Shown piece by piece: positions 1 to 64,000 of a stretch of 64,000 bases of DNA. The position numbers and the translations under genes are program-made. Source of the DNA: Akkermansiaceae bacterium (GTDB lineage: Bacteria > Verrucomicrobiota > Verrucomicrobiia > Verrucomicrobiales > Akkermansiaceae); assembly GCA_028822935.1 (NCBI GenBank), contig JAPKCM010000021.1, positions 3,509 through 67,508 on the forward strand. Reading direction: 5' to 3'. The notes under the pieces were generated by a model. It was not told the origin of the DNA, searched no databases, and saw only the letters and a program-made list of their open reading frames with translations. Position 1 is the first letter of the stretch, and every line of letters begins with the position of its first letter.

Positions 1-954
1 TACTGTAGTCGCTCAAAATCAGCTTGTAAGCATCGGGTTGATCCAAGAGGGAATCGAAGATTTCGTCGAAGTTATCTTTGATGCGGTGCCCGATGAGGAC
101 CTTTTCGAGTTGAGTGCGGGAATTTCCAGTGAGCTGTTCCTTGATTGCCTCGAGATCGGCATAGTGATCTTTTGCCAGAACGCCGAAGCAGCCTTGCAGC
201 GAGGAGAGCTCTTGGGAAGGAAGGGGCATCATCTTTTGAATCTCTGCGAGTGCGAGTGCCGGGTTTTTTCTGGAGATGGACCAAAGTAGATGTCCCTTTT
301 TGTGGGCCTCCGTGATGGAGGAGAGCGCTTCTTGGAGCGCTTCGGGATGGTTCTTGAGAATGTTCGCGAGGTGGGCTCTGTAATCGGAGGATTGGTTTTC
401 GCCCACCCAGGTGATGAACTCCACTGGTTCTTCCTAGGACCAGCGCTCGAAGGCGATCTTTTGAAAAAGAGTGAGGGCGTCCCCACATGACGTTTCCGAT
501 AGGCTCGGCATTCTCTTGTCCCTGATAGCGGGCGAGGACCTCCTTCAGTGCAGTTTCCGGCTCGTGACAGGCCCAGGCCCACTAGGTATTTTGCAAATTC
601 GGTGCCTTCGGCTGCCGCGATGGCGGATTCCGGGTCGACGCGGGTCCAGCTGATGAAGACGTCGTTGAGGTGATTGGATCGATCGGTGCGGTTTTGATAG
701 CTGCCCCAAAATTCCTGCATGTCCTGCGGGCTTGCATCGAGAAGCCAAAGCACAAGTCGGTCGTAGAGTTCGGGGGCCAAGATTTCCGCGAGTGAGGCAA
801 TGGTATCGTCGGAGCGGATGACCGATTGCACGGCACGGGCCCGATTGGTCTTCAGGCTGGCGACGCCTCCAGAGGATGTTTCCTCGTCGTTGGCGGCTTG
901 TTGCTGGGTGCGGACAAGAGAGCCGCTTCCTGAGTAGAGCGGCGACTCGCTCAC
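1..954 (-). pseudogene. Disrupted helical-repeat hypothetical protein; N-terminus at 954, C-terminus runs off the left edge
   Basis: The minus-strand ORF from ATG 954 reads plausibly (MSESPLYSG...AAAEGTEFAKY) to about 590. By manual translation the plausible sequence continues in the +1 frame (WAWACHEPETALKEVLARYQGQENAEPIGNVMW). It shifts +1 again at a G4 run (plus-strand cccc 481-484) to DALTLFQKIAFERWS. It then meets an in-frame TAG (434-436) and continues plausibly (EEPVEFITWVGENQSSDYRAHL...DAYKLILSDYS) to position 1. The listed ORF tails after 590 are R/S/P-rich junk. Confidence 0.5.
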
Positions 955-1047
955 TCTCTTGGTATTCGGAATAAAATCAAACGCCAGAGTCGTGCTCTCA
1001 GACTTTGTGAGTTCACGGGTTTTGATCTCGATTTGAGCTGCCAGTCC

Positions 1048-2337
1048 CTAAGCCGCGTCTTCCGAGGGTCCCTTGCTCTTCCGTTTTTTCATGACGGGGG
1101 CTTTGGTTCCTTCGACCGCGGCGCGGTTGATGGTGACGGATTCGATGTCCTCACGGGATGGGATTTCGAACATGACGTCGAGCATGATGTTTTCGAAGAT
1201 GGAGCGGAGGGCCCGGGCACCGGTGCCGCGCTCGATCGCTTTTTTGGCGCAGGCGGCGAGGGCGTCCTTGGTGATTTTGAGCTTCGCGCCGTTGAGGGCG
1301 AGTTGCTTTTTATACTGCTTCACGAGCGCATTTTTGGGCTCGGTAAGGATTTGGATGAGTTCCTCTTCGGTGAGTTTACGCAGGGAAGAAATGACAGGGA
1401 GACGGCCGACAAACTCGGGGATGAGTCCAAAATGAAGAAGGTCTTCCGGGCGGACTTTTCGGAGAAGGCTCACGTCATCGCGTTCTTCCTTATCAAGGTC
1501 CTGGCTGGCTTTGAACCCAAGGACGCGTGCTCCAAGGCGGCGGCGGACGATGTCCTCCATGCCGACGAAGGCTCCACCGCAGATGAAGAGGATCTTTTCG
1601 GTGTTGACCTGGATATACTCCTGCTGAGGGTGCTTACGACCGCCCTGAGGGGGGACGTTGCAAATGGATCCCTCGAGGATTTTTAGAAGGGCTTGCTGGA
1701 CGCCTTCGCCCGAGACGTCGCGCGTGATGGAGACGTTTTCGGTCTTGCGGCCGATTTTGTCGATCTCATCGACGTAGATGATGCCGCGCTCGGCCTTTTC
1801 GACGTCGAAGTCGGCAGACTGGAGGAGGCGAAGAATGATGTTTTCGACGTCTTCACCAACGTAGCCGGCTTCGGTCAAGGTGGTGGCATCGACGATGCAG
1901 AAAGGGACGTCGAGGACGCGGGCGAGCGTCTTGGCGAGGAGAGTCTTTCCGGAGCCGGTGGGGCCGAGGAGGAGGACGTTGGATTTTTCGATTTCTACAT
2001 CGACGAATTCGTCATCGAGGACCTCGTGCTGACGAAGGCGCTGGTAGTGATTGTAAACTGCAACGGAGAGGACTTTTTTGGCCTCTTCCTGGCCGATGAC
2101 GTGGTCATTGAGATGGGCACAGAGTTCGGCTGGAGTCGGGACTTCATCGGTGAAGGATTTTTCACTGAGGTCCGGGAGCGAGGGGTCCTGGCCAGCGAGT
2201 TCCTTACGGAGGATGGTGGAGCAGACGTCGATACATTCATTGCAAATGTAGACACCGGGTCCGGCGATGAGTTTCTTAACCTCTGAGTGGCTTTTGCCAC
2301 AGAAGGAACACATGGTGAGATTGGATGCGCGAGCCAT
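1048..2337 (-). CDS. clpX: ATP-dependent Clp protease ATP-binding subunit ClpX
   Basis: 429 aa. N-terminal zinc-binding CSFCGK...CNEC, Walker A GPTGSGKT, full-length ClpX-like sequence. Confidence 0.97.
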
Positions 2338-2472
2338 TTGAAAGGGGGGCGAATGGGGTGAGGGTCGTTCGCCTAAGCGAGGCTAGCACCAGAGGGGGCT
2401 TGTGTCTCGCGATTTTTGAGGATCTGACGAAGAGGGGGACGAAGCGGTCTCTGAGGTGTTCGTTGCTGGCAA

Positions 2473-3363
2473 TTAGCGATTCGCTCCTTGGGTTCTGAAG
2501 GCTCCGCGAGATGGTCGATCGCTCTGTTCGATGAGCGTAGCGGCGGGATGGTGGTGCCACCAGAGGGTGGGGTCCATGGCCTTGAGGGTTCGTTTGGCGA
2601 AGGCATGGGCATCGGCTGCGGGATCGAGGACGGCGAAGACGGTGGAACCGGAGCCGGACATCATGGCGGCGAGTGATTCGTCTTGGTCTTGAAGGTGGGT
2701 TCTGAGGGTGGCGAGGAAGCGGTGCTTTTCGAAGACGGGCCGTTCGAGGTCGTTGAAAAGTTGCTGATCGCCGGCTTCTTGGGCTTCGTAGGAAATGCTG
2801 GGGATTTCTTGGGAGTCTTTCCAGCGTGAGTAGGCCCAGGGGGTGGGGATATCGAAGGCGGGTTTGAAGAGAACGATGGGAAGGTCCCAGGTGAGGTCGA
2901 AGGGTTCGATGATTTCGCCCCGCCCGCTGCACCAGCAGGGTTTCTGGTAGAGGAAGAGAGGAATGTCCGAGCCGAGTTGGGCGGCCCACCCGGCCATCGT
3001 GTCGAGGGGAATTCCTGCGTCGGTCAGATCATTGAGGGCTAGGAAGGTGTGGGCGGCATCGGCGCTTCCGCCACCGAGTCCTGCGCCGTGGGGAATACGC
3101 TTGGTCAGGGTGATGTTGTAGGGGCAGGGGAGGCCGCTTTCTTTTTCAAAAAGGCGGAGGGCGCGCGAGACGAGATTGGTCTCATCGGTCGGGACGCCGG
3201 GGGTGCCGCAATAGAGGGAATGGGTGTCTGCCGCGGTGAACTCGAGTTCGTCACAGAGGCTCGTGATGGGGAGGACGAGGGTTTCGAGGCCGTGGAAGCC
3301 GTCTTCGCGTTTTCCGGTGATACGGAGGGAGAGGTTGATTTTAGCGGGGGCGAGGGTGATCAC
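2473..3363 (-). CDS. ispE: 4-diphosphocytidyl-2-C-methyl-D-erythritol kinase IspE
   Basis: APAKINLSLRITGKREDGFHGLETL and PHGAGLGGGSADAA (GHMP kinase) motifs. The ORF is open to ATG 3423, but GTG 3363 overlaps the pgeF stop as GTGA and immediately precedes the conserved core, so I prefer it as the start. Confidence 0.9.
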   Translation of the reverse strand: MITLAPAKINLSLRITGKREDGFHGLETLVLPITSLCDELEFTAADTHSLYCGTPGVPTDETNLVSRALRLFEKESGLPCPYNITLTKRIPHGAGLGGGSADAAHTFLALNDLTDAGIPLDTMAGWAAQLGSDIPLFLYQKPCWCSGRGEIIEPFDLTWDLPIVLFKPAFDIPTPWAYSRWKDSQEIPSISYEAQEAGDQQLFNDLERPVFEKHRFLATLRTHLQDQDESLAAMMSGSGSTVFAVLDPAADAHAFAKRTLKAMDPTLWWHHHPAATLIEQSDRPSRGAFRTQGANR

Positions 3364-4085
3364 GGGAGATTTGAGATTTGAACAGGGACATTTGAACGTT
3401 GAAGGGGGGCTTGTGAACTGCAAACTTCCCCTGAAACGGTCCCGAGGAGGGCAAGCATGCGCCCGGTGTTTCCTTTTTCAATGCGATAGGAATAAAATTG
3501 GTCGAGATGAGAGGCTGTGCAGAGGCCTTCATCGTGGTAGTTCGATGCGGGGACGCCTGCTGTGAGCGCTTGTTCGCGGATGGTGGCGGCGAAGTCGATC
3601 TCGTAGTGCGGAGGTCGAATGCAGGGCGCGAGGACGACGGTGAGATCGGCGGGAGAAGTTCCGAAATGATCTCCCATTTTTAAGATGGCGCTGCCGAGGA
3701 TGTTTCCTTCGGTCCCTTTTTTGCCCGAATGGAGGAGGCCCAGGGCGCCAGTGCGGGAGTCAGCGAGGTAGAGGGCTCCACAATCGGCGACATGAATTCC
3801 GAGGAGGCAATCTGCTTTGCTGGTGAGGAGCCCATCGACACCCGGGGTCATGAGCGGGGAGCCCTTTCCGACGATGGCTAAGTCAACTCCGTGGACCTGC
3901 TCGGCGAGGTGGGTTTGCTTGAAACCCAGCGCGTCTGCGGCTGCTTGGTGCGAGGGTCGGAGGAGGGAGAGGGTTTCCTCTTTATCAGTAGAAGTAGGGA
4001 CCTCGGAGACCCTTCCAATAAAGGCGGCGCGCCGCCTTGGATCGGTGAGGAGGGGGGAGAGAAAAGAAAAAGACGCTTTCGTCAT
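3360..4085 (-). CDS. pgeF: YfiH/PgeF (DUF152) laccase-domain, purine nucleoside phosphorylase-like protein
   Basis: 241 aa with HGVD, VADCGALYL, LLHSGKKGT and C-terminal CTASHLDQFYSYRIEKGNTGRML, a pattern typical of the YfiH family. Confidence 0.85.
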   Translation of the reverse strand: MTKASFSFLSPLLTDPRRRAAFIGRVSEVPTSTDKEETLSLLRPSHQAAADALGFKQTHLAEQVHGVDLAIVGKGSPLMTPGVDGLLTSKADCLLGIHVADCGALYLADSRTGALGLLHSGKKGTEGNILGSAILKMGDHFGTSPADLTVVLAPCIRPPHYEIDFAATIREQALTAGVPASNYHDEGLCTASHLDQFYSYRIEKGNTGRMLALLGTVSGEVCSSQAPLQRSNVPVQISNLP

Positions 4086-4147
4086 GGCCGAAGCCTACGA
4101 AAGCGTCTCCTATTAGCCAAGTTTCCTTGGCTAAGGTGGGGAGATTT

Positions 4148-4603
4148 CTAAAAAATTTTGCCAGCCATCGCCTGAGTGGCAACAGCCATTCCGGCGGTCT
4201 CGTTGTCATCAAGCTCGGCCATCGCCGACGAGAGCTCAGTGACGATGTGTCCGCGCATCTTGGCAACAAGCTCGACGCCACCAGAAGTGATGCGAACCAT
4301 AATTTTACGACGGTCCTCAGCAGCGTGGACGCGCTCGACGAACCCAAGCTTCTCAAGCCGGTCGACCAAGCCAGTAGCGGCAGCGGTGGAGTGGCCCATC
4401 TTCTTGGCGATCGCAGACATCGTGAGGTAGTCTTCGCTTGAAAGATACGTCAGGAGGAAAAACTGAGGGAACGAGAGGTTGCCACGATTCAGCTCACTCG
4501 AGAGGTTGAGGATGCAGGAGCGTTGGGTAAAGAGGACAAAGTCCGCAAGGCGGTTATGGTCCACTTGCCCGTTCGCGGACTGATTGATTGGGTTCGTTTT
4601 CAT
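4148..4603 (-). CDS. MarR-family transcriptional regulator
   Basis: 151 aa. Winged-HTH pattern LSFPQFFLLTYL...LTMSAIAKKMGHSTAAATGLVDRLEKLGFVERVHAAEDRRKIMVRIT. Confidence 0.85.
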   Translation of the reverse strand: MKTNPINQSANGQVDHNRLADFVLFTQRSCILNLSSELNRGNLSFPQFFLLTYLSSEDYLTMSAIAKKMGHSTAAATGLVDRLEKLGFVERVHAAEDRRKIMVRITSGGVELVAKMRGHIVTELSSAMAELDDNETAGMAVATQAMAGKIF

Positions 4604-4828
4604 TGTTATACGACTTTCGGTTTATTGGGACAACACAGGTTGCCCAGCAGCTTCGGAATGGATAATACCGTTAAACCCATAAAACTTTCAAGACGAAATT
4701 GCATAAGTTTTTAAATAAACGACCTAACTACTCACATCAAGCAGGCTGTATCTCTTATACCGCTAGGATATTAAGAGATCTTAGATTTATACAAAAAAGT
4801 GCTAAAATCTTCAAAAAATCCTGAAGGG

Positions 4829-5242
4829 TTACTCAGGTTGAGTGCCTTGAGGTGGTTCTTCTGTCGTTTTGGGGGCCGCTGCGGGGCTTATTTTGGGCTT
4901 TTGCCGGACAATGGGGAAGCTGGTGACGGCGTCTCCTTTCGTGGCTGAGCCGCTGACGATGTCGGCTGCGAAGAAATCGCGGACTCTTTCTCCGGTGGGG
5001 CGGAGGCTGGCCAGGCTTCCGCTGATGCCGTTCGATTGGAAAAGGGTCTCCTTTGGGAGCTTCCCGGGACCGTATTTTTGAATAAGGACGAAGTTGCCGG
5101 TGTCGGAAACCGAGGCGATTCTCCCGATCACACGGCGGCCGATCTCTTGCACGGGCGCCGGTTTTGGTGCCTCTCGAAAAAGTTTTTTAAGCAAGCCACA
5201 GGAAGATAGGATGAGTGCAACGAGTGGGAAGAGGGCCTTCAT
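4829..5242 (-). CDS. Hypothetical lipoprotein
   Basis: Signal peptide with lipobox MKALFPLVALILSSC. The ATG overlaps the tilS stop (ATGA). Pro-rich C-terminus. Confidence 0.6.
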   Translation of the reverse strand: MKALFPLVALILSSCGLLKKLFREAPKPAPVQEIGRRVIGRIASVSDTGNFVLIQKYGPGKLPKETLFQSNGISGSLASLRPTGERVRDFFAADIVSGSATKGDAVTSFPIVRQKPKISPAAAPKTTEEPPQGTQPE

Positions 5243-6162
5243 GGGGAAATAAAGAGCCGGGATTCCTTCCGACGCAAGCGGAGACCGCCGGGAAGATTGA
5301 TGACAGCTGGGCCATCGGGCTCGAGGAGCGATAGGGCGGAGTCAAGCAAGGCGGTGCTGAGATCGGAGATATCCGCCTTTTTTAGGTAATCGTGGATCGC
5401 TTGGCGGCGCGGATAGGTGGGCAGATCTTTCAAGGTCGGGAGATGGAGTCGGCCTTGAGGGTCAAGAAGCCGGTGCCGGGAAAGTTGATCAGACAAGAAT
5501 TGATCGGCCTCTTCTTGGTGGCGGGTGGCGCGAAGTAAGGAGGGCGAGGGGTCGAAACCCATGATGTTCTTGAGAAGGGGGAGGGCTTCGTTTCGTAGTC
5601 GGTTCCGGGTGGCGAAGGAGTCGGCATTCGAGGAGTCCTCGCAGTAGGAAATGTTGCGTTCGTTAAGGTGGGCGGTGATGTTGTGCCGGCGGATTTGAAG
5701 GAGGGGGCGCAAGAGGGTGAGGTCGTCGATTTGCTGGCTTTCTTGCATGCCCTTGAGTCCGGAAGAGCCGCGGAGGAGGCGGAAGAGAACGGTCTCGACC
5801 TGGTCATCGGCATGATGTGCGAGGAGGATTTGATGAACCCCGGTGTCCTGAGCACATTGTTTGAAAAAATGGTGCCGTGCTTCGCGAGCTGCGGTTTCGA
5901 GAGAGAGGGATTCCTTTTCCGCGAGTGCGGCGACATCGGTATGGGTGATCAGGACGGGGAGATCGAGTGAGGCGGCGAGCGTGCGAACGAAGTCTTCATC
6001 GCGCTTAGTCTCATCGCCGCGGAGGCCGTGGTTGAGGTGGCAGAGGGTGAGTTTCTTGATATCCTTTTCCAAAAGCCAATGGAGGAGGAAGACGGAGTCA
6101 CGCCCGCCGGAGATTCCCAGCAAGTAGGGGCGCTCCTGATCCAGCCATTCCGGAGTCTCCAT
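5239..6162 (-). CDS. tilS: tRNA(Ile)-lysidine synthase TilS
   Basis: PP-loop motif LLGISGGRDSVFL. The ORF is open to 6219, but ATG 6162 overlaps the upstream stop as TAATG and lies just before the conserved core. Confidence 0.9.
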   Translation of the reverse strand: METPEWLDQERPYLLGISGGRDSVFLLHWLLEKDIKKLTLCHLNHGLRGDETKRDEDFVRTLAASLDLPVLITHTDVAALAEKESLSLETAAREARHHFFKQCAQDTGVHQILLAHHADDQVETVLFRLLRGSSGLKGMQESQQIDDLTLLRPLLQIRRHNITAHLNERNISYCEDSSNADSFATRNRLRNEALPLLKNIMGFDPSPSLLRATRHQEEADQFLSDQLSRHRLLDPQGRLHLPTLKDLPTYPRRQAIHDYLKKADISDLSTALLDSALSLLEPDGPAVINLPGGLRLRRKESRLFISP

Positions 6163-6995
6163 TATTTTTGGAAGATCATGAAGTGCTGCCAAGGGAGATC
6201 GTGCTTGGTGCCGGCCCATTTTAATCCTGCGGCTTCTATTTCGGCGATGGCTTGCGCCTGGCTCATTTTATGGAGTGGCTTGATTGCGACAGTGGGGTCC
6301 TCGGTGCGATACTCGAGGAGGAAAAGTCGGCCCCCGGGACGAAGTGCTTTCACGATGGAGCGCACCATTTCATAGGGGTGTGAGAATTCGTGATAGGCAT
6401 CGACCATAATGGCTGCGTCGATAGAGTTTTTCGCGAGAAGGGTGTCGTCAATTTGGCCCAAGTGAGCGGAGACATTGTTGATCTTAAGGTGCTTCTTTTC
6501 CGATTCGAGATAGCTGATCATCTCGGGTTGGATATCGACGGCGATGACCTGGCCCTTCGGATGTTGGGCGGCAAGGCGGAAGGTGTAGTAGCCGGAGCCC
6601 GCTCCGATATCGGCAATGACGGCATCGGGGGCGAGCTTGAGGAGTTGGATGGCTTTCGAGGGCGCTTCCTCTTCCTCGCGATTGGCCCGCTCGAGCCAGT
6701 TGATGGCGGGGTGGCCCATGACCTGGGCGATTTCGCGGTCCATGTAATATTTGCCGGTGCCATCGCGAGTCTTTTTTCCAAGGGAGTAGTGGCCGTGATC
6801 AGGCATCTCCTTTTCTGTTTGATCGAGTGCGGTCTTCTCTGAAATAGGAGACTTGGTTTCTTCTACTTTGGAGGGGGTCGATTTTTCCTTGGTGTCAGAG
6901 GGGTTTGCGTCGTTTTCACCGCTGGGTGGTTTCCAGAGAAAAAAAATGAGGGCAGTCAATAAAACTAGGGTGGCCGTGAGTGGGAGGATTTTCAT
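6162..6995 (-). CDS. Class I SAM-dependent methyltransferase with N-terminal signal/anchor
   Basis: SAM-binding motif VIADIGAGSGYYT. Hydrophobic N-terminus MKILPLTATLVLLTALIFF. Start overlaps the murI stop (ATGA). Confidence 0.8.
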   Translation of the reverse strand: MKILPLTATLVLLTALIFFLWKPPSGENDANPSDTKEKSTPSKVEETKSPISEKTALDQTEKEMPDHGHYSLGKKTRDGTGKYYMDREIAQVMGHPAINWLERANREEEEAPSKAIQLLKLAPDAVIADIGAGSGYYTFRLAAQHPKGQVIAVDIQPEMISYLESEKKHLKINNVSAHLGQIDDTLLAKNSIDAAIMVDAYHEFSHPYEMVRSIVKALRPGGRLFLLEYRTEDPTVAIKPLHKMSQAQAIAEIEAAGLKWAGTKHDLPWQHFMIFQK

Positions 6996-7759
6996 GATAG
7001 GGGGAAAGGATGGCAGCTTGCGGTGAGTGTGGGGCAGAGGAGAGGGAGGAGACGCTTAAGTTCGCTCACAGGGCCGGTGGTGTGAAGGTGAATCTGTGGA
7101 TCGGCGTCTTTTGATGGATGGTGCCCGGAGACGCGACGGGCTACGGCGGGTCCGGTATCGATGAGTCGGATGTGGTCCGGGAGGGTCTCTGCGATGGTGT
7201 TTTTTAGAAAAGAATAGTGGGTGCAGCCGAGGATGAGAGTGTCGGCTCCGGCTTGGACCATGTCGTGGGTGTATTCTAAAATGGCGTCGGTGACGTCGGG
7301 GCCCGAGAGGGTTCCGGCTTCCACGAGCTGGACGAATCTGGGGCAGGGTTGGGTGATGACTTTGAGGCCTGGGGTATGGGTTTCGACGAGCTGTCGGAAT
7401 TTTTCGCCGCTGAGGGAGGCCCCGGTGGCGAGGACGCCAATGGTCTTCGAGCGGGTGATTTCGGCGGCGGGTTTCACGCCGGGCTCCATCCCAATGAAGG
7501 GAATATCGTAACGATTGCGGAGGGTTCGGATGGCGGCGATGGTGGCTGAATTGCAGGCGACGACGATCATTTCTGCTCCTTGGGCGAGGAGCCAATCCGA
7601 GAGCATGAAGACGCGGGATTGGATTTCGGAATAGGATTTCGTGCCGTAGGGACACCATGCGGAGTCGCCAATGTAGGTGAGTGAATGGCCCGGGAGAAGG
7701 GTGTGGATTTCCCGAAGGACGGAAAGTCCTCCGACGCCAGAATCCAGGATGCCGATCAC
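6992..7759 (-). CDS. murI: Glutamate racemase MurI
   Basis: IGILDSGVGGLSVL, VVACNSATI and LGCTHY motifs; 255 aa. Confidence 0.93.
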   Translation of the reverse strand: MIGILDSGVGGLSVLREIHTLLPGHSLTYIGDSAWCPYGTKSYSEIQSRVFMLSDWLLAQGAEMIVVACNSATIAAIRTLRNRYDIPFIGMEPGVKPAAEITRSKTIGVLATGASLSGEKFRQLVETHTPGLKVITQPCPRFVQLVEAGTLSGPDVTDAILEYTHDMVQAGADTLILGCTHYSFLKNTIAETLPDHIRLIDTGPAVARRVSGHHPSKDADPQIHLHTTGPVSELKRLLPLLCPTLTASCHPFPLS

Positions 7760-7843
7760 GAGAGGGAGCTTGGAGTTGGGGGGGGGAAGTTTGAAGCACG
7801 AAGTTTTTGGGGAAGAGGCGGAGGGCGTTGAACGCTAAAAACA

Positions 7844-7856
7844 CTTGCAATGCAAG
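7844..7856. promoter_or_regulatory. Perfect palindrome CTTGCA-A-TGCAAG, candidate PadR operator
   Basis: 13-bp perfect inverted repeat 25 nt upstream of the preferred padR ATG (7881), in the divergent murI/padR intergenic region. A further CTTGC half-site lies at 7861-7865. Confidence 0.3.
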
Positions 7857-7880
7857 GTAGCTTGCTTTAGATGGTTCTCG

Positions 7881-8225
7881 ATGGGCGATGGTTTTGACAA
7901 CTGGACGGTGCAGCTGCGGAAGGGGATTCTGGAGTTTTGCGTGCTGTCGTCGATTGCCGTGGAAGAGGAAGCTTATGGCTACGAGTTGGTAAAGAAGCTC
8001 GTTAACGCGCCTGGTCTCGATGCCTCTGAGGGGAGCATTTACCCGCTTCTTTCCCGCATGAGGAAGCAGGGGCTGATTCAGTCGAGGCTTGAGGAGAGTG
8101 AAGCGGGCCCCGCCCGCAAATATTATCGGCTCACGAACGCAGGCAAGGCGCGCTCGCTGGCGATGCAATCCTACTACGATGGTCTCACCGATGCGGTGAG
8201 TTCGATTGGTAACCCCACAAAATAA
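7881..8225 (+). CDS. PadR-family transcriptional regulator
   Basis: QLRKGILEFCVLSSI...YGYELVKKL...GSIYPLLSRMRKQGLI...RKYYRLTNAG is the classic PadR winged-HTH pattern. The ORF track starts at TTG 7845; ATG 7881 is preferred. Confidence 0.85.
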   Translation: MGDGFDNWTVQLRKGILEFCVLSSIAVEEEAYGYELVKKLVNAPGLDASEGSIYPLLSRMRKQGLIQSRLEESEAGPARKYYRLTNAGKARSLAMQSYYDGLTDAVSSIGNPTK

Positions 8226-8230
8226 TTTTC

Positions 8231-10822
8231 ATGAATAACGAGGACCCCACCTGGCTGACCGACGAAGCACGCATCGCACTCGATGCCTGGGAGCAGCAGC
8301 ATCGGGGAAGTTGGATGAAAGAGTTCATCGATCCGAAAGAGGTGCGTGCTGATGTGGAGGCGCACCTTTGGCATGCGCGAGGCGAGAGCGAGGAGCCGGT
8401 CACGGTGGATCAGGTGAATGAGGCAATTCAGGAAATGGGCTTTGCTGCGCCGGTGGAGCCATACCCGTTGGTGGAAACGAAGAAAAAATCTCGAATTGGG
8501 AGTTTTCTCGATGAATTGATCACCCATCCTTTCTTTTGGGGAGTCTGGCCCTTGATCGTCGTCTTGGTGGAAATGGCGACGGGACTTCTCGCGGGGATGT
8601 TTTTCGATCCGATCTCCCGGACGCCACAGGCGGTTCTTCTTCTCTCTTTTTGCGTCCTTGGAACCTTGGGGCTGTTGAAAAAACTCAACGAGCAGCGGCC
8701 GGCTTGGCTTTCGATTCTGCGTGGCGCTGGTTTGGTGGTGGCGGGATATTGGAGTCTGCTTCTTCTTCCGGTCCTGGTGATTGGTTTTCTCGGCTACGGG
8801 CTGTGCATCGTCTACACGATCGGGATTGGCTTACTCGCCATTCCTCTTTTTCTGATCTGTATGGCGACGGCTGCTGCGCCTCTCTATCTCTTCTATGGTT
8901 TTCTTCGCTCTACCAATCTTGAGCGTCATCGCGGGCCTTGGCTTATTGGGATGCTTCTGGGACTTGGTCTTTTGCTGATCGTGGAAGGACCGTCTTACGT
9001 CACGCGTTACGCGGTTGCAAAAGAGGATCCGGGTCTTATTCGTAAATTGGGTTCAGAAGAGACGCTTCTCTCGATGTGTTACGAGGGACGGGTGGGAAAA
9101 AAATTCTTCACCGACACCACAGGATTTATTCCAAGTCTGGGAAGTCGCGAGATGTTTTGGGTAGGAGAATCGGTTGATTTGGAGGAGATCGTAAAACGAA
9201 GGGAGCTCTACTACCGCACGACCGGGAAGGCATTCAATGCGCATGATGATGGTGGTGCTTTCCCTGGTTGGTTGCCTGGTGAAAAATGGTTCAGAGGAGT
9301 GACCCTGGATGAAGATCTCGGCGGTGATGGCGTCGCGGGGCGGGTCGCTGATCTCGATCTCTCTGCCTCGCGGCTTGATGCGCATATCGATGCGGCGAGT
9401 CGGCTGGGATATTGGGAGTGGACGATGGAGTTTGGGAACTCCGGTCAGCGGAACAAGGAAGCGCGCATGCAGCTTCTTCTTCCCGCAGACGGAGTCGTTT
9501 CCCGTCTCACTCTCTGGGTCAATGACGAGCCCCAGGAGGCGGCCTTTTCCTCAACTGCAAAAGTGACGAAGGCTTACAAATCGATCGCGGTGCAAGAGCG
9601 TCGCGACCCGGTCCTCGTTCGTTGGGTGGGAGCGGATCGCGTGCTGGTGCAGTGCTTCCCGGTTTTGCCGAACAAGGACATGCGCATTCGGATCGGAATC
9701 ACGGCTCCGCTTGATGCGGAGGGGCGATTTTTTCTTCCTCGGATCATCGAGAAGAATTTTGGCGTTCCGGAGGATCTGGAAAGTTCGCTTTGGATTCAGG
9801 GCGATACCGAAATGTCTCTCGATGGCTTGCAGGGAAAAGGAGCGAAGGGGAAATGGCGTGAGACCCATGGAAAGCTTCCGGCCCGGGAACTGATGGCCCG
9901 CCATACCCACGTGAAATGTGACCTTCCGGAAGAGCCCGCGATGGTCTGGGCGGAAGATCCCTTCGCGGGGAACACGCTGGTTCGAACACGGTTGCCGCTA
10001 AGGTCATCGGAAGCAAAGGATGACCTCGTGATTGTGATTGATGGCTCGAGCTACTTTTCGAAATGGACTGAAACAGCCGATGAAGCGATCGCGGAACTTC
10101 GGGAGGCGGGGCATGGGGTTCGCGTGATTGTCGCGGCACAGGAGAAGATCTTTGAAGATCCTTCCACGCTCACCGCAATCGATTTTGCAGGTGGGCAGGA
10201 TTGTATTTCGGCGCTGGAAGCGGGGTTGAACCTCGCGACCTCGACGGGTTCGCGTCACCTAGTCTGGCTCCATGGCGCTCAACCGGTGACCTTTTCTACC
10301 GAAGAAGGATTTCTTCAGCTTTTGGAACGGAGATTTCATCAAGTCGACTTTAGTGTTGTTGATCTCGAGGGAGGACCGAACCGTCTTCTTGAAAAAGTTT
10401 CCAAGCGGATCGGGATCGCAGGCGCCGCTCGTCCGGTCGAGTTGGAGGAATTGATCCCGGAGTTGAAAGGTATTCTTGAAAGCAACCGGAAACGCTACGA
10501 ATGGAAGAGGCAAGAGGGTGCGCCGGAAGGCGGGAAGCACGTGAGTGATCAACTCGCGCGCTGGCATGCCTGGAAGCAAGTGAAGAAGGCCTCCATCGGT
10601 TCGCCGGATCGAGACAAGCTCGCCAAGCTGGCGGCGAAGTATCAGCTCGTCACGCCGGTAAGTGGAGCAGTGGTCTTGGAAACGAAGGAGGATTACAAGC
10701 GTTTCGGGCTTAAGCAGGTGGATGTGGATACGACTCCATCGGTGCCTGGGATTCCGGAGCCATCGACAGCTCTCCTTGTTCTGATGGGGAGCCTGATGGG
10801 TTGGCGTCGAGCTAGAATTTAA
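8231..10822 (+). CDS. Polytopic membrane protein: HAAS/DUF1700-like N-terminus, about 5-6 TM helices, VIT-like and vWA-like segments, C-terminal PEP-CTERM signal
   Basis: 863 aa, starting 5 nt after padR. Helical N-terminus LTDEARIALDAWEQ...VTVDQVNEAIQEMG. Hydrophobic helices at about residues 98-260. VIT-like ARMQLLLPADGVVSRLTLWVNDEPQEAAFSSTAKVTKAYKSIAVQERRDP...IRIGITAPL. DDLVIVIDGSSYFS resembles a vWA beta1/MIDAS start. The tail VPGIPEPSTALLVLMGSLMGWRRARI is PEP + TM + basic cluster. Confidence 0.75.
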   Translation: MNNEDPTWLTDEARIALDAWEQQHRGSWMKEFIDPKEVRADVEAHLWHARGESEEPVTVDQVNEAIQEMGFAAPVEPYPLVETKKKSRIGSFLDELITHPFFWGVWPLIVVLVEMATGLLAGMFFDPISRTPQAVLLLSFCVLGTLGLLKKLNEQRPAWLSILRGAGLVVAGYWSLLLLPVLVIGFLGYGLCIVYTIGIGLLAIPLFLICMATAAAPLYLFYGFLRSTNLERHRGPWLIGMLLGLGLLLIVEGPSYVTRYAVAKEDPGLIRKLGSEETLLSMCYEGRVGKKFFTDTTGFIPSLGSREMFWVGESVDLEEIVKRRELYYRTTGKAFNAHDDGGAFPGWLPGEKWFRGVTLDEDLGGDGVAGRVADLDLSASRLDAHIDAASRLGYWEWTMEFGNSGQRNKEARMQLLLPADGVVSRLTLWVNDEPQEAAFSSTAKVTKAYKSIAVQERRDPVLVRWVGADRVLVQCFPVLPNKDMRIRIGITAPLDAEGRFFLPRIIEKNFGVPEDLESSLWIQGDTEMSLDGLQGKGAKGKWRETHGKLPARELMARHTHVKCDLPEEPAMVWAEDPFAGNTLVRTRLPLRSSEAKDDLVIVIDGSSYFSKWTETADEAIAELREAGHGVRVIVAAQEKIFEDPSTLTAIDFAGGQDCISALEAGLNLATSTGSRHLVWLHGAQPVTFSTEEGFLQLLERRFHQVDFSVVDLEGGPNRLLEKVSKRIGIAGAARPVELEELIPELKGILESNRKRYEWKRQEGAPEGGKHVSDQLARWHAWKQVKKASIGSPDRDKLAKLAAKYQLVTPVSGAVVLETKEDYKRFGLKQVDVDTTPSVPGIPEPSTALLVLMGSLMGWRRARI

Positions 10823-10834
10823 GAAAAATAAATT

Positions 10835-11032
10835 ATGGGAACTTCTCTCAGCCAGCCGCTCACCTACCTGAGTTTCTTTGGTCTCTTGGTGGCGGGCGCT
10901 CTTTTCTACTTTGGGTGTCGAAAGCGGAGATGGGCGCGGGCGGAATTGATGAGCTTGGCTTTTTTGATTGTGCTGCCATCGCTCTTCTTCACGCTTGCCC
11001 TAAATGCGTGGATCACGGATGACCGTTTTTGA
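10835..11032 (+). CDS. Small two-helix membrane protein; possibly the N-terminal half of a gene split by an in-frame TGA
   Basis: 65 aa with two hydrophobic helices. The stop TGA 11030-11032 is in the same frame as the next ORF (11069). Confidence 0.45.
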   Translation: MGTSLSQPLTYLSFFGLLVAGALFYFGCRKRRWARAELMSLAFLIVLPSLFFTLALNAWITDDRF

Positions 11033-11068
11033 ACCTATCGAAACTTCTACTACGATATCGAAAAAGGG

Positions 11069-11272
11069 ATGAGCCGCGCTGAGGTTCTCGAGGTCATGAA
11101 GGCCAATTACCCTGAAGGAGGGCTGAGGAAAGGGCCCATCGTGAGTCAGGACGAGGAGGAGAGTTTGTCGTTTTTCATGAATCCCGAGGATTCTCGAGAG
11201 CCAAACTGTGAAGGAATTTTTCTCAGTTTGTGGGATGGAAGGGTGATTAGTAAGGGCTACTCGCCTGATTGA
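11069..11272 (+). CDS. Small BamE/SmpA-like domain protein; possibly the C-terminal half of the split gene
   Basis: 67 aa. GMSRAEVLEVMKANYPEGG resembles SmpA/OmlA-type domains. The in-frame read-back across TGA gives DDRF*TYRNFYYDIEKGMSRAEV, which looks continuous. Confidence 0.5.
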   Translation: MSRAEVLEVMKANYPEGGLRKGPIVSQDEEESLSFFMNPEDSREPNCEGIFLSLWDGRVISKGYSPD

Positions 11273-11405
11273 TTCTAGCGAGTTAGACTCCACCGAATGA
11301 ATTGGAACCAACCACGAAATTGACGAAAGGTTGAAAACTCCGCTGATTTCGTCCCTTTCGTGGCTCTTCTCTGAATTTGAGATGGAGAGCTGGGCGTGAG
11401 CGCAC

Positions 11406-11442
11406 AAAAAAAGCCCGGCTGCGTGATGCGACCGGGCTTTTT
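11406..11442. terminator. Bidirectional rho-independent terminator between the convergent 11069..11272 gene and rplI
   Basis: AAAAAA-AGCCCGG (11412-11418), 13-nt loop, CCGGGCT (11432-11438), TTTTT. The A-tract on one side and T-tract on the other serve both strands. Confidence 0.75.
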
Positions 11443-11465
11443 GAAAGTGCTGGGAGTCGCTCTTA

Positions 11466-11927
11466 TTAAGAAGCCACAGGAGCCTCGACCGTGATGGTCA
11501 GCGAGGTGGTGACGTCAGCGTGAAGCTTGACTTCAACGTCGCTCTTACCAGAGGTCTTGATGGGCTTGTCGAGGAGGATCGCGTGGCGATCGATTACGAT
11601 GCCTTTGGCCTCGAGAGCCTTATGGATGTCGATAGAGGTGACGGAGCCGAAGGCTTTTCCGTTGGCACCGATCTCGAGAGTAAACTTGGGTTTGAGGCGG
11701 GCAATCTTACCAGCGAGGTCCTGAGCGATGGTGAGCTCAGTCGCTTCACGCTTCACGCGGGATTTCTCGAGGTTCTCGATTTGACGAAGGTTTCCCTTGG
11801 TCGCCTCGTAAGCTTTTCCTGATGGGATCAGGAAATTGCGGGCATAGCCTGCCTTTACTTTGACGACTTCAGCTTCGACGCCGAGGCCATTAATTTTTTC
11901 GCGGAGAATTACTTCAGTGGCTGCCAT
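11466..11927 (-). CDS. rplI: 50S ribosomal protein L9
   Basis: VILREKINGLGVEAEVVKVKAGYARNFLIPSGKA is the canonical L9 N-terminus; 153 aa. Confidence 0.95.
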   Translation of the reverse strand: MAATEVILREKINGLGVEAEVVKVKAGYARNFLIPSGKAYEATKGNLRQIENLEKSRVKREATELTIAQDLAGKIARLKPKFTLEIGANGKAFGSVTSIDIHKALEAKGIVIDRHAILLDKPIKTSGKSDVEVKLHADVTTSLTITVEAPVAS

Positions 11928-12026
11928 AACAATAAAAAGATTTCGGGACGCGGGGAATACGGTTGAGAGGGTGTGGAGTCAAGAATTTAAGTGCGTGGGG
12001 ACGACCTTCAGCGGAAGTGAGATCCC

Positions 12027-12404
12027 TTAACTACCTAAGTTTGATAGACTATTAATTTGGTCAAACAGCCCCTCCAAGATTTTCGGGTTTGGAAAAAGAG
12101 CTTCCGGGCCGCCGGCATGGACGGCGAGAAAGGGTTGTTCGTAAAGTGCGCTGGGGGAGAGAATTCCGGTTTCGGTCAGCTGGTCGATAATGAGTTCGAC
12201 GAAGCCAATCCCCTTGGCGTTCGGCATACCGCTCACTTGATACTCTCCGCAAGGAGGAGCCTTGGAGCCCCAGTCGCTGCGGATGAGGTCGGCATCGATG
12301 AGATGGGTGCGGGTCTCCGCTTCTGAATAATCGTGAAGATCGGGAACAGCCTCGTTGGCGGTTTTGGTGCGTGATCTGTGGTTGAGCGACTCCAGTGCTG
12401 ACCT
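12027..12404 (-). pseudogene. hsdR: Remnant of a type I restriction enzyme R subunit (hsdR): N-terminal motif fused to the C-terminal domain, core deleted
   Basis: The frame of ORF 12027..12236 is open upstream without an ATG. Manual translation gives ...NEAVPDLHDYSEAETRTHLIDADLIRSDWGSKAPPCGEYQVSGMPNAKGIGFV, which matches the HsdR N-terminal pattern sEaeTR..lID..L...GW. This joins directly to ELIIDQLTETGILSPSALYEQPFLAVHAGGPEALFPNPK, which resembles an EcoEI-type R-subunit C-terminal domain. Helicase and nuclease core are absent. Confidence 0.6.
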
Positions 12405-12551
12405 TTGAGGATGTGGACAAGAAACTGCTGATCTACTTTTTCTCCATCCAGATCATCGAGAGCCATAGCGTTCCCCGTAACATACGACTTCGGAGTGCAG
12501 ATGTTGATGGAGCCACATGTTGCCCCACGACATGTGATGAGGATGTCTCTG

Positions 12552-14114
12552 CTACTCGGGCTTTTCGACCTGAATTCTGGGGAAGACGGGCTTGGGTTTT
12601 CCGGTCAGGTGGCCGGCTTCGAGGAGCCCCCATTTGAGGTCATCGAGGTTGAGTTCGGCGAAGCCTGGTTTGCTAAGTTGGCCGTAGATTTTTGCAGCGG
12701 CGGCTGGGAGGATGGGAGAAAGGAGGACGGCGAGGTGGGCGCAGGACTCGGCAGTGTGACTCAGGATTTCGCCAACTCGGGGGAGCAGGCTCTCGTCTTT
12801 TTTCATCGTCCAGGGTTGGCTGCGCTCAAGGTAGCCGTTGCAGTGGGTGACGTGGTCGTTGATGGCCTGGAGGGCAACGCTAATCTCGCAGTTTTCCATG
12901 GCGGCGCGGTAGGCTGCGGTGGACTTTGCGAGGGATTCGCGGAGGGCGATGTCCTCCTCTTCCGAGGTGTCGGTGGAGGCGACTGTGGAAGCGCAAGCGC
13001 CCTTGAGGAGGTTGATGGAGCGGTTGAGGAGGTTTCCAAGGTCGTTGGCGAGCTCGGTGTTGAAGATCATGACGAGGCGCTCGATATCGAAGTCGCTGTC
13101 CTTGCCGGAGTGGATGTCGCGGCAGAGGTAGTAGCGGACAGTGTCGGGGCCGAACTTATCGGCGAGCTCGTCTGGGTCGACGATGTTGCCGAGGGACTTG
13201 GACATTTTATCGCCGCGGATGTTCCAGAATCCATGGACTAAAAGAGTGGGCATTTTTGCAGCTTCAAAGCCCATGGCGTGGAGCATGCAGGGCCAGTAGA
13301 TGGCGTGCGCAGGGACGAGGATGTCTTTTCCGATGATCTGGAGATCGGCGGGCCACAAGGTATCGAAGTCGGGGAGGTCGGAGCTTTCGGGCTTCTTATA
13401 TCCGGCGAAGGAGATGTAGTTAATGAGGGCGTCGAACCAGACGTAGGTGACAAAGTCTGGGTCGAAGGGAAGGGGGATGCCCCAGGACATGCGCTCTTTC
13501 GGGCGGGAGATGCAGAGGTCGGTTTCGCCAGCGCGCTCGATGGCGTTGAGTACTTCGTTTTTGCGAAATTCGGGGATGATTTTCAGGTCATCTTTTTCGA
13601 CGGTCGACTTGAGCCACTCGGCGTGCTCGGAGAGTTTGAAATACCAGTTCTCTTCTTCGCGTTCTTCGACGTCGCCCCACTCGGGTCCGAATTCACCCGC
13701 TTCGTTGCGGTCGCGGTCGGTGAGATATTGCTCCTGACGGACGGAGTAGAATCCGTCGTAGGACTTTTTGTAGAGGGAGCCTTTGGCTTCGAGCTCGGTG
13801 AGGATGTTTTGGACGCAGGTCTTGTGGCGGTCGTCGGTTGTTTCGGCCCAGCCGTCGTATTTGACGTCGAGTTTCTCCCAAAGCTTGATGAAGCGCTTGG
13901 TGTTGCGCTTGGTGAGGGTGGCGACGTTGACGCCTTCGACCTCGGCCGTTTTCACCATCTTTTGGCCATGCTGATCGACGCCGGTGAGGTAGTAGGCCTC
14001 TTCACCTTTGAGACGCTCATAGCGGGTGAGGACATCGGCGATGATCTTCTCGTAGGCATGGCCGATGTGGGGCTTGCCGTTGGGGTAGTCGATGGCGGTG
14101 GTGATGAATTTCAT
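12552..14114 (-). CDS. metG: Methionine--tRNA ligase (short form, no C-terminal tRNA-binding domain)
   Basis: HIGH motif (KPHIGHAYE) and KMSKS motif (DKMSKSLGN); 520 aa. Confidence 0.96.
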   Translation of the reverse strand: MKFITTAIDYPNGKPHIGHAYEKIIADVLTRYERLKGEEAYYLTGVDQHGQKMVKTAEVEGVNVATLTKRNTKRFIKLWEKLDVKYDGWAETTDDRHKTCVQNILTELEAKGSLYKKSYDGFYSVRQEQYLTDRDRNEAGEFGPEWGDVEEREEENWYFKLSEHAEWLKSTVEKDDLKIIPEFRKNEVLNAIERAGETDLCISRPKERMSWGIPLPFDPDFVTYVWFDALINYISFAGYKKPESSDLPDFDTLWPADLQIIGKDILVPAHAIYWPCMLHAMGFEAAKMPTLLVHGFWNIRGDKMSKSLGNIVDPDELADKFGPDTVRYYLCRDIHSGKDSDFDIERLVMIFNTELANDLGNLLNRSINLLKGACASTVASTDTSEEEDIALRESLAKSTAAYRAAMENCEISVALQAINDHVTHCNGYLERSQPWTMKKDESLLPRVGEILSHTAESCAHLAVLLSPILPAAAAKIYGQLSKPGFAELNLDDLKWGLLEAGHLTGKPKPVFPRIQVEKPE

Positions 14115-14143
14115 GTGGGTGAGAAAACTCTAAATTTTAGAAA

Positions 14144-14494
14144 TTAGGATTTCCCAAGCTTGGTAACCTTTCCTCCCATCGAAAGAATACGGGCATTTCC
14201 TTTGGCGAGCTCGGCTTCGGCGATTTGGCCGTCGCGGACATACATTTGGGAGAGGCCGGTCCAGGCGAGGAGGTCGTCGGGCTCGAGGAGGGTGGCTTTG
14301 ATGCCGCAGCCGATGGCTTCTTTCACTTTTTCGAGCTTCAGAAGAATCATACCGAGGGCCTGCCAGCCATCGAAGAAATCGTCATCGAATCCCACGGCTT
14401 CCCGGTAGGAAGCTTCGGCTTCTTCAAGCTCGCCGAGGGCGAGATGGGTGTGACCTTGGTCAAAGGCGGCGTCCCTGGCGGCAGGATCGGACAT
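14144..14494 (-). CDS. Small TPR-repeat protein
   Basis: 116 aa. TPR-like helices (ALGELEEAEASYREAV, WQALGMILLKLEKVKEAIGCGIKATLLEP, AWTGLSQMYVRDGQIAEA). Located between the ppiD-like gene and metG on the same strand. Confidence 0.7.
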   Translation of the reverse strand: MSDPAARDAAFDQGHTHLALGELEEAEASYREAVGFDDDFFDGWQALGMILLKLEKVKEAIGCGIKATLLEPDDLLAWTGLSQMYVRDGQIAEAELAKGNARILSMGGKVTKLGKS

Positions 14495-14499
14495 CTGAA

Positions 14500-16533
14500 T
14501 TAGCGCTCCTCGGTGCTGCCCATGTATTCGGCTTCGTTCTCAGTGTAGCGATCCTTGAGCCAGTTTTGGAAGGTGGCGAGTCGGAGGCCGTTGTTCTGAG
14601 ATTTGATGAACTGCTCGAGCTTGTCGTTGAAGGCGTCGTCGACGGTGATTTCACGTTTTTCGACGAAGATGATCAGAGCACGCTCGGGGTTCTCGTCGTT
14701 TGGGAGATACTTGATCTCAGCGATGGTGCCGGGGTTGGTGTAGCGACCGGCATCGAATGCAGGCGGGACATTGGGCTGGCCAAAACTGGAGGCTTGGATG
14801 GCGAGTTCCTTGAGTTCCTGAACCTTGAGCTCGGAATCCTTGGTAGCCTCGGCGAAGGACTTCTTCTCGCCAAGGGCGGCGACGAGCTTGGCGTGGGTGG
14901 CTTCTGCTTCGACTTTAAGTTTATCGCGAGCGAGCTTCTTCTTGAGGTCGACAGTGGCTTTTACCTTAGCTTCCTCGTAGGTGAGGGGGCGAGAGGCTTC
15001 GACTTCATCGAGGCGGCCGATGAACCAGCCATCGGAGGTGTTGTAGGGCTCGGAGATGAGCTGGTCGTCCTTGGCCTCGGCGTCGATGGCGAAGGCGATG
15101 TCGGAGAGCTTTCCGATGGGACTGTCGAGTGCGTCTAGGTCGAGTCCTTTTGGTGGATCGCTTTGGGCGAAAAAATCGGTAAAGATGACCTTGTGGCCTT
15201 GCTCTGCGGCGAGTTCATCGTAGGTCGCGCCGGAGAGATCGACGAGAGGATTGAAGAAATCGGTGGCTGTTTTATTGAGGCCATCAACGGCGGCTTTTTT
15301 CTGCTGTGGGCTGAGCTTGTCCTTGGCGGACTTCTCGATGATGGGAGCGACGGGCTTCACAACAGGAGCGGGCTGCGGCTCAGACTTCACCACGGGGGCT
15401 GGAATTTCTGTGATATCAACAGGAGGCAGCGCGGGGATAGGCACTTCTTGATCAGGCTTGGGGGCTGGATCGCCTTGGGCTCCGATATCTCCTTCAGCAC
15501 CTTCAGTGGGAATCTCAACGGGCGCTTCGGTGGGAGCGGGAACTTCGACGGGAGTTTCGGTAGGAGCAGGCTTCTCAGTGGTTTTTGCTTTTTCGGCAGC
15601 GTCCTTGTTGGCCTTGGCGGCGGCTTCTTCAGCCTTCTTGGCTTGATCTTCCTGCGCCTTGCGCGCGGTCTCGGCGGCTTTCTTGTCGTTCTCGGCTTTT
15701 AGGAGGACCGCGTCCCAATCGGGTTCGATGAAGACGTAGGAAATTTTCCGGCGTTCGTCGGTGTTATACTTTTCCTGATTCTCTTCCCAGTAAGCTTTGA
15801 TCTCTTCCTCAGTGGGATTTTGCTCGCCCTCGTAGTCTGTCGATTCGAGGGTGACTTGTTGGGCGCTGATTTTCTGCTCCTGATTGCTGAAGATCTGGCG
15901 GGCGGCAGCGCGGTCGATGGAGACGGCTCCGCTGACGAGTTTGGCGAGATTCTGGGCGGTAAGGAGATCGCGGACATATTCGTTAAATCCGCGGGTGCCG
16001 ATTCCGAGTGATCCGATTTTCTCATCGAGGAATTCGGAGTAAGCGGCTTGGTCGAAGTTTCCATCAGGTGCGGCGAAGAGAACTCCTTCGATGAACTCCT
16101 CGATTTCGACGGGTCCGGGAGTGGCTCCGTAATCGAGACCGGCTTTTTGCACGGCGATGCGGTTGGCGAGGAAAAGGTGTGGTTCATCACCCTGGAGAGT
16201 GATGTTCATGTAGCGGAGAAGACCAGTCCGGGTTCCGAGGAAAGGATTGCCTTCGATGATGTTGCCCACATAGCGGGTGGCGAGCTTGCGGGCTTCGTCC
16301 GGCAACATGCTTCCGAAGGGATTGCGAGGATCACCGATGCGGTCGGAGATCTCCAGAGGATTGAGTGCCATGCGGCGGAAGTCCTTTTCGGAGTATTTTT
16401 TTCCGTCGATGGACGCGACTGGCTTGCCTACGGCAACATTGGCAGCGGTGTCTCCAAGGAAGACGAGGCCGATGAAGAGAAGGACCAGCACGACGATCAT
16501 GAGGCCGGTGTATTTGCGGATGTTTTCAATCAT
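14500..16533 (-). CDS. PpiD-like periplasmic chaperone (SurA-N domain, degenerate parvulin-like domain) with a low-complexity insertion
   Basis: The N-terminus MIENIRKYTGLMIVVLVLLFIGLVF is typical of PpiD. A parvulin-like end is present (SEPYNTSDGWFIGRLDEV...TYEEAKVKATVDL). There is a K/A/E- and Pro-rich insertion of about 120 aa. Confidence 0.7.
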   Translation of the reverse strand: MIENIRKYTGLMIVVLVLLFIGLVFLGDTAANVAVGKPVASIDGKKYSEKDFRRMALNPLEISDRIGDPRNPFGSMLPDEARKLATRYVGNIIEGNPFLGTRTGLLRYMNITLQGDEPHLFLANRIAVQKAGLDYGATPGPVEIEEFIEGVLFAAPDGNFDQAAYSEFLDEKIGSLGIGTRGFNEYVRDLLTAQNLAKLVSGAVSIDRAAARQIFSNQEQKISAQQVTLESTDYEGEQNPTEEEIKAYWEENQEKYNTDERRKISYVFIEPDWDAVLLKAENDKKAAETARKAQEDQAKKAEEAAAKANKDAAEKAKTTEKPAPTETPVEVPAPTEAPVEIPTEGAEGDIGAQGDPAPKPDQEVPIPALPPVDITEIPAPVVKSEPQPAPVVKPVAPIIEKSAKDKLSPQQKKAAVDGLNKTATDFFNPLVDLSGATYDELAAEQGHKVIFTDFFAQSDPPKGLDLDALDSPIGKLSDIAFAIDAEAKDDQLISEPYNTSDGWFIGRLDEVEASRPLTYEEAKVKATVDLKKKLARDKLKVEAEATHAKLVAALGEKKSFAEATKDSELKVQELKELAIQASSFGQPNVPPAFDAGRYTNPGTIAEIKYLPNDENPERALIIFVEKREITVDDAFNDKLEQFIKSQNNGLRLATFQNWLKDRYTENEAEYMGSTEER

Positions 16534-16666
16534 ATCGAAAATGAAGTGGTCGAGGAAATGTCTGCCTCGGTTTGGGAGTGCAGAGTTAAGGGGGAACCGA
16601 GGGAGGGAGCAAGTCTGATGGCCGACATTTTAACACTCTTTTTCAGGCCGCGCTTGCACCGGTGGT

Positions 16667-16703
16667 ATAAAAAAAGACAGCAGAAGGTCCTAAGACCTCC
16701 TGC
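16667..16703 (-). terminator. Canonical rho-independent terminator with no annotated upstream gene
   Basis: The minus-strand RNA reads GCAGGAGGUC-UUAG-GACCUUCUGC: a 10-bp stem (16680-16689 / 16694-16703, one G.U pair) followed by UGUCUUUUUUUAU. It lies about 130 nt upstream of the ppiD-like start codon. Confidence 0.7.
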
Positions 16704-16710
16704 GGCTGAG

Positions 16711-16809
16711 TTAATCAACCTCAAAACGAACGTTTGGAAGCTGACAACTGCTATTCACCCTTACATGAAAACTGCGACTAAGTTGCGGTTTATCAAATAG
16801 ATAAACCAT
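16711..16809 (-). CDS. Candidate 32-aa small ORF (MVYLFDKPQLSRSFHVRVNSSCQLPNVRFEVD)
   Basis: ATG 16809 is preceded by GAGG, with about 3 nt of spacing. The TAA at 16711-16713 lies 7 nt before the terminator stem. It is too short for the ORF track and I recognise no homology. Confidence 0.3.
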   Translation of the reverse strand: MVYLFDKPQLSRSFHVRVNSSCQLPNVRFEVD

Positions 16810-16948
16810 AAACCTCGATATTTGTTCAAACAAAAGTTGATCTTTTTCAATGGAAACACAAAACGCTAATCAGTAATGAGTTACGGGAAATATTTTTCCT
16901 GAGTTTTTGAAGGGTTGTCAGAAAGAAATGAGGGCTTAGCCTGAAATC

Positions 16949-19066
<2,118 letters not shown>

Positions 19067-19191
19067 TTACTTCGTTCAAATCCAAAATTCTAGAATTTAA
19101 GGTTCTAAACGGGGATTGGGTGGGTGAAGGGCTTCGGGTTGCGGATCATTGTGTCGCGATCGAATTTCTCGCCCGCTATTCCTGTCATTTT

Positions 19192-20088
19192 TTAATCCCA
19201 GCCCGATGGGCTGGGGAGATATCTTTTTTTAGCAGAGGGAGGTGGTGGAGTTGGGAGCGGAGAGTGTTTTCGTTTTTGACGGTCTTTGTAGACGGTTCCG
19301 ATGCCGCGGCCGACCCAGAGTTGGGCGTCGTTTTTTTTGAAGTCGCCGTAGATGTAATTTTTACCGTAGCGGACTTTCGCCGGGGCGTAGCCGATGAGGG
19401 GGATGCGGCATTGTCCGCCGTGGGTGTGGCCGGAGAGTTGGAGTGAGATGGGCCGCTCGGGATGAAGTTGGTCGAAGACGTCGGGTTCGTGGACGAGGGC
19501 GATGACGGGGTCGTCTTTTCGATGGCCTCGCCAGGCGCGGGCGGGATCAAGGTGTCCGCCCCAGATGGAGTCGAGTCCGGGAATGAAGACGCGCTCGCCC
19601 TTGATGGTGAGATTGGTGCCATCGTTCTGGAGGTAGTTGATGCCCGCGTTTTCCAGGTGGCGGAGAAGATGGCCAGGAGGGCAGTGCCATCGGTCGTGAT
19701 TTCCGGGGCTGGCGATGATGCCGTGGGTCGCGGAAAGAGGACGGAGTTTGGTGCAGAGTTCGGAGAGTGAGGAGGGGTTCTTGATGACGAAGTCACCGGT
19801 GATGAGGATGAGATCGGGCGCTTCTTTCTTCACGGCGACGATCATTTTTTGGCAGAGTTCCTCATCGGAGCCGGGGCGGTAGTGAATGTCGGTGAGGTGG
19901 ACGATGCGGAAGCCATCGAGCGCCTTGGGCCAATTGTGGAGCGTGAAGTCCTTCCGGGTGATGCTCAGGGAATCCGGTTCGCCAAGGAAGGCCCAGCCGG
20001 TGCTTGGGATTCCGGCGGCGATCATGCCGAGGGCGGCGCGGCGGGAGTAGGTCTTGATTCGGCTGGGAGCAGGCATGGGAGGTTTCAT
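19192..20088 (-). CDS. Calcineurin-like metallophosphoesterase (YaeI-like), Tat-like leader
   Basis: Motifs VHLTDIHY, ITGDFV, SPGNHD, LVHEPD and SGHTHGGQ. N-terminal SRRAALGMIAAG. The C-terminal ~35 aa are Pro/Lys-rich and atypical. Confidence 0.85.
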   Translation of the reverse strand: MKPPMPAPSRIKTYSRRAALGMIAAGIPSTGWAFLGEPDSLSITRKDFTLHNWPKALDGFRIVHLTDIHYRPGSDEELCQKMIVAVKKEAPDLILITGDFVIKNPSSLSELCTKLRPLSATHGIIASPGNHDRWHCPPGHLLRHLENAGINYLQNDGTNLTIKGERVFIPGLDSIWGGHLDPARAWRGHRKDDPVIALVHEPDVFDQLHPERPISLQLSGHTHGGQCRIPLIGYAPAKVRYGKNYIYGDFKKNDAQLWVGRGIGTVYKDRQKRKHSPLPTPPPPSAKKRYLPSPSGWD

Positions 20089-20185
20089 TTAGAGAAACGA
20101 CAGCGAGGAGGAGATTGGTGAAACTATTTCGGGATTTGAGGATACCGGGGAGACCCTGACTGGACAGGCGATCTTTTCCCCCGCT

Positions 20186-20623
20186 ATGATGCTTTCAGTG
20201 AGCGAGAGCAGATTAACGATTCCCCAATATGCGATGGCCTTGGCTGAGGTGGCGAGCCTGCGATCAGAGGATCCTTTTCGAAAAGTGGGCGCGGCAGCGC
20301 TGGACTGGGATAACCGGGTGATCGCGACGGCTTACAACGGACTTGCGCCCGGGTTTGAGGCTCCAGAGGGTTTCTGGGATGACCGAGATGGACGGCAAAA
20401 GTTCATGCTCCACGCGGAAGTGAACTTGTGCAGTCTCTTTAAGAGAGGGGAGGCCAAGATTGTTGCCACCACTACGATGCCCTGCACGGCGTGCATGCAA
20501 ACGCTCTGTGCTTACGGGATCAAAGAGATCTACTATCGCGTCACCTACCTCGAATCGGATGCGCCAGAGATCGCGAAGATCTATGGGATCATTTTGGAAC
20601 AAGTAGAAGATAAGGGCGCCTAG
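20186..20623 (+). CDS. dCMP/cytidine deaminase-family zinc enzyme (ComEB-like)
   Basis: HAEVN and PCTACMQ zinc-binding motifs; 145 aa. Confidence 0.85.
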   Translation: MMLSVSESRLTIPQYAMALAEVASLRSEDPFRKVGAAALDWDNRVIATAYNGLAPGFEAPEGFWDDRDGRQKFMLHAEVNLCSLFKRGEAKIVATTTMPCTACMQTLCAYGIKEIYYRVTYLESDAPEIAKIYGIILEQVEDKGA

Positions 20624-20634
20624 AAGGCGGCCGC

Positions 20635-21429
20635 TTACTCGGCGACCTCAAGGTCGCCTCCGTAGAAGCTCTTGATGTAGCCGAACTCGATGAGGGTGTC
20701 CTGCCAAGGGGCGGTTATTCCTGGCAGGTTGAAGATGCGGCCGGCACGTGCAAGCCAGACTTCGGCAACGGCCGTGCGCTCTTCAGAGTAGGCGATGGCG
20801 GCGGTGCCATAGTAATACAAGGGAGTGTCACTTAGAAAAGTAGTGTCTTTAAGAAGACCTTCGGCTCCTGCTTTGTCGTCCAGCTTCAATTTGCAAAGGA
20901 GAATTTTAAAGATGATCAAGTCCTTCATGTCCTCCTGATTTCCTTTATATTTAGGGAGGAGCTTCACTAGCTGGTCGTGAGCGGCCTGCCAGTTCTGAGT
21001 GACGAAATCGATTTCTGCTTTGTTGAAGAGAACGTTGATGTTTCCGGGATCTGCGACGAGGGCGGTATCGAACGCAGTCGCTGCTTTTTTGAAAGCGCGA
21101 AACTCAACGTAGCAAGCACCTTTAAGGTTCAGGGCCGAGGGATTGTTTTTGTAGATGAGCTCGGCCTTGTGGATGCTTTCTAGACATTCGAAGATGCGCT
21201 TTTGGCTGAAGACCTGTTCGGCGCGCACCAAGGCGTTCCAGTAAACCTTCTTTTGTTCAAGGGGGAGGTTGTCGAGGTCGATCCTATATTGCGCGACTTC
21301 TTTCTCCGCCTTGTCTTGCTCAAGTGTTTCCTTTGCGGTATTTGCAGGAGCAGGGATTTCCTCTTTGGGAGCTACCTGAGCTGTCAAAGAGAACAGGGGA
21401 AGGAAAAGACCAATGAGACACAGTTTCAT
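20635..21429 (-). CDS. Secreted TPR-repeat protein
   Basis: Signal peptide MKLCLIGLFLPLFSLTAQ, followed by several TPR-like helical pairs. Confidence 0.65.
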   Translation of the reverse strand: MKLCLIGLFLPLFSLTAQVAPKEEIPAPANTAKETLEQDKAEKEVAQYRIDLDNLPLEQKKVYWNALVRAEQVFSQKRIFECLESIHKAELIYKNNPSALNLKGACYVEFRAFKKAATAFDTALVADPGNINVLFNKAEIDFVTQNWQAAHDQLVKLLPKYKGNQEDMKDLIIFKILLCKLKLDDKAGAEGLLKDTTFLSDTPLYYYGTAAIAYSEERTAVAEVWLARAGRIFNLPGITAPWQDTLIEFGYIKSFYGGDLEVAE

Positions 21430-21467
21430 AAGGACAGAGGTTAGTATAATGGGGAGGGGGACGCAAG

Positions 21468-22052
21468 TCAGGGATCCGATTTGTAGAGATCTTTTTTTGA
21501 AATGAAATTGAACACTTTTTTAGGAAGCCAGTGCGGTCTTTTGTTTTCTGCAAGATCCTTTCGGATTTCGGACGCGGATGCCGGGTGATTGCCTGGGAGG
21601 AAATGAGAGCGGTAGCCCGAGCGGCTGCCGGGCTCACCGTCTCTGCCAACCACAATGAATTCCAAAGCTGCTGCCAGTTTTTCCGGATGGGTCCAGCGGG
21701 GAAGGGCCTGCCACTGGTCAAGGCCGATGAGGAGAAAGAGCTGCGCTTTGGGGGGGAGGGTTGGCTTGAGGGCTTCCACGGTTTGCCATGTATAGGATGG
21801 GAGCTGGAGCTGGAGCTCGAAATCGCTGACTGAGGCCCAGTCTAATTCCTGGGTGGCCAGCTTGATCATTTGGAGGCGATCCTCGTCCGAAGCGAGGGGC
21901 CCGCTTTTCTTGTGAGGGGACTGGCGGCAGGGGAGAAAAAGAACCTGATCGAGAGAAAGAGCGGCATGGGCCTTTTCGGCAATCTCGAGGTGCCCCTCAT
22001 GGATGGGGTCAAAGGTGCCGCCAAAGAGCGCGATGCGAAAGGGGACGGACAT
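21468..22052 (-). CDS. nadD: Nicotinate-nucleotide adenylyltransferase NadD
   Basis: IALFGGTFDPIHEGHLEIA motif; 194 aa. Confidence 0.9.
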   Translation of the reverse strand: MSVPFRIALFGGTFDPIHEGHLEIAEKAHAALSLDQVLFLPCRQSPHKKSGPLASDEDRLQMIKLATQELDWASVSDFELQLQLPSYTWQTVEALKPTLPPKAQLFLLIGLDQWQALPRWTHPEKLAAALEFIVVGRDGEPGSRSGYRSHFLPGNHPASASEIRKDLAENKRPHWLPKKVFNFISKKDLYKSDP

Positions 22053-22060
22053 GGGCTTCG

Positions 22061-22798
22061 CTAGGGAATTTCTTTTCGCTCGATTTCAATCTGTCCGAGT
22101 AAGCTATCCTGGCGGGCCTTAAATTGATTCATTTTCATCAATTCGAGCAAGGCGAGGAAGGTGACAATGACTTCGATCTTGGAAGAAGCCTCCTGGAAGA
22201 GGGACTGGAGGCTGAGCGATTCCCCGGGAGGGATGAGATTCAGGAGGTAGTCAATTTTGTCGCTGACGGTGTAGCGGTCATCGATGATGTCGCCAAAGTC
22301 ACGCGTTTCTTCAAAGCGCTTGATGACATTTTGAAAAGCGCGGATGAGATCGAAAATGGAGACTTCCGCGAGAGGAACGGGCTCCGAGTCGTCCGGACGA
22401 GCCTTTTTTTCCGGAGAGTGGGCGAAGACTTGTTCTTGGGCTACTTCGCACTGAGCAAGAAAACCGGCGGCGTCTTTGAATTTTTTGTATTCGATGAGTT
22501 GACGGATCAGCTCCCAACGGGGGTCGTCCTCGTCTGCTTCATCCTCAGGCGGTTGCACCTGCTTTGGGAGGAGAGTGCGGCTTTTGATATACATCAAATT
22601 TGCCGCCATGGAGATGAATTCGGAAGCAAGGTCGATATTGAGCATTTTGAAGCTCTCGACGTATTCGAGATATTGGGAGGTAATCCGTTGGATGGAAATA
22701 TCATAGATATCCACCTCGTCCCGACGGATGAGATAGAGAAGCAAGTCCAGCGGGCCTTCGAAGAATTCGAGGCTCACCTTATAATCGGCATCTTCCAT
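22061..22798 (-). CDS. scpA: Segregation and condensation protein A
   Basis: LEFFEGPLDLLLYLIRRDEVDIYDISIQRITSQYLEY is the canonical ScpA N-terminus; 245 aa. Confidence 0.9.
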   Translation of the reverse strand: MEDADYKVSLEFFEGPLDLLLYLIRRDEVDIYDISIQRITSQYLEYVESFKMLNIDLASEFISMAANLMYIKSRTLLPKQVQPPEDEADEDDPRWELIRQLIEYKKFKDAAGFLAQCEVAQEQVFAHSPEKKARPDDSEPVPLAEVSIFDLIRAFQNVIKRFEETRDFGDIIDDRYTVSDKIDYLLNLIPPGESLSLQSLFQEASSKIEVIVTFLALLELMKMNQFKARQDSLLGQIEIERKEIP

Positions 22799-22977
22799 GG
22801 GGAAGGCAATATCGAAGCAATGAGGCTTGGGCGAGTGAAATTCAGGCGACCTTCTGATTATTTACTTTGTCAAGAGTGACGATCCTTCGCTAGGCTCTTC
22901 CTGTGCACCAGTCCGTCGATAAAGAACGATTGAAAGAATACAATAATCGGGTTTCTTTGTGGATCGGTGAACAGGGA

Positions 22978-24567
22978 ATGTTTTTCCAGTTGAGGTATGC
23001 CGGAATCGTCGCGAATTCCTCGCTTATTAAGCAGATTTGGATCTTTTTGATGAAGTTGCTGATCCTCATCGTTGCGTTGGTCAGTATTTCTTATATTTTC
23101 CTCAACAGGCACTTTTCCGCTGGTAACTACAGTGAGAGGATCGGTGAACAGATCGGTGAGGTTCTTGGTGCGGAAGAAATTGAGGCCACCGGCTTTTCGC
23201 GAGCACGCGGGCAGGGTCTGTTTCGGAATGTGGAGCTGATCGGAGGCGATGATAGCTTCTATATTGAAGCCGAGTTGAAATCTCTTTCTGGCCCATTTAC
23301 TTTTCTTGCAGGCATTACCGAAGATTGGATCCCAGAGAAGATTCGCATCGATGAGGCGTCCTTCCAATTGAAAGCGGGCGGAGAAGACGAAGAAATGGAG
23401 CAAGCCTTCGCGGCAGTGATCGATACTTTTTCCGGTTCCAAGCTTCAGTCCATTAGCATTGAGCATCTCGACTTTGATTGGGGCTATACCAAGCTGACCT
23501 ATGGCGCGATCACCGACACAGCATTCATCGCAAATTATGTCGATGGCTCCTGGGAAATCTCTTTGACTGGAGGACTGTTCACTCAAAATTGGCTGAAAGA
23601 CCTTGAGTTGATCTCAGCAAAAATCGTCTGTGGACCAGATGGAATTACTATTGAATCGATGGACTTGAAGCTCGGCGAAGGAAGCATGAGCTTCTCTGGC
23701 GGGATTCGTGGCACCTTGGCGATGCCGGAGTTTCAGATTGTCGGAGAGTTCGTTTCTCTTCCGGTAGATCGTCTTATTAACCAGGCCGGGGTGCAGATGA
23801 GGGAATTTATTTCGGGTGCGATTTCAGGAGAGCTCAACATCGAGGGTTCCACGAATCGCAAGATTTTGACTCATGGCAAAGCGAGAATCAAGGAAGGTGA
23901 TGTCATCACCGTCCGCGAAAAATGGGCCATCCTTAGGATGCTGTCGATTCTTGACTCGAATAATAGCTTTCGCCGTGTCGATTTTAACACTGGATCGTTC
24001 AACTTTTCGTCTGGAGGTGGTGGACTTGAGATCAGTGATATCGTCCTTCAGTCCAGTAATCAATTGAGGTTGGAGGGGGAACTTTCAACCCGTCTTCCGA
24101 CTCAGAAGGAAGCTGCCGAAGCTCTCGGGATTACGCTGAGCAAGGGATTTGGAAAAGGTCTCGTCAATGATCCCACCGATGTTTCCAGCGCTTCCTCCTT
24201 AGAGGAGGAAAGAATAAGCCTAAAGAAAGCGGCGAATGGAGGTAAGGTGAGCGACTTAGACCTAGATTTGTCGAATTTAGAATCTTCGAAAGATGGTAAA
24301 AAGGTCCGAGAGAGTCCGCAAGAGCTTGAAGAAAAGCGTCTGAGGCTCGCGATGAATGTCCTCCGGGTCGAGGGAGACTTAAAACTGGGTGTTTATGCTG
24401 GGGCCTTTTCAGGATACGTTTCCCTGAAGGAAAAATATCCTAGCGATAATGAGAACTGGCGTTGGATTCCTTTGGGCTTTAAAAGCACTTTTTCCACGAT
24501 TTCAGAAGAGGAAGCTAAACAACTCAAGCTTGAGAGCCGGCCAAACCGAATTACGCCCACTGAGTAA
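22978..24567 (+). CDS. Hypothetical membrane-anchored protein (possibly AsmA-like)
   Basis: Long ORF with one N-terminal TM helix (IWIFLMKLLILIVALVSISYIF) and beta-rich composition. The ORF track starts at GTG 22903; ATG 22978 is an alternative. No firm motif recognised. Confidence 0.55.
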   Translation: MFFQLRYAGIVANSSLIKQIWIFLMKLLILIVALVSISYIFLNRHFSAGNYSERIGEQIGEVLGAEEIEATGFSRARGQGLFRNVELIGGDDSFYIEAELKSLSGPFTFLAGITEDWIPEKIRIDEASFQLKAGGEDEEMEQAFAAVIDTFSGSKLQSISIEHLDFDWGYTKLTYGAITDTAFIANYVDGSWEISLTGGLFTQNWLKDLELISAKIVCGPDGITIESMDLKLGEGSMSFSGGIRGTLAMPEFQIVGEFVSLPVDRLINQAGVQMREFISGAISGELNIEGSTNRKILTHGKARIKEGDVITVREKWAILRMLSILDSNNSFRRVDFNTGSFNFSSGGGGLEISDIVLQSSNQLRLEGELSTRLPTQKEAAEALGITLSKGFGKGLVNDPTDVSSASSLEEERISLKKAANGGKVSDLDLDLSNLESSKDGKKVRESPQELEEKRLRLAMNVLRVEGDLKLGVYAGAFSGYVSLKEKYPSDNENWRWIPLGFKSTFSTISEEEAKQLKLESRPNRITPTE

Positions 24568-24568
24568 T

Positions 24569-25438
24569 TTAGAAGGAGAGAGACTCCGCGATCTCAATCG
24601 TGCCTCTGCTCTTATTAAGAGTGTAAAGGTGGATTCCTGAGGTTCCTTGATCGATTAGCCCCTGGCACTGCGTTTTTGCGTAATCAATCCCAGCCTGTCG
24701 GATTAACATGGCATCGTCTCCTGCGGCATTCAAGACTCGCAAAAGGGAGGCGGGAAAGCGGCTTCCCTCTGCCAGCTCGGCCATGCGCCGCATCCCTGAA
24801 ATGGTGGTGATCGGCATGACTCCGGCTACGATAGGAAGGTAGATACCCGCCAGCTCACAGCGCTCGCGGTAGTCGGAAAAGTCATGATTATCGAAGAAAA
24901 GCTGCGTGCAGATATAATCGGCCCCTGCATCGATTTTCTTCTTAAAATGATCCATTTCCATCAAGCGGTTTTGAGTCGTGGGATGCCCCTCGGGAAATCC
25001 CGCGACGCCGATGGTGAAGTCGGCAGAATGCTCTTTGATAAATTTGACGAGATCGCCAGCATACTGGAAGTGGTCTTTACTTCGATCGTAATCAGGTTGG
25101 TTGCGAGGGGGATCACCTCGCAGGGCAAGAATGGTTTTTACGCCATCTTCGGCATAGCGATCGAGGATTTCCATCATCTCTTCCTTAGAATGGCCGATGC
25201 AGGTGAGGTGAGGAATGGTGGGGACGCACGTCTCTTTCATGATGCGCTGAACCACTGAGCGGGTGCGCTCTCGTGTCGTTCCTCCTGCTCCGTAGGTGAC
25301 ACTGACAAATGCAGGGTTCAGGCGATCCAGCTCATGGACTGTTTCCAACAAGGTGTCTGAGGCAGATTCGTCTTTTGGCGGAAAAAACTCGAAAGAGAGG
25401 GTTGTGCGCTCTGCGTGCAGAAGGGAGATGATGTTCAT
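24569..25438 (-). CDS. metF: 5,10-methylenetetrahydrofolate reductase MetF
   Basis: SFEFFPPKDE and VSVTYGAGGTTRERT motifs; 289 aa. Confidence 0.92.
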   Translation of the reverse strand: MNIISLLHAERTTLSFEFFPPKDESASDTLLETVHELDRLNPAFVSVTYGAGGTTRERTRSVVQRIMKETCVPTIPHLTCIGHSKEEMMEILDRYAEDGVKTILALRGDPPRNQPDYDRSKDHFQYAGDLVKFIKEHSADFTIGVAGFPEGHPTTQNRLMEMDHFKKKIDAGADYICTQLFFDNHDFSDYRERCELAGIYLPIVAGVMPITTISGMRRMAELAEGSRFPASLLRVLNAAGDDAMLIRQAGIDYAKTQCQGLIDQGTSGIHLYTLNKSRGTIEIAESLSF

Positions 25439-25541
25439 CTAGGAGGGAAGATAAGGTGCGTGGCAACCGAGCGTCCACGGAAAATGCTTCTTTTTACGCA
25501 ACCTTTGGGCTGATTCGTGCTTTCATCACTCAAGTTCGATC

Positions 25542-26261
25542 ATGAAGTCATCCATCCTCCTCTTATTAATTCTCTCCATTGGGTCTGGAATCGCGCAAGA
25601 AAAGGGGCGTAACAAGAAAGGTTCCAAGCGTTCTGGGGGAGGGAGAGATCATCAAGCGAGCTTCTTTCATCACTTTGATTCCGATAAGAATAGGAAGGTC
25701 ACTCGGGCGGAATTTGACGCTGGTGAGCGGATTAAGGATTTGAGTCAGGAGGTCAGGGATAAGCTCTTTGGCCGCCTTGATAAGGACAAAGACGGAGTCA
25801 TCACTAAGAAGGAGATGAAACCTCCTTCGGGCGAGCGCCCTCCGGGTTTTGAGGATATGCGCCACTTTTTAAAAGAAGCGGACGCCAATCAGGATGGGAA
25901 GATCACGGCGGAGGAGTTTGCGGCACACCCTCGCTTTGCAGAAATGCCTAAAAAGCGCAGTAAGAATGTTTTCGAGATGATCGACCGAAATCACGATGGC
26001 GTAATCACTCGGGAAGATCATCGCCGTCCGGGCAACGAGCGGAACATGGTGAAGGACTTCGATCTCGATAAGAGCGGCGCTCTTTCTTGGGCGGAGTTCA
26101 AAAATATTCCTCATGTGATGGCCACGGGAGAGAAAAAAAGTCGTCGCCGGTTCGAGGAGCTCGATTCAGACAATAACGGGGAACTCTCGAAGGAAGAGGT
26201 CAGGAAGGCCGGTCCTCCTCAGCATCCTCGACGTGACGGGCCGTCCAGGCCTAAAAAATAA
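25542..26261 (+). CDS. Secreted protein with six EF-hand calcium-binding loops
   Basis: Signal peptide MKSSILLLLILSIGSGIAQ. Loops: DSDKNRKVTRAEF, DKDKDGVITKKEM, DANQDGKITAEEF, DRNHDGVITRED, DLDKSGALSWAEF, DSDNNGELSKEEV. Confidence 0.85.
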   Translation: MKSSILLLLILSIGSGIAQEKGRNKKGSKRSGGGRDHQASFFHHFDSDKNRKVTRAEFDAGERIKDLSQEVRDKLFGRLDKDKDGVITKKEMKPPSGERPPGFEDMRHFLKEADANQDGKITAEEFAAHPRFAEMPKKRSKNVFEMIDRNHDGVITREDHRRPGNERNMVKDFDLDKSGALSWAEFKNIPHVMATGEKKSRRRFEELDSDNNGELSKEEVRKAGPPQHPRRDGPSRPKK

Positions 26262-26946
26262 CCTCGAAGAGAAGGCCTCCTTGGACAGAATCGGATGCGG
26301 TGCTGTCATCGAGCTGGATGCTCCAACCGACGAAGGGCGTAAAGGCTACTGAGTCGGATACGGCGTAAGTGAGGGAAAAACGGCCGTAGAGGTCGTTGAA
26401 CCCGTCCCGGGTCAGGTAGTCATCCACGTAGCTGATGCCATTTTCCAGAGCAATGAAGGCGGAATCGGAAATGGACTTACTCCAGCGAATATCCAGAGCG
26501 GTGTAAAATGCTTCATTACCGAAGTCGTAATAGGTCCCGGCTTTCCCGTCCCAGTCGTCACTCGCTTGGTAGGTGACGAAGAATCCGAGATCGAGGCCAC
26601 TTTCGAGGATGCTGCTTCCAAAATGGCGGTAGGTGAGGGAGGAGCCAACGACTGTCTTTGTGTCAAGTTCATGGCGGTAATCAACGAAGGCTCCGGTCTC
26701 GGAAAAGTTCCCGTCGCCTTCTCCTAAATACCAGCTCCCGACACTAATGGTATCGAAATTAGAAAGAGCGATCTCGGCTTCGATTTGGAAATCGAGAGAC
26801 GTTTCCGCGAGTTCGAAACCGCGGTAGGCGTATCCAGTACGGAATCCGGTGACTGCCTCAATCCCCAGGGGGATATCATTCTCGATTTCGGCCCATGCGG
26901 GCAGGCAAAGAGAGGCGGCGAGGCAGGAGGAGATCGCGTTCTTCAT
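26251..26946 (-). CDS. Putative outer-membrane beta-barrel protein (Gcw_chp/TIGR02001-like by recollection)
   Basis: Signal peptide MKNAISSCLAASLCLPAWA, alternating beta pattern, YAYRGFELAETSLDFQ motif, C-terminal ...LLFEVIF ending in Phe. Preferred ATG is 26946 (ORF open to 27000). Confidence 0.6.
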   Translation of the reverse strand: MKNAISSCLAASLCLPAWAEIENDIPLGIEAVTGFRTGYAYRGFELAETSLDFQIEAEIALSNFDTISVGSWYLGEGDGNFSETGAFVDYRHELDTKTVVGSSLTYRHFGSSILESGLDLGFFVTYQASDDWDGKAGTYYDFGNEAFYTALDIRWSKSISDSAFIALENGISYVDDYLTRDGFNDLYGRFSLTYAVSDSVAFTPFVGWSIQLDDSTASDSVQGGLLFEVIF

Positions 26947-27014
26947 GGCTGTGACTGTGTGGTTTAAGGTCTGCGTGGTCAACCAAGCAGAAAACCACAC
27001 CTATATAATACCGC

Positions 27015-28814
27015 TTACTCGGATTTTTGTTTCTCGACGTAGGTTGATTTGATTCGGAGGTCACGGAGGGCGATCGGAGTGGCGCTTCCTGGCGACGAGG
27101 TCATGATTTCCATGCCCTTGTTGTTTTTCGGGAAGGCAATTACTTCGCGGATGGAATCCTCGCGGCAAGCGAGCATGACGACCCGGTCGAGACCGAGAGC
27201 GAGACCGCCGTGGGGAGGGGCGCCGAATTTGAAGGCATCGAGGATGTGCGCAAATTCAACTGCGGCTTCCTCTTCGGAAATACCAAGCGCTTTAAACATC
27301 GAGCTCTGAAGGTCGGCTTCGTGGATACGAATCGATCCGCCGCCAAGTTCGTAGCCATTGAGAACGACGTCGTAAGCTTGAGCGCGGAGTCCATCGAGAT
27401 CGCCATTGCGAAGCTTCTCTTCATCCTCCTTAAGGGGACGGGTGAAGGGGTGGTGCACGGCGACGTGGCGGTCCTCTTCCTCGTCATAGGCGAGAAGGGG
27501 AAATTCGGTAACCCAGAGGAAATCGAGGTCGTCATTTCCTTCAAGGAGGTTCTGGAGTGAGCAAACTTCCATGCGGATGCGGCCGAGGACTTCGCAAGCG
27601 GGCTCCCATTGGTCGGCAGCGAAAAGAATGAGGTCGCCGGCTTCGATGTTGAGCTTGGTGCGGAGGGCTTCGACTTCGGTCTCGGTAAGACGTTTGGCAA
27701 AAGGTGAACGCCATTTGGAGACGTCGTCGCCGCGGACTTGAATGTAAGCGAGACCCTTAGCGCCCGCTTCCTGGGCCAGCTTGGTGAGCTTGTCGATTTG
27801 TCCGGTGGAGATATCGGCGAAGCCTTTGGCGTTGATCGCTTTGACGACTCCGCCGCTTGCGACGGTGCCGGAGAAGACGCGGAATTCGCAATCCTTGAGG
27901 TCTTCGCTGAGTTCGACGAGTTCCATGCCGACGCGGCGCTCGGGCTTATCGGAGCCGAAACGGTTCATCGCTTCCTTCCAGGTGAGGCGCTCAAAAGGAG
28001 TGGGCACTTCGACACCACGAGATTTTGAGAACATCGAGGCGAGGAGTTTTTCAACGATGCCGATGATGTCATCCTGCTCAACGAAGGAAGCTTCGATATC
28101 GATCTGAGTGAATTCCGGCTGGCGATCGGAGCGGAGGTCCTCGTCACGGAAGCACTTCGCAATTTGGAAATAGCGCTCAATTCCGGCAACCATGAGCATT
28201 TGTTTGTATTGCTGGGGGGCTTGGGGAAGGGCGTAGAATTTTCCAGGATTGATCCGGGAAGGAACCAGGAAATCGCGGGCACCTTCAGGGGTCGCTTTGG
28301 AAAGAATAGGGGTCTCCACCTCGATGAAGCCTTCATCGGAGAGGAAATCGCGAGCAGCCTTGGTGATGAGGTGGCGCTGGCGCAGGTTGTTAGTCAGGCG
28401 CGGGCGGCGCAGGTCAAGATAGCGGTGCTTGAGACGGAGGTCCTCGTTGGAGAGTTCTTTATCGAGCTGGAAGGGGAGGACCTCCGCTTTGTTGACGATG
28501 GTGAGGGTGGTAGCGACGATCTCGATCTCGCCGGTGGCGAGCTCGGCATTGGTGGAGTCGGTCTCCTCTGTCTTGAGTCGGGCTGCCACTTTTCCGGTGA
28601 TCTGAATGACGTCTTCATTACGGAGGGTGTGAGAAAGCTTGGCAGCTTCTTGGGAATCATCCGGGCGGAAGATCACCTGGGTGAGGCCTTCGCGGTCGCG
28701 CATGTCGATGAAGATCACGCCGCCGTGGTCGCGGGTCGAATTCACCCAACCGATGAGGGTGACAGTTTCGCCGATGTGCTCAGAGCGGATTTCGTTACAG
28801 TGGTGCGTTCTCAT
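27015..28814 (-). CDS. aspS: Aspartate--tRNA ligase
   Basis: MRTHHCNEIRSEHIGETVTLIGWVNSTRDHGGVIFIDMRDREG, class II motifs, 599 aa. Start overlaps the hisS stop (ATGA). Confidence 0.96.
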   Translation of the reverse strand: MRTHHCNEIRSEHIGETVTLIGWVNSTRDHGGVIFIDMRDREGLTQVIFRPDDSQEAAKLSHTLRNEDVIQITGKVAARLKTEETDSTNAELATGEIEIVATTLTIVNKAEVLPFQLDKELSNEDLRLKHRYLDLRRPRLTNNLRQRHLITKAARDFLSDEGFIEVETPILSKATPEGARDFLVPSRINPGKFYALPQAPQQYKQMLMVAGIERYFQIAKCFRDEDLRSDRQPEFTQIDIEASFVEQDDIIGIVEKLLASMFSKSRGVEVPTPFERLTWKEAMNRFGSDKPERRVGMELVELSEDLKDCEFRVFSGTVASGGVVKAINAKGFADISTGQIDKLTKLAQEAGAKGLAYIQVRGDDVSKWRSPFAKRLTETEVEALRTKLNIEAGDLILFAADQWEPACEVLGRIRMEVCSLQNLLEGNDDLDFLWVTEFPLLAYDEEEDRHVAVHHPFTRPLKEDEEKLRNGDLDGLRAQAYDVVLNGYELGGGSIRIHEADLQSSMFKALGISEEEAAVEFAHILDAFKFGAPPHGGLALGLDRVVMLACREDSIREVIAFPKNNKGMEIMTSSPGSATPIALRDLRIKSTYVEKQKSE

Positions 28815-30082
28815 TGATTCAGGATGTTGGAAATAGTTTCGACGATGTCTTGATCGGCGGAAATGGTTTCTTCGCTGCGGGTCGCGAGGATTTTGAGGGA
28901 AAGTTCGGGGAACTCCGAGCCCACCACGAGTGCGAGGGGGGCGCCTGCTTGCTCGGCCTGCTTGAATTGTTTTCCGACCTTTGCGGGAGTGAGTGAAAAG
29001 GTGGTCGCGATCCCCGCGCTTCGGAGCTGGGCGGCTAGAGCGAGCGCGTTCGCTTGCTTGCTGTCGTCAGCGAGCACGAGGTAAACATCACAGCCAGAGC
29101 TCGCCTTGATGGCGGCCTGCATTTTTTCGGCAGCGTGCGGAGTTTCTTCGATGAGGTGGCGGATGACGACATCGCCGATCGCGAATCCGGCGGCGGGAAG
29201 GTCCACGCTGCCATTTGAGAGGGCCGAAATGAGAGAGTCGTAGCGACCGCCACCGGCGACGGCGCGGAGGGACTTTTTGGCATCGAAGACTTCGAAAACG
29301 ACCCCGGTGTAGTAGGCGAGTCCACGCACGATCGAGAGGTCGACCTCGATGAAGTCTCCCATGCCGCGTGCTTCCAAATTGGCGAGGACGGTGTCGAGAT
29401 TTTCGCCGAGCGAAGCGGGATTGGAAATGGCCTCTTGAACTTCAGCGGTCGTTAAACCAAGAACGTTCAGTTTCCCTTCGGTGACTTCTGGCTTCTCGCG
29501 CTCGAGCTTATCGACGATCTGCAAGAGTGAGGCGCATTGTTCGGATGAAAGGCTTTTAGTGTCTCCAAATTTTTGCCAGTAGGCGCGGTCCGAGAGGCGG
29601 ATGACGTAGTCGCCTGGCACGAATCCCAACTCGCTCATCAGGTCGATCGAAAGTGCGATGAGTTCGGCATCGGCTCCGGCGCAGGACTCGCCGATAAGAT
29701 CGACGTTGAACTGGTAGAACTCGCGGGTGCGGCCCTTTTGGGGCTTTTCGTAGCGGAAACACTGGCCGATTTCGAACCAGCGAAGGGGCTTGGGATAGTC
29801 GCGCTGGACGGTGCTGACGAGTCGTCCGAGTGAGGCGGTGACCTCGGGGCGGAGGGTGACACTACGATCTCCCTTATCGATGAAGTTGAAAAGTTGGCTG
29901 TTGAGTTCGCCACCTGCTTTCTTCTCGTAAAGCTCGGTGGGTTCCAGAATGGGGGTTTCGTATTCCACGAAGCCATAGCGTTTTGCCACTTCGCGGAAGC
30001 TTGCGAAGAGGTAGTTGCGCACCGCGCAGTCTTCGGGTCGGAAGTCGCGAAAACCGGGAAGAGTTTGGAAACCTTTGGCCAT
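28811..30082 (-). CDS. hisS: Histidine--tRNA ligase
   Basis: LPGFRDFRPEDCAVRNYLF, RYEKPQKGRTREFYQ, GGGRYD motifs; 423 aa. Confidence 0.95.
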   Translation of the reverse strand: MAKGFQTLPGFRDFRPEDCAVRNYLFASFREVAKRYGFVEYETPILEPTELYEKKAGGELNSQLFNFIDKGDRSVTLRPEVTASLGRLVSTVQRDYPKPLRWFEIGQCFRYEKPQKGRTREFYQFNVDLIGESCAGADAELIALSIDLMSELGFVPGDYVIRLSDRAYWQKFGDTKSLSSEQCASLLQIVDKLEREKPEVTEGKLNVLGLTTAEVQEAISNPASLGENLDTVLANLEARGMGDFIEVDLSIVRGLAYYTGVVFEVFDAKKSLRAVAGGGRYDSLISALSNGSVDLPAAGFAIGDVVIRHLIEETPHAAEKMQAAIKASSGCDVYLVLADDSKQANALALAAQLRSAGIATTFSLTPAKVGKQFKQAEQAGAPLALVVGSEFPELSLKILATRSEETISADQDIVETISNILNQ

Positions 30083-30154
30083 AGCAGGAAATCCCGCGGT
30101 AGATCACGGGCGCGCGAGGATAGGACCCACTTTCTCAATGTCGAGACGGGATTC

Positions 30155-31411
30155 TCAGGCCTTTTGTTTGCGGAAAGCCTTTCGAGCGATCTGAAAAATG
30201 CGGTCCCGGTGCCACCAAGTAAGAAATCCCAAGGCCACTCCGGAGAGGTTCCGGGAGAGATCAACGCCATCCTTCCAATCTAATCCATAGAAGGTGAAGT
30301 GAGCAAGCATTTCGGGAAGTGCGGCAAGAGCCACGACAAAGGGCCAGCTTTTGACGCTTCGTGTGAGGATGAACCAGAACAAGGAAAGCAGCGCAAAGAT
30401 AAGAAAATGGAATCGAGACAAGACGATCATTACTTTTCTGAGCAGTGTGGAGATGACTCCTGAATTCGCTCCCTTCTTAGGAGAGGTGTTCTCTTTTAGA
30501 ATCGGGGTGGGCGCGGATAGCGCATCATTAGGTGACTCACGTTCCGGGAGCGTAGTGTTGCGAGGCTGGTCTTCGGCGGGATCTGACTTTTTAGGGGATG
30601 CAGAGGCTTGAGAAATAGCAGTGTCTAAATCGAGAGATGGGCTTTTGGGAACATCCGGCAGATCGAGGGAAAAGGCGTCAGAGAGAGGCGCGAGTAGAGT
30701 GATGGTTGTGGGAAAGGCTCCTACCCAAAGCAACGAGAGCATCATGAGAGCAGCGCTCGCTGCCCTCACCGGATTACGGACATCGCATTTCCAAAGCAGA
30801 CGGAAGATCAGGCTCAGCCAGCCGAGCGCGAGAGCGATCGAGACGAATCGAACCCAAGAGCGTTCCGCGACTTTCGAAAAGCGAAGGTTCCTAAGGTCAA
30901 GAGATCCGCTTTTTCCTCCGACTGAGAAATAGAAATGAGTGTCTATAATTGCTCCAGTGAGTTTCCTAACCACTTCGAGCTTCGTCCAGTCTTGAGTTCC
31001 GGATCCTTCAAAAAGGACAAAGTCAGAGGGCTGGCGAGAGCTCCCATCTTCCATCTTGTCAGAGAAAATTCCCTTCGCCGTCATCCAGCTTTGTTCTCCG
31101 GGGACAACGTCTTGCCAGCGGTAGTCACAGCTGATGTAGATGAATTGCACATCTTCTAAGTCGTGCAGTATAATCTGGATCGCGGGAGTTCCTTTCTCTC
31201 CCTCTCGCTCGAGGTGGGTCACCGGACCTTCCTCTGTTTCTTGAATTGAGCAGTGCGTCCGCCTGGGCGCGGGGATCGTTTTCAGAAACTTCTCATCAAT
31301 CACCGTCGCATTTAGCGGGTGATCGGAAACCTCGAAGCGATGATTCCACGCCAGAAATGTCGCGAGTGCCAAAAGAACTCCGGTAATCCACGAATTAAAG
31401 AGCCACTTCAC
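30155..31411 (-). CDS. Membrane protein with N-terminal extracytoplasmic domain and C-terminal VanZ-like module
   Basis: N-terminal TM helix, beta-rich domain of about 170 aa, several TM helices, an S/P-rich linker, and a C-terminal FHFLIFALLSLFW...DWKDGVDLSRNLSGVALGFLTWW that resembles VanZ. Confidence 0.55.
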   Translation of the reverse strand: MKWLFNSWITGVLLALATFLAWNHRFEVSDHPLNATVIDEKFLKTIPAPRRTHCSIQETEEGPVTHLEREGEKGTPAIQIILHDLEDVQFIYISCDYRWQDVVPGEQSWMTAKGIFSDKMEDGSSRQPSDFVLFEGSGTQDWTKLEVVRKLTGAIIDTHFYFSVGGKSGSLDLRNLRFSKVAERSWVRFVSIALALGWLSLIFRLLWKCDVRNPVRAASAALMMLSLLWVGAFPTTITLLAPLSDAFSLDLPDVPKSPSLDLDTAISQASASPKKSDPAEDQPRNTTLPERESPNDALSAPTPILKENTSPKKGANSGVISTLLRKVMIVLSRFHFLIFALLSLFWFILTRSVKSWPFVVALAALPEMLAHFTFYGLDWKDGVDLSRNLSGVALGFLTWWHRDRIFQIARKAFRKQKA

Positions 31412-31456
31412 AACTAAGGGCGATCATCACTCTCATTCGGTTTCTGTCCAGATAAC

Positions 31457-32188
31457 CTAGAAAGTGAAGCTATAAGCCATTCCCGGGAGCTTGAGGTCGA
31501 ACATCAGGAAGGTCACAGTGTGGCTGCCCAATCTGCGGGAAATCGAGACGTGTTCATCGACTCCGCTATACATGAGGAGGCCGGACCAGGCTCCCCGGCT
31601 CCAGTGGATTCCTCCGACCGGGCGAATCTCGTCCAATTCCCGAACGAAAGTTCCACCGCCGTAGACCGAGACGTTCACTTTTTCGACGACGAAAGCGTGC
31701 TTGGACAGAGTCGCATAATAGCTATCACTGTTGATGTTTCCGAAGTCATCGTTGCTCATGCCCAGAATTAGGGCGGGTCTCCAGCCGTCGTCTTCGGAGA
31801 TCGCACGGAAATTGATAAGCGGGCTGACATCGCCTGTCAGCGGTCGCCAATCAAGGCCAGCGCGGAGGCTATCAGTGACCTGATAGCTGAGGTTCATGTA
31901 AACCTTGCCGTGATCGGGTTTCTCGGGAATCCAGCGGGAGTAAAAGGCGAACCCTTTTTTGTCTTCCGGCTTCTTCAAAAATCCACCCAGATTTCTCAGC
32001 ATGGGGCTGCTGCTTTCTTCAAGGAATGCGAGGTCTTCAAAGACGTCTCCTCCACCTGATCGGCCACGCACGGTGCCCGCTTCGCCTGGTCACATTACTC
32101 AGGCAGGAACCTCGGAGACGGGCTGCTGGGCCTCGGCCGCTTGCACGGCAAAGATGAGAGTCATGAGGGTTTTTGTGATGGCTTGCAT
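31457..32188 (-). pseudogene. Beta-rich envelope protein gene whose signal-peptide exon is cut off by two in-frame TGA codons
   Basis: ATG 32188 lies 5 nt after the ribE stop and encodes MQAITKTLMTLIFAVQAAEAQQPVSEVPA. Then come TGA (32099-32101), GTA ATG, and TGA (32090-32092). The same frame continues PGEAGTV-RGRSGGGDVFEDL... into ORF 31457..32071, which ends ...GMAYSFTF. That ORF alone has only a GTG start and no signal peptide. Confidence 0.5.
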
Positions 32189-32192
32189 TAGT

Positions 32193-32774
32193 TTATTGGA
32201 GAGTAAGCTTTTGGACATATTTCGCAAGAAGATCAGCTTCGAGATTTACGGTTTGTCCAATTTGGGCTTCGCCGAGGTGGGTTTCGGCGAAGGTGTGCGG
32301 GGTGATCCAGAAGACGGCGGACTCGTCTTTGAGTTCGGCGATGGTGAGCGAAATGCCGTCGATGGTCAGTGATCCCTTATCAAGGCAGAGGGCGTGAATC
32401 GATTCGGGGAGCTTTACCTCGAAGAGGTAATCTTGGCCCATGGGGGAGAGATCGAGGATTTCGCCGATGTCGTCGACGTGTCCCTGGACAAAATGCCCAC
32501 CCAAGCGATCGCCGATGGCGAGCGCTCGTTCGAGATTGACGATTTTCCCAGCGCTCAGTTGTCCTAGTGAGGTGACTTTGAGGGTCTGGGCGAGGAGGTC
32601 AAAGCTCACCGTTTCTCCGATCTCGGTCACGGTGAGGCAGCAGCCATTCACGGCGACGGATTCGCCCAAGGCCAATTCACCGGAGAAGGGGATCTCAAGA
32701 CTAAGGCGCGCTTGCTCTCCACGGTTTTCCATGAGGGCGACGCGACCCTTGGCTTCGATGAGTCCGGTGAACAT
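32193..32774 (-). CDS. ribE: Riboflavin synthase alpha subunit
   Basis: MFTGLIEAKGRV start and duplicated lumazine-binding repeats (NGCCLTV / IDGISLTI); 193 aa. Confidence 0.93.
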   Translation of the reverse strand: MFTGLIEAKGRVALMENRGEQARLSLEIPFSGELALGESVAVNGCCLTVTEIGETVSFDLLAQTLKVTSLGQLSAGKIVNLERALAIGDRLGGHFVQGHVDDIGEILDLSPMGQDYLFEVKLPESIHALCLDKGSLTIDGISLTIAELKDESAVFWITPHTFAETHLGEAQIGQTVNLEADLLAKYVQKLTLQ

Positions 32775-32779
32775 GGTTT

Positions 32780-34582
32780 TTATTCGGCGGGTTTTGCTTC
32801 TTCGAAGGTTCCTTCGCCGGTGAAGGTTCCTGTTCCTTCAATACGGCCCGAGCCTTCGAAGGTGCCCGAGCCTTCAAAAACTCCGGTGCCCTCGAAGTGT
32901 TCTGCGTCATGGGCATCTTCGACAGGTTGAGGGTCTTGGGTCATCCCGGGGGTTTTAAGAAGCATGAAGCAAGCACCCATAATGACCGTAGGAACCAAAG
33001 CGGCCTTCAGGAGACCTAAGGGAGCTACGCCCCCCTTGAAGTAGCGGTTGAGCAATGATTGACCGGCTGGGTTAGGCGCGTTGGCAATGACGGTGAGGCC
33101 TCCACCAGTCACGGCACCTGCGACTACGGCATACTTTGCCCCGATACTCAGGCCTGGAGCCTGCGACGCGAGGTAGGTGATGGCGGCGTTGTCATTGAAG
33201 GCCGTGAGGACAGTGGAGCCGATCATGAGGACCCATTCGTTTTCGATGGAAGTTAAGAGGACGGAAATCCACCAACCCTGGCAGCCTCCGTGAATGACGA
33301 GACCAGCAAGGAAGAAGCCCACAAGAATGGGGCCCTTCATGTTGACATCGTTTTGGTGATGCCCGGTGGCCTGGGTGAAGCCGAGGAAGAAAAGGAAGCC
33401 GCCGACGAAAAGGACGGGATCGTGAGCAAAGACGACGGTCCAAGCGAGGAAGAGGACGTGGACGATGGTGATCCAAAGGGGGATCGGGTCTTCACGGTCG
33501 ACCCACTTCATCGGGATGTGCATGTCCTGACTCACCTGCTTCTTGAGACCAGAGAATTCCTTCCTGAAATAGTAGAAGTAAGCGGTGTTTGAGAGAATAA
33601 TACCGATAGCAGCTTTCCAGCCGAAGTTGATAAACATGAAGCTCATTCCAAAGGACCATTTCTGGGCAATCATGAGGACGGGTGGAGCGGCGAAGTGAGT
33701 GAGCGTTCCTCCCACCGAGATGTTTACGAAGAGGAGGCCCAGGGTGGCATAGGCGAACTTAGGAGAGGGGTTGAGGTCGAAGAATTTCTTCGCCAGAAGA
33801 AGCGCGGCAATCGTCATGGCGGCCGGCTCGGTGATGAATGAACCGAGTAGCGGCGTGATGGTGAGAGCGGAGAACCACCAAGCGGCGGTGCTTCCGCCGA
33901 AAACCTTGGCGACCTTGTCCACGAGGAATTCCGCGAGTCGAACGACAGGGCGGGTGGCGGCAATCGCCATGATGATTACAACGAAGATGGGCTCGGTGTA
34001 GTTGACATCTTTGCCGATGTATCCCTTCAGCTGGTTGAAGCCATCGCCAATATCATTTGCTTGAATGCCGAAGAACCAAAGGATCGCTCCAGCTAGGGCA
34101 ATGACCCAGATCCCAAAAATGGCTTCCACTTCTCCCAAGAAATGAAAGAAGTTCGCTTTAAAGGAAACATCATCTTTGGCCCCGTCGTGGGGTTTGGCCT
34201 CCCCGGTGAGTCCCTTTTTTTCGATCAGTTCCTTGTGGGCTTTCTCGTGATGATGCGCCATTTCGATGAAATAGCCGGCGAGGAAGGTATGAATGATCGC
34301 GCAGAGGAAAATGATGGAGGCGACGAGGTTGAAACCATTTTGAGCACCGGCGCGTTCCTTGAGCTTGTCCCAGATTCCCATCTTCTCGTTCTCCGTTTCC
34401 TCATAAACGGAGATCGGAAGGGGGAATTTGGCGTAGCGGTCCTTATCAAGACCATATTCGCTCGCTTCGTAGGTGGGAGTTGCCCCGCCGCTTGCGGCAG
34501 AGGCGGGAGAGACAAAAAGCAGAGGGAGAATCGCTAACAAAAGAAGTCGAAAAACGAGAAGTTGCTTCACTGCGCGGACCAT
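32780..34582 (-). CDS. DUF1504 / putative Na+/H+ antiporter-family polytopic membrane protein with signal peptide and repeat tail
   Basis: More than 10 TM helices. IIHTFLAGYF...FFHFLGEVEAIFGIWV recalls the Na_H_antiport_2 family. Preferred ATG is 34582 (MVRAVKQLLVFRLLLLAILPLLFVSPASA). The ORF is open to 34750, but that would overlap the divergent gene start at 34671. Confidence 0.6.
   Translation of the reverse strand: MVRAVKQLLVFRLLLLAILPLLFVSPASAASGGATPTYEASEYGLDKDRYAKFPLPISVYEETENEKMGIWDKLKERAGAQNGFNLVASIIFLCAIIHTFLAGYFIEMAHHHEKAHKELIEKKGLTGEAKPHDGAKDDVSFKANFFHFLGEVEAIFGIWVIALAGAILWFFGIQANDIGDGFNQLKGYIGKDVNYTEPIFVVIIMAIAATRPVVRLAEFLVDKVAKVFGGSTAAWWFSALTITPLLGSFITEPAAMTIAALLLAKKFFDLNPSPKFAYATLGLLFVNISVGGTLTHFAAPPVLMIAQKWSFGMSFMFINFGWKAAIGIILSNTAYFYYFRKEFSGLKKQVSQDMHIPMKWVDREDPIPLWITIVHVLFLAWTVVFAHDPVLFVGGFLFFLGFTQATGHHQNDVNMKGPILVGFFLAGLVIHGGCQGWWISVLLTSIENEWVLMIGSTVLTAFNDNAAITYLASQAPGLSIGAKYAVVAGAVTGGGLTVIANAPNPAGQSLLNRYFKGGVAPLGLLKAALVPTVIMGACFMLLKTPGMTQDPQPVEDAHDAEHFEGTGVFEGSGTFEGSGRIEGTGTFTGEGTFEEAKPAE
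32798..32896 (-). repeat. Tandem 18-nt coding repeats (hexapeptide FEG[ST]G[TV] x5-6) in the C-terminal tail of the transporter
   Basis: The protein tail reads FEGTGV FEGSGT FEGSGR IEGTGT FTGEGT FEE. On the plus strand the DNA shows repeated ccttcgaaggt[gt]cc units. Confidence 0.8.
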
Positions 34583-34670
34583 AGCGCGGGTGATCCAGAC
34601 CGCAAGCCCTCGATGACCCTTCATTAACGCCCAACTTGCATCTTTTCCCCCTATCCTTATCCTAAGTTCC

Positions 34671-35672
34671 ATGCGCGCTGCTTTCCTCTTTCTTCCTGTC
34701 CTGTTCAGCTCTTGCGCGGAGCTCATGGAAGTGCCCACCATCCGGCCCAAGATCAGGAGATCGAATCAGGGCCAAGGCCCTTCCGCGGGAGGATTCGCGG
34801 GGCTGGGCTATGAGAAGCCAGCCGAGGGCGATGGCATCGCGGTCGGCGACGCCCCGGTGCAAGCTGCCGGGTATCTCCCCACGAGTGTTAAAGAAGGAGA
34901 GGTGAAGATTCAGGGCTTCGTTCTTCCCTCGGATGACATGATTGTCTTTTCCGATGATCGCAAACCCCTGGCGGATATCGCGTTTGATAAGGCCTTTACG
35001 AAGGTGAAAAAACCCAAGTCGGCATGGCGCACGAGCTATACCGAGGCAAAACGCGAATCTGCCGGAACTGGAAAACCAATGCTCATTTGGTTCACGCGCT
35101 CGGCGAGTTCGGGCGGAACGGGAAGCCCGCTTTGCAAGACGCTCAATCGCGAGGTCTTTGGCCTGCCCGATTTTAAGAGCTGGTCGAAAGAGGAAGTTGT
35201 CCGGTTGAAACTGGACCTTTCCGGGGCGGGAGGACCCCGAGGAAATTCAGGCGAAATTGGGGATTCCGAAACGCGTCAGCGCGCCTACCTTGAGCAGCTT
35301 AAGAAGCAATACCGCGTTTTGGGACTTCCCGCTGTCATCGTGGTGAGTCCGTCCAAGGGGGTGCTTGCGCAATACCGGGGGTATAAAAAAGGAAGCTCTT
35401 CAGAATATTTTGGTCAGCTCAAGAACCTCGTGCTTACACACGAACATAATTACGCGGTCTGGAAACGTTCAATGACGGCCAAGGGCTACCGTCAATGGAA
35501 TGGCAAGAACGGCCAAAGTCTCTTCGCGAAACTTGCCCGCTATCGGAACGGGGAACTCATCCTCATCGAGCCCGATGGCAAAAAGCTCAAGACGAACGAA
35601 ACCCAGCTTTCTACCGTCGACCGCAAGTGGATCGACGATGCGAAGGCACGGAGAGAAGTCAACCGGCGGTGA
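34671..35672 (+). CDS. Lipoprotein with thioredoxin-fold-like region and C-terminal SHD1 domain
   Basis: Lipobox MRAAFLFLPVLFSSC. GKPMLIWFTRSASSGGTGSPLCKTLNREVF is thioredoxin-like. The C-terminal YRQWNGKNGQSLFAKLARYRNGELILIEPDGKKLKTNETQLSTVDRKWI fits the SHD1 (Sla1 homology) pattern. Confidence 0.7.
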   Translation: MRAAFLFLPVLFSSCAELMEVPTIRPKIRRSNQGQGPSAGGFAGLGYEKPAEGDGIAVGDAPVQAAGYLPTSVKEGEVKIQGFVLPSDDMIVFSDDRKPLADIAFDKAFTKVKKPKSAWRTSYTEAKRESAGTGKPMLIWFTRSASSGGTGSPLCKTLNREVFGLPDFKSWSKEEVVRLKLDLSGAGGPRGNSGEIGDSETRQRAYLEQLKKQYRVLGLPAVIVVSPSKGVLAQYRGYKKGSSSEYFGQLKNLVLTHEHNYAVWKRSMTAKGYRQWNGKNGQSLFAKLARYRNGELILIEPDGKKLKTNETQLSTVDRKWIDDAKARREVNRR

Positions 35673-35814
35673 ATTAGTGCTGGGGGCACTTCCCGTTTTT
35701 GAATGACGCGCGCCCCCCGATAAAATCCTACAAGGGCTAAGGCTTGAACGATGATTGCTGTGGGCAATTGCCTCTTGGTCCGAGAAGGAGAGACGCTAAG
35801 GTCCATCAGAAATA

Positions 35815-36042
35815 GTGATGGGAAATCGAATTACAAAATATTTTGACTGGGTTTTGCTCACCTGTGACGCATTGGTCTGTTTGCTCTTTTTTTACTTCGT
35901 GGCGGGTTGGGATTTCCCGAACGATCGTGATGTCCTCGGTCCTGGTTACAATGGGGGGGCTTCCAATGCTCCGATTATGCTGGGGCTTTTTGCCATTGCG
36001 GGTTCCTATCTCATCACCCGGCCTAACTCTAACCGCGAATGA
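35815..36042 (+). CDS. Small two-TM membrane protein
   Basis: 75 aa with two hydrophobic helices. Its stop overlaps the next ATG (ATGA), implying co-translation with the beta-propeller gene. Confidence 0.5.
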   Translation: MMGNRITKYFDWVLLTCDALVCLLFFYFVAGWDFPNDRDVLGPGYNGGASNAPIMLGLFAIAGSYLITRPNSNRE

Positions 36043-36959
36043 AATATCTCCTCCTATTCCTTCTCCTTCCAATTCTCTCGGCCCACGAAGTGCTTACGCA
36101 AGGGAAGGGCAAGCTCGTGATTATCAATTCCAAAAGAGCCGTGACTTGGGAGATGAAGTGGGGTGGGATTCACGATGTGCACTTGCTTCCGTCGGGAAAT
36201 ATTCTCGTGCAGGAAAAGATGCGACGCTTGGTTGAGATTGATCGGAAGACCAAAAAAGTGGTTTGGAGCTACGATGCGGCGGCTTCCAATGGGAACGAAG
36301 GAAAGCGCATGGAGCTTCATTCGTTTCAACCGCTGGGAGAGGGGAAGTTCATGATCGCGGAGAGTGGACCAGCGCGCATTATCGAGATCAATCGCGAAGG
36401 AAAATTGTTGAAGGAATTCGCTCTTACGGTGGATCATCCCAATGCGCATACGGACACCCGCCTCGTGCGGAAGTTGGCAAACGGTCATTATCTGGTGTGC
36501 CATGAAGCCGATGGAAAGCTGCGCGAATACGATGGTGGGGGAAAGGTCGTTTGGGAGTATGAGGTGCCCCTTTTTGGAAAAGAGAACAAGGGAGGGCATG
36601 GCCTTGAGGCTTTTGGAAATCGCCTGTTTGGGGCCCTTCGTTTGAAGAATGGCAACACCCTTATCGCGACCGGAAACGGACACAGTGTCATCGAAGTGAC
36701 TCCCTTGAAGAAAGTTGTGTGGAAGCTCACGCAGGATGAACTTCCGGAAATTCGACTCGCTTGGGTGACGACTCTTGAGGTGCTTCCAACTGGAAATTAT
36801 GTCATCGGAAACTGCCATGCGGGTCCCGGGAACCCACTTCTCATTGAGATTGAGCCAAAGTCAAAAAAGGTGGTTTGGACCTTTGATGAATTCGAGCGTT
36901 TGGGAAACGCCGTTTCCAATTCCCTGCTCTTGGATCTGGCGGGAAAAACGAATCGTTAA
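36039..36959 (+). CDS. Secreted beta-propeller protein (PQQ-like repeats)
   Basis: Signal peptide MKYLLLFLLLPILSA. Repeated (K)VVW(S/E/K)Y/L blades: KKVVWSYD, GKVVWEYE, KKVVWKLT, KKVVWTFD. Confidence 0.65.
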   Translation: MKYLLLFLLLPILSAHEVLTQGKGKLVIINSKRAVTWEMKWGGIHDVHLLPSGNILVQEKMRRLVEIDRKTKKVVWSYDAAASNGNEGKRMELHSFQPLGEGKFMIAESGPARIIEINREGKLLKEFALTVDHPNAHTDTRLVRKLANGHYLVCHEADGKLREYDGGGKVVWEYEVPLFGKENKGGHGLEAFGNRLFGALRLKNGNTLIATGNGHSVIEVTPLKKVVWKLTQDELPEIRLAWVTTLEVLPTGNYVIGNCHAGPGNPLLIEIEPKSKKVVWTFDEFERLGNAVSNSLLLDLAGKTNR

Positions 36960-37639
36960 TCCTCGGTGACATCGTGTCTTCGGTCGCGGAGGCAGAGGCC
37001 AATCGTTCCAACGAAAAGGAGGTAGCAGGCCAGAAGTTCGAGGTAACCTTGGACGGTGCTTGGGACGTCGGGGTGGTAGTTTGACTTGAGGGTCGCTTTC
37101 CAAAGGTGAGGGGTGCCGAGAAGGCGAGCGAGGACGTAGATCATCATGAAGGCCGAGGCGAAGAATCCCGCGGCGGGATGAGAGGTGAATTCGGTGTAGA
37201 AATCCGGGAACTGCCGGCGATATTTCAGGGAAAGAAAGAGAATGTAGAGCGCGGGGATGACGAACAGGATCCAAGAGGGAATATTTAGGTTGTCGTTTAC
37301 GAGATAGTCAGCTTCTCCTAACGCTGCGGCGATTCCTCCAGCTCCCATGACGCGATAGAAGGGGCCGATTTCTCCGGCGGACTTGGCTGCTCCGAACCAA
37401 AAGGCGGCGCTTCCCAGAAGGAGGAGAAGTTGGAGTCCTTCAACGGCGCTTTCCTCGGTCGGGAGGCTGAATCCTTTGGAGGTCGTTTCTTCAAGCTGAC
37501 CGCCTTCGGCAGTCCTTTCATCAGTCGAAGGGAATCCGGAATCTGGAAGCCAGGCGGGGAAAAGAATGAGGATGGAGCCTAACACGATTAAGATCGCAAC
37601 GAGGAGGCGCCTTTTCCAAAATCCTTTTGCCATGATCAT
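36956..37639 (-). CDS. Hypothetical polytopic membrane protein
   Basis: 227 aa, about 5 hydrophobic helices, no recognised motif. Converges on and overlaps the previous gene by 4 nt. Confidence 0.5.
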   Translation of the reverse strand: MIMAKGFWKRRLLVAILIVLGSILILFPAWLPDSGFPSTDERTAEGGQLEETTSKGFSLPTEESAVEGLQLLLLLGSAAFWFGAAKSAGEIGPFYRVMGAGGIAAALGEADYLVNDNLNIPSWILFVIPALYILFLSLKYRRQFPDFYTEFTSHPAAGFFASAFMMIYVLARLLGTPHLWKATLKSNYHPDVPSTVQGYLELLACYLLFVGTIGLCLRDRRHDVTED

Positions 37640-37680
37640 CGTAAGGGAGTCTCTGAATTGATCGGCGATGGGGCAAGCTC

Positions 37681-38427
37681 TCAGTAATTCACTTCAAGCA
37701 ACGTCAGACCATCGGCCGGAGCGCAAAGGGGTGATTTAGCGCCACTTGGGGCTTCGACGAGATCCTTAAGATCGTCGATCCGGAGGTAGCCCTGGGAAGT
37801 ATTGACGGCGGCGCCAGTGAGGAGCCGGACCATTTTATAAAGGAATCCGTTTCCCGTGAAGCGCAGCAGGATGCCGTCATCGGTATGGACAAAGGACGCT
37901 TCCGTGATGGTGCGCAGGTAGTTGGTCTCGGCGGTTTCATTTCCACGATTGGCGGCAAAGGATCGGAAGTCGTGCGTGCCACGGAAAAGAGCGAGGGCTT
38001 CTTCTAGGGTTTCGGGATTGAGAAGGCGGGGGAGGTGCCATGCCCGGCCCGCGTCGAAGGGCGGAAGAATAGGAAGGGTGCAGAGACGATAAGCGTAAGT
38101 TTTCCCCAAAGCCCCGAAGCGGGAATGGAAGTCATCGGCGACTTCCTGGCAGCTCATGATACGGATGGCGGCGGGGAGTTTCGTGTTGAGCGCTGGCACC
38201 CAATTAAAAGGGTTCATCGTCAGATGTCCGGGAGGGTCGAAATGAGCGATTTGCCCCAGCGCGTGCACGCCGGCATCAGTCCGTCCGGAGCCGTGGAGCC
38301 TGATTTTTTCACCTGCAGTGGTGGCGATGGCGGCTTCGATAAGATCCTGCACGGTCTTACCGTTGGGTTGCGATTGCCAACCGCTAAAAGTGGAGCCGTC
38401 GTAGGAAATGGTGAGCTTGAGACGCAT
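37681..38427 (-). CDS. truA: tRNA pseudouridine(38-40) synthase TruA
   Basis: MRLKLTISYDGSTFSGWQSQ and GSGRTDAGVHALGQ motifs. ATG 38427 is preferred because it lies 10 nt after the ruvX stop. Confidence 0.93.
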   Translation of the reverse strand: MRLKLTISYDGSTFSGWQSQPNGKTVQDLIEAAIATTAGEKIRLHGSGRTDAGVHALGQIAHFDPPGHLTMNPFNWVPALNTKLPAAIRIMSCQEVADDFHSRFGALGKTYAYRLCTLPILPPFDAGRAWHLPRLLNPETLEEALALFRGTHDFRSFAANRGNETAETNYLRTITEASFVHTDDGILLRFTGNGFLYKMVRLLTGAAVNTSQGYLRIDDLKDLVEAPSGAKSPLCAPADGLTLLEVNY

Positions 38428-38437
38428 GATGAAAAAA

Positions 38438-38851
38438 CTACCAGCCAATGTAGTCGTTGAGGATTTCTAGGGCGGCGGCTTGGTCGATGATGCCCTTTTG
38501 GTTCTTCGCCTTTTTGCCAGCGGCTCGGAGTTTTTCGGAGGCTGTCACGGTGGTGAAGCGTTCGTCGAAATAAGCGAGCGGGATTTCGCCGAGTCTGGAG
38601 ACGAGGACGTCGCCAAACTTACGAACCTTTTCGGAGCTTCGGCCCTCTGAGCCATCCATCCGAAGCGGGAGGCCGAGAACGACCGAGCGAATCTTCCGCT
38701 CCGCGATGATCTCAATGATTCGCTCAAGAGGATCGCTCTTTCGACAGTCGACCGTCTCGACTGGATGAGCGCCGATACCGAACTCATCGGTCGCCGCGAG
38801 GCCAATGCGGGCTTCGCCGTGATCGATTGCCAGGATGGGATGTTCGGACAT
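38438..38851 (-). CDS. ruvX: Putative pre-16S rRNA nuclease / Holliday junction resolvase-like YqgF (RuvX)
   Basis: ILAIDHGEARIGLAATDE...VLGLPLRMDGSEG; 137 aa. TAATG overlap with the upstream gene. Confidence 0.9.
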   Translation of the reverse strand: MSEHPILAIDHGEARIGLAATDEFGIGAHPVETVDCRKSDPLERIIEIIAERKIRSVVLGLPLRMDGSEGRSSEKVRKFGDVLVSRLGEIPLAYFDERFTTVTASEKLRAAGKKAKNQKGIIDQAAALEILNDYIGW

Positions 38852-39924
38852 TAGAGGAGATGGTCGGGAAGGGCGTCGACGATCTTCTTGATGTCATCGG
38901 CTTGATGGCGGTTCGCCACGAGGACGGCGTCATCGGTTTGCACTACAATGAGATCATTGACGCCGAGCAGGGCGATTTTGGAACCCTTGCGAGCGTTGAA
39001 GACGATGTTGTTTTGGCAGTCGATTTCGGTGAGGTCGGTGTTGGTGCGATTGTCCTCTCCCTGTAGGTCGAGATACTTGGCAACGGAGATCCAGGAGCCG
39101 ACATCATCCCAGTCAAAGGTGGCCTCGATGTTGAGAACGCGGGCCGCTTTTTCCATCAGCGCGTAGTCGATAGAGATCGGAGTGAGCCCGGCGAATTTAT
39201 CGGCGATGGTGGCGAGGACGTCGGAGGAATTCTTAAGTTCCTCGATGAACTCAGCGAGCTGGGGGGTGTGCTTCTGAAGCTCTGCGGTGACAGTGGCGAC
39301 TGACCAGATAAACATTCCGGCATTCCAGGCAAAGTTGCCTTCTCGCAGGAAGGTTTCGGCGAGTTCTGGGCTGGGCTTTTCACGGAAACGAACGACTTCC
39401 ACGGCTTCGTGAGTGAGTTTGAGGTCGCCAAGGTCCGCTGTTTTGCCACGCTCGATGTAGCCGTAAGACGGGCAGGGCCAGGTGGGCTTGATTCCAATGG
39501 TGACCAGTCCATCGCTCCCCTCGGCTGCGGCGAGAGTGTCTTTCAGGACCGATTGGAAGGCTTCCTCATCCTGAATGAGTTGATCTGAAGGAAGAACGGC
39601 CATGACGGCATCCGGATTGCGGGCTGCGACTAGTCCGATGCCAAGAGCAACGGCGGGAGCGGTGTCACGCTTGGCGGGCTCGGCAAAAATATTTTCGGGC
39701 GGCAGCATGTGAGCCACTTTGCGCACTTCTTCCTCTTGGAGGGTATTGGTGAGAATGAGAATGTTCTCCTTAGGGATGAGTCCATCGAGGCGGGAAATGG
39801 TCTGATCGAGGAGGGTGGATTTATCGAAGAGATTGAGAAGTTGTTTCGGTTTGGCGTTTCGGCTCAGGGGCCAAAAACGGGTTCCACTTCCTCCGGCAAG
39901 AATCAAGGCATAGGCATTACTCAT
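38851..39924 (-). CDS. Mannose-1-phosphate guanylyltransferase (nucleotidyltransferase domain only)
   Basis: ALILAGGSGTRFWPLSR motif; 357 aa; typical ManC/CpsB N-terminal architecture. Confidence 0.88.
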   Translation of the reverse strand: MSNAYALILAGGSGTRFWPLSRNAKPKQLLNLFDKSTLLDQTISRLDGLIPKENILILTNTLQEEEVRKVAHMLPPENIFAEPAKRDTAPAVALGIGLVAARNPDAVMAVLPSDQLIQDEEAFQSVLKDTLAAAEGSDGLVTIGIKPTWPCPSYGYIERGKTADLGDLKLTHEAVEVVRFREKPSPELAETFLREGNFAWNAGMFIWSVATVTAELQKHTPQLAEFIEELKNSSDVLATIADKFAGLTPISIDYALMEKAARVLNIEATFDWDDVGSWISVAKYLDLQGEDNRTNTDLTEIDCQNNIVFNARKGSKIALLGVNDLIVVQTDDAVLVANRHQADDIKKIVDALPDHLL

Positions 39925-40022
39925 CTGGGGATGATTGAAGGGACTAGGGGGACACTTGTCAAAACCGACACGCGATCCTTTTTCATTTTGAAAATAGAGC
40001 GTTTCTGGGGTAAGCTTCGTCT

Positions 40023-40331
40023 ATGAACGATTCTTACGAAGAAAAAGACTGGGTCGACACCACTTCGGCATTTGCTCCTGCAATCTTGGGTGCCGCCGCG
40101 GGCGTTCTCATGGCCGAGGTCCTCAGTGACAGCGCCCGTCGCCCTATCGGCCTTTCTCTTGCCTGCCTCGGTTTGGCTGCTCTCGCTCCTGCCCTAGTGG
40201 AAACAGTCGTTCACAAGGTGAGTGGCCCGGGAACTCGTCGTGGCTCTCAGCGCACCCTTCAAGGAATTCGTGATGGCGGACTTCCGGTCCGCGACATCAG
40301 CTACATCGAGGAGGAGCTGGGAGTTGGTTAA
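40023..40331 (+). CDS. Small hypothetical membrane protein
   Basis: 102 aa. Two Ala/Leu/Gly-rich hydrophobic segments. No homology recognised. Confidence 0.4.
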   Translation: MNDSYEEKDWVDTTSAFAPAILGAAAGVLMAEVLSDSARRPIGLSLACLGLAALAPALVETVVHKVSGPGTRRGSQRTLQGIRDGGLPVRDISYIEEELGVG

Positions 40332-40344
40332 ACAATTCGAAGCA

Positions 40345-41307
40345 CTAGCTGGGTCGAAGTTGCGAGGCCAGCTCTCGCACGACCGCTTCGAAGCCAGCGC
40401 GAAAAGGGATGCGTGCTTTCCATTGAAGGGTCTGCAAAGACCGACTGACGTTGAGCGCGTAGCGCACGTCGTGTCCCGGACGGTCTTGGACGTGGGTAAT
40501 GAGGGATTCCGGTTTGTGAAGGAGTTTTAAAAGTCGACGTGCGATTCCGAGATTTGTGCTCTCGCAGCTTGCTCCCAGGTGATAAATGTTTCCTTGAGTT
40601 CCCCGTTCGAAAACCGCGATGAGTCCGAGGGCGCAATCGTCGACGTGCATCCAATCGCGAATCTGTTGTCCGCTCCCATAGAGCGAAAGCGGCTGGTTAC
40701 GGAGTGCCTGATGAATGAGCTTGGGAATGAGCTTTTCGTGGTGTTGGCGAGGCCCGTAGCTGTTTGTGCAGCGGGCAATGACGATGTCTTGGAGGTGAGT
40801 CGTGACGGCCGCGAGGGCCAGGAGATCGGCTGAAGCCTTGCTGGCGGAGTAGGGAGACGAAGGGCGAAGGGGCTGGCTTTCCGTAAACTTATAGTGGACG
40901 GGCGTGGAGCCATAAACCTCGTCGCTCGAGCAAATGAGCAGGGGGAGCTTGCCGGAGCGGGCGCACTCAATTAAGCATGAGGTACCTCCAATATTGGTGT
41001 GGACGAAGTTTGAGGGATCGATGATCGAGCGATCGACGTGACTTTCGGCGGCCAAGTGAAAGATACCGCTGACCTGGTAGTCATCCAGAGTCTTCTGGAC
41101 GAGGGTCGCATCGTTGATCGAGCCTTCTACGAGATGGAATCGCGGGTCCTGATCCGGGCCAGTGAGGTTTCCACGATCTCCAGCATAGGTGAAGGCATCA
41201 AGAACGACGACGCGGTGGACATCGGGCCGCTCGAGGAGTTTCCTCAAAAGAGTGGATCCAATGAAGCCAGCCCCTCCGGTGAGCAAAATTGATTTGAAGC
41301 TTCGCAT
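40345..41307 (-). CDS. rfbB: dTDP-glucose 4,6-dehydratase (SDR family)
   Basis: ILLTGGAGFIGS, YSASKASADLL, and DRPGHDVRYALN, which is typical of RfbB; 320 aa. Confidence 0.88.
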   Translation of the reverse strand: MRSFKSILLTGGAGFIGSTLLRKLLERPDVHRVVVLDAFTYAGDRGNLTGPDQDPRFHLVEGSINDATLVQKTLDDYQVSGIFHLAAESHVDRSIIDPSNFVHTNIGGTSCLIECARSGKLPLLICSSDEVYGSTPVHYKFTESQPLRPSSPYSASKASADLLALAAVTTHLQDIVIARCTNSYGPRQHHEKLIPKLIHQALRNQPLSLYGSGQQIRDWMHVDDCALGLIAVFERGTQGNIYHLGASCESTNLGIARRLLKLLHKPESLITHVQDRPGHDVRYALNVSRSLQTLQWKARIPFRAGFEAVVRELASQLRPS

Positions 41308-41424
41308 TGGCGAAACGTTAATTGGCAGAAGAACGGTTGGAAATGATGGAATCTAGAGGAATTCTGCGAGCTCTTCTAAATCGTATTGACCCGTGCCCTC
41401 CCCTCTGCTCGAATATGTAAGTCA

Positions 41425-42114
41425 ATGAACATTTCTCATTACCTTCTCCTCGGCGGAGCGACTGTTCTCTTAAACTCCTGTGGTGCACTGAAAAATGTGC
41501 AGCAGCCTTTGAGTTCAGACGGAAGCTTTGATCCTCTTAGTGCTCCTGGAAGCCAGTCTTCACAAGGTGTAGGTTCCTATGCGGCGCCTTCTACCTCATC
41601 TTACACCCCCGGGCAGTGGATCGAGACATCAATGCCCAATTCCACTTTCTTCCGCGTTATTCCCAAAGGAAATGCTACTGCTGATAAGGTGCTTCAAGCA
41701 GGAGTTCCGCTGAAATATATTTCTTCCGAAGGTTCTTACACCAAAGTCGAACTCGATTCTGGAGCAGTGGGTTTCGTTCCGGAAATCATGGTGATCGAAC
41801 GTGCGACAGGCAGTGGAACCTTGGTTACTGGGGCTACGGCTCCTCCGCTTCCTTCAGGTGATATGGCTGTCCCGAGCAGCGATCCTTTCATCCCGCCCAG
41901 TAGTTTTCCCGCGCCCGATGCCCCGGCTGACTCGGTTCTTCCCGAGATTCCTACTCTGCCAAACGCTCCTGTGACGCCTCCTGGAACTCCGGTTCCTCCG
42001 ATCACCCCTGCTGTTCCTGTTCCGGGATCTGTGGATGTTCCCGAGCCTACTTCCGTTGAAGCTCTGGTTCCACCCCACGTCTCTGGAATCACCGAGCCTA
42101 GCGCGACGGACTAG
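41425..42114 (+). CDS. Lipoprotein with SH3-like domain and Pro-rich C-terminus
   Basis: Lipobox MNISHYLLLGGATVLLNSC. SH3_3-like FFRVIPKGNATADKVLQAGVPLKYISSEGSYTKVELDSGAVGFVPEIMV. Tail PxP-rich. ATG 41425 is preferred over TTG 41386. Confidence 0.65.
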   Translation: MNISHYLLLGGATVLLNSCGALKNVQQPLSSDGSFDPLSAPGSQSSQGVGSYAAPSTSSYTPGQWIETSMPNSTFFRVIPKGNATADKVLQAGVPLKYISSEGSYTKVELDSGAVGFVPEIMVIERATGSGTLVTGATAPPLPSGDMAVPSSDPFIPPSSFPAPDAPADSVLPEIPTLPNAPVTPPGTPVPPITPAVPVPGSVDVPEPTSVEALVPPHVSGITEPSATD

Positions 42115-42138
42115 TTGTTCGACTCTTCCATTTTTTTT

Positions 42139-42176
42139 AAACGGTCTTTGGTTTCACTAGGGCCGTTTTTCTTTTT
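42139..42176 (+). terminator. Possible rho-independent terminator after the SH3 lipoprotein gene
   Basis: AAACGGTC (42139-42146) pairs with GGCCGTTT (42161-42168), including one G.U pair, across a 14-nt loop. It is followed by TTCTTTTT. The loop is large, so confidence is low. Confidence 0.35.
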
Positions 42177-42208
42177 GGCAAAGAGGCGGGAGTTGCTAGG
42201 ATCCGCAC

Positions 42209-43036
42209 ATGCCCTTCGTTGATTCTCTCATCACGCTTGTTCTTCTCGTGATGCTGCAAGCAGTCCTCGGTTTTGATAACCTGCTCTATATCTCCCTTGA
42301 ATCGCAGCGCGCTCCGGAGGCGGATCAGAGCAGGGTTCGCAAGCTCGGAATTGGGATTGCGGTGGGATTACGGATCGTTCTTCTCTTTGTCCTGATCAAG
42401 CTCGTTGTTGTCCTTCAGGATCCCTTTTTCACGACGGTTGGGGGGTGGGTCGAAGGCTCGTTCAATTTCCACAGTGTCATCGTGCTCTTTGGCGGAGCCT
42501 TCATCCTTTACACCGCGACCAAGGAGATTGCCCACATGATGTCCCTTGAGGATGAAGGGCACGCGGCTAATCGTCAGCCGTCTTCTTCCAAGAAGGTCAT
42601 CGGGCTCATCGTGTTCATGAACGTCATTTTCTCCTTCGACTCGATCCTGAGCGCGATGGCGTTGGCTGGCATCAAGGATCCAGTTACCGGAGCCCACCTG
42701 GGCTACCAAATGGTCGTCATGGTGATTGCCATTTTAATCGGCGGGGCAATCATGATCCTTCTAGCAGATAAGGTGACAAGTTTTCTCCAGCGCAACCGAA
42801 TGTATGAAGTCCTCGGGCTCTTCGTTCTCTTCGTGGTCGGAATTATGTTGCTCACGGAAGGAGCCCATTTGGCGCATCTCAAGTTCTTCGGAAATGAAAT
42901 TCACGCCATGACCAAGACTACCTTCTACTTCGTCATCGGAGTGCTTTTGCTCACTGATGTTGTCCAAGGGCGCTATCAGAAAAAACTGACTCAAGAAAAG
43001 ATGCGAAAGGCTAAAATCGCTGGAACTTCGGTTTAA
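42209..43036 (+). CDS. TerC-family integral membrane protein
   Basis: LQAVLGFDNLLYISLE and FSFDSILSAMAL motifs, about 7 TM helices; 275 aa. Confidence 0.85.
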   Translation: MPFVDSLITLVLLVMLQAVLGFDNLLYISLESQRAPEADQSRVRKLGIGIAVGLRIVLLFVLIKLVVVLQDPFFTTVGGWVEGSFNFHSVIVLFGGAFILYTATKEIAHMMSLEDEGHAANRQPSSSKKVIGLIVFMNVIFSFDSILSAMALAGIKDPVTGAHLGYQMVVMVIAILIGGAIMILLADKVTSFLQRNRMYEVLGLFVLFVVGIMLLTEGAHLAHLKFFGNEIHAMTKTTFYFVIGVLLLTDVVQGRYQKKLTQEKMRKAKIAGTSV

Positions 43037-43047
43037 GGAAATTTCTG

Positions 43048-43482
43048 ATGAAAAAATCCAATATCGTTATTCTGATCCTGCGCGTCGCGCTGGGCGGGTA
43101 CTTCATTTATTATGGGGCTACGAAATTGATGGATCTTAGTGATTTCGTCGATTCGGTTGGGAATTATCAGATTGTTGATCGCCCTTGGGATGCGGTCTTT
43201 GGCTACTTTGTGCCCTGGTTAGAAGTCGTGCTCGGCTTCGCGATCGCGACTGGGATTTGTTTCAGAAGTGGCCTCGCAATCACGATCGTGATGCTACTGG
43301 GCTTCTCGATCGCCATTGCCTGGGTTTGGAGTCAGGGGCTCAATATCAATTGTGGTTGTCATGGGAAGAGCGATGAGCCAACCAATTATCCTTTATCCAT
43401 CGCCCGGAATTTGGGGTTAATTACTTTAGCCGCAGGGCTTTTCTGGACGAGTCTACGACGGTCCGCTAAAACTCCTGCGTGA
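43048..43482 (+). CDS. MauE/DoxX-family membrane protein
   Basis: 4 TM helices, ALGGYFIYYGATKL, and NINCGCHG, which resembles the MauE CGCFG motif. Confidence 0.7.
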   Translation: MKKSNIVILILRVALGGYFIYYGATKLMDLSDFVDSVGNYQIVDRPWDAVFGYFVPWLEVVLGFAIATGICFRSGLAITIVMLLGFSIAIAWVWSQGLNINCGCHGKSDEPTNYPLSIARNLGLITLAAGLFWTSLRRSAKTPA

Positions 43483-44255
43483 CTTACGCTGAGAGACTCA
43501 AGCAACGCATGCACGACACCGGCTCCGGCCTTTGTGTCGGACTCGATCCCCGCCCCGAGCTGACCGACGGAGGAATCGAGGCGATTCCTGAATTTTTGCG
43601 CCGTATCGTCGGTGAGACCGCGGAGTTCACGGCCGCCTTTAAGCCGAACATGGCTTACTTTGAGGCGATGGGGCTTCGGGGGATCGAGATTCTGCAAGAT
43701 CTCCTCGGAGAAATGCCCAAGGAGGTGCCCATCATTCTCGATGCCAAGCGCAGTGACATTGGTGAAACGCAGAAATATTACGCGCGCTCCTATTTCGAAA
43801 ACTGGGGCGTCGATGCCGTCACTCTGAATCCCTTTCTGGGCTACGACACTTTGGAACCCTTTCTCGATTGGGAGGGAAAAGGCGTCTATCTTTTGGCGGT
43901 GACTTCCAATCCCGGGAGCGTTGATTTTCAACGACGGGATTGTGAAGGGAAAGCGCTCTTCGAACGAGTGGGCGACCTTTGTGACCGGGCCGCTGACGAG
44001 GGACGAAAGACTTCGACCGGTTTGGTGGTGGGGCTTACGAATGCCGATCAAGATGTGCTGGGAAAATTACCCGATGTTCCCTTGTTGATTCCGGGTTTAG
44101 GCGCTCAGGGGGGAAGTTTGGATGCTCTTAAGGACTCGGGTCGGAGCGCGCCCAGTGTGGTCAACGTTTCGCGCGGAATCACCTACGCGGATTCTAAAGA
44201 TTATGGAGCGTTGGCAAAAAATTGGGCGCAAAAAATAGCGGAGGGGCTAAGCTAA
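43479..44255 (+). CDS. pyrF: Orotidine 5'-phosphate decarboxylase (type 2)
   Basis: LCVGLDPRPEL and ILDAKRSDIGET motifs. The GTG start overlaps the previous stop (GTGA). Confidence 0.9.
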   Translation: MTYAERLKQRMHDTGSGLCVGLDPRPELTDGGIEAIPEFLRRIVGETAEFTAAFKPNMAYFEAMGLRGIEILQDLLGEMPKEVPIILDAKRSDIGETQKYYARSYFENWGVDAVTLNPFLGYDTLEPFLDWEGKGVYLLAVTSNPGSVDFQRRDCEGKALFERVGDLCDRAADEGRKTSTGLVVGLTNADQDVLGKLPDVPLLIPGLGAQGGSLDALKDSGRSAPSVVNVSRGITYADSKDYGALAKNWAQKIAEGLS

Positions 44256-44258
44256 CAG

Positions 44259-45167
44259 ATGCCTTCTGACGAAACATCCAACGAGGGTTACTCCGGGCTC
44301 CTTCCCAAGAAGGGATGGCCGCAGCGGAACTATCGTTTTTGGCGTTATCGTCTCCTTCCCCAGATTCTTAAAAAGCGCGAGGGAGAATCTCGGCCCGCAG
44401 TGATGACGCCGCCCGAAGAGGGAAAGGTGCGCACGACGTGGATTGGTCATGCCTCCGTGCTGGTTCAGTTTGGCCAGCATGCGGTCATTTTTGATCCCAA
44501 TTGGGCCAATTGGCACGGCCCGGTGAAGCGTCAGCGCGAGCCTGGTTTGAACCTTCGTCAACTTCCCAATCTCGATCTCGTCCTCGTTTCCCACGCGCAT
44601 TTTGATCATCTCCACAAACCATCTCTTCGGGTGATCGAAGCAGCCCACGGGATCGTAGTGCCCAAGGGGAGCGGGAATCTTGTTAAGCGGTTGGATTTTT
44701 TAAGTATTCGGGAAATGGCGGAGTGGGAAGAGTGCGAAATCGGAGGGATGCGCGTGGTTCATACTCCGAGTCACCACTGGGGCGCGCGCTACGGAGCCGA
44801 TACCAAGCGCGATTATGGCGGCTTCCTTGTTGGTTCCGGCGAACGTAAAGTTTTTCATGCCGGCGACAGCGCCTACTTTCCCGGTTTTAAGGAAATTGGG
44901 AGGCGCGAGGATATCTGCATCGCCCTTCTTCCCATCGGGGCTTACGAGGCACCGAGCGGGCGTGACGTTCACATGAATCCGGAAGAGGCTCTGCAAGCCT
45001 TTGAGGATCTTGGGGCTGAGTTCATGCTTCCGATGCATTACGGTACCTTTCCTCTCGGAAACGAGCATCCCGATGAACCCATCGAACGGCTGATTGCCGA
45101 AGCGGAACGTCGTGGAATTGCCGACCGGGTGATCATTTCCGCTGCTGGCGAAGGCGTGGAAATATAG
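44259..45167 (+). CDS. MBL-fold metallo-hydrolase (NAPE-PLD-like)
   Basis: WIGHASVLVQ...IFDPNW and LVLVSHAHFDHL motifs; 302 aa. Confidence 0.82.
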   Translation: MPSDETSNEGYSGLLPKKGWPQRNYRFWRYRLLPQILKKREGESRPAVMTPPEEGKVRTTWIGHASVLVQFGQHAVIFDPNWANWHGPVKRQREPGLNLRQLPNLDLVLVSHAHFDHLHKPSLRVIEAAHGIVVPKGSGNLVKRLDFLSIREMAEWEECEIGGMRVVHTPSHHWGARYGADTKRDYGGFLVGSGERKVFHAGDSAYFPGFKEIGRREDICIALLPIGAYEAPSGRDVHMNPEEALQAFEDLGAEFMLPMHYGTFPLGNEHPDEPIERLIAEAERRGIADRVIISAAGEGVEI

Positions 45168-45226
45168 GGGGAATTCTAACAAAGCTGTTTCTGGTTCTCT
45201 GCCGGAGAAGATGTTACGCTTCCTAC

Positions 45227-45811
45227 GTGCCTGAGAAAGATGTCATCGATGGAGTTTATGAGACTACCAAAATGTATGTGGAAGTGGGGGGCGAGACTGT
45301 CACGAAGACTTTTAAGAAAGCGCGTAATTCCGAGACCCGCTATGCGCGGGAAAAGAGGGCCTTTGAATGTTTTAAGGGCCTGGAGGGATTCCCTCAGTTG
45401 ATTTCATTTGATGACGAAACGTTCACCCTTGTGATGAGCCGTCTTCCGGGGAAAATGCCAACGTCGCTCGATGAGGATCAAGTGATCCAGCTCCGTCGCT
45501 TAGTCGGAGGAATGCTCGCTCAAGGAGTGGCACGTCACGCCATTCCGGTGCGGGATTTATTGCTCTCGGATGCGGGCAAGCTCGGGATGGTCGACTTTGA
45601 ACGGGTCTCGTTTCGATTGTTCGAAATCTCTCCGATTTGGAAGATCGGCAAGATCGTTTCCCGCTATCATCTGTATCGACTGATCAACGGGTATCAGCCC
45701 CAAATGCTGTCGGGCTCCGAGAAGATTCTACTGAAGATCGTGAACGGGATTAGCGGCGCGGGTCGTCCGATTAAGGCATTGAAGAAAAGGGTGCGCGGTC
45801 TATTTCGTTGA
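45227..45811 (+). CDS. Small protein-kinase-like fold protein (RIO/Kdo-kinase-like)
   Basis: TVTKTFKK (beta3 Lys-like), VRDLLLSDAGKLGMVDFERV (catalytic-loop-like and DFG-like). No Gly-rich loop seen. GTG start. Confidence 0.5.
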   Translation: MPEKDVIDGVYETTKMYVEVGGETVTKTFKKARNSETRYAREKRAFECFKGLEGFPQLISFDDETFTLVMSRLPGKMPTSLDEDQVIQLRRLVGGMLAQGVARHAIPVRDLLLSDAGKLGMVDFERVSFRLFEISPIWKIGKIVSRYHLYRLINGYQPQMLSGSEKILLKIVNGISGAGRPIKALKKRVRGLFR

Positions 45812-45968
45812 GTCTGGCTTCGCCGGAGGGGTCAGGGGCATTTCCCATTGGCTCCTTTTGAGGTCTTTTCGAAGCTGATCTATGAGGAAAGGGGATTGAT
45901 GAGATCTCCGAATTGGAATCGAATGTCAGCACTTTCATGGCCAAGACGACACTTGGAGCGACGAATTT

Positions 45969-47357
45969 TTAGAAATCGAGGTAGATCTCGGTCCGGCGAT
46001 TCGCACGGCGACCGCTCGGATTATCCTCTCCATCATTTTTAACGTTTGGACGACGTGGTTTCGTCTCTCCTTCGGCCTGGGCAATCATTTGGCTTTCAGG
46101 AACGCCTACCGTGAGGAGATATCTGCGCACCGCATCGGCCCGGTTTACCGAGAGCTTATTGTTGTATTCATTCGAGCCGAGGGCGTCGGTATGGCCTGAG
46201 AGAGTGAGCTTTTTATTGGAGTCGGTGAGAAGGAGGGAGGCGACGATATCGAGCTGTCGCTCGGTGCGCGGGGTAAGCCCGTTTTCATCGAATCCAAAGT
46301 AGAGAATGAGGGTGTCGCCTCCGGCGGGGTTCTTCACGAGGGGAGTGAAGTGGACATTGCCTCCAGCAACGCGGGTGGCATAGTCGGCGAGGAGCTGGTC
46401 AAGGTTCACCTCGGTCACGCGCCAAGGTTGGGTGATATCGGCGCGCTGCACCGTGAGTCCGAACTCGGCGGCCCGCTCGCCTTTGTCATCAGCAACATTC
46501 GCTTTGAAACCGGCGGTGGTTTCGCGATTGAACATGGCGCGAAGCGGCTTCTGATCGCGGAGTTGGTATTTCGCTTCCTCGAAAATGATGCAGAGGCCTG
46601 CTATTTTGGCGTCCGATACTTTTTCGGAATCGACGAAGGATTTGGCATCGTCGAATTCCTGACGGAGGGCGGCGTTGAGGAAGGAGTCCGTGATTCCCAA
46701 TGCGTCGACGAAGATCGCGCGCGGGGGCACTTTTCCTTCACCGACAACAGGAGGGAGGGTGACTTTTTCGATGGTCCATTTTCCAGTGTCCTGGCGGTTG
46801 AGGTCGAAGTAAATGCGAGAGCCGAAATCGTCATCGAGATTGATGGCCCAACGGGCACGGCGGTTGGCTTCAAGCTCGCCAATTTCGCTGATGGGGCGAG
46901 CCGGGTGAATGCGGAGTTTGTTGGAGTCGGAAAGGGCCTGAAGTCCAGAGAGGTGGCTTTCGGTCAGTGCGTTTTTTCCGATGAGAGAGGCGGCTTTTTG
47001 GATTTCACCTGCTTGTAGAGAGTCTCCGATTTTTTGCAGGAGGGAAATGGGGTCGAGTTCGGCCGCTCCAAGATCGAGGCCGGTTAAGACTTCAGCCGGG
47101 GTGAGGGGAGTCGGAACTTCGGGGGTGGGTTCCGGTTCCGGCATCGCTTCGAAGGGATCGGGAGTTTCTTTGACCTCGGGATCAGGGGGGACATCTACCG
47201 CTTCTTCTTTTTGGGTGTCGATTTTGACGACTTCTGGGTCGGTGGGGCTGCATTGTGTAGCCATCAGGCCGGTTACTACCAAGCCGACAGCGATGAAGGC
47301 GAGGAAAACGTAGAGAGCGAAGTTCGAGCGAGGCTCGTCGGAGTAGTAGGAACTCAT
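45969..47357 (-). CDS. OmpA/MotB-domain protein with N-terminal TM anchor
   Basis: C-terminal LSGHTDALGSNEYNNKLSVNRADAVRRYLL...RRANRRTEI. N-terminal TM helix ALYVFLAFIAVGLVVTGLMA. Pro/Glu-rich linker. Confidence 0.85.
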   Translation of the reverse strand: MSSYYSDEPRSNFALYVFLAFIAVGLVVTGLMATQCSPTDPEVVKIDTQKEEAVDVPPDPEVKETPDPFEAMPEPEPTPEVPTPLTPAEVLTGLDLGAAELDPISLLQKIGDSLQAGEIQKAASLIGKNALTESHLSGLQALSDSNKLRIHPARPISEIGELEANRRARWAINLDDDFGSRIYFDLNRQDTGKWTIEKVTLPPVVGEGKVPPRAIFVDALGITDSFLNAALRQEFDDAKSFVDSEKVSDAKIAGLCIIFEEAKYQLRDQKPLRAMFNRETTAGFKANVADDKGERAAEFGLTVQRADITQPWRVTEVNLDQLLADYATRVAGGNVHFTPLVKNPAGGDTLILYFGFDENGLTPRTERQLDIVASLLLTDSNKKLTLSGHTDALGSNEYNNKLSVNRADAVRRYLLTVGVPESQMIAQAEGETKPRRPNVKNDGEDNPSGRRANRRTEIYLDF

Positions 47358-47389
47358 GGCGGTAGAAAGAAAGGGAGGATTTTTAAAGT

Positions 47390-48904
47390 CTAGTCTGAGG
47401 GGGTTCTTGGGACCTGTTTTAGAGTAACGATGGAACTATGATTGCCACGGATCACGCGCAAGCGAGTTTCTTGCACGGCGGCCGCGGCGACGAGTTTTAG
47501 GTAGAAGTCCTCTTGATTTCTGACGCGTTCCCCATTGATTTCAAGGAGGATGTCTCCCGCTTTAATGCTGGCAACCGCGCCGAAGCTTTTTGGAACCACG
47601 CGTGTGACTTGTACTCCTCCGTAGCCGCGCTGACGGTAGATGATGGGGAGGTCTCTGACTTCGAGTCCGACGGACTGCACGATCGCGTCATCGGAGGCGA
47701 GGCGCCCGCCTCCGGTGATATTTTGAGGAAGAGCGAAGGGATCTGCCTCCGCGATGGTGGCCTTGAGAACCTTGAAAGCATCTCCACGCCATACGCTGAG
47801 GGAGACTTCCTCGCCAACGTCGGAACGTTGAACGCTACTGATGAGAGAAGTGGCGGCTTCTATTCCTTCGCCCTTGAACTCATTGATGATGTCGTAGCGC
47901 TTAATGCCGGCGAGATCTGCGGGAGATCCCTGGGTGACATCCCAGATCAGTGCTCCCTTACCGGAGTAGGCGAAAATATTCTTCAGATTCTGATCAAGAT
48001 CGCGCGCTTGAATCCCAAGAAATCCGTAGATGGGGCGACCTTTTTCAAGAATATGGGTCATGGTACGGACCACATCATTTGAAGGGATTGAGAAACTAAT
48101 GCCCTCAAAACTCGGGTTCTCGCGGTTGGTCGAATAGATCGAGGCGTTGATCCCAATGATCTCGCCGAGGTGATTAACGAGCGGGCCACCGGAGTTCCCG
48201 GGATTGATCGCGGCGTCGGTCTGAAACATGTCGCGTTGACCGTCGGAGAGCGAGCGGTCACGAGCTGAAATCAAACCGGTGGAAACCGAGGGTCCGAGGC
48301 CAAAGGGATTTCCCAAAGCGATGGCGAGTTGGCCGACTTTGACCTGGTCTGAGTCTGCGAATTTCAACGGAGCAAAGATTTCGTCAGGTTGTCCCTTGAT
48401 GCGCAGAACAGCGATGTCAGAGAGGCGGTCGGAATCGATGAGGATAGCCGGGAGGTTCCGGCCGTCTTTTAGGGTGATACGGATTTCCTGGTGCCCATCG
48501 ATCACGTGGTGATTGGTGATGACGTGCCCTTCTTCTGAAATGATGACGCCGGATCCGAGTCCGTGATTTGCGCGGCTACGCTCGTAAATACGATTCCGGA
48601 GCGGATCGAGGATCCGTTCTTTGTGAATGATCTTGGTGTCGATGCTGACGATTGAAGGGGTCACTTTCTCCAAGAGCGTGATCATCTCGTCGTTCGCGCG
48701 CGCGAGGCCCGGGACCTCGCTGGGAACAAGAGGAGCCTCGGTGGCGAGGGTGGCATTTTCGGGCGAGAACTGCTGGGTCTTTGGCTTTTCACCAAAGCCG
48801 AAGATCGGATGCCCTCCTTGCCAAGCGCGAAAGGCATAGACCCCTGCAAAGGCAAAAGCGAAGACTAGGCCAAGGACGAAAACTCGTTTAATCGTATCAA
48901 TCAT
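47390..48904 (-). CDS. HtrA/DegP-family periplasmic serine protease with two PDZ domains
   Basis: Catalytic motifs HVITNHHVI, DIAVL and GNSGGPLVN; 504 aa. Confidence 0.92.
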   Translation of the reverse strand: MIDTIKRVFVLGLVFAFAFAGVYAFRAWQGGHPIFGFGEKPKTQQFSPENATLATEAPLVPSEVPGLARANDEMITLLEKVTPSIVSIDTKIIHKERILDPLRNRIYERSRANHGLGSGVIISEEGHVITNHHVIDGHQEIRITLKDGRNLPAILIDSDRLSDIAVLRIKGQPDEIFAPLKFADSDQVKVGQLAIALGNPFGLGPSVSTGLISARDRSLSDGQRDMFQTDAAINPGNSGGPLVNHLGEIIGINASIYSTNRENPSFEGISFSIPSNDVVRTMTHILEKGRPIYGFLGIQARDLDQNLKNIFAYSGKGALIWDVTQGSPADLAGIKRYDIINEFKGEGIEAATSLISSVQRSDVGEEVSLSVWRGDAFKVLKATIAEADPFALPQNITGGGRLASDDAIVQSVGLEVRDLPIIYRQRGYGGVQVTRVVPKSFGAVASIKAGDILLEINGERVRNQEDFYLKLVAAAAVQETRLRVIRGNHSSIVTLKQVPRTPSD

Positions 48905-49524
48905 CAGTAAGGGTGGGGCAATTGAAGAATGAAAGGGGGAATATCTCTCAGGTATTGGAGAAGCGACAGTGAGAAACTCTTTTTTTTAGAATCCAATAAG
49001 TAGGAAATTCCCCTTGGAAAGCACTTTTCCTAGGGGCCTGCTCCTTTTGGAGCAGATTTCCGTCTCAGTCCAAAAATGGAGAGTATTGAGCATAGAGCGA
49101 TATTGACGGCATGATTTTCGAAGATATTGGCGGAGGTGCCCTGTAGAAAGGGTGTTTTCCGATCAGGAGAACAACGGTAGGTGGGAAAAATCTCCTGCGA
49201 GGTGGGATAAGTTCGAGAGAGAGGCATATTGGCTATTTTGAGCAAAAAGTTCAAGCGTTGGCGAACGTGGATTCGAGTGTTTGGTAGCTGTTGAGTTCCA
49301 GTTGTGAGTTGAAAATCGGCGTTCGACGAGACCACCGGAGGGATCCGATCCCTCCGTGGTCCATAGGAACAGCGGCGTTTTTAGGTAAATTGGACTTCCT
49401 TCGGGTGAGATTATTTTGATCTCTCGATGGTTAGAGATTGTGTCAAGAAACATCGTTCTTGATATTCCGGTAAAATTAAGTAATTTAGAAATTCTTAAGG
49501 TGTTTACGAACTTTTGTTATAGGG

Positions 49525-49600
49525 TTTTGTGTACTTTGGGCTTTAAAATTGACCGTCAAGAGTGTTTTGGTGTACTTTGGTGCCCGTCGAGATACTTTGA
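49525..49600 (+). promoter_or_regulatory. Three TACTTTG boxes plus a sigma70-like promoter candidate directly upstream of mraZ
   Basis: TTTTGTGTACTTTGG (49525-49539), TTTTGGTGTACTTTGG (49565-49580) and GATACTTTGA (49591-49600). TTGACC (49549-49554), an 18-nt spacer and TACTTT (49573-49578) resemble -35/-10 elements. The mraZ ATG is at 49612. Confidence 0.35.
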
Positions 49601-49611
49601 CGATTCATTTG

Positions 49612-50073
49612 ATGGCAATCCAGATTCAGGCACAGCGCGGCATCATCGAGCACAAGCTCGATGCGAAGGGCCGCGTCTCGGTGCCAGTGACGTGGAGACC
49701 TGCTCAGGGCGGGTCGGTCTTCTTGCTGCGTGCCGATTCCTACGGTCAGCCTACTCTTCGTGTTCTCAGCGAGGCGGCATTTTCCAAAAAACTCGAGCAA
49801 ATCGAGGAATCGGAAAATCTTACCCCGCGCCAGAAGGACAACGCGGCCGGAATGATGTATGCCAATTCGATCGAGGCCTCGGTGAACGAGCAGGGCAAAC
49901 TACTCATTCCGAAGGCCTGGGCGGAGGAACGTCAACTCAAACTTCCCGGAGCGGTGACCTTGGTCGGTCGAGGCAATCATTTCGAAATGCTCAGCCCCGT
50001 GAATGCGGAAGCGATGCTCTCCGCCGAGAAGGCGGAGAACGAGAGACTCAACCAAATGCTCAACCTGTTTTAA
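49612..50073 (+). CDS. mraZ: Transcriptional regulator MraZ
   Basis: GIIEHKLDAKGRVSVPVTWR and NEQGKLLIPKAWAEE form the duplicated SpoVT-AbrB/MraZ motif. ATG 49612 is preferred within ORF 49549..50073. Confidence 0.9.
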   Translation: MAIQIQAQRGIIEHKLDAKGRVSVPVTWRPAQGGSVFLLRADSYGQPTLRVLSEAAFSKKLEQIEESENLTPRQKDNAAGMMYANSIEASVNEQGKLLIPKAWAEERQLKLPGAVTLVGRGNHFEMLSPVNAEAMLSAEKAENERLNQMLNLF

Positions 50074-50192
50074 CTGATATCCTTTCTGAAAATGCAGATA
50101 AGATGAGACTTTTTTCAGCCCCGGTGCCGCCCGACTTTTGGGTGTCCAGCAGCTTCAATTCCTGGCTCTTGCCTTGTGGAGCGGCACCGGAG

Positions 50193-51146
50193 ATGGAAGG
50201 TCTCGTAATTCACGCCGAAGGAAATGAGAAAACTCCATTTTATCACGAGTCGGTCTTGCTCGACGAAGTAGTCGAGCATCTCGCACCAGTCGAAGGAAAT
50301 TTTTTTATCGACGGCACCTTGGGAGGTGGCGGTCATACTGAAGCCCTTCTGCGTGGAAATGCCACCGTGAAGGGGATCGATCGTGATGCGCAAGCTCGCG
50401 CCTACGCGAGCGAGCGACTCAGGGAATTCGGCGATCGCTTCGAAGCGGTGGCTGGACGATTCGGAGAAATAGCACGGCTGGCCTCTGAAAATGACTGGCC
50501 AAAGGCCGATGGCATCCTTCTCGATATCGGAGTTTCCTCTTGGCAGATCGATGCTGCCGAGCGGGGATTTTCGTTCCGCTCTGATGGTCCTCTCGACATG
50601 CGCATGGGCGAGAGCGAGCTCACCGCCGCCGATATTGTGAACCAGTGGGGCGAGGATGAATTGGCAAAAATTTTCAGGGAGTTTGGCGAAGAGAAATCAG
50701 CTTGGCGCATCACTCAATGGATTATCGAAGCGCGCGTCTTGAAACCATTTGAGACGACCCTTCAGCTCGCCGATGGGATTGAAAATCTTCTCGGTCGCAG
50801 AGGTCGAATTCATCCAGCAACCAAGGTTTTTCAAGCCCTCCGCATGGCGGTCAACGATGAGCTTGGTGAGCTCGCCCGTTTTTTGGAAAGCGCCGCGGAT
50901 CTGCTTAAGCCCGGTGGCCGTTTGGGAATCATTACTTTTCATAGCCTCGAGGATCGCATGGTTAAGCAGCATTTCCGTGACGCCTCCCGAACAGAGCTCG
51001 ACCGTCCGGAATGGCCCGCTCCACGCCCCAATCCCGATTATCGCTATCAACTTTTAACCCGAAAAGGCGTCGCTCCCGGCGGCGTCGAGGTAGAGCGTAA
51101 CGCACGCTCACGCAGCTCCAGACTCCGCGTAGTAGAACGCATTTGA
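50193..51146 (+). CDS. rsmH: 16S rRNA (cytosine1402-N4)-methyltransferase RsmH
   Basis: YHESVLLDEVVEHL...FIDGTLGGGGHTEALL, DLGVSSWQID-like, FHSLEDR. Start is ATG 50193 (or 50103). The upstream 49416-50100 part of the 576-aa ORF is out-of-frame read-through over mraZ. Confidence 0.92.
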   Translation: MEGLVIHAEGNEKTPFYHESVLLDEVVEHLAPVEGNFFIDGTLGGGGHTEALLRGNATVKGIDRDAQARAYASERLREFGDRFEAVAGRFGEIARLASENDWPKADGILLDIGVSSWQIDAAERGFSFRSDGPLDMRMGESELTAADIVNQWGEDELAKIFREFGEEKSAWRITQWIIEARVLKPFETTLQLADGIENLLGRRGRIHPATKVFQALRMAVNDELGELARFLESAADLLKPGGRLGIITFHSLEDRMVKQHFRDASRTELDRPEWPAPRPNPDYRYQLLTRKGVAPGGVEVERNARSRSSRLRVVERI

Positions 51147-51149
51147 ACC

Positions 51150-51476
51150 ATGAATCATCGTCGATATAACTCCAATCTCAGCATTCCGACCCTTATCGTT
51201 CTTTTGGTCGTCCTCGTCATCGTGTCGGTAGGAGGCGTTTCCTACGTCATGGTGAAGAATAAGCAGGTCACGATGCTTCGTGAGATTGCCAAGACTCAGC
51301 AGCGCATGGTGGAACATAATTTGGCGATCACGATGCATCAGTCCGATATCGAACGTGAGTTGGATGTCTTTGCTCTCCGTGAGAAGCTAGATAAGAGGGG
51401 GTCAGATCTCCAGTCCATCCCGACCGGATTACCGGAAGTTTACCATCCCAAGCAGGAGGTGCTGGCCCGCCGCTAG
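51150..51476 (+). CDS. ftsL: Cell division protein FtsL-like
   Basis: 108 aa, bitopic, with a TM helix (IPTLIVLLVVLVIVSVGGVSYVMV) followed by a coiled-coil-like segment. Its position between rsmH and ftsI supports the call. Confidence 0.75.
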   Translation: MNHRRYNSNLSIPTLIVLLVVLVIVSVGGVSYVMVKNKQVTMLREIAKTQQRMVEHNLAITMHQSDIERELDVFALREKLDKRGSDLQSIPTGLPEVYHPKQEVLARR

Positions 51477-51487
51477 AAAGATTACAC

Positions 51488-53413
51488 ATGGATACCGCAT
51501 TTAGAAATCGTGCTTTTGCAGTCAGCCTGGTCCTTGTGGCCGGGCTCAGTGCGCTTTCGTTCCGTCTTCTTTCGGTGCAATCGTGGAACCGCAACTTTTC
51601 TAGTAAAGCGCAACTGGGTCGATTTAAAATGAAGGAAACGATCCCCGCTTCTCGTGGCTGGATCGTCGATCGTCACCGTCAACCTCTCGCGCAGAATCGC
51701 CCGGAAGCCGCTCTCATTGCGGATGCCAATCACCTGCGTTTCGAGGATAATCTCACAAGTGCGGTAGCCCATTGTAATCTCAACGCCCAAGCGGGTTGGG
51801 ATGATCTTTCGGAGGAGGATCAACGCAAGGCTTTCAGGAAAATGAAGTCCCGTGTTAAGAAGATGGTTCCGGAGCTTCTACGCGAAGAACACTTGAACTA
51901 CGCCTTGGCAGTTCTCAGCCGTGAGCTGCGCGTGCCCAAAAAGACTCTTTTCGAGAAAATCCAAAATGGCCGGAAGCGCATCGTGGTGATGAAAAAGATC
52001 CGTGAGGATCAAGCCCGCCGCATTGAGTCCGAACTCCAAGCGCGCTACATTCAGGGATTCTCTTTTGAGCGAAGTGAAGCTCGGGTTTATCCCATGGATT
52101 CCTTTGCCTCTCATCTGATCGGAATGATGGGCCAAGATGGTAAAAAGAGTTCTAAAGGGATTTCTAAAGGGATTTCTGGAGTCGAGAAAGCGATGGATTC
52201 CTATTTGCAAGGACGTCCCGGTGAACGGGAACTCAAGCGCGATGTCAATGGCTTGGTGAAATTGACTGAGGCTGCTTCGTTCACCCCCCCGATGCTAGGC
52301 AAGCACGTGCAGCTCACTCTTGACACCGGAGTGCAGGCAATCGCCGAAGAAGAACTTCAAGCGGCCATGAATCATTGCCAGGCTGAGCGGGGAACCATTA
52401 TCATCGTGGAGCCTCAGACGGGAGATCTTCTGGCGATGGCAACCCGTCCCCATTTCGATCTCAACACACGTGAGAAGTCTCTGGAGAATGGCCGGAACTT
52501 TGCCACCCAGGATCAGGTCGAGGCCGGTTCGGTAATGAAAATTATCGCGATGTCTGCCGCGCTCGATCGAGGCGTCGCAAATCGCAGGACGATGGTGAAT
52601 TGTGGATGGGGGAAAATTACACGTCCCCATATCGTGGTGAGAGATCACCACAGCTATGGAGACCTCACCTTTGATCAGGTCCTCATGAAGTCCAGTAACC
52701 CGGGTGCCTTTCTCTTTGCGGAAATGGTCGGAAGCCAGGGCTTTTATGAAACCCTCGATGCCTTTGGATTCGGAAAACGCACTGGGTTCCCGCTTTCTGG
52801 CGAGGCTTCCGGTAGAATTTCCAATCGGAGCAATCCGCAAAACTTTGCCACGGCATCATACGGCTATGGAGTGAGTGCGAGTCCGCTTCAAATCGCAATG
52901 GCTTACGCTGCTCTCGCAAATAAGGGGGTCCTGATGAAGCCTCGGCTCATTCAGTCGATCATCGCCAAAAACGGTGATATCCTTGAGGAACGCAACCCGG
53001 AGGTGGTCCGCCAGGTGGTTAGCCGAAATACGGCGCGTGAGATGTGCTTGACTCTGGAGACGGTGGTCGGCGATGGCACTCTCGGTCCTACCGGTTGGCG
53101 CGCATTTGTTCCCGGACATCGCATCGGAGGAAAAACAGGCACGGCCTGGCGCTATATTGATGGCGTGGGATACGACATGGATAGCTTCCTCGTTTCCTTT
53201 GCTGGAATCGTCCCTGTTCAGAATCCGCGTTTCGTGGCTTACATCATGATCGATGATCCCAAATTTGACGACCCCGAGGCAAGTGTCGGTGGTGGTTCAG
53301 TCGCCGCACCAGTTTTCAAACGTGTTGCCGAGCGCGTAATCCACCTTCTTGATATCAAGCCCAGTGAACCGATCGAGCTGAAAGTTCCTGATATTGTTTT
53401 ATCGCATGAATAA
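51488..53413 (+). CDS. ftsI: Penicillin-binding protein (FtsI/PBP3-class transpeptidase)
   Basis: SxxK (GSVMK), SxN (KSSN) and KTG (GKTGTA) motifs. N-terminal TM helix. dcw context. Confidence 0.92.
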   Translation: MDTAFRNRAFAVSLVLVAGLSALSFRLLSVQSWNRNFSSKAQLGRFKMKETIPASRGWIVDRHRQPLAQNRPEAALIADANHLRFEDNLTSAVAHCNLNAQAGWDDLSEEDQRKAFRKMKSRVKKMVPELLREEHLNYALAVLSRELRVPKKTLFEKIQNGRKRIVVMKKIREDQARRIESELQARYIQGFSFERSEARVYPMDSFASHLIGMMGQDGKKSSKGISKGISGVEKAMDSYLQGRPGERELKRDVNGLVKLTEAASFTPPMLGKHVQLTLDTGVQAIAEEELQAAMNHCQAERGTIIIVEPQTGDLLAMATRPHFDLNTREKSLENGRNFATQDQVEAGSVMKIIAMSAALDRGVANRRTMVNCGWGKITRPHIVVRDHHSYGDLTFDQVLMKSSNPGAFLFAEMVGSQGFYETLDAFGFGKRTGFPLSGEASGRISNRSNPQNFATASYGYGVSASPLQIAMAYAALANKGVLMKPRLIQSIIAKNGDILEERNPEVVRQVVSRNTAREMCLTLETVVGDGTLGPTGWRAFVPGHRIGGKTGTAWRYIDGVGYDMDSFLVSFAGIVPVQNPRFVAYIMIDDPKFDDPEASVGGGSVAAPVFKRVAERVIHLLDIKPSEPIELKVPDIVLSHE

Positions 53414-55031
53414 TCCCATAAAACTCTCCGATCTTTTACAAGTCATCCCCGAGGCCGCCCGCCTTCGGATCGAGGATGTCGATGTCTCGTCGGTGACTGA
53501 TCACAGCGGGCAGCTCGAGCAAGGCTCTATCTTTGTCGCCGTGCGTGGAAGCGAAGTTGATGGGCACGATTTTCTTGATCAAGTGATCGAAATAAAACCG
53601 GCTGCCATCATCGCGGAGCGAATTGCTCCTGCAGATTATCCTGGGCTTTGGATTAAGGTCGATAGCTCGCGCAAGGCGCTTGGAAGACTTGCCGCCCAGC
53701 TCAAGGGAAACCCGAGTGCCAAGATGCGCTGTGTGGCTGTGACCGGGACGAACGGCAAAACAACCGTGACTCATTTTATCCACTATTTGCTCAATGAGTC
53801 GATGGTGAAGACGGGAATGATTGGCACCGTCAAGGTTCACGATGGAAGCCAGTATCAAGATGCCACGCTCACCACGCCGGGTGCCCTTGAGATGCAGGAA
53901 ATTCTCTCCACGATGGTGAAAAATGGCTGCAAGGCAGTCGCAATGGAGACGTCCTCTCACGGATTGGAGCAAGCTCGCACCGAGGGGATTCCCTTCTGTG
54001 TCGGCGTCTTCATGAACCTCACGCAAGATCACCTCAACTACCATGGCACGATGGAGGAATACTTCGATGCGAAGAAGCTCCTCTTTGAGCAAATGGCGGA
54101 AGAGGGGAGTGATGGAGTTGCGGTTATCAATATCGACGATCCATACGGCGAGAAGCTCGCGGCAGAATTTGACGGTCGTCTTAAGATCATTACCTTTGGT
54201 TTCAGCCTGGGCGCTGATTTTAAGATCGGGGATGTTCACCCCAGTTTTAAAGGGCAGGAATTTTCGCTCGAAGCAAAGGGGCGTCAGTATCTGGTCCGCT
54301 TTCCCTTCGCGGGTCGCTTCAACGCGCAGAATGCCATTGCGGCAGTTGCGGCGGTATCGGCTCTTGGAATGCGGGTGCGCGATATCGTAAAGCACCTCAT
54401 CCATACGCCACAGACTCCGGGTCGTATGGAGCATGTCGGTGGTGAACGCTTCGCGGTGTTTGTCGATTACGCCCACACCCCGGATGCGGTGGCCAAGGCT
54501 TGCGAGACTCTCCGCGAGCTGAATCCAGGGCGGCTTATCACGGTCTTTGGTTGTGGTGGTGATCGTGATGTCACAAAACGTCCCCTCATGGGAGAGGCCG
54601 CTGCAAAATACAGCGACTACCTTTTCGTCACTTCGGACAATCCCCGAAGCGAAGTTCCCTTTTCTATTCTCAACGATATCCTTCCCGGTATCGGCGAAAC
54701 GACTCACGAACTGGTGGTGGATCGTCGAGAGGCGATTAATTGTGCCATTGAGATGGCTCGTCCCTTCGATATCATTTTGATTGCAGGGAAAGGGCACGAA
54801 ACCTACCAGGAAATCAATGGAGTGAAGAGGCACTTTGATGACCGGGTAGAAGCCCGTAAGGCGATCATCGTTTATTCGAAGAAGCGTGAGGCGGAATACT
54901 TGGCGCGTCAAAACGAGAGGGATGATGGTGATCGCCGTCGCCCCCGTGATAACGACGAGATCGCTCCCCGTGAGTCGGGCGACCTCAGAATTTACCGCCG
55001 TCAGGACGACGACTCCAAAGAAAGAGAATGA
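53406..55031 (+). CDS. murE: UDP-N-acetylmuramoyl-L-alanyl-D-glutamate--2,6-diaminopimelate ligase MurE with charged C-terminal extension
   Basis: VTGTNGKTT, Mur ligase middle and C-terminal domains, DNPR motif (TSDNPRSE). ATG 53406 is preferred over TTG 53394. Confidence 0.93.
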   Translation: MNNPIKLSDLLQVIPEAARLRIEDVDVSSVTDHSGQLEQGSIFVAVRGSEVDGHDFLDQVIEIKPAAIIAERIAPADYPGLWIKVDSSRKALGRLAAQLKGNPSAKMRCVAVTGTNGKTTVTHFIHYLLNESMVKTGMIGTVKVHDGSQYQDATLTTPGALEMQEILSTMVKNGCKAVAMETSSHGLEQARTEGIPFCVGVFMNLTQDHLNYHGTMEEYFDAKKLLFEQMAEEGSDGVAVINIDDPYGEKLAAEFDGRLKIITFGFSLGADFKIGDVHPSFKGQEFSLEAKGRQYLVRFPFAGRFNAQNAIAAVAAVSALGMRVRDIVKHLIHTPQTPGRMEHVGGERFAVFVDYAHTPDAVAKACETLRELNPGRLITVFGCGGDRDVTKRPLMGEAAAKYSDYLFVTSDNPRSEVPFSILNDILPGIGETTHELVVDRREAINCAIEMARPFDIILIAGKGHETYQEINGVKRHFDDRVEARKAIIVYSKKREAEYLARQNERDDGDRRRPRDNDEIAPRESGDLRIYRRQDDDSKERE

Positions 55032-56395
55032 CCACCTATCCGCTTCATATCCTCGCGCAAGCGATGAATGGCCAGCTCCTGCACGCGCAGGAGAGCGGAG
55101 GACTCTTGGTCACTGCCGGAGTCTCGACTGATACCCGAGCGATTGAAGAAGGCTCTCTTTTCTTTGCGCTCAGAGGCGAGAATTTCGATGCCCATGATTT
55201 ACTCGATCAAGCTGGAGCCGCTGTGGCTCTCGTCATCGATGTTCCCGAGAAAGCACTAGCCGGGCGTCCTGCGATTGTGGTGGAGGATGTTCTTTCCGCA
55301 CTCCAGCGTTTGGCCCGATGGTATCTCGCCGGGCTCGATATTCCGGTGATTGCGATCACGGGTTCCAATGGCAAGACTTCGACGAAGGATTTTACCCGCT
55401 CGGTTCTTGCTCAGAAATCCCGCGTGAATGCCACTCTCGGTAACTTTAATAACCACATCGGTCTCCCGCTCACGGTGCTGGCCACGGAAAAGGATCACGA
55501 GGTCGCCATTTTGGAAATGGGGATGAATCACTCCGGTGAACTTTCGACCTTGTGCAAGATTGCCCCACCTGACATTTCGATCATCACCAATGTTGGCAGC
55601 GCTCACATCGAAAACCTGGGCAGCATCGAGGCCATTGCGGAAGAAAAGGGGACGGTTGCTCGTGAGCTTCAAGCAGAGGGCACCTTGCTGATTCCTGCCG
55701 ACTGTCAATTCGTAGAGCACTATCGTCGATGCACCAAAGGTCGCATCGTGATCGTTGGAAATGATCGCGGTTCGATCCGCGCTGAGAATCTTATCACTGA
55801 TGCCGAGGGTTCTCGCTTTGATCTCGTCATCGATGATCTCGGACGTATCGCCACAAGCATCCCGGTCACCGGAAAGCACATGGTGAGCAATGCTCTTCTT
55901 GCGGCCGGAGCAGGAGTGACGATGGGGCTGACCCTTGAAGAAATCGCCTACGGACTCTCCCAAACCCAGCTGACCAGCGGACGTTTGCGTCAGTATGATC
56001 ACGCTGGAATCACGATTATCGATGATACCTACAACGCGAACCCGGAATCAGTCTTCGCGGCCCTAGAAACCCTCGCGGCTCTTCCGGGTGAAGGCCGAAA
56101 GCTTGCGGTCCTCGGAATGATGGCCGAGCTGGGTGATTACGCCGAGAGTTCTTACCAACGCGTAGGCCGACTAGCTGCTGAAAAGAATCTTGCCTTGGTG
56201 GTCGTCGGCGAGGCTGCCGAGACCATCGCTACTTCGACTCGCGAGGCGGGTGGAAGTGCTGAATTTTTCCCCACGGCGGATGCTGCGGCATCCTTTCTTC
56301 CCCAACATTGCGCCTCAGGTGATCTGGTCCTCTTTAAGGGATCACGAGCTGCCGCCATGGAGCGCGTGATGCAAACTGCTTTCCCTCCAAACTAG
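55028..56395 (+). CDS. murF: UDP-N-acetylmuramoyl-tripeptide--D-alanyl-D-alanine ligase MurF
   Basis: ITGSNGKTSTKD, MGMNHSGE, DDTYNANP motifs. ATGA overlap with murE. Confidence 0.94.
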   Translation: MTTYPLHILAQAMNGQLLHAQESGGLLVTAGVSTDTRAIEEGSLFFALRGENFDAHDLLDQAGAAVALVIDVPEKALAGRPAIVVEDVLSALQRLARWYLAGLDIPVIAITGSNGKTSTKDFTRSVLAQKSRVNATLGNFNNHIGLPLTVLATEKDHEVAILEMGMNHSGELSTLCKIAPPDISIITNVGSAHIENLGSIEAIAEEKGTVARELQAEGTLLIPADCQFVEHYRRCTKGRIVIVGNDRGSIRAENLITDAEGSRFDLVIDDLGRIATSIPVTGKHMVSNALLAAGAGVTMGLTLEEIAYGLSQTQLTSGRLRQYDHAGITIIDDTYNANPESVFAALETLAALPGEGRKLAVLGMMAELGDYAESSYQRVGRLAAEKNLALVVVGEAAETIATSTREAGGSAEFFPTADAAASFLPQHCASGDLVLFKGSRAAAMERVMQTAFPPN

Positions 56396-57568
56396 ATGCT
56401 CTACTGGATTTACACACTTTGGAAAGATGCGCAGGCCAACGGTGCCGAGTGGGCTGAGACCTTTTCGTTTTTACGACTTCTGGGTTACATTACCTTTCGG
56501 GCCGGACTCGCGGCGACTCTCGCGTTTGCCCTCACCTTGGCGCTCGGCGGCCGAGTGATTCGTAAGCTCATTTCGCTTAAAGTAGGGCAGCCTATCCGCA
56601 CTGCGGCAGAGGTCCATAAACTCGCTGAGCTCCATGGCGGAAAAGCCGGAACTCCCACCATGGGTGGTATCATGATCCTTGGAACCATGTTGATCGCCGT
56701 TCTTGTTTGCGGCGACATCACCAATCCATTTCTCCTGGTGACTCTTGCGGTGACCTTCGCGCTCGGCGTTCTCGGTTTCCTTGATGACTACAAAAAGATC
56801 GTGGAAAAAAGTTCCGATGGTGTCAGTGGAAAGATGAAGATCCTCTGGCAAGCCGCCGTTGGGCTTGGTGCGACGGTCTTCCTTCTTAATAATCCACTCA
56901 CGAGCGAGTATCTCTTTTACTCCGGAGGGGAAATGGTCGAACCGACCACGGCCAAGGTAACATCGGTCAGCTTCCCGTTGTTGACCTTCGTCATTCCTCT
57001 TGGGCTTTTGGCTATTCCTTTCTTCGTTGCATTGCTGATTGGAACTTCCAATGCCGTAAACCTCACCGATGGCCTCGATGGTCTTGCGACCGGTGTTACG
57101 ATCACGGTGGCGATGGCTTATGCCATCATTTGCTATCTCAGTGGCACTCAGCCCGCCGCTGAGTATCTTAATATTTTCTACAACGCCCACCTCGCCGAAC
57201 TTTCCATTCTAATGATGGCGCTTGTCGGGGCAGGCCTCGGCTTCCTCTGGTTCAATTGCCATCCCGCAAAAGTCTTCATGGGCGATACCGGATCACTGGC
57301 AATTGGTGGCGCGATTGGCATGACGGCGATCTGCGCCAAGCAGGAGCTGCTCCTCGTGATCATCGGTGGCGTTTTCGTGATGGAAGCAATGTCGGTCATC
57401 CTGCAAGTCGGTTCCTTCAAGCTCCGGGGAAAGCGCATCTTCGCGATGGCTCCCATTCATCATCATTTCGAACTCCGGGGCTGGCATGAGAACCAGGTCA
57501 TCATGCGCTTCTGGATTATCTCAATCCTCCTCAGTCTCTTCGGAATTGCTCTCTTAAAAGTCATCTAA
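56396..57568 (+). CDS. mraY: Phospho-N-acetylmuramoyl-pentapeptide transferase MraY
   Basis: GTPTMGG, NAVNLTDGLDGLA, MGDTGSLAIGG, PIHHHFE motifs; 390 aa. Confidence 0.96.
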   Translation: MLYWIYTLWKDAQANGAEWAETFSFLRLLGYITFRAGLAATLAFALTLALGGRVIRKLISLKVGQPIRTAAEVHKLAELHGGKAGTPTMGGIMILGTMLIAVLVCGDITNPFLLVTLAVTFALGVLGFLDDYKKIVEKSSDGVSGKMKILWQAAVGLGATVFLLNNPLTSEYLFYSGGEMVEPTTAKVTSVSFPLLTFVIPLGLLAIPFFVALLIGTSNAVNLTDGLDGLATGVTITVAMAYAIICYLSGTQPAAEYLNIFYNAHLAELSILMMALVGAGLGFLWFNCHPAKVFMGDTGSLAIGGAIGMTAICAKQELLLVIIGGVFVMEAMSVILQVGSFKLRGKRIFAMAPIHHHFELRGWHENQVIMRFWIISILLSLFGIALLKVI

Positions 57569-58878
57569 TGCTCGATCTTACCAGTCAGAATGTCGCCATT
57601 TTAGGCGCGGGACGCAGTGGCCTTGCCGCTGCGAAACTCGCGTCTCGTTGTGGTGCTTTGGTTACGGTGTTCGATTCGCGCGGGCCGGAAGTCTTCGCCT
57701 CGTTTCCTGAGGAATTAAAGACCCATGCCAATGCCAATGCTGAAACCGGTGCGGCCACGCTTTCTGATCTCGTCATTATCAGCCCGGGAATCGAAACCCA
57801 GGGAGAATTTGCGCAGTCCTTCGCCGTCAATAGCGGTGGACTCTGGGGGGAAATCGAACTCTCCTGGCGCTGTTACGCTGGCAAGACCATCGGGATCACC
57901 GGAACCAATGGAAAAACGACGACTGCCGAACTTGTCAACATTCTCGTGCGTGCAACCAGTAAGAGCTGTCAGCCCTGCGGAAACTACGGAGTGCCCTTTG
58001 CGGAGGTTGTTCTGCAAGACGAGGTTCCCGAGGTGGTTGCTCTTGAGCTGAGTTCCTTCCAGCTGGAAACGACGGTCGATTTTAAACCCGACGCCGTCAT
58101 TTGGCTCAATTTCTCAGCGGACCACATGGATCGCTACCACGATCTCATGGAATACTTTGAGGCCAAGCAACGCATTTTTGCCAAAGTCGATGACGAGACT
58201 CTCGTTGTGATTCGAGAAGGAGAGACGCTCCTTGCTCTTCCTGGATTACTAGGAAAAATTACGACCTTCTCGACCGAAGAAGAAGCCGATTGGTTCCTGC
58301 GGGGCGACGACATTTTCTGCGGAGGCTCTCACTTCATTGACGTGAGTAAAACCCGCCTCCGTGGTCTCCATAATGCGGAGAATCTTATGGCTGCTTGCGC
58401 TGTGGTCGAGGGACTCACTCCCGAAGTCGCGCAAGCTGCGCTCGCTGATTATGCGCCTCCCGTTCATCGCTGCGAGCTGGTGGGAATTCTTGATCAAGTT
58501 GAATGGCTCAATGATTCCAAGGCGACCAATCTCCATGCCTTGGAAGCCGCGCTCCGTTCGCAAAACCGCCCGACCATTTTGATCGCAGGAGGAAAGGAAA
58601 AGGGGCTCGACTATCAGCTGCTAGCACCCCTCCTCGCTGAAAAGGTCACTCAAGCGATTTTCTTTGGCGAGATTGGGGCTTCCTTGGCCGGCACCTTCTT
58701 CGATATCGTGCCCTGCGAAACGGTCGACACTCTCAAAGAAGCGGTGAAGTTTGCCGCCCAAAAAACGAAGCCCGGAGACACCGTGCTTTTTTCCCCAGGC
58801 ACCTCTTCCTTTGATCAATTTACCGGCTACGAAGCGCGTGGAGACGCCTTTAAATCTGCCGTCCTTTCTCTTCCATAA
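57568..58878 (+). CDS. murD: UDP-N-acetylmuramoylalanine--D-glutamate ligase MurD
   Basis: VAILGAGRSG, ITGTNGKTTT, NDSKATN motifs; 436 aa. Confidence 0.94.
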   Translation: MLDLTSQNVAILGAGRSGLAAAKLASRCGALVTVFDSRGPEVFASFPEELKTHANANAETGAATLSDLVIISPGIETQGEFAQSFAVNSGGLWGEIELSWRCYAGKTIGITGTNGKTTTAELVNILVRATSKSCQPCGNYGVPFAEVVLQDEVPEVVALELSSFQLETTVDFKPDAVIWLNFSADHMDRYHDLMEYFEAKQRIFAKVDDETLVVIREGETLLALPGLLGKITTFSTEEEADWFLRGDDIFCGGSHFIDVSKTRLRGLHNAENLMAACAVVEGLTPEVAQAALADYAPPVHRCELVGILDQVEWLNDSKATNLHALEAALRSQNRPTILIAGGKEKGLDYQLLAPLLAEKVTQAIFFGEIGASLAGTFFDIVPCETVDTLKEAVKFAAQKTKPGDTVLFSPGTSSFDQFTGYEARGDAFKSAVLSLP

Positions 58879-58905
58879 TTCTCTCATCAAAAACCCAACC
58901 AACCG

Positions 58906-59784
58906 ATGAAACTTAACCCAGAACTCCAGAAAAAAAGAAAAGCTCCGAAAGGCCCCGGCTTGCGCATCTTGAATGCTTCGACCGGAAATCATAAGCGCCG
59001 TAAGCAACGTGCCGCGACTGCCACCGCCGATGATCTTGGCGAAGTGCCCGGCGTCGGTGTTGCCCGTGCCTTGATTGTTATTTTGCTCCTGCACGTTGTC
59101 GCGATCGGCGGCATCGCCTGGCACAGCAAGTGGAGCAAAGAGAATGTTCTCAAGGCCACTCCATCGGCTGCTACGAAACCAAGTGAAAGCGAAAAGCCCA
59201 GGCTGGTCCCAGGAGGGAAGCATGGCTTCGTCGAGCGCGGCGACAACTACCTCATCATTGCTGGCAAGCACGGGGTCGATGTCGATGCCTTGAAAGCGGC
59301 GAATAATTCGGCGGCCCTCTCTCCCGGACTGCGGATCAATATTCCACCACGGCGGGTGGAGGCTACCACGCCTTCCGAGTTGGTTATTGGTGATCGGACT
59401 CCAGCCGTTTCTATTCCTCGGGTTAGTCTCCTGGAGCCTTCCCTCATTCAGTCTGGCCCGAACGAGACTCAGCAAGGAAGCCGTCCCGGTCCTCTTGTAG
59501 CTGTCGAGTCGACTCTTCCTTCTCGACCGGCTCCTGAAAGTGAACCTGTCCTGATCAAACCTCGTATTCGTCACCTCGAAGCGCCGACGCCCAAGGTGGC
59601 TCCTCGTGCCATTCCTGTTGATGAGCCTCTTTCGGGTAAGACTCATTTTGTTGTCAAGGGCGATAGCATCTGGGGGCTTTCCAAGAAGTTTGGCGTGTCT
59701 GAGGAGAGCCTCATGTCGACCAATGGGATCTCAGATCCCACCAGACTCCGCCTCGGAGTCACCCTCAAGATTCCCGTTCGTTAG
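58906..59784 (+). CDS. Bitopic membrane protein with two LysM peptidoglycan-binding domains
   Basis: Basic cytoplasmic N-terminus and TM helix (ALIVILLLHVVAIGGIAW). LysM 1: FVERGDNYLIIAGKHGVDVDALKAANN...LRINIP. LysM 2: HFVVKGDSIWGLSKKFGVSEESLMSTNGISDPTRLRLGVTLKIP. Confidence 0.8.
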   Translation: MKLNPELQKKRKAPKGPGLRILNASTGNHKRRKQRAATATADDLGEVPGVGVARALIVILLLHVVAIGGIAWHSKWSKENVLKATPSAATKPSESEKPRLVPGGKHGFVERGDNYLIIAGKHGVDVDALKAANNSAALSPGLRINIPPRRVEATTPSELVIGDRTPAVSIPRVSLLEPSLIQSGPNETQQGSRPGPLVAVESTLPSRPAPESEPVLIKPRIRHLEAPTPKVAPRAIPVDEPLSGKTHFVVKGDSIWGLSKKFGVSEESLMSTNGISDPTRLRLGVTLKIPVR

Positions 59785-59789
59785 TCCCC

Positions 59790-60932
59790 ATGGGAAAAGG
59801 TGCCTCCATCTTCCTTTGTTTCGCTGTAGCCGCTCTCATCACCGTGGGCTTGGTGATGCTGGCGAGTGCGAGCGCGAAGTGGGACACCAATGATGAGCAA
59901 TACGTTTACCTCACTCGTCAAGCCCGTTGGTTGGTCGTCGGCATGGTGGGGCTAGGGCTGATTGCTTTCATGGACTACCGCTTTCTTAAGAAGGGTGCCC
60001 CTTACTTCTTCGGAATAGCCGTTCTGGCTCTCATCGGTTGTTACATTCCTGGGATTGGGGATGCCGCGAAAGGAGAGAGTCGCTGGATTGTTCTTCCCTT
60101 GCTGGGTCGTTTTCAGCCATCCGAACCCGCCAAATTAGTGGTGATGATTGCGCTGGCCGCTTGGTTTGCCAAGCATCAGGCAGAGACGAAAACTCTGATC
60201 AAAGGTTTCATTGCCCCCGGTCTCATTCTGGGAATTCCGCTTCTTCTCATCCTCTTTGAGAAGGACATGGGAACTGCGGTCGGTCTCGGTGCCGCAGGTT
60301 TGATAGTCCTCTTTATCGCCGGAACGCGCATCTGGTATCTCGCACCCACGATTGCTGCTGGTGCCGTGGGATTTGTCCTGATGGTTCAAAACAGCCCCAA
60401 CCGCATGGAGCGTTGGAAAGCATTTCTTGAGCCCGAAAAATACCGCGAAGGTGCCGGATGGCAGCAAGCGATGGCGCTTGAAGCCTTCGGGAATGGCGGC
60501 CCTTCGGGAGTGGGACTCGGCAATGGCATCGTCAAGCAGATGAACTTTCCGGAGCATCATACCGACTTTATTTTCCCGGTCATCGGTGAGGAATTGGGTC
60601 TCATCGTGACTTTGGGGATCGTCTTTTGTTTCGTTGTCATCTTTCTCGTGGGCGTTGGGATTTCCCTCCATGCCTCTGATCTCTTCGGTCGCATTCTGGG
60701 CTTGGGGGTCACCGGAATCATCGTCGTTCCAGCGATGATGAATATCGGAGTAACCACCTCCATGATTCCCAACACCGGACTCCCGCTTCCCTTCGTGAGT
60801 TATGGTGGATCGAACCTCGTCTTCACCCTCGCGATGGTCGGCGTCCTCTTGAGCATTCTCAGGCGATCTGTCATCGTCGACCGACGAGAGATCCCGGCGG
60901 TGAAGGAGAAGAAGGTGGAGCTGCGTCTCTGA
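59790..60932 (+). CDS. ftsW: SEDS-family peptidoglycan glycosyltransferase FtsW
   Basis: 10-TM SEDS pattern: QPSEPAKL, FPEHHTDFIF, LPFVSYGGSN. dcw context. Confidence 0.9.
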   Translation: MGKGASIFLCFAVAALITVGLVMLASASAKWDTNDEQYVYLTRQARWLVVGMVGLGLIAFMDYRFLKKGAPYFFGIAVLALIGCYIPGIGDAAKGESRWIVLPLLGRFQPSEPAKLVVMIALAAWFAKHQAETKTLIKGFIAPGLILGIPLLLILFEKDMGTAVGLGAAGLIVLFIAGTRIWYLAPTIAAGAVGFVLMVQNSPNRMERWKAFLEPEKYREGAGWQQAMALEAFGNGGPSGVGLGNGIVKQMNFPEHHTDFIFPVIGEELGLIVTLGIVFCFVVIFLVGVGISLHASDLFGRILGLGVTGIIVVPAMMNIGVTTSMIPNTGLPLPFVSYGGSNLVFTLAMVGVLLSILRRSVIVDRREIPAVKEKKVELRL

Positions 60933-61000
60933 GGGAGAGTTGCAGTCAGTTTCCCCTGAGGTGCTGATCATGGACAGGGAGTCCGTGCGATAGCGCGGCG

Positions 61001-61792
61001 CTACTTCACCGCAGCCGGCCCCCAGACTTCCTTCATGACAGCGAAGGCCTTGGGGTCGAATTCCTTCAGCTCGGCAGCGACGAAGGGGTAGAAATCATTG
61101 TGGTAAAGATAGGCCTCGGTGGCTTCGGCGAAGTATTCCTTGTGATTGGTGGCGGCGTAGTGGCGCACGGTGCGCCCCGTGTAGAGTTTTACTTTTTCAA
61201 GGATCCCTTTTTCCATGGCAGCGTCGTAAGCAGCGATGATCTTCTTGTCATCAAAGCTCAGGATCTGGTCGTGGTAGGCGTGGGCCAATTCGTGGAGGAT
61301 GACGGCCGGATGCTTGAGCAGTTGGTCGCGCGAGAAAAGGGCGGCGGCGCGGGTGATGTGGACTTTTTTAGCCAAGCGGGTGTCGTATCCGCGGCTTTCC
61401 AGCCAGTCTGCTCCGGGATGGTATTGCATGCCCGTGAGTTCAGGATGTTGATGTTCGAGCCAGATCTCCATCTTTTTCATCTTGGTCAGGGGCTCTTCCG
61501 GGAGGAGGATGGAAATTCGCTGAAGATGGTTGGCTAACATCTTGATCGCCTTCACGCCTTCTTCCTCGTTTTTGCCACCTTTGAGAAGGGAGGCATCGAC
61601 ATGGACGGTCCAACCTTCGATGTTTTTCTGCACGGGTTCGATCCAGCCGATTTTCTTAGGTGGGGTCTCGTGCTTCTTATCGCCTAAGGCAAACCAGGCG
61701 GAAGAAGCAAGGACGACGAGTGGGGCGGTGAGACGAATGAGACGTCGCGAAAAAGAGCGCGGACGCGAAAGGGAAGTAGATTTGGAAAACAT
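61001..61792 (-). CDS. Secreted HExxH zinc-metallopeptidase-like protein (gluzincin; MtfA/ATLF-like)
   Basis: Hydrophobic leader LIRLTAPLVVLASSAWF. HELAHAYH followed by NHKEYFAEATEAYL, a candidate third-ligand Glu region. Confidence 0.6.
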   Translation of the reverse strand: MFSKSTSLSRPRSFSRRLIRLTAPLVVLASSAWFALGDKKHETPPKKIGWIEPVQKNIEGWTVHVDASLLKGGKNEEEGVKAIKMLANHLQRISILLPEEPLTKMKKMEIWLEHQHPELTGMQYHPGADWLESRGYDTRLAKKVHITRAAALFSRDQLLKHPAVILHELAHAYHDQILSFDDKKIIAAYDAAMEKGILEKVKLYTGRTVRHYAATNHKEYFAEATEAYLYHNDFYPFVAAELKEFDPKAFAVMKEVWGPAAVK

Positions 61793-61865
61793 AGGATCAA
61801 GGGAGTTTACGGATTACCGACCCGCAGTATTGCATCCTGTTCTGGGAATCTATTGACTGCCACTT

Positions 61866-63434
61866 ATGAAACATCTTCAGATTGCTTTTGCGATGATCAT
61901 GAATCTGTCGCTCGGCGCGGCAGAAAAGAAACCGAACATTCTCCTGCTCTTTGCTGATGATCTGGGGCGCTATGCTTCAGCCTATTCGAGCGATTCACAA
62001 CCTTCGGTCAACGACATCATCTCAACGCCGACCTTTGATCGTCTCGCAGCTGAGGGAGTGCTCGCGACGAATGTATTTGTTTCCGCGCCATCGTGTTCGC
62101 CTTGTCGTGCGTCTTTGATTTCCGGGAGACATTTCTTCACAAATGGTTCCTGTTCGCAGTTGCATCACCGGTGGCACGGGCCTGATGAGACTGATCCTTG
62201 GAATGAGATCACCGGTTATGCCGAGATCCTTCAGAAAAATGGCTACCACATTGGGCTGACGCATAAGGATCATGTTCGCGGCAAGCGCTTTGGACCGCAG
62301 TTCAACAAGGCCGGCCGCAAGGTGAATTCGTTTTCGCAGAATGTCAGCAAATCCAAGGATGTGCCGAAGGGTAAGGAAGCGCTTTATGAAGAATGCCGTG
62401 CGAACTTCCGCAACTTCCTCGCGAAGCGTAAAAAAGATCAACCGTTTCTTTATCACTTTCATCCCACCAATCCCCATCGTTCGTGGACGAGAGGTTCTGG
62501 AAAAAATCTCTGGAATCTCGATCCGGAAAAATTGAAGGGCAAGATGCCGACCTTCCTTCCCGACGTTCCGGTGGTGCGTGAGGACTTGGCCGACTACCTC
62601 GGCGAGGCAATGGCCTTTGATGAATGCTGCCGCGTTCTCCTCGAGGTCCTTAAGGCGACGGGCGAATATGATAACACGCTCATTGTGATCTCCGGTGATC
62701 ACGGAGCCCCCGGATTTCCGCGTGGTAAAACCAATTGTTACGACTTCGGCGCGAGGGTTCTTTTTGCGGCTCGCTGGCCGGAGAAGATCCAGGCGGCCCA
62801 GACTTTAAAAAAGCCGATCTCGCTCATCGATCTTGCTCCGACTTTCCTCGCGGCGGCCGGGCTTGAGAAAGCTGATACCATGCATGGTGAAAATCTTCTC
62901 CCTGCTCTGGGTTCAGGCGATCACTCCGGCCTCCGCTCATGGGCACTCATTGGTCGGGAAGTTCATGTCGAGTCCGCCCGGGCCCGCCAGTTGCCTTATT
63001 CCATGCGGTCGATCCGGACCGCTGATCACCTCTACATTATCAATTTCACCCCGGATCGCGAACCCATGGGTGATCTTCTGGCACTTACGAAAGGACCTCT
63101 TGATTTTGATGCTCTCGCAAAAAACACCCGTCTCACCTACGCTGATGTTGATGCCGGTCCGACCAAGGCTTTTATGGTGCTTAACCGCGATAAGCCCGAG
63201 TTTAAAACCCAATGGGATCTTGGCTTCGGACCACGTCCTGCCGAGGAGCTCTACGAACTCAAGAATGATCCCCACCAAATCAAGAATCTCGCGGGCGATG
63301 CGAAGCATGACGAAATTAGAGTAGTTCTCCGTGCGAAGCTAATGGCTGAACTGACAAAGCACAACGACCCCCGTTTGAATGGCAATCAGTTTGATTACCC
63401 ACCCTACTGCAAGCAGGGGTTGGAGAAGAAGTGA
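61866..63434 (+). CDS. Sulfatase (formylglycine-dependent arylsulfatase family)
   Basis: Signal peptide, NILLLFADDLG, sulfatase signature SAPSCSPCRASLISGRH (C-x-P-x-R), GDHG; 522 aa. Confidence 0.9.
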   Translation: MKHLQIAFAMIMNLSLGAAEKKPNILLLFADDLGRYASAYSSDSQPSVNDIISTPTFDRLAAEGVLATNVFVSAPSCSPCRASLISGRHFFTNGSCSQLHHRWHGPDETDPWNEITGYAEILQKNGYHIGLTHKDHVRGKRFGPQFNKAGRKVNSFSQNVSKSKDVPKGKEALYEECRANFRNFLAKRKKDQPFLYHFHPTNPHRSWTRGSGKNLWNLDPEKLKGKMPTFLPDVPVVREDLADYLGEAMAFDECCRVLLEVLKATGEYDNTLIVISGDHGAPGFPRGKTNCYDFGARVLFAARWPEKIQAAQTLKKPISLIDLAPTFLAAAGLEKADTMHGENLLPALGSGDHSGLRSWALIGREVHVESARARQLPYSMRSIRTADHLYIINFTPDREPMGDLLALTKGPLDFDALAKNTRLTYADVDAGPTKAFMVLNRDKPEFKTQWDLGFGPRPAEELYELKNDPHQIKNLAGDAKHDEIRVVLRAKLMAELTKHNDPRLNGNQFDYPPYCKQGLEKK

Positions 63435-63535
63435 TCAAGAGAGATCTCGTTTCTTTACCTGGCTTTCCTCATGTTTTTTGTCGTCCCAATCGATTTTTAA
63501 CAACGATCTTGCAAAAATTATTGCCTCTAAAATTA

Positions 63536-64000
63536 GTGATATCTCGAATCAAAATCATCCTTAAAAAAGTTCCTCTTCTCGTTGGATCCTTAGCCTTCGT
63601 GTCATGCACAGCGCCCGCTCCTTTGAGTCCTTTTGTGGACGGAGTTCCCATCATGTCTCGCGACAAGTCGACCTCCTTTCAGCGTTCCTGGATGAAGCCG
63701 GGAGTCTCCTTTGACAAGTATCGGCAGGTCTATATTGCACCGACAAATACCGACTACACGAAGATAAAGTTGGCCGTCTTAAATTCCCGGCGACTCTTAA
63801 ACGGGGGATACCAAAAGGACATTGTGCGGGAAGGGGTCAATTTCCAGAAGAATTTTTCGAATGCTTTTGAGCAGTCGAAGAAGCGAAATTGGGTCGTTGT
63901 TGATCAGTTCACGAAAGATCGCCGAACACTCAAGGTCGAGACTGCTCTCGTGCAGATGACTCCTTCGCGTGTTGAGTTGGAAGCAGCCGGTTATGTCGTG
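63536..64000 (+). CDS. Lipoprotein (DUF3313-like?), partial; continues beyond the right edge
   Basis: Manual translation from GTG 63536 gives (M)ISRIKIILKKVPLLVGSLAFVSC TAPAPLSPF..., with lipobox FVSC. The frame is open through 64000 (...VQMTPSRVELEAAGYVV). It is not in the ORF track because there is no stop in the window. Alternative starts are TTG 63521 and ATG 63653. Confidence 0.55.
   Translation, partial: MISRIKIILKKVPLLVGSLAFVSCTAPAPLSPFVDGVPIMSRDKSTSFQRSWMKPGVSFDKYRQVYIAPTNTDYTKIKLAVLNSRRLLNGGYQKDIVREGVNFQKNFSNAFEQSKKRNWVVVDQFTKDRRTLKVETALVQMTPSRVELEAAGYVV

Follow-up and report, generated by a model that had tools for sequence, protein, structure and literature searches.

An operon of padR and a polytopic VIT/vWA gene, probably encoding a HAAS-PadR signalling dyad with a PEP-CTERM-tailed sensor in Verrucomicrobiota

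The locus lies in a 64-kb window (the whole stretch of DNA that was analysed) and comprises a candidate operator, padR, a gene for a large membrane protein considered to be a sensor, a probable third gene and a strong hairpin, as compiled here.

7843–7865, plus strand: candidate PadR operator, a 6-1-6 perfect palindrome CTTGCA-A-TGCAAG (7844–7856) plus a third half-site
7881–8225, plus strand: padR, 114 aa, single-domain PadR-family winged-helix transcription factor
8231–10822, plus strand: large putative sensor gene, 863 aa, start 5 nt past padR
8231–8455, plus strand: three-helix cytoplasmic module (aa 1–75), probable divergent HAAS, from AF2 helices, weak HAAS matches and covariation
8492–9019, plus strand: five-helix TM domain (aa ~88–263), from hydropathy, positive loops and AF2 helices
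9353–10000, plus strand: extracytoplasmic beta-rich VIT domain (aa ~375–590), Pfam VIT at aa 384–488
10022–10675, plus strand: vWA-like alpha/beta domain (aa ~598–815), from AF2 secondary structure and Foldseek
10742–10822, plus strand: PEP-CTERM signal and stop codon (aa 838–863: VPGIPEPS, TM helix, RRARI)
10835–11272, plus strand: probable third operon gene, small membrane protein, ~145 codons with an in-frame TGA at 11030–11032
11408–11442, no strand assigned: strong hairpin with flanking A- and T-runs (RNA fold −28.9 kcal/mol, z = −5.2)

From its N to its C terminus the 863-aa protein is built from a three-helix module, five TM helices, a VIT domain, a vWA fold and a PEP-CTERM tail, the very order in which the first-pass annotation had read it. 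The coordinates of padR, the 5-nt spacing and the 863-aa ORF were reproduced, and an ORF check, profile searches and an AlphaFold model established that all the sequence features listed in that annotation are real. The 114-aa PadR matched Pfam PF03551 with E = 7.9e-21 and 74.3 bits, well over the gathering cutoff of 27, as expected from its earlier assignment; its top NCBIfam match was TIGR03433 (padR_acidobact).

The sensor family is large, with 1701 clusters (50% identity) at E ≤ 1e-30 that are conserved over their full length, and 396 relatives were found among species-representative genomes, Verrucomicrobiota providing most of those examined. In 73 of 80 related loci the sensor gene is immediately preceded, in the same orientation, by a padR ortholog (E ≤ 1e-32), with −4, +1 and +18 nt as the commonest estimated gaps; padR is the sole conserved neighbour, no other gene recurring in more than 15 of the 80. 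The padR-sensor pair is conserved across Verrucomicrobiota, and the adjacency suspected from the single locus is a property of the family. The chance that adjacency, palindrome and tail are mere coincidence around an over-read ORF is negligible: the scores of the VIT domain (28.8 vs 26.5 bits) and of the PEP-CTERM signal (near its cutoffs) are indeed marginal, but such a reading is already refuted by the conservation data, namely the full-length clusters, the synteny and the strong enrichment of the operator motif, along with a confident AF2 model (pLDDT 89.6, pTM 0.81).

The palindrome CTTGCAATGCAAG occupies exactly positions 7844–7856, 24 nt upstream of the padR ATG, and is the sole perfect copy within the 64-kb window; together with the third half-site it extends to ACTTGCAATGCAAG-GTAG-CTTGC, a block that is kept across upstream sequences aligned on the padR start. 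It had been proposed as a candidate operator, and this proposal gained weight from the comparison of relatives, in which CCTTGCANTGCAAGG with ≤3 mismatches was present in 34 of 74 padR upstream regions vs 15 of 1480 control windows; the majority of the upstream matches lie between −27 and −45. Along the same lines, 34 sites with ≤2 mismatches were counted in 1.28 Mb of loci, 23 of them ≤130 nt upstream of padR. The palindrome is an instance of the conserved motif CCTTGCA-N-TGCAAGG and, judged from its conservation and position, behaves like a conserved operator. A scan for sigma-70-like promoters returned none. The palindrome was also flagged by a scan as a minus-strand terminator; with a stem of only 5–6 bp and a loop of 1–3 nt this assignment was rejected, because there is no minus-strand gene upstream and because the DNA palindrome is conserved at a fixed distance from padR.

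The N-terminal module was predicted by AF2 to form helices at aa 11–30, 35–50 and 59–68 with pLDDT ~90, and its position ahead of a multi-TM region is the one published for HAAS-PadR dyads. The N-terminus of the window protein itself gave no Pfam HAAS match. In the family, HAAS (PF22564) was the top and only recurrent Pfam match, found in 10 of 27 N-termini at 13–22 bits (top 22.3, best E = 1.8e-4) against a cutoff of 27; the HAAS proteins accepted as partners of the nearest plasmid PadR homologs (L081 and L083) likewise remained sub-threshold, with 22 and 17.6 bits. In the larger hhalign run, the module aligned to canonical HAAS with E = 2.2e-4 and a probability of 45% (reversed control E = 0.23), to be compared with a probability of only 11.6% against four plasmid HAAS partners, and all these matches (12–45%) span helix 2 only. 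The GxP kink motif appears as GEP, GPP or GLP after helix 3 in many relatives and as a looser G-FAA-P in the window copy. A search of PDB profiles with the N-terminal alignment produced nothing meaningful and did not retrieve 2O3L (DUF1048), a homolog search from the four-sequence HAAS alignment returned 8 matches only, too few to use, and Foldseek with the AF2 model of the isolated module found nothing in the PDB at E < 1, 2O3L included; small helical bundles are poor queries.

The distribution of the module speaks more clearly. padR accompanies 73 of 74 module-bearing members vs 0 of 10 module-less ones (Fisher p = 4e-12), the one exception (L012) having retained the module with no padR nearby. 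According to a tree of the core region, the module was gained or lost ~5–7 times, and at least five independent lineages show joint presence or joint absence of module and padR. A matched pair illustrates the point: P0081 carries module and padR, its nearest relative P0084 neither; and in the HAAS-less P0109 the 261-aa gene upstream gave no family match. This recurrent natural co-loss constitutes unusually clean comparative evidence of joint function. In sum of context and covariation, which are strong, and sequence matches, which are weak, the module is probably a HAAS-type PadR partner, as the first-pass annotation had suspected from its helical appearance; the identity is probable rather than proven, because the Pfam matches are repeated yet sub-threshold.

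It has to be considered in this context that many PadR proteins are known to take small molecules as their direct signal. PadR might be an ordinary ligand-responsive autorepressor that does no more than set how strongly a VIT/vWA PEP-CTERM protein of the surface or adhesin type is expressed, and the module, instead of contacting PadR, might serve folding, oligomerisation or targeting. Such an arrangement would agree with the operator upstream of padR, which fits simple autoregulation, with the insignificant HAAS score of the window N-terminus and with the uninformative structural search. It is nevertheless unlikely in view of the co-occurrence of module and padR, the HAAS match as the only recurrent one for the module, and the absence of any additional ligand-binding domain from the 114-aa PadR in the Pfam scan. 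Moreover, genes of the HAAS superfamily (DUF1700, DUF1129 or HAAS) follow directly 3' of 4 of the 5 closest plasmid PadR homologs examined.

The TM domain, announced as "5–6 hydrophobic helices", consists of about five according to hydropathy and AF2, and its conserved alignment columns include an intramembrane E114, an FFDPxP motif and E252. The positive charge of the loops at aa 147–163 and 226–236, taken together with the five TM helices, places the N-terminus inside, the ectodomain outside and the C-terminus inside. In this predicted topology the PEP-CTERM helix, with the basic residues that follow it, is correctly placed with respect to the membrane.

The VIT domain passed the Pfam cutoff marginally (PF08487, aa 384–488), and the earlier assignment is backed by the VIT region of TIGR04477 (E = 2.3e-25) and by a fold match to ITIH1 (inter-alpha-inhibitor heavy chain 1). 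For the vWA part the fold stood and the sequence signature did not: no Pfam vWA profile matched the 863-aa protein, while AF2 placed alternating beta/alpha elements at aa 598–815 after the VIT domain, and Foldseek aligned the ectodomain to ITIH1 (PDB 6FPY, VIT+vWA) with E = 2e-18 across 583 of ~600 columns at 12% identity. The canonical MIDAS (DxSxS...T...D) is absent. D604 and S606 are kept and the third Ser is variable, with D657 at the Thr position and H681 at the Asp position, equivalences judged from the alignment and not from coordinates; as column counts revealed, D604, S606, D657, H681 and Q684 form a conserved, non-canonical set at the MIDAS position.

The tail VPGIPEPSTALLVLMGSLMGWRRARI is composed of IPEPS, 14 hydrophobic residues and RRARI. 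Scanned alone, it scored 17.7 bits with TIGR02595 (cutoff 16), while the Pfam scan gave 15.7 bits for PF07589, under the cutoff of 20.7; P842, E843 and P844 each reach at least 90% conservation in 101 homologs, and tails of the family most often read [VI]PEPS, in line with the PEP-CTERM signal recognized at the outset. What did not hold from the earlier interpretation, otherwise sound as to domain order, PadR-partner module, adjacency, tail topology and operator, is that a polytopic PEP-CTERM protein would be unusual, since TIGR04477 (XrtN-system VIT protein), TIGR04286 (MSEP-CTERM, XrtK system) and TIGR02921 (PEP_integral) are already catalogued in NCBIfam. These resemble the sensor in that the N-terminus is polytopic, VIT is combined with a vWA-like region and the C-terminus bears a sorting signal; the matches are colinear, and the QLVTPxSGAVVLE motif of these families is conserved in the sensor. 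TIGR04477 is the best NCBIfam match, and the TM domain aligns to its TM region colinearly but weakly (E = 8e-4). On the other hand, the sensor scores far under the cutoffs of these families, has no adjoining exosortase gene, and is extended by a HAAS-like module at its N-terminus and accompanied by padR upstream; with 137 bits against the equivalog cutoff of 250 and no adjacent exosortase, it is to be regarded as a relative of TIGR04477 and not as a member.

One could nonetheless suppose that a specialised exosortase, as in the XrtN, XrtQ and XrtK systems, has the large protein as its one dedicated substrate, in which case the protein would act in sorting and attachment and PadR would be incidental. 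The colinearity with the XrtN-system protein over the TM, VIT and C-terminal regions points this way, as do two HAAS-less relatives (L093 and L072), in which an XrtQ/XrtN-like exosortase gene overlaps the 3' end of the sensor gene. Yet none was found among all polytopic ORFs scanned within the 64-kb window, neither the window nor the 73 padR-linked loci contain a homolog of the L093 exosortase according to phmmer, and the TIGR04477 score is far too low, so that a dedicated exosortase is very improbable. The flanks of the relatives' loci carry unrelated PEP-CTERM proteins, which point to a general, many-substrate exosortase. Together with the exosortases beside HAAS-less relatives, and with an EpsH-like gene and 23 PEP-CTERM proteins reported in the Akkermansia literature, these proteins lend indirect support to an exosortase in the genome from which the window comes.

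Two of the ingredients are already known, HAAS-PadR dyads and polytopic VIT proteins with exosortase tails (NCBIfam). HAAS–PadR-like wHTH dyads were described as an alternative to two-component signalling (Ravi et al., mSystems 2024, PMC11237479). As in such dyads, for example LltR-Lmo0600 or Acidobacterial PadR with FtsX-type permeases, a standalone padR gene of the ~110-aa type lies directly upstream, a short three-helix cytoplasmic N-terminus leads into several TM helices and a sensor part, the genes travel as a pair, and an autoregulatory operator is present, here as a candidate; the TIGR03433 match, too, marks the Acidobacterial, HAAS-partnered type of PadR. The differences reside in the HAAS module, which is divergent and sub-threshold, in the TM domain, which is not Pfam HAAS_TM, and above all in the sensor part of five TM helices, VIT, vWA and PEP-CTERM, which is absent from the fusions listed in PMC11237479, a paper that makes no mention of VIT, vWA, PEP-CTERM or Verrucomicrobia. 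The integrin-like VIT+vWA unit itself is shared with ITIH1 (6FPY) and with bacterial VIT/vWA proteins bearing sorting signals (PMC3237569), among them VIT/vWA proteins with PEP-CTERM in Verrucomicrobium (Haft 2011, PMC3237569). Like the sensor, members of the VIT/vWA family recurrently end in signals for processing or attachment, be it GlyGly-CTERM, LPXTG or PEP-CTERM. The C-terminus of ITIH is cleaved and ester-linked to a glycan. The sensor departs from ITIH1 in its low identity and in a MIDAS reduced to D-x-S, and from ITIH and the bacterial VIT/vWA proteins in being anchored by five N-terminal TM helices and not secreted by way of a signal peptide.

Taken together, operator, padR, sensor and small membrane-protein gene probably form an autoregulated operon that encodes a HAAS-PadR signalling dyad whose VIT/vWA sensor is a predicted exosortase substrate. 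The sensor would reside in the inner membrane, with the HAAS-like module in the cytoplasm, a five-helix bundle, the integrin/ITIH-like VIT+vWA ectodomain in the periplasm, and the PEP-CTERM helix re-entering the membrane to leave the basic tail in the cytoplasm. A PadR dimer would bind CCTTGCA-N-TGCAAGG upstream of its own gene and repress the operon, as suggested by conservation and position of the motif and by the precedent of Listeria LltR, which autorepresses its own padR-DUF1700 operon 100–150-fold (PMC6624303). A change in the ectodomain, possibly triggered by a ligand or metal at the altered MIDAS-position site or by changed C-terminal anchoring, would be relayed via the TM bundle to the HAAS module, which, following the published HAAS-PadR model, may capture or release PadR and so alter transcription.

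It is possible, if rather doubtful, that exosortase itself throws the switch, in that cleavage or transfer of the PEP-CTERM helix by a general exosortase would change the state of TM bundle and HAAS module and hence PadR activity; the processed sensor would then span from the inner membrane to whatever its C-terminus becomes attached to. If true, the operon would give the cell a transcriptional readout of its exosortase sorting capacity or of envelope tethering, with a logic like that of export-monitoring envelope-stress sensors, and would provide the first regulatory link between exosortase-dependent sorting and gene expression. To our knowledge, exosortase/PEP-CTERM sorting is widespread and poorly understood, its regulation and the roles of integral-membrane VIT/vWA substrates being almost uncharted. 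Searches of the literature on PadR with PEP-CTERM, and on XrtN or MSEP-CTERM, yielded nothing relevant, and no description of HAAS and PadR joined to an exosortase-substrate VIT/vWA family turned up in the searchable literature. The family offers a defined, widely conserved handle, comprising the transcription factor, its predicted operator and a sensor in which ectodomain and tail can be mutated independently; the proposed dyad would bring the HAAS-PadR mode of signalling, put forward as an alternative to two-component systems, into a new phylum and link it to a periplasmic protein-interaction domain.

Downstream of the sensor gene, the read-through translation of the probable third gene aligns with intact ORFs in three relatives (L094, L010 and L013), and in L013 the homolog sits between the operator and padR. 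An Rfam scan of the 64-kb window returned no RNA family; the hairpin at 11408–11442 is likely a bidirectional intrinsic terminator that closes both the operon and the convergent rplI.

The best-supported reading of the padR locus is a HAAS-PadR dyad with an integral-membrane VIT/vWA exosortase substrate as its sensor, placed under an autoregulatory operator. The HAAS module would contact PadR and the dyad would control transcription, with a direction of control that we infer; the signal could be ligand binding or C-terminal processing of the sensor. The genes of the operon and its presumed end are:

7881-8225, + strand: padR, 114 aa
8231-10822, + strand: sensor ORF, 863 aa, starting 5 nt past the padR stop
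10835-11272, + strand: probable third operon gene, starting 12 nt past the sensor stop
11408-11442: likely terminator, a hairpin between an A-run and a T-run (RNA fold energy -28.9 kcal/mol, z = -5.2)

The identity of PadR is unambiguous (Pfam PF03551, E = 7.9e-21), and padR and the 863-aa ORF lie exactly where the first-pass annotation had placed them. The VIT domain and PEP-CTERM tail that it had read by eye were both recovered, the former by Pfam at aa 384-488 (28.8 bits vs. a cutoff of 26.5), the latter by TIGR02595 of NCBIfam when the tail was scanned alone (17.7 bits vs. 16), the Pfam PEP-CTERM score being sub-threshold. A Pfam scan of the large protein returned neither a vWA nor a DUF1700/HAAS match. 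Searches for the sensor family gave 264 word-filtered matches, 1701 clusters (50% identity, E ≤ 1e-30) and 396 relatives in species-representative genomes; 80 loci, nearly all labeled Verrucomicrobiota, were kept for study. In 73 of these 80, the gene immediately preceding the sensor gene in the same orientation encodes a PadR ortholog (E ≤ 1e-32), so that the gene pair is conserved in relatives, with estimated intergenic gaps of -4, +1 and +18 nt being the commonest. Clustering of all neighboring ORFs in the 80 loci identified padR as the sole conserved neighbor, any other being present in ≤15 loci.

The HAAS-PadR dyad was described by Ravi et al. (2024, PMC11237479). In their account HAAS consists of three helices with a GxP kink, forms the N-terminal part of multi-TM sensors and is always accompanied by a standalone PadR. 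Among family N-termini, Pfam HAAS (PF22564) was the most frequent match (10 of 27, best E = 1.8e-4, all below cutoff), and hhalign against canonical HAAS gave probabilities of 12-45% and E-values down to 2.2e-4, with the alignment on helix 2 (reversed control, E = 0.23). PDB profile and fold searches with the module were uninformative. Four of five plasmid homologs examined among the closest to the window PadR are directly followed by a DUF1700, DUF1129 or HAAS gene, and two of these partners, with only 17.6-22 bits, reach Pfam HAAS scores comparable to those in the sensor family. Taken together, the sequence evidence points weakly and consistently to HAAS. The HAAS-type N-terminus proposed earlier is probable on these sub-threshold family matches and on co-occurrence with padR; the window sensor's own N-terminus gives no PF22564 match.

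The comparative evidence argues strongly for the module as PadR partner. All 10 module-less members with upstream DNA (L007, L009, L072, P0109, P0042, P0087, P0092, P0084, P0095 and P0115) also lack padR, and 73 of 74 module-bearing members possess it (Fisher p = 4e-12). On a neighbor-joining tree of the core region, presence of the module changed ≈ 5-7 times, so that the co-occurrence, as far as this tree tells, is not one single inherited event. A matched pair is provided by P0081, with module and padR, and its nearest relative P0084, with neither. The sole exception among module-bearing members is locus L012 (2292-4997), which keeps the HAAS-like N-terminus; an opposite-strand 429-aa ORF occupies its upstream region, where padR was not found, and this genome may carry the gene at another position. 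Loci L007 and L016 are paralogs from the same MAG (CALGMJ01), L016 with HAAS module and padR, L007 with neither.

An AlphaFold2 model of the sensor, built from a 101-sequence alignment (pTM 0.81, mean pLDDT 89.6), features three N-terminal helices (11-30, 35-50, 59-68), a helical membrane bundle (≈ aa 88-263) joined by a helical linker to a beta-rich domain (≈ aa 375-590), an alpha/beta domain (≈ aa 598-815) and a C-terminal helix (aa 846-861). Because the top Foldseek match in the PDB was inter-alpha-inhibitor heavy chain 1 (6FPY; E = 2e-18, 583 aligned columns), the modeled ectodomain is an ITIH/integrin-like VIT+vWA unit, whose vWA part was missed by sequence models; the vWA assignment of the first-pass annotation accordingly holds at the level of predicted fold and finds no counterpart in Pfam. 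The VIT+vWA unit is common to both proteins, whereas the MIDAS positions of the sensor are conserved yet non-canonical: conservation is complete at D604 and S606 and almost complete at D657, H681 and Q684, with the third Ser varying. This conserved set within aa 604-684 suggests a family-specific metal or ligand site, possibly His-containing. In the same domain G654-G655 and W679 are also invariant or nearly so, and the residue set stands in for the canonical MIDAS DxSxS/T/D. Hydropathy, positively charged loops (aa 147-163 and 226-236) and the AlphaFold2 helices together predict five TM helices, with the N-terminus and the basic tail past the PEP-CTERM helix on the inner side and the ectodomain on the outer. 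This predicted orientation is the one required by a PEP-CTERM signal, with the helix on the correct side of the membrane.

P842, E843 and P844 are each ≥90% conserved in the 101-sequence alignment, [VI]PEPS being the commonest tail form in the family. No exosortase gene was found in the 64-kb window; unrelated PEP-CTERM proteins occur in the flanks of relatives, and for Akkermansia muciniphila an EpsH-like exosortase and 23 PEP-CTERM proteins have been reported. In two HAAS-less loci, an exosortase gene overlaps the 3' end of the VIT gene:

L093, 3960-4583: exosortase, XrtQ/XrtN-like
L072, 12418-13239: exosortase, XrtQ/XrtN-like

Both pass the TIGR04178 family signature (56.6 and 48.5 bits vs. 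a cutoff of 23), with XrtQ and XrtN nearest, and look like dedicated substrate-exosortase pairs. Judged by these overlaps, the core family is a bona fide exosortase-substrate family, of which the window's subfamily, on the same comparison, is a branch without adjacent exosortase that gained HAAS and PadR. Neither exosortase reaches the cutoff of any subfamily model now in NCBIfam (171 vs. 270 bits for XrtQ), and their VIT-protein neighbors are padR-less as well.

The first-pass annotation had regarded a PEP-CTERM signal on a polytopic protein as unusual. In itself it is not, because the best NCBIfam match of the sensor is TIGR04477, "XrtN system VIT domain-containing protein" (137 bits, below the family cutoff of 250), colinear in segment scans from the TM region through the VIT domain to a C-terminal QLVTP..VVLE motif; TIGR04286 (MSEP-CTERM) matches more weakly, relatives also match TIGR02921 ("PEP_integral"), and VIT/vWA proteins that end in GlyGly-CTERM, LPXTG or PEP-CTERM have been described, those with PEP-CTERM from Verrucomicrobium (Haft 2011, PMC3237569). 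The kinds of dyad and sensor core are therefore already known. The combination of HAAS-PadR with a VIT/vWA exosortase substrate appears new, since neither the HAAS paper nor its supplement mentions VIT, vWA, PEP-CTERM or Verrucomicrobia, features which distinguish the present system from the published dyads, and nothing relevant was found in literature combining PadR with PEP-CTERM. We rate the system as moderately interesting: through it, a connection between exosortase sorting and transcription becomes testable.

The candidate operator, the palindrome CTTGCAATGCAAG at 7844-7856, was located correctly from the outset; it lies 24 nt ahead of the padR ATG and is the single perfect copy within 64 kb. 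The consensus CCTTGCA-N-TGCAAGG (≤3 mismatches) occurs in 34 of 74 padR upstream regions vs. 15 of 1480 control windows, usually at -27 to -45. At ≤2 mismatches, 34 sites were found in 1.28 Mb of loci, 23 of them within 130 nt upstream of padR and six more at 170-570 nt, where in five cases a small gene of 124-183 codons separates site and padR. The conserved block reaches a third half-site, TGCAAG-GTAG-CTTGC. Listeria LltR, likewise a standalone PadR next to a membrane-protein gene, in that case DUF1700, autorepresses its own operon 100-150-fold (PMC6624303), a precedent that by analogy supports autoregulation of the padR operon.

The third gene is interrupted in the window by an in-frame TGA (11030-11032) at the position of an Arg in others. 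This codon may be a nonsense mutation, may be read through or may stem from a sequencing error. The two parts of the gene, ORFs of 65 and 67 aa in one frame, together match the intact ≈ 145-aa genes of L094 (a 91% relative), L010 and L013. The protein, with two TM helices and a small domain, has no family match; since its L013 homolog sits between operator and padR, it probably belongs to the operon as an accessory component. The hairpin at 11408-11442, missed by a simple terminator scan, separates the operon from convergent rplI (11466-11927, - strand) and is likely a bidirectional terminator closing it.

In Luteolibacter-/Haloferula-type loci, a different small membrane protein of 124-164 aa (motif SQxWNGWD...EPYTV...YIDHEA.RW..C) is encoded between the conserved operator and padR, an insertion that by gene order makes these three-gene operons with another accessory component:

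L029, 9115-9489: inserted small membrane protein gene
L054, 5636-6130: inserted small membrane protein gene
L018, 592-984: inserted small membrane protein gene

Elsewhere in the window, a 418-aa ORF (30155-31411, - strand) that matches nothing in Pfam or NCBIfam is polytopic, with ≈ ten hydrophobic segments, and adjoins tRNA-synthetase genes. In a Desulfobacterales MAG (L086, 53-838), a 261-aa gene with no match in Pfam or NCBIfam lies 5 nt ahead of the HAAS-less member P0109, of which it may encode a different partner protein.
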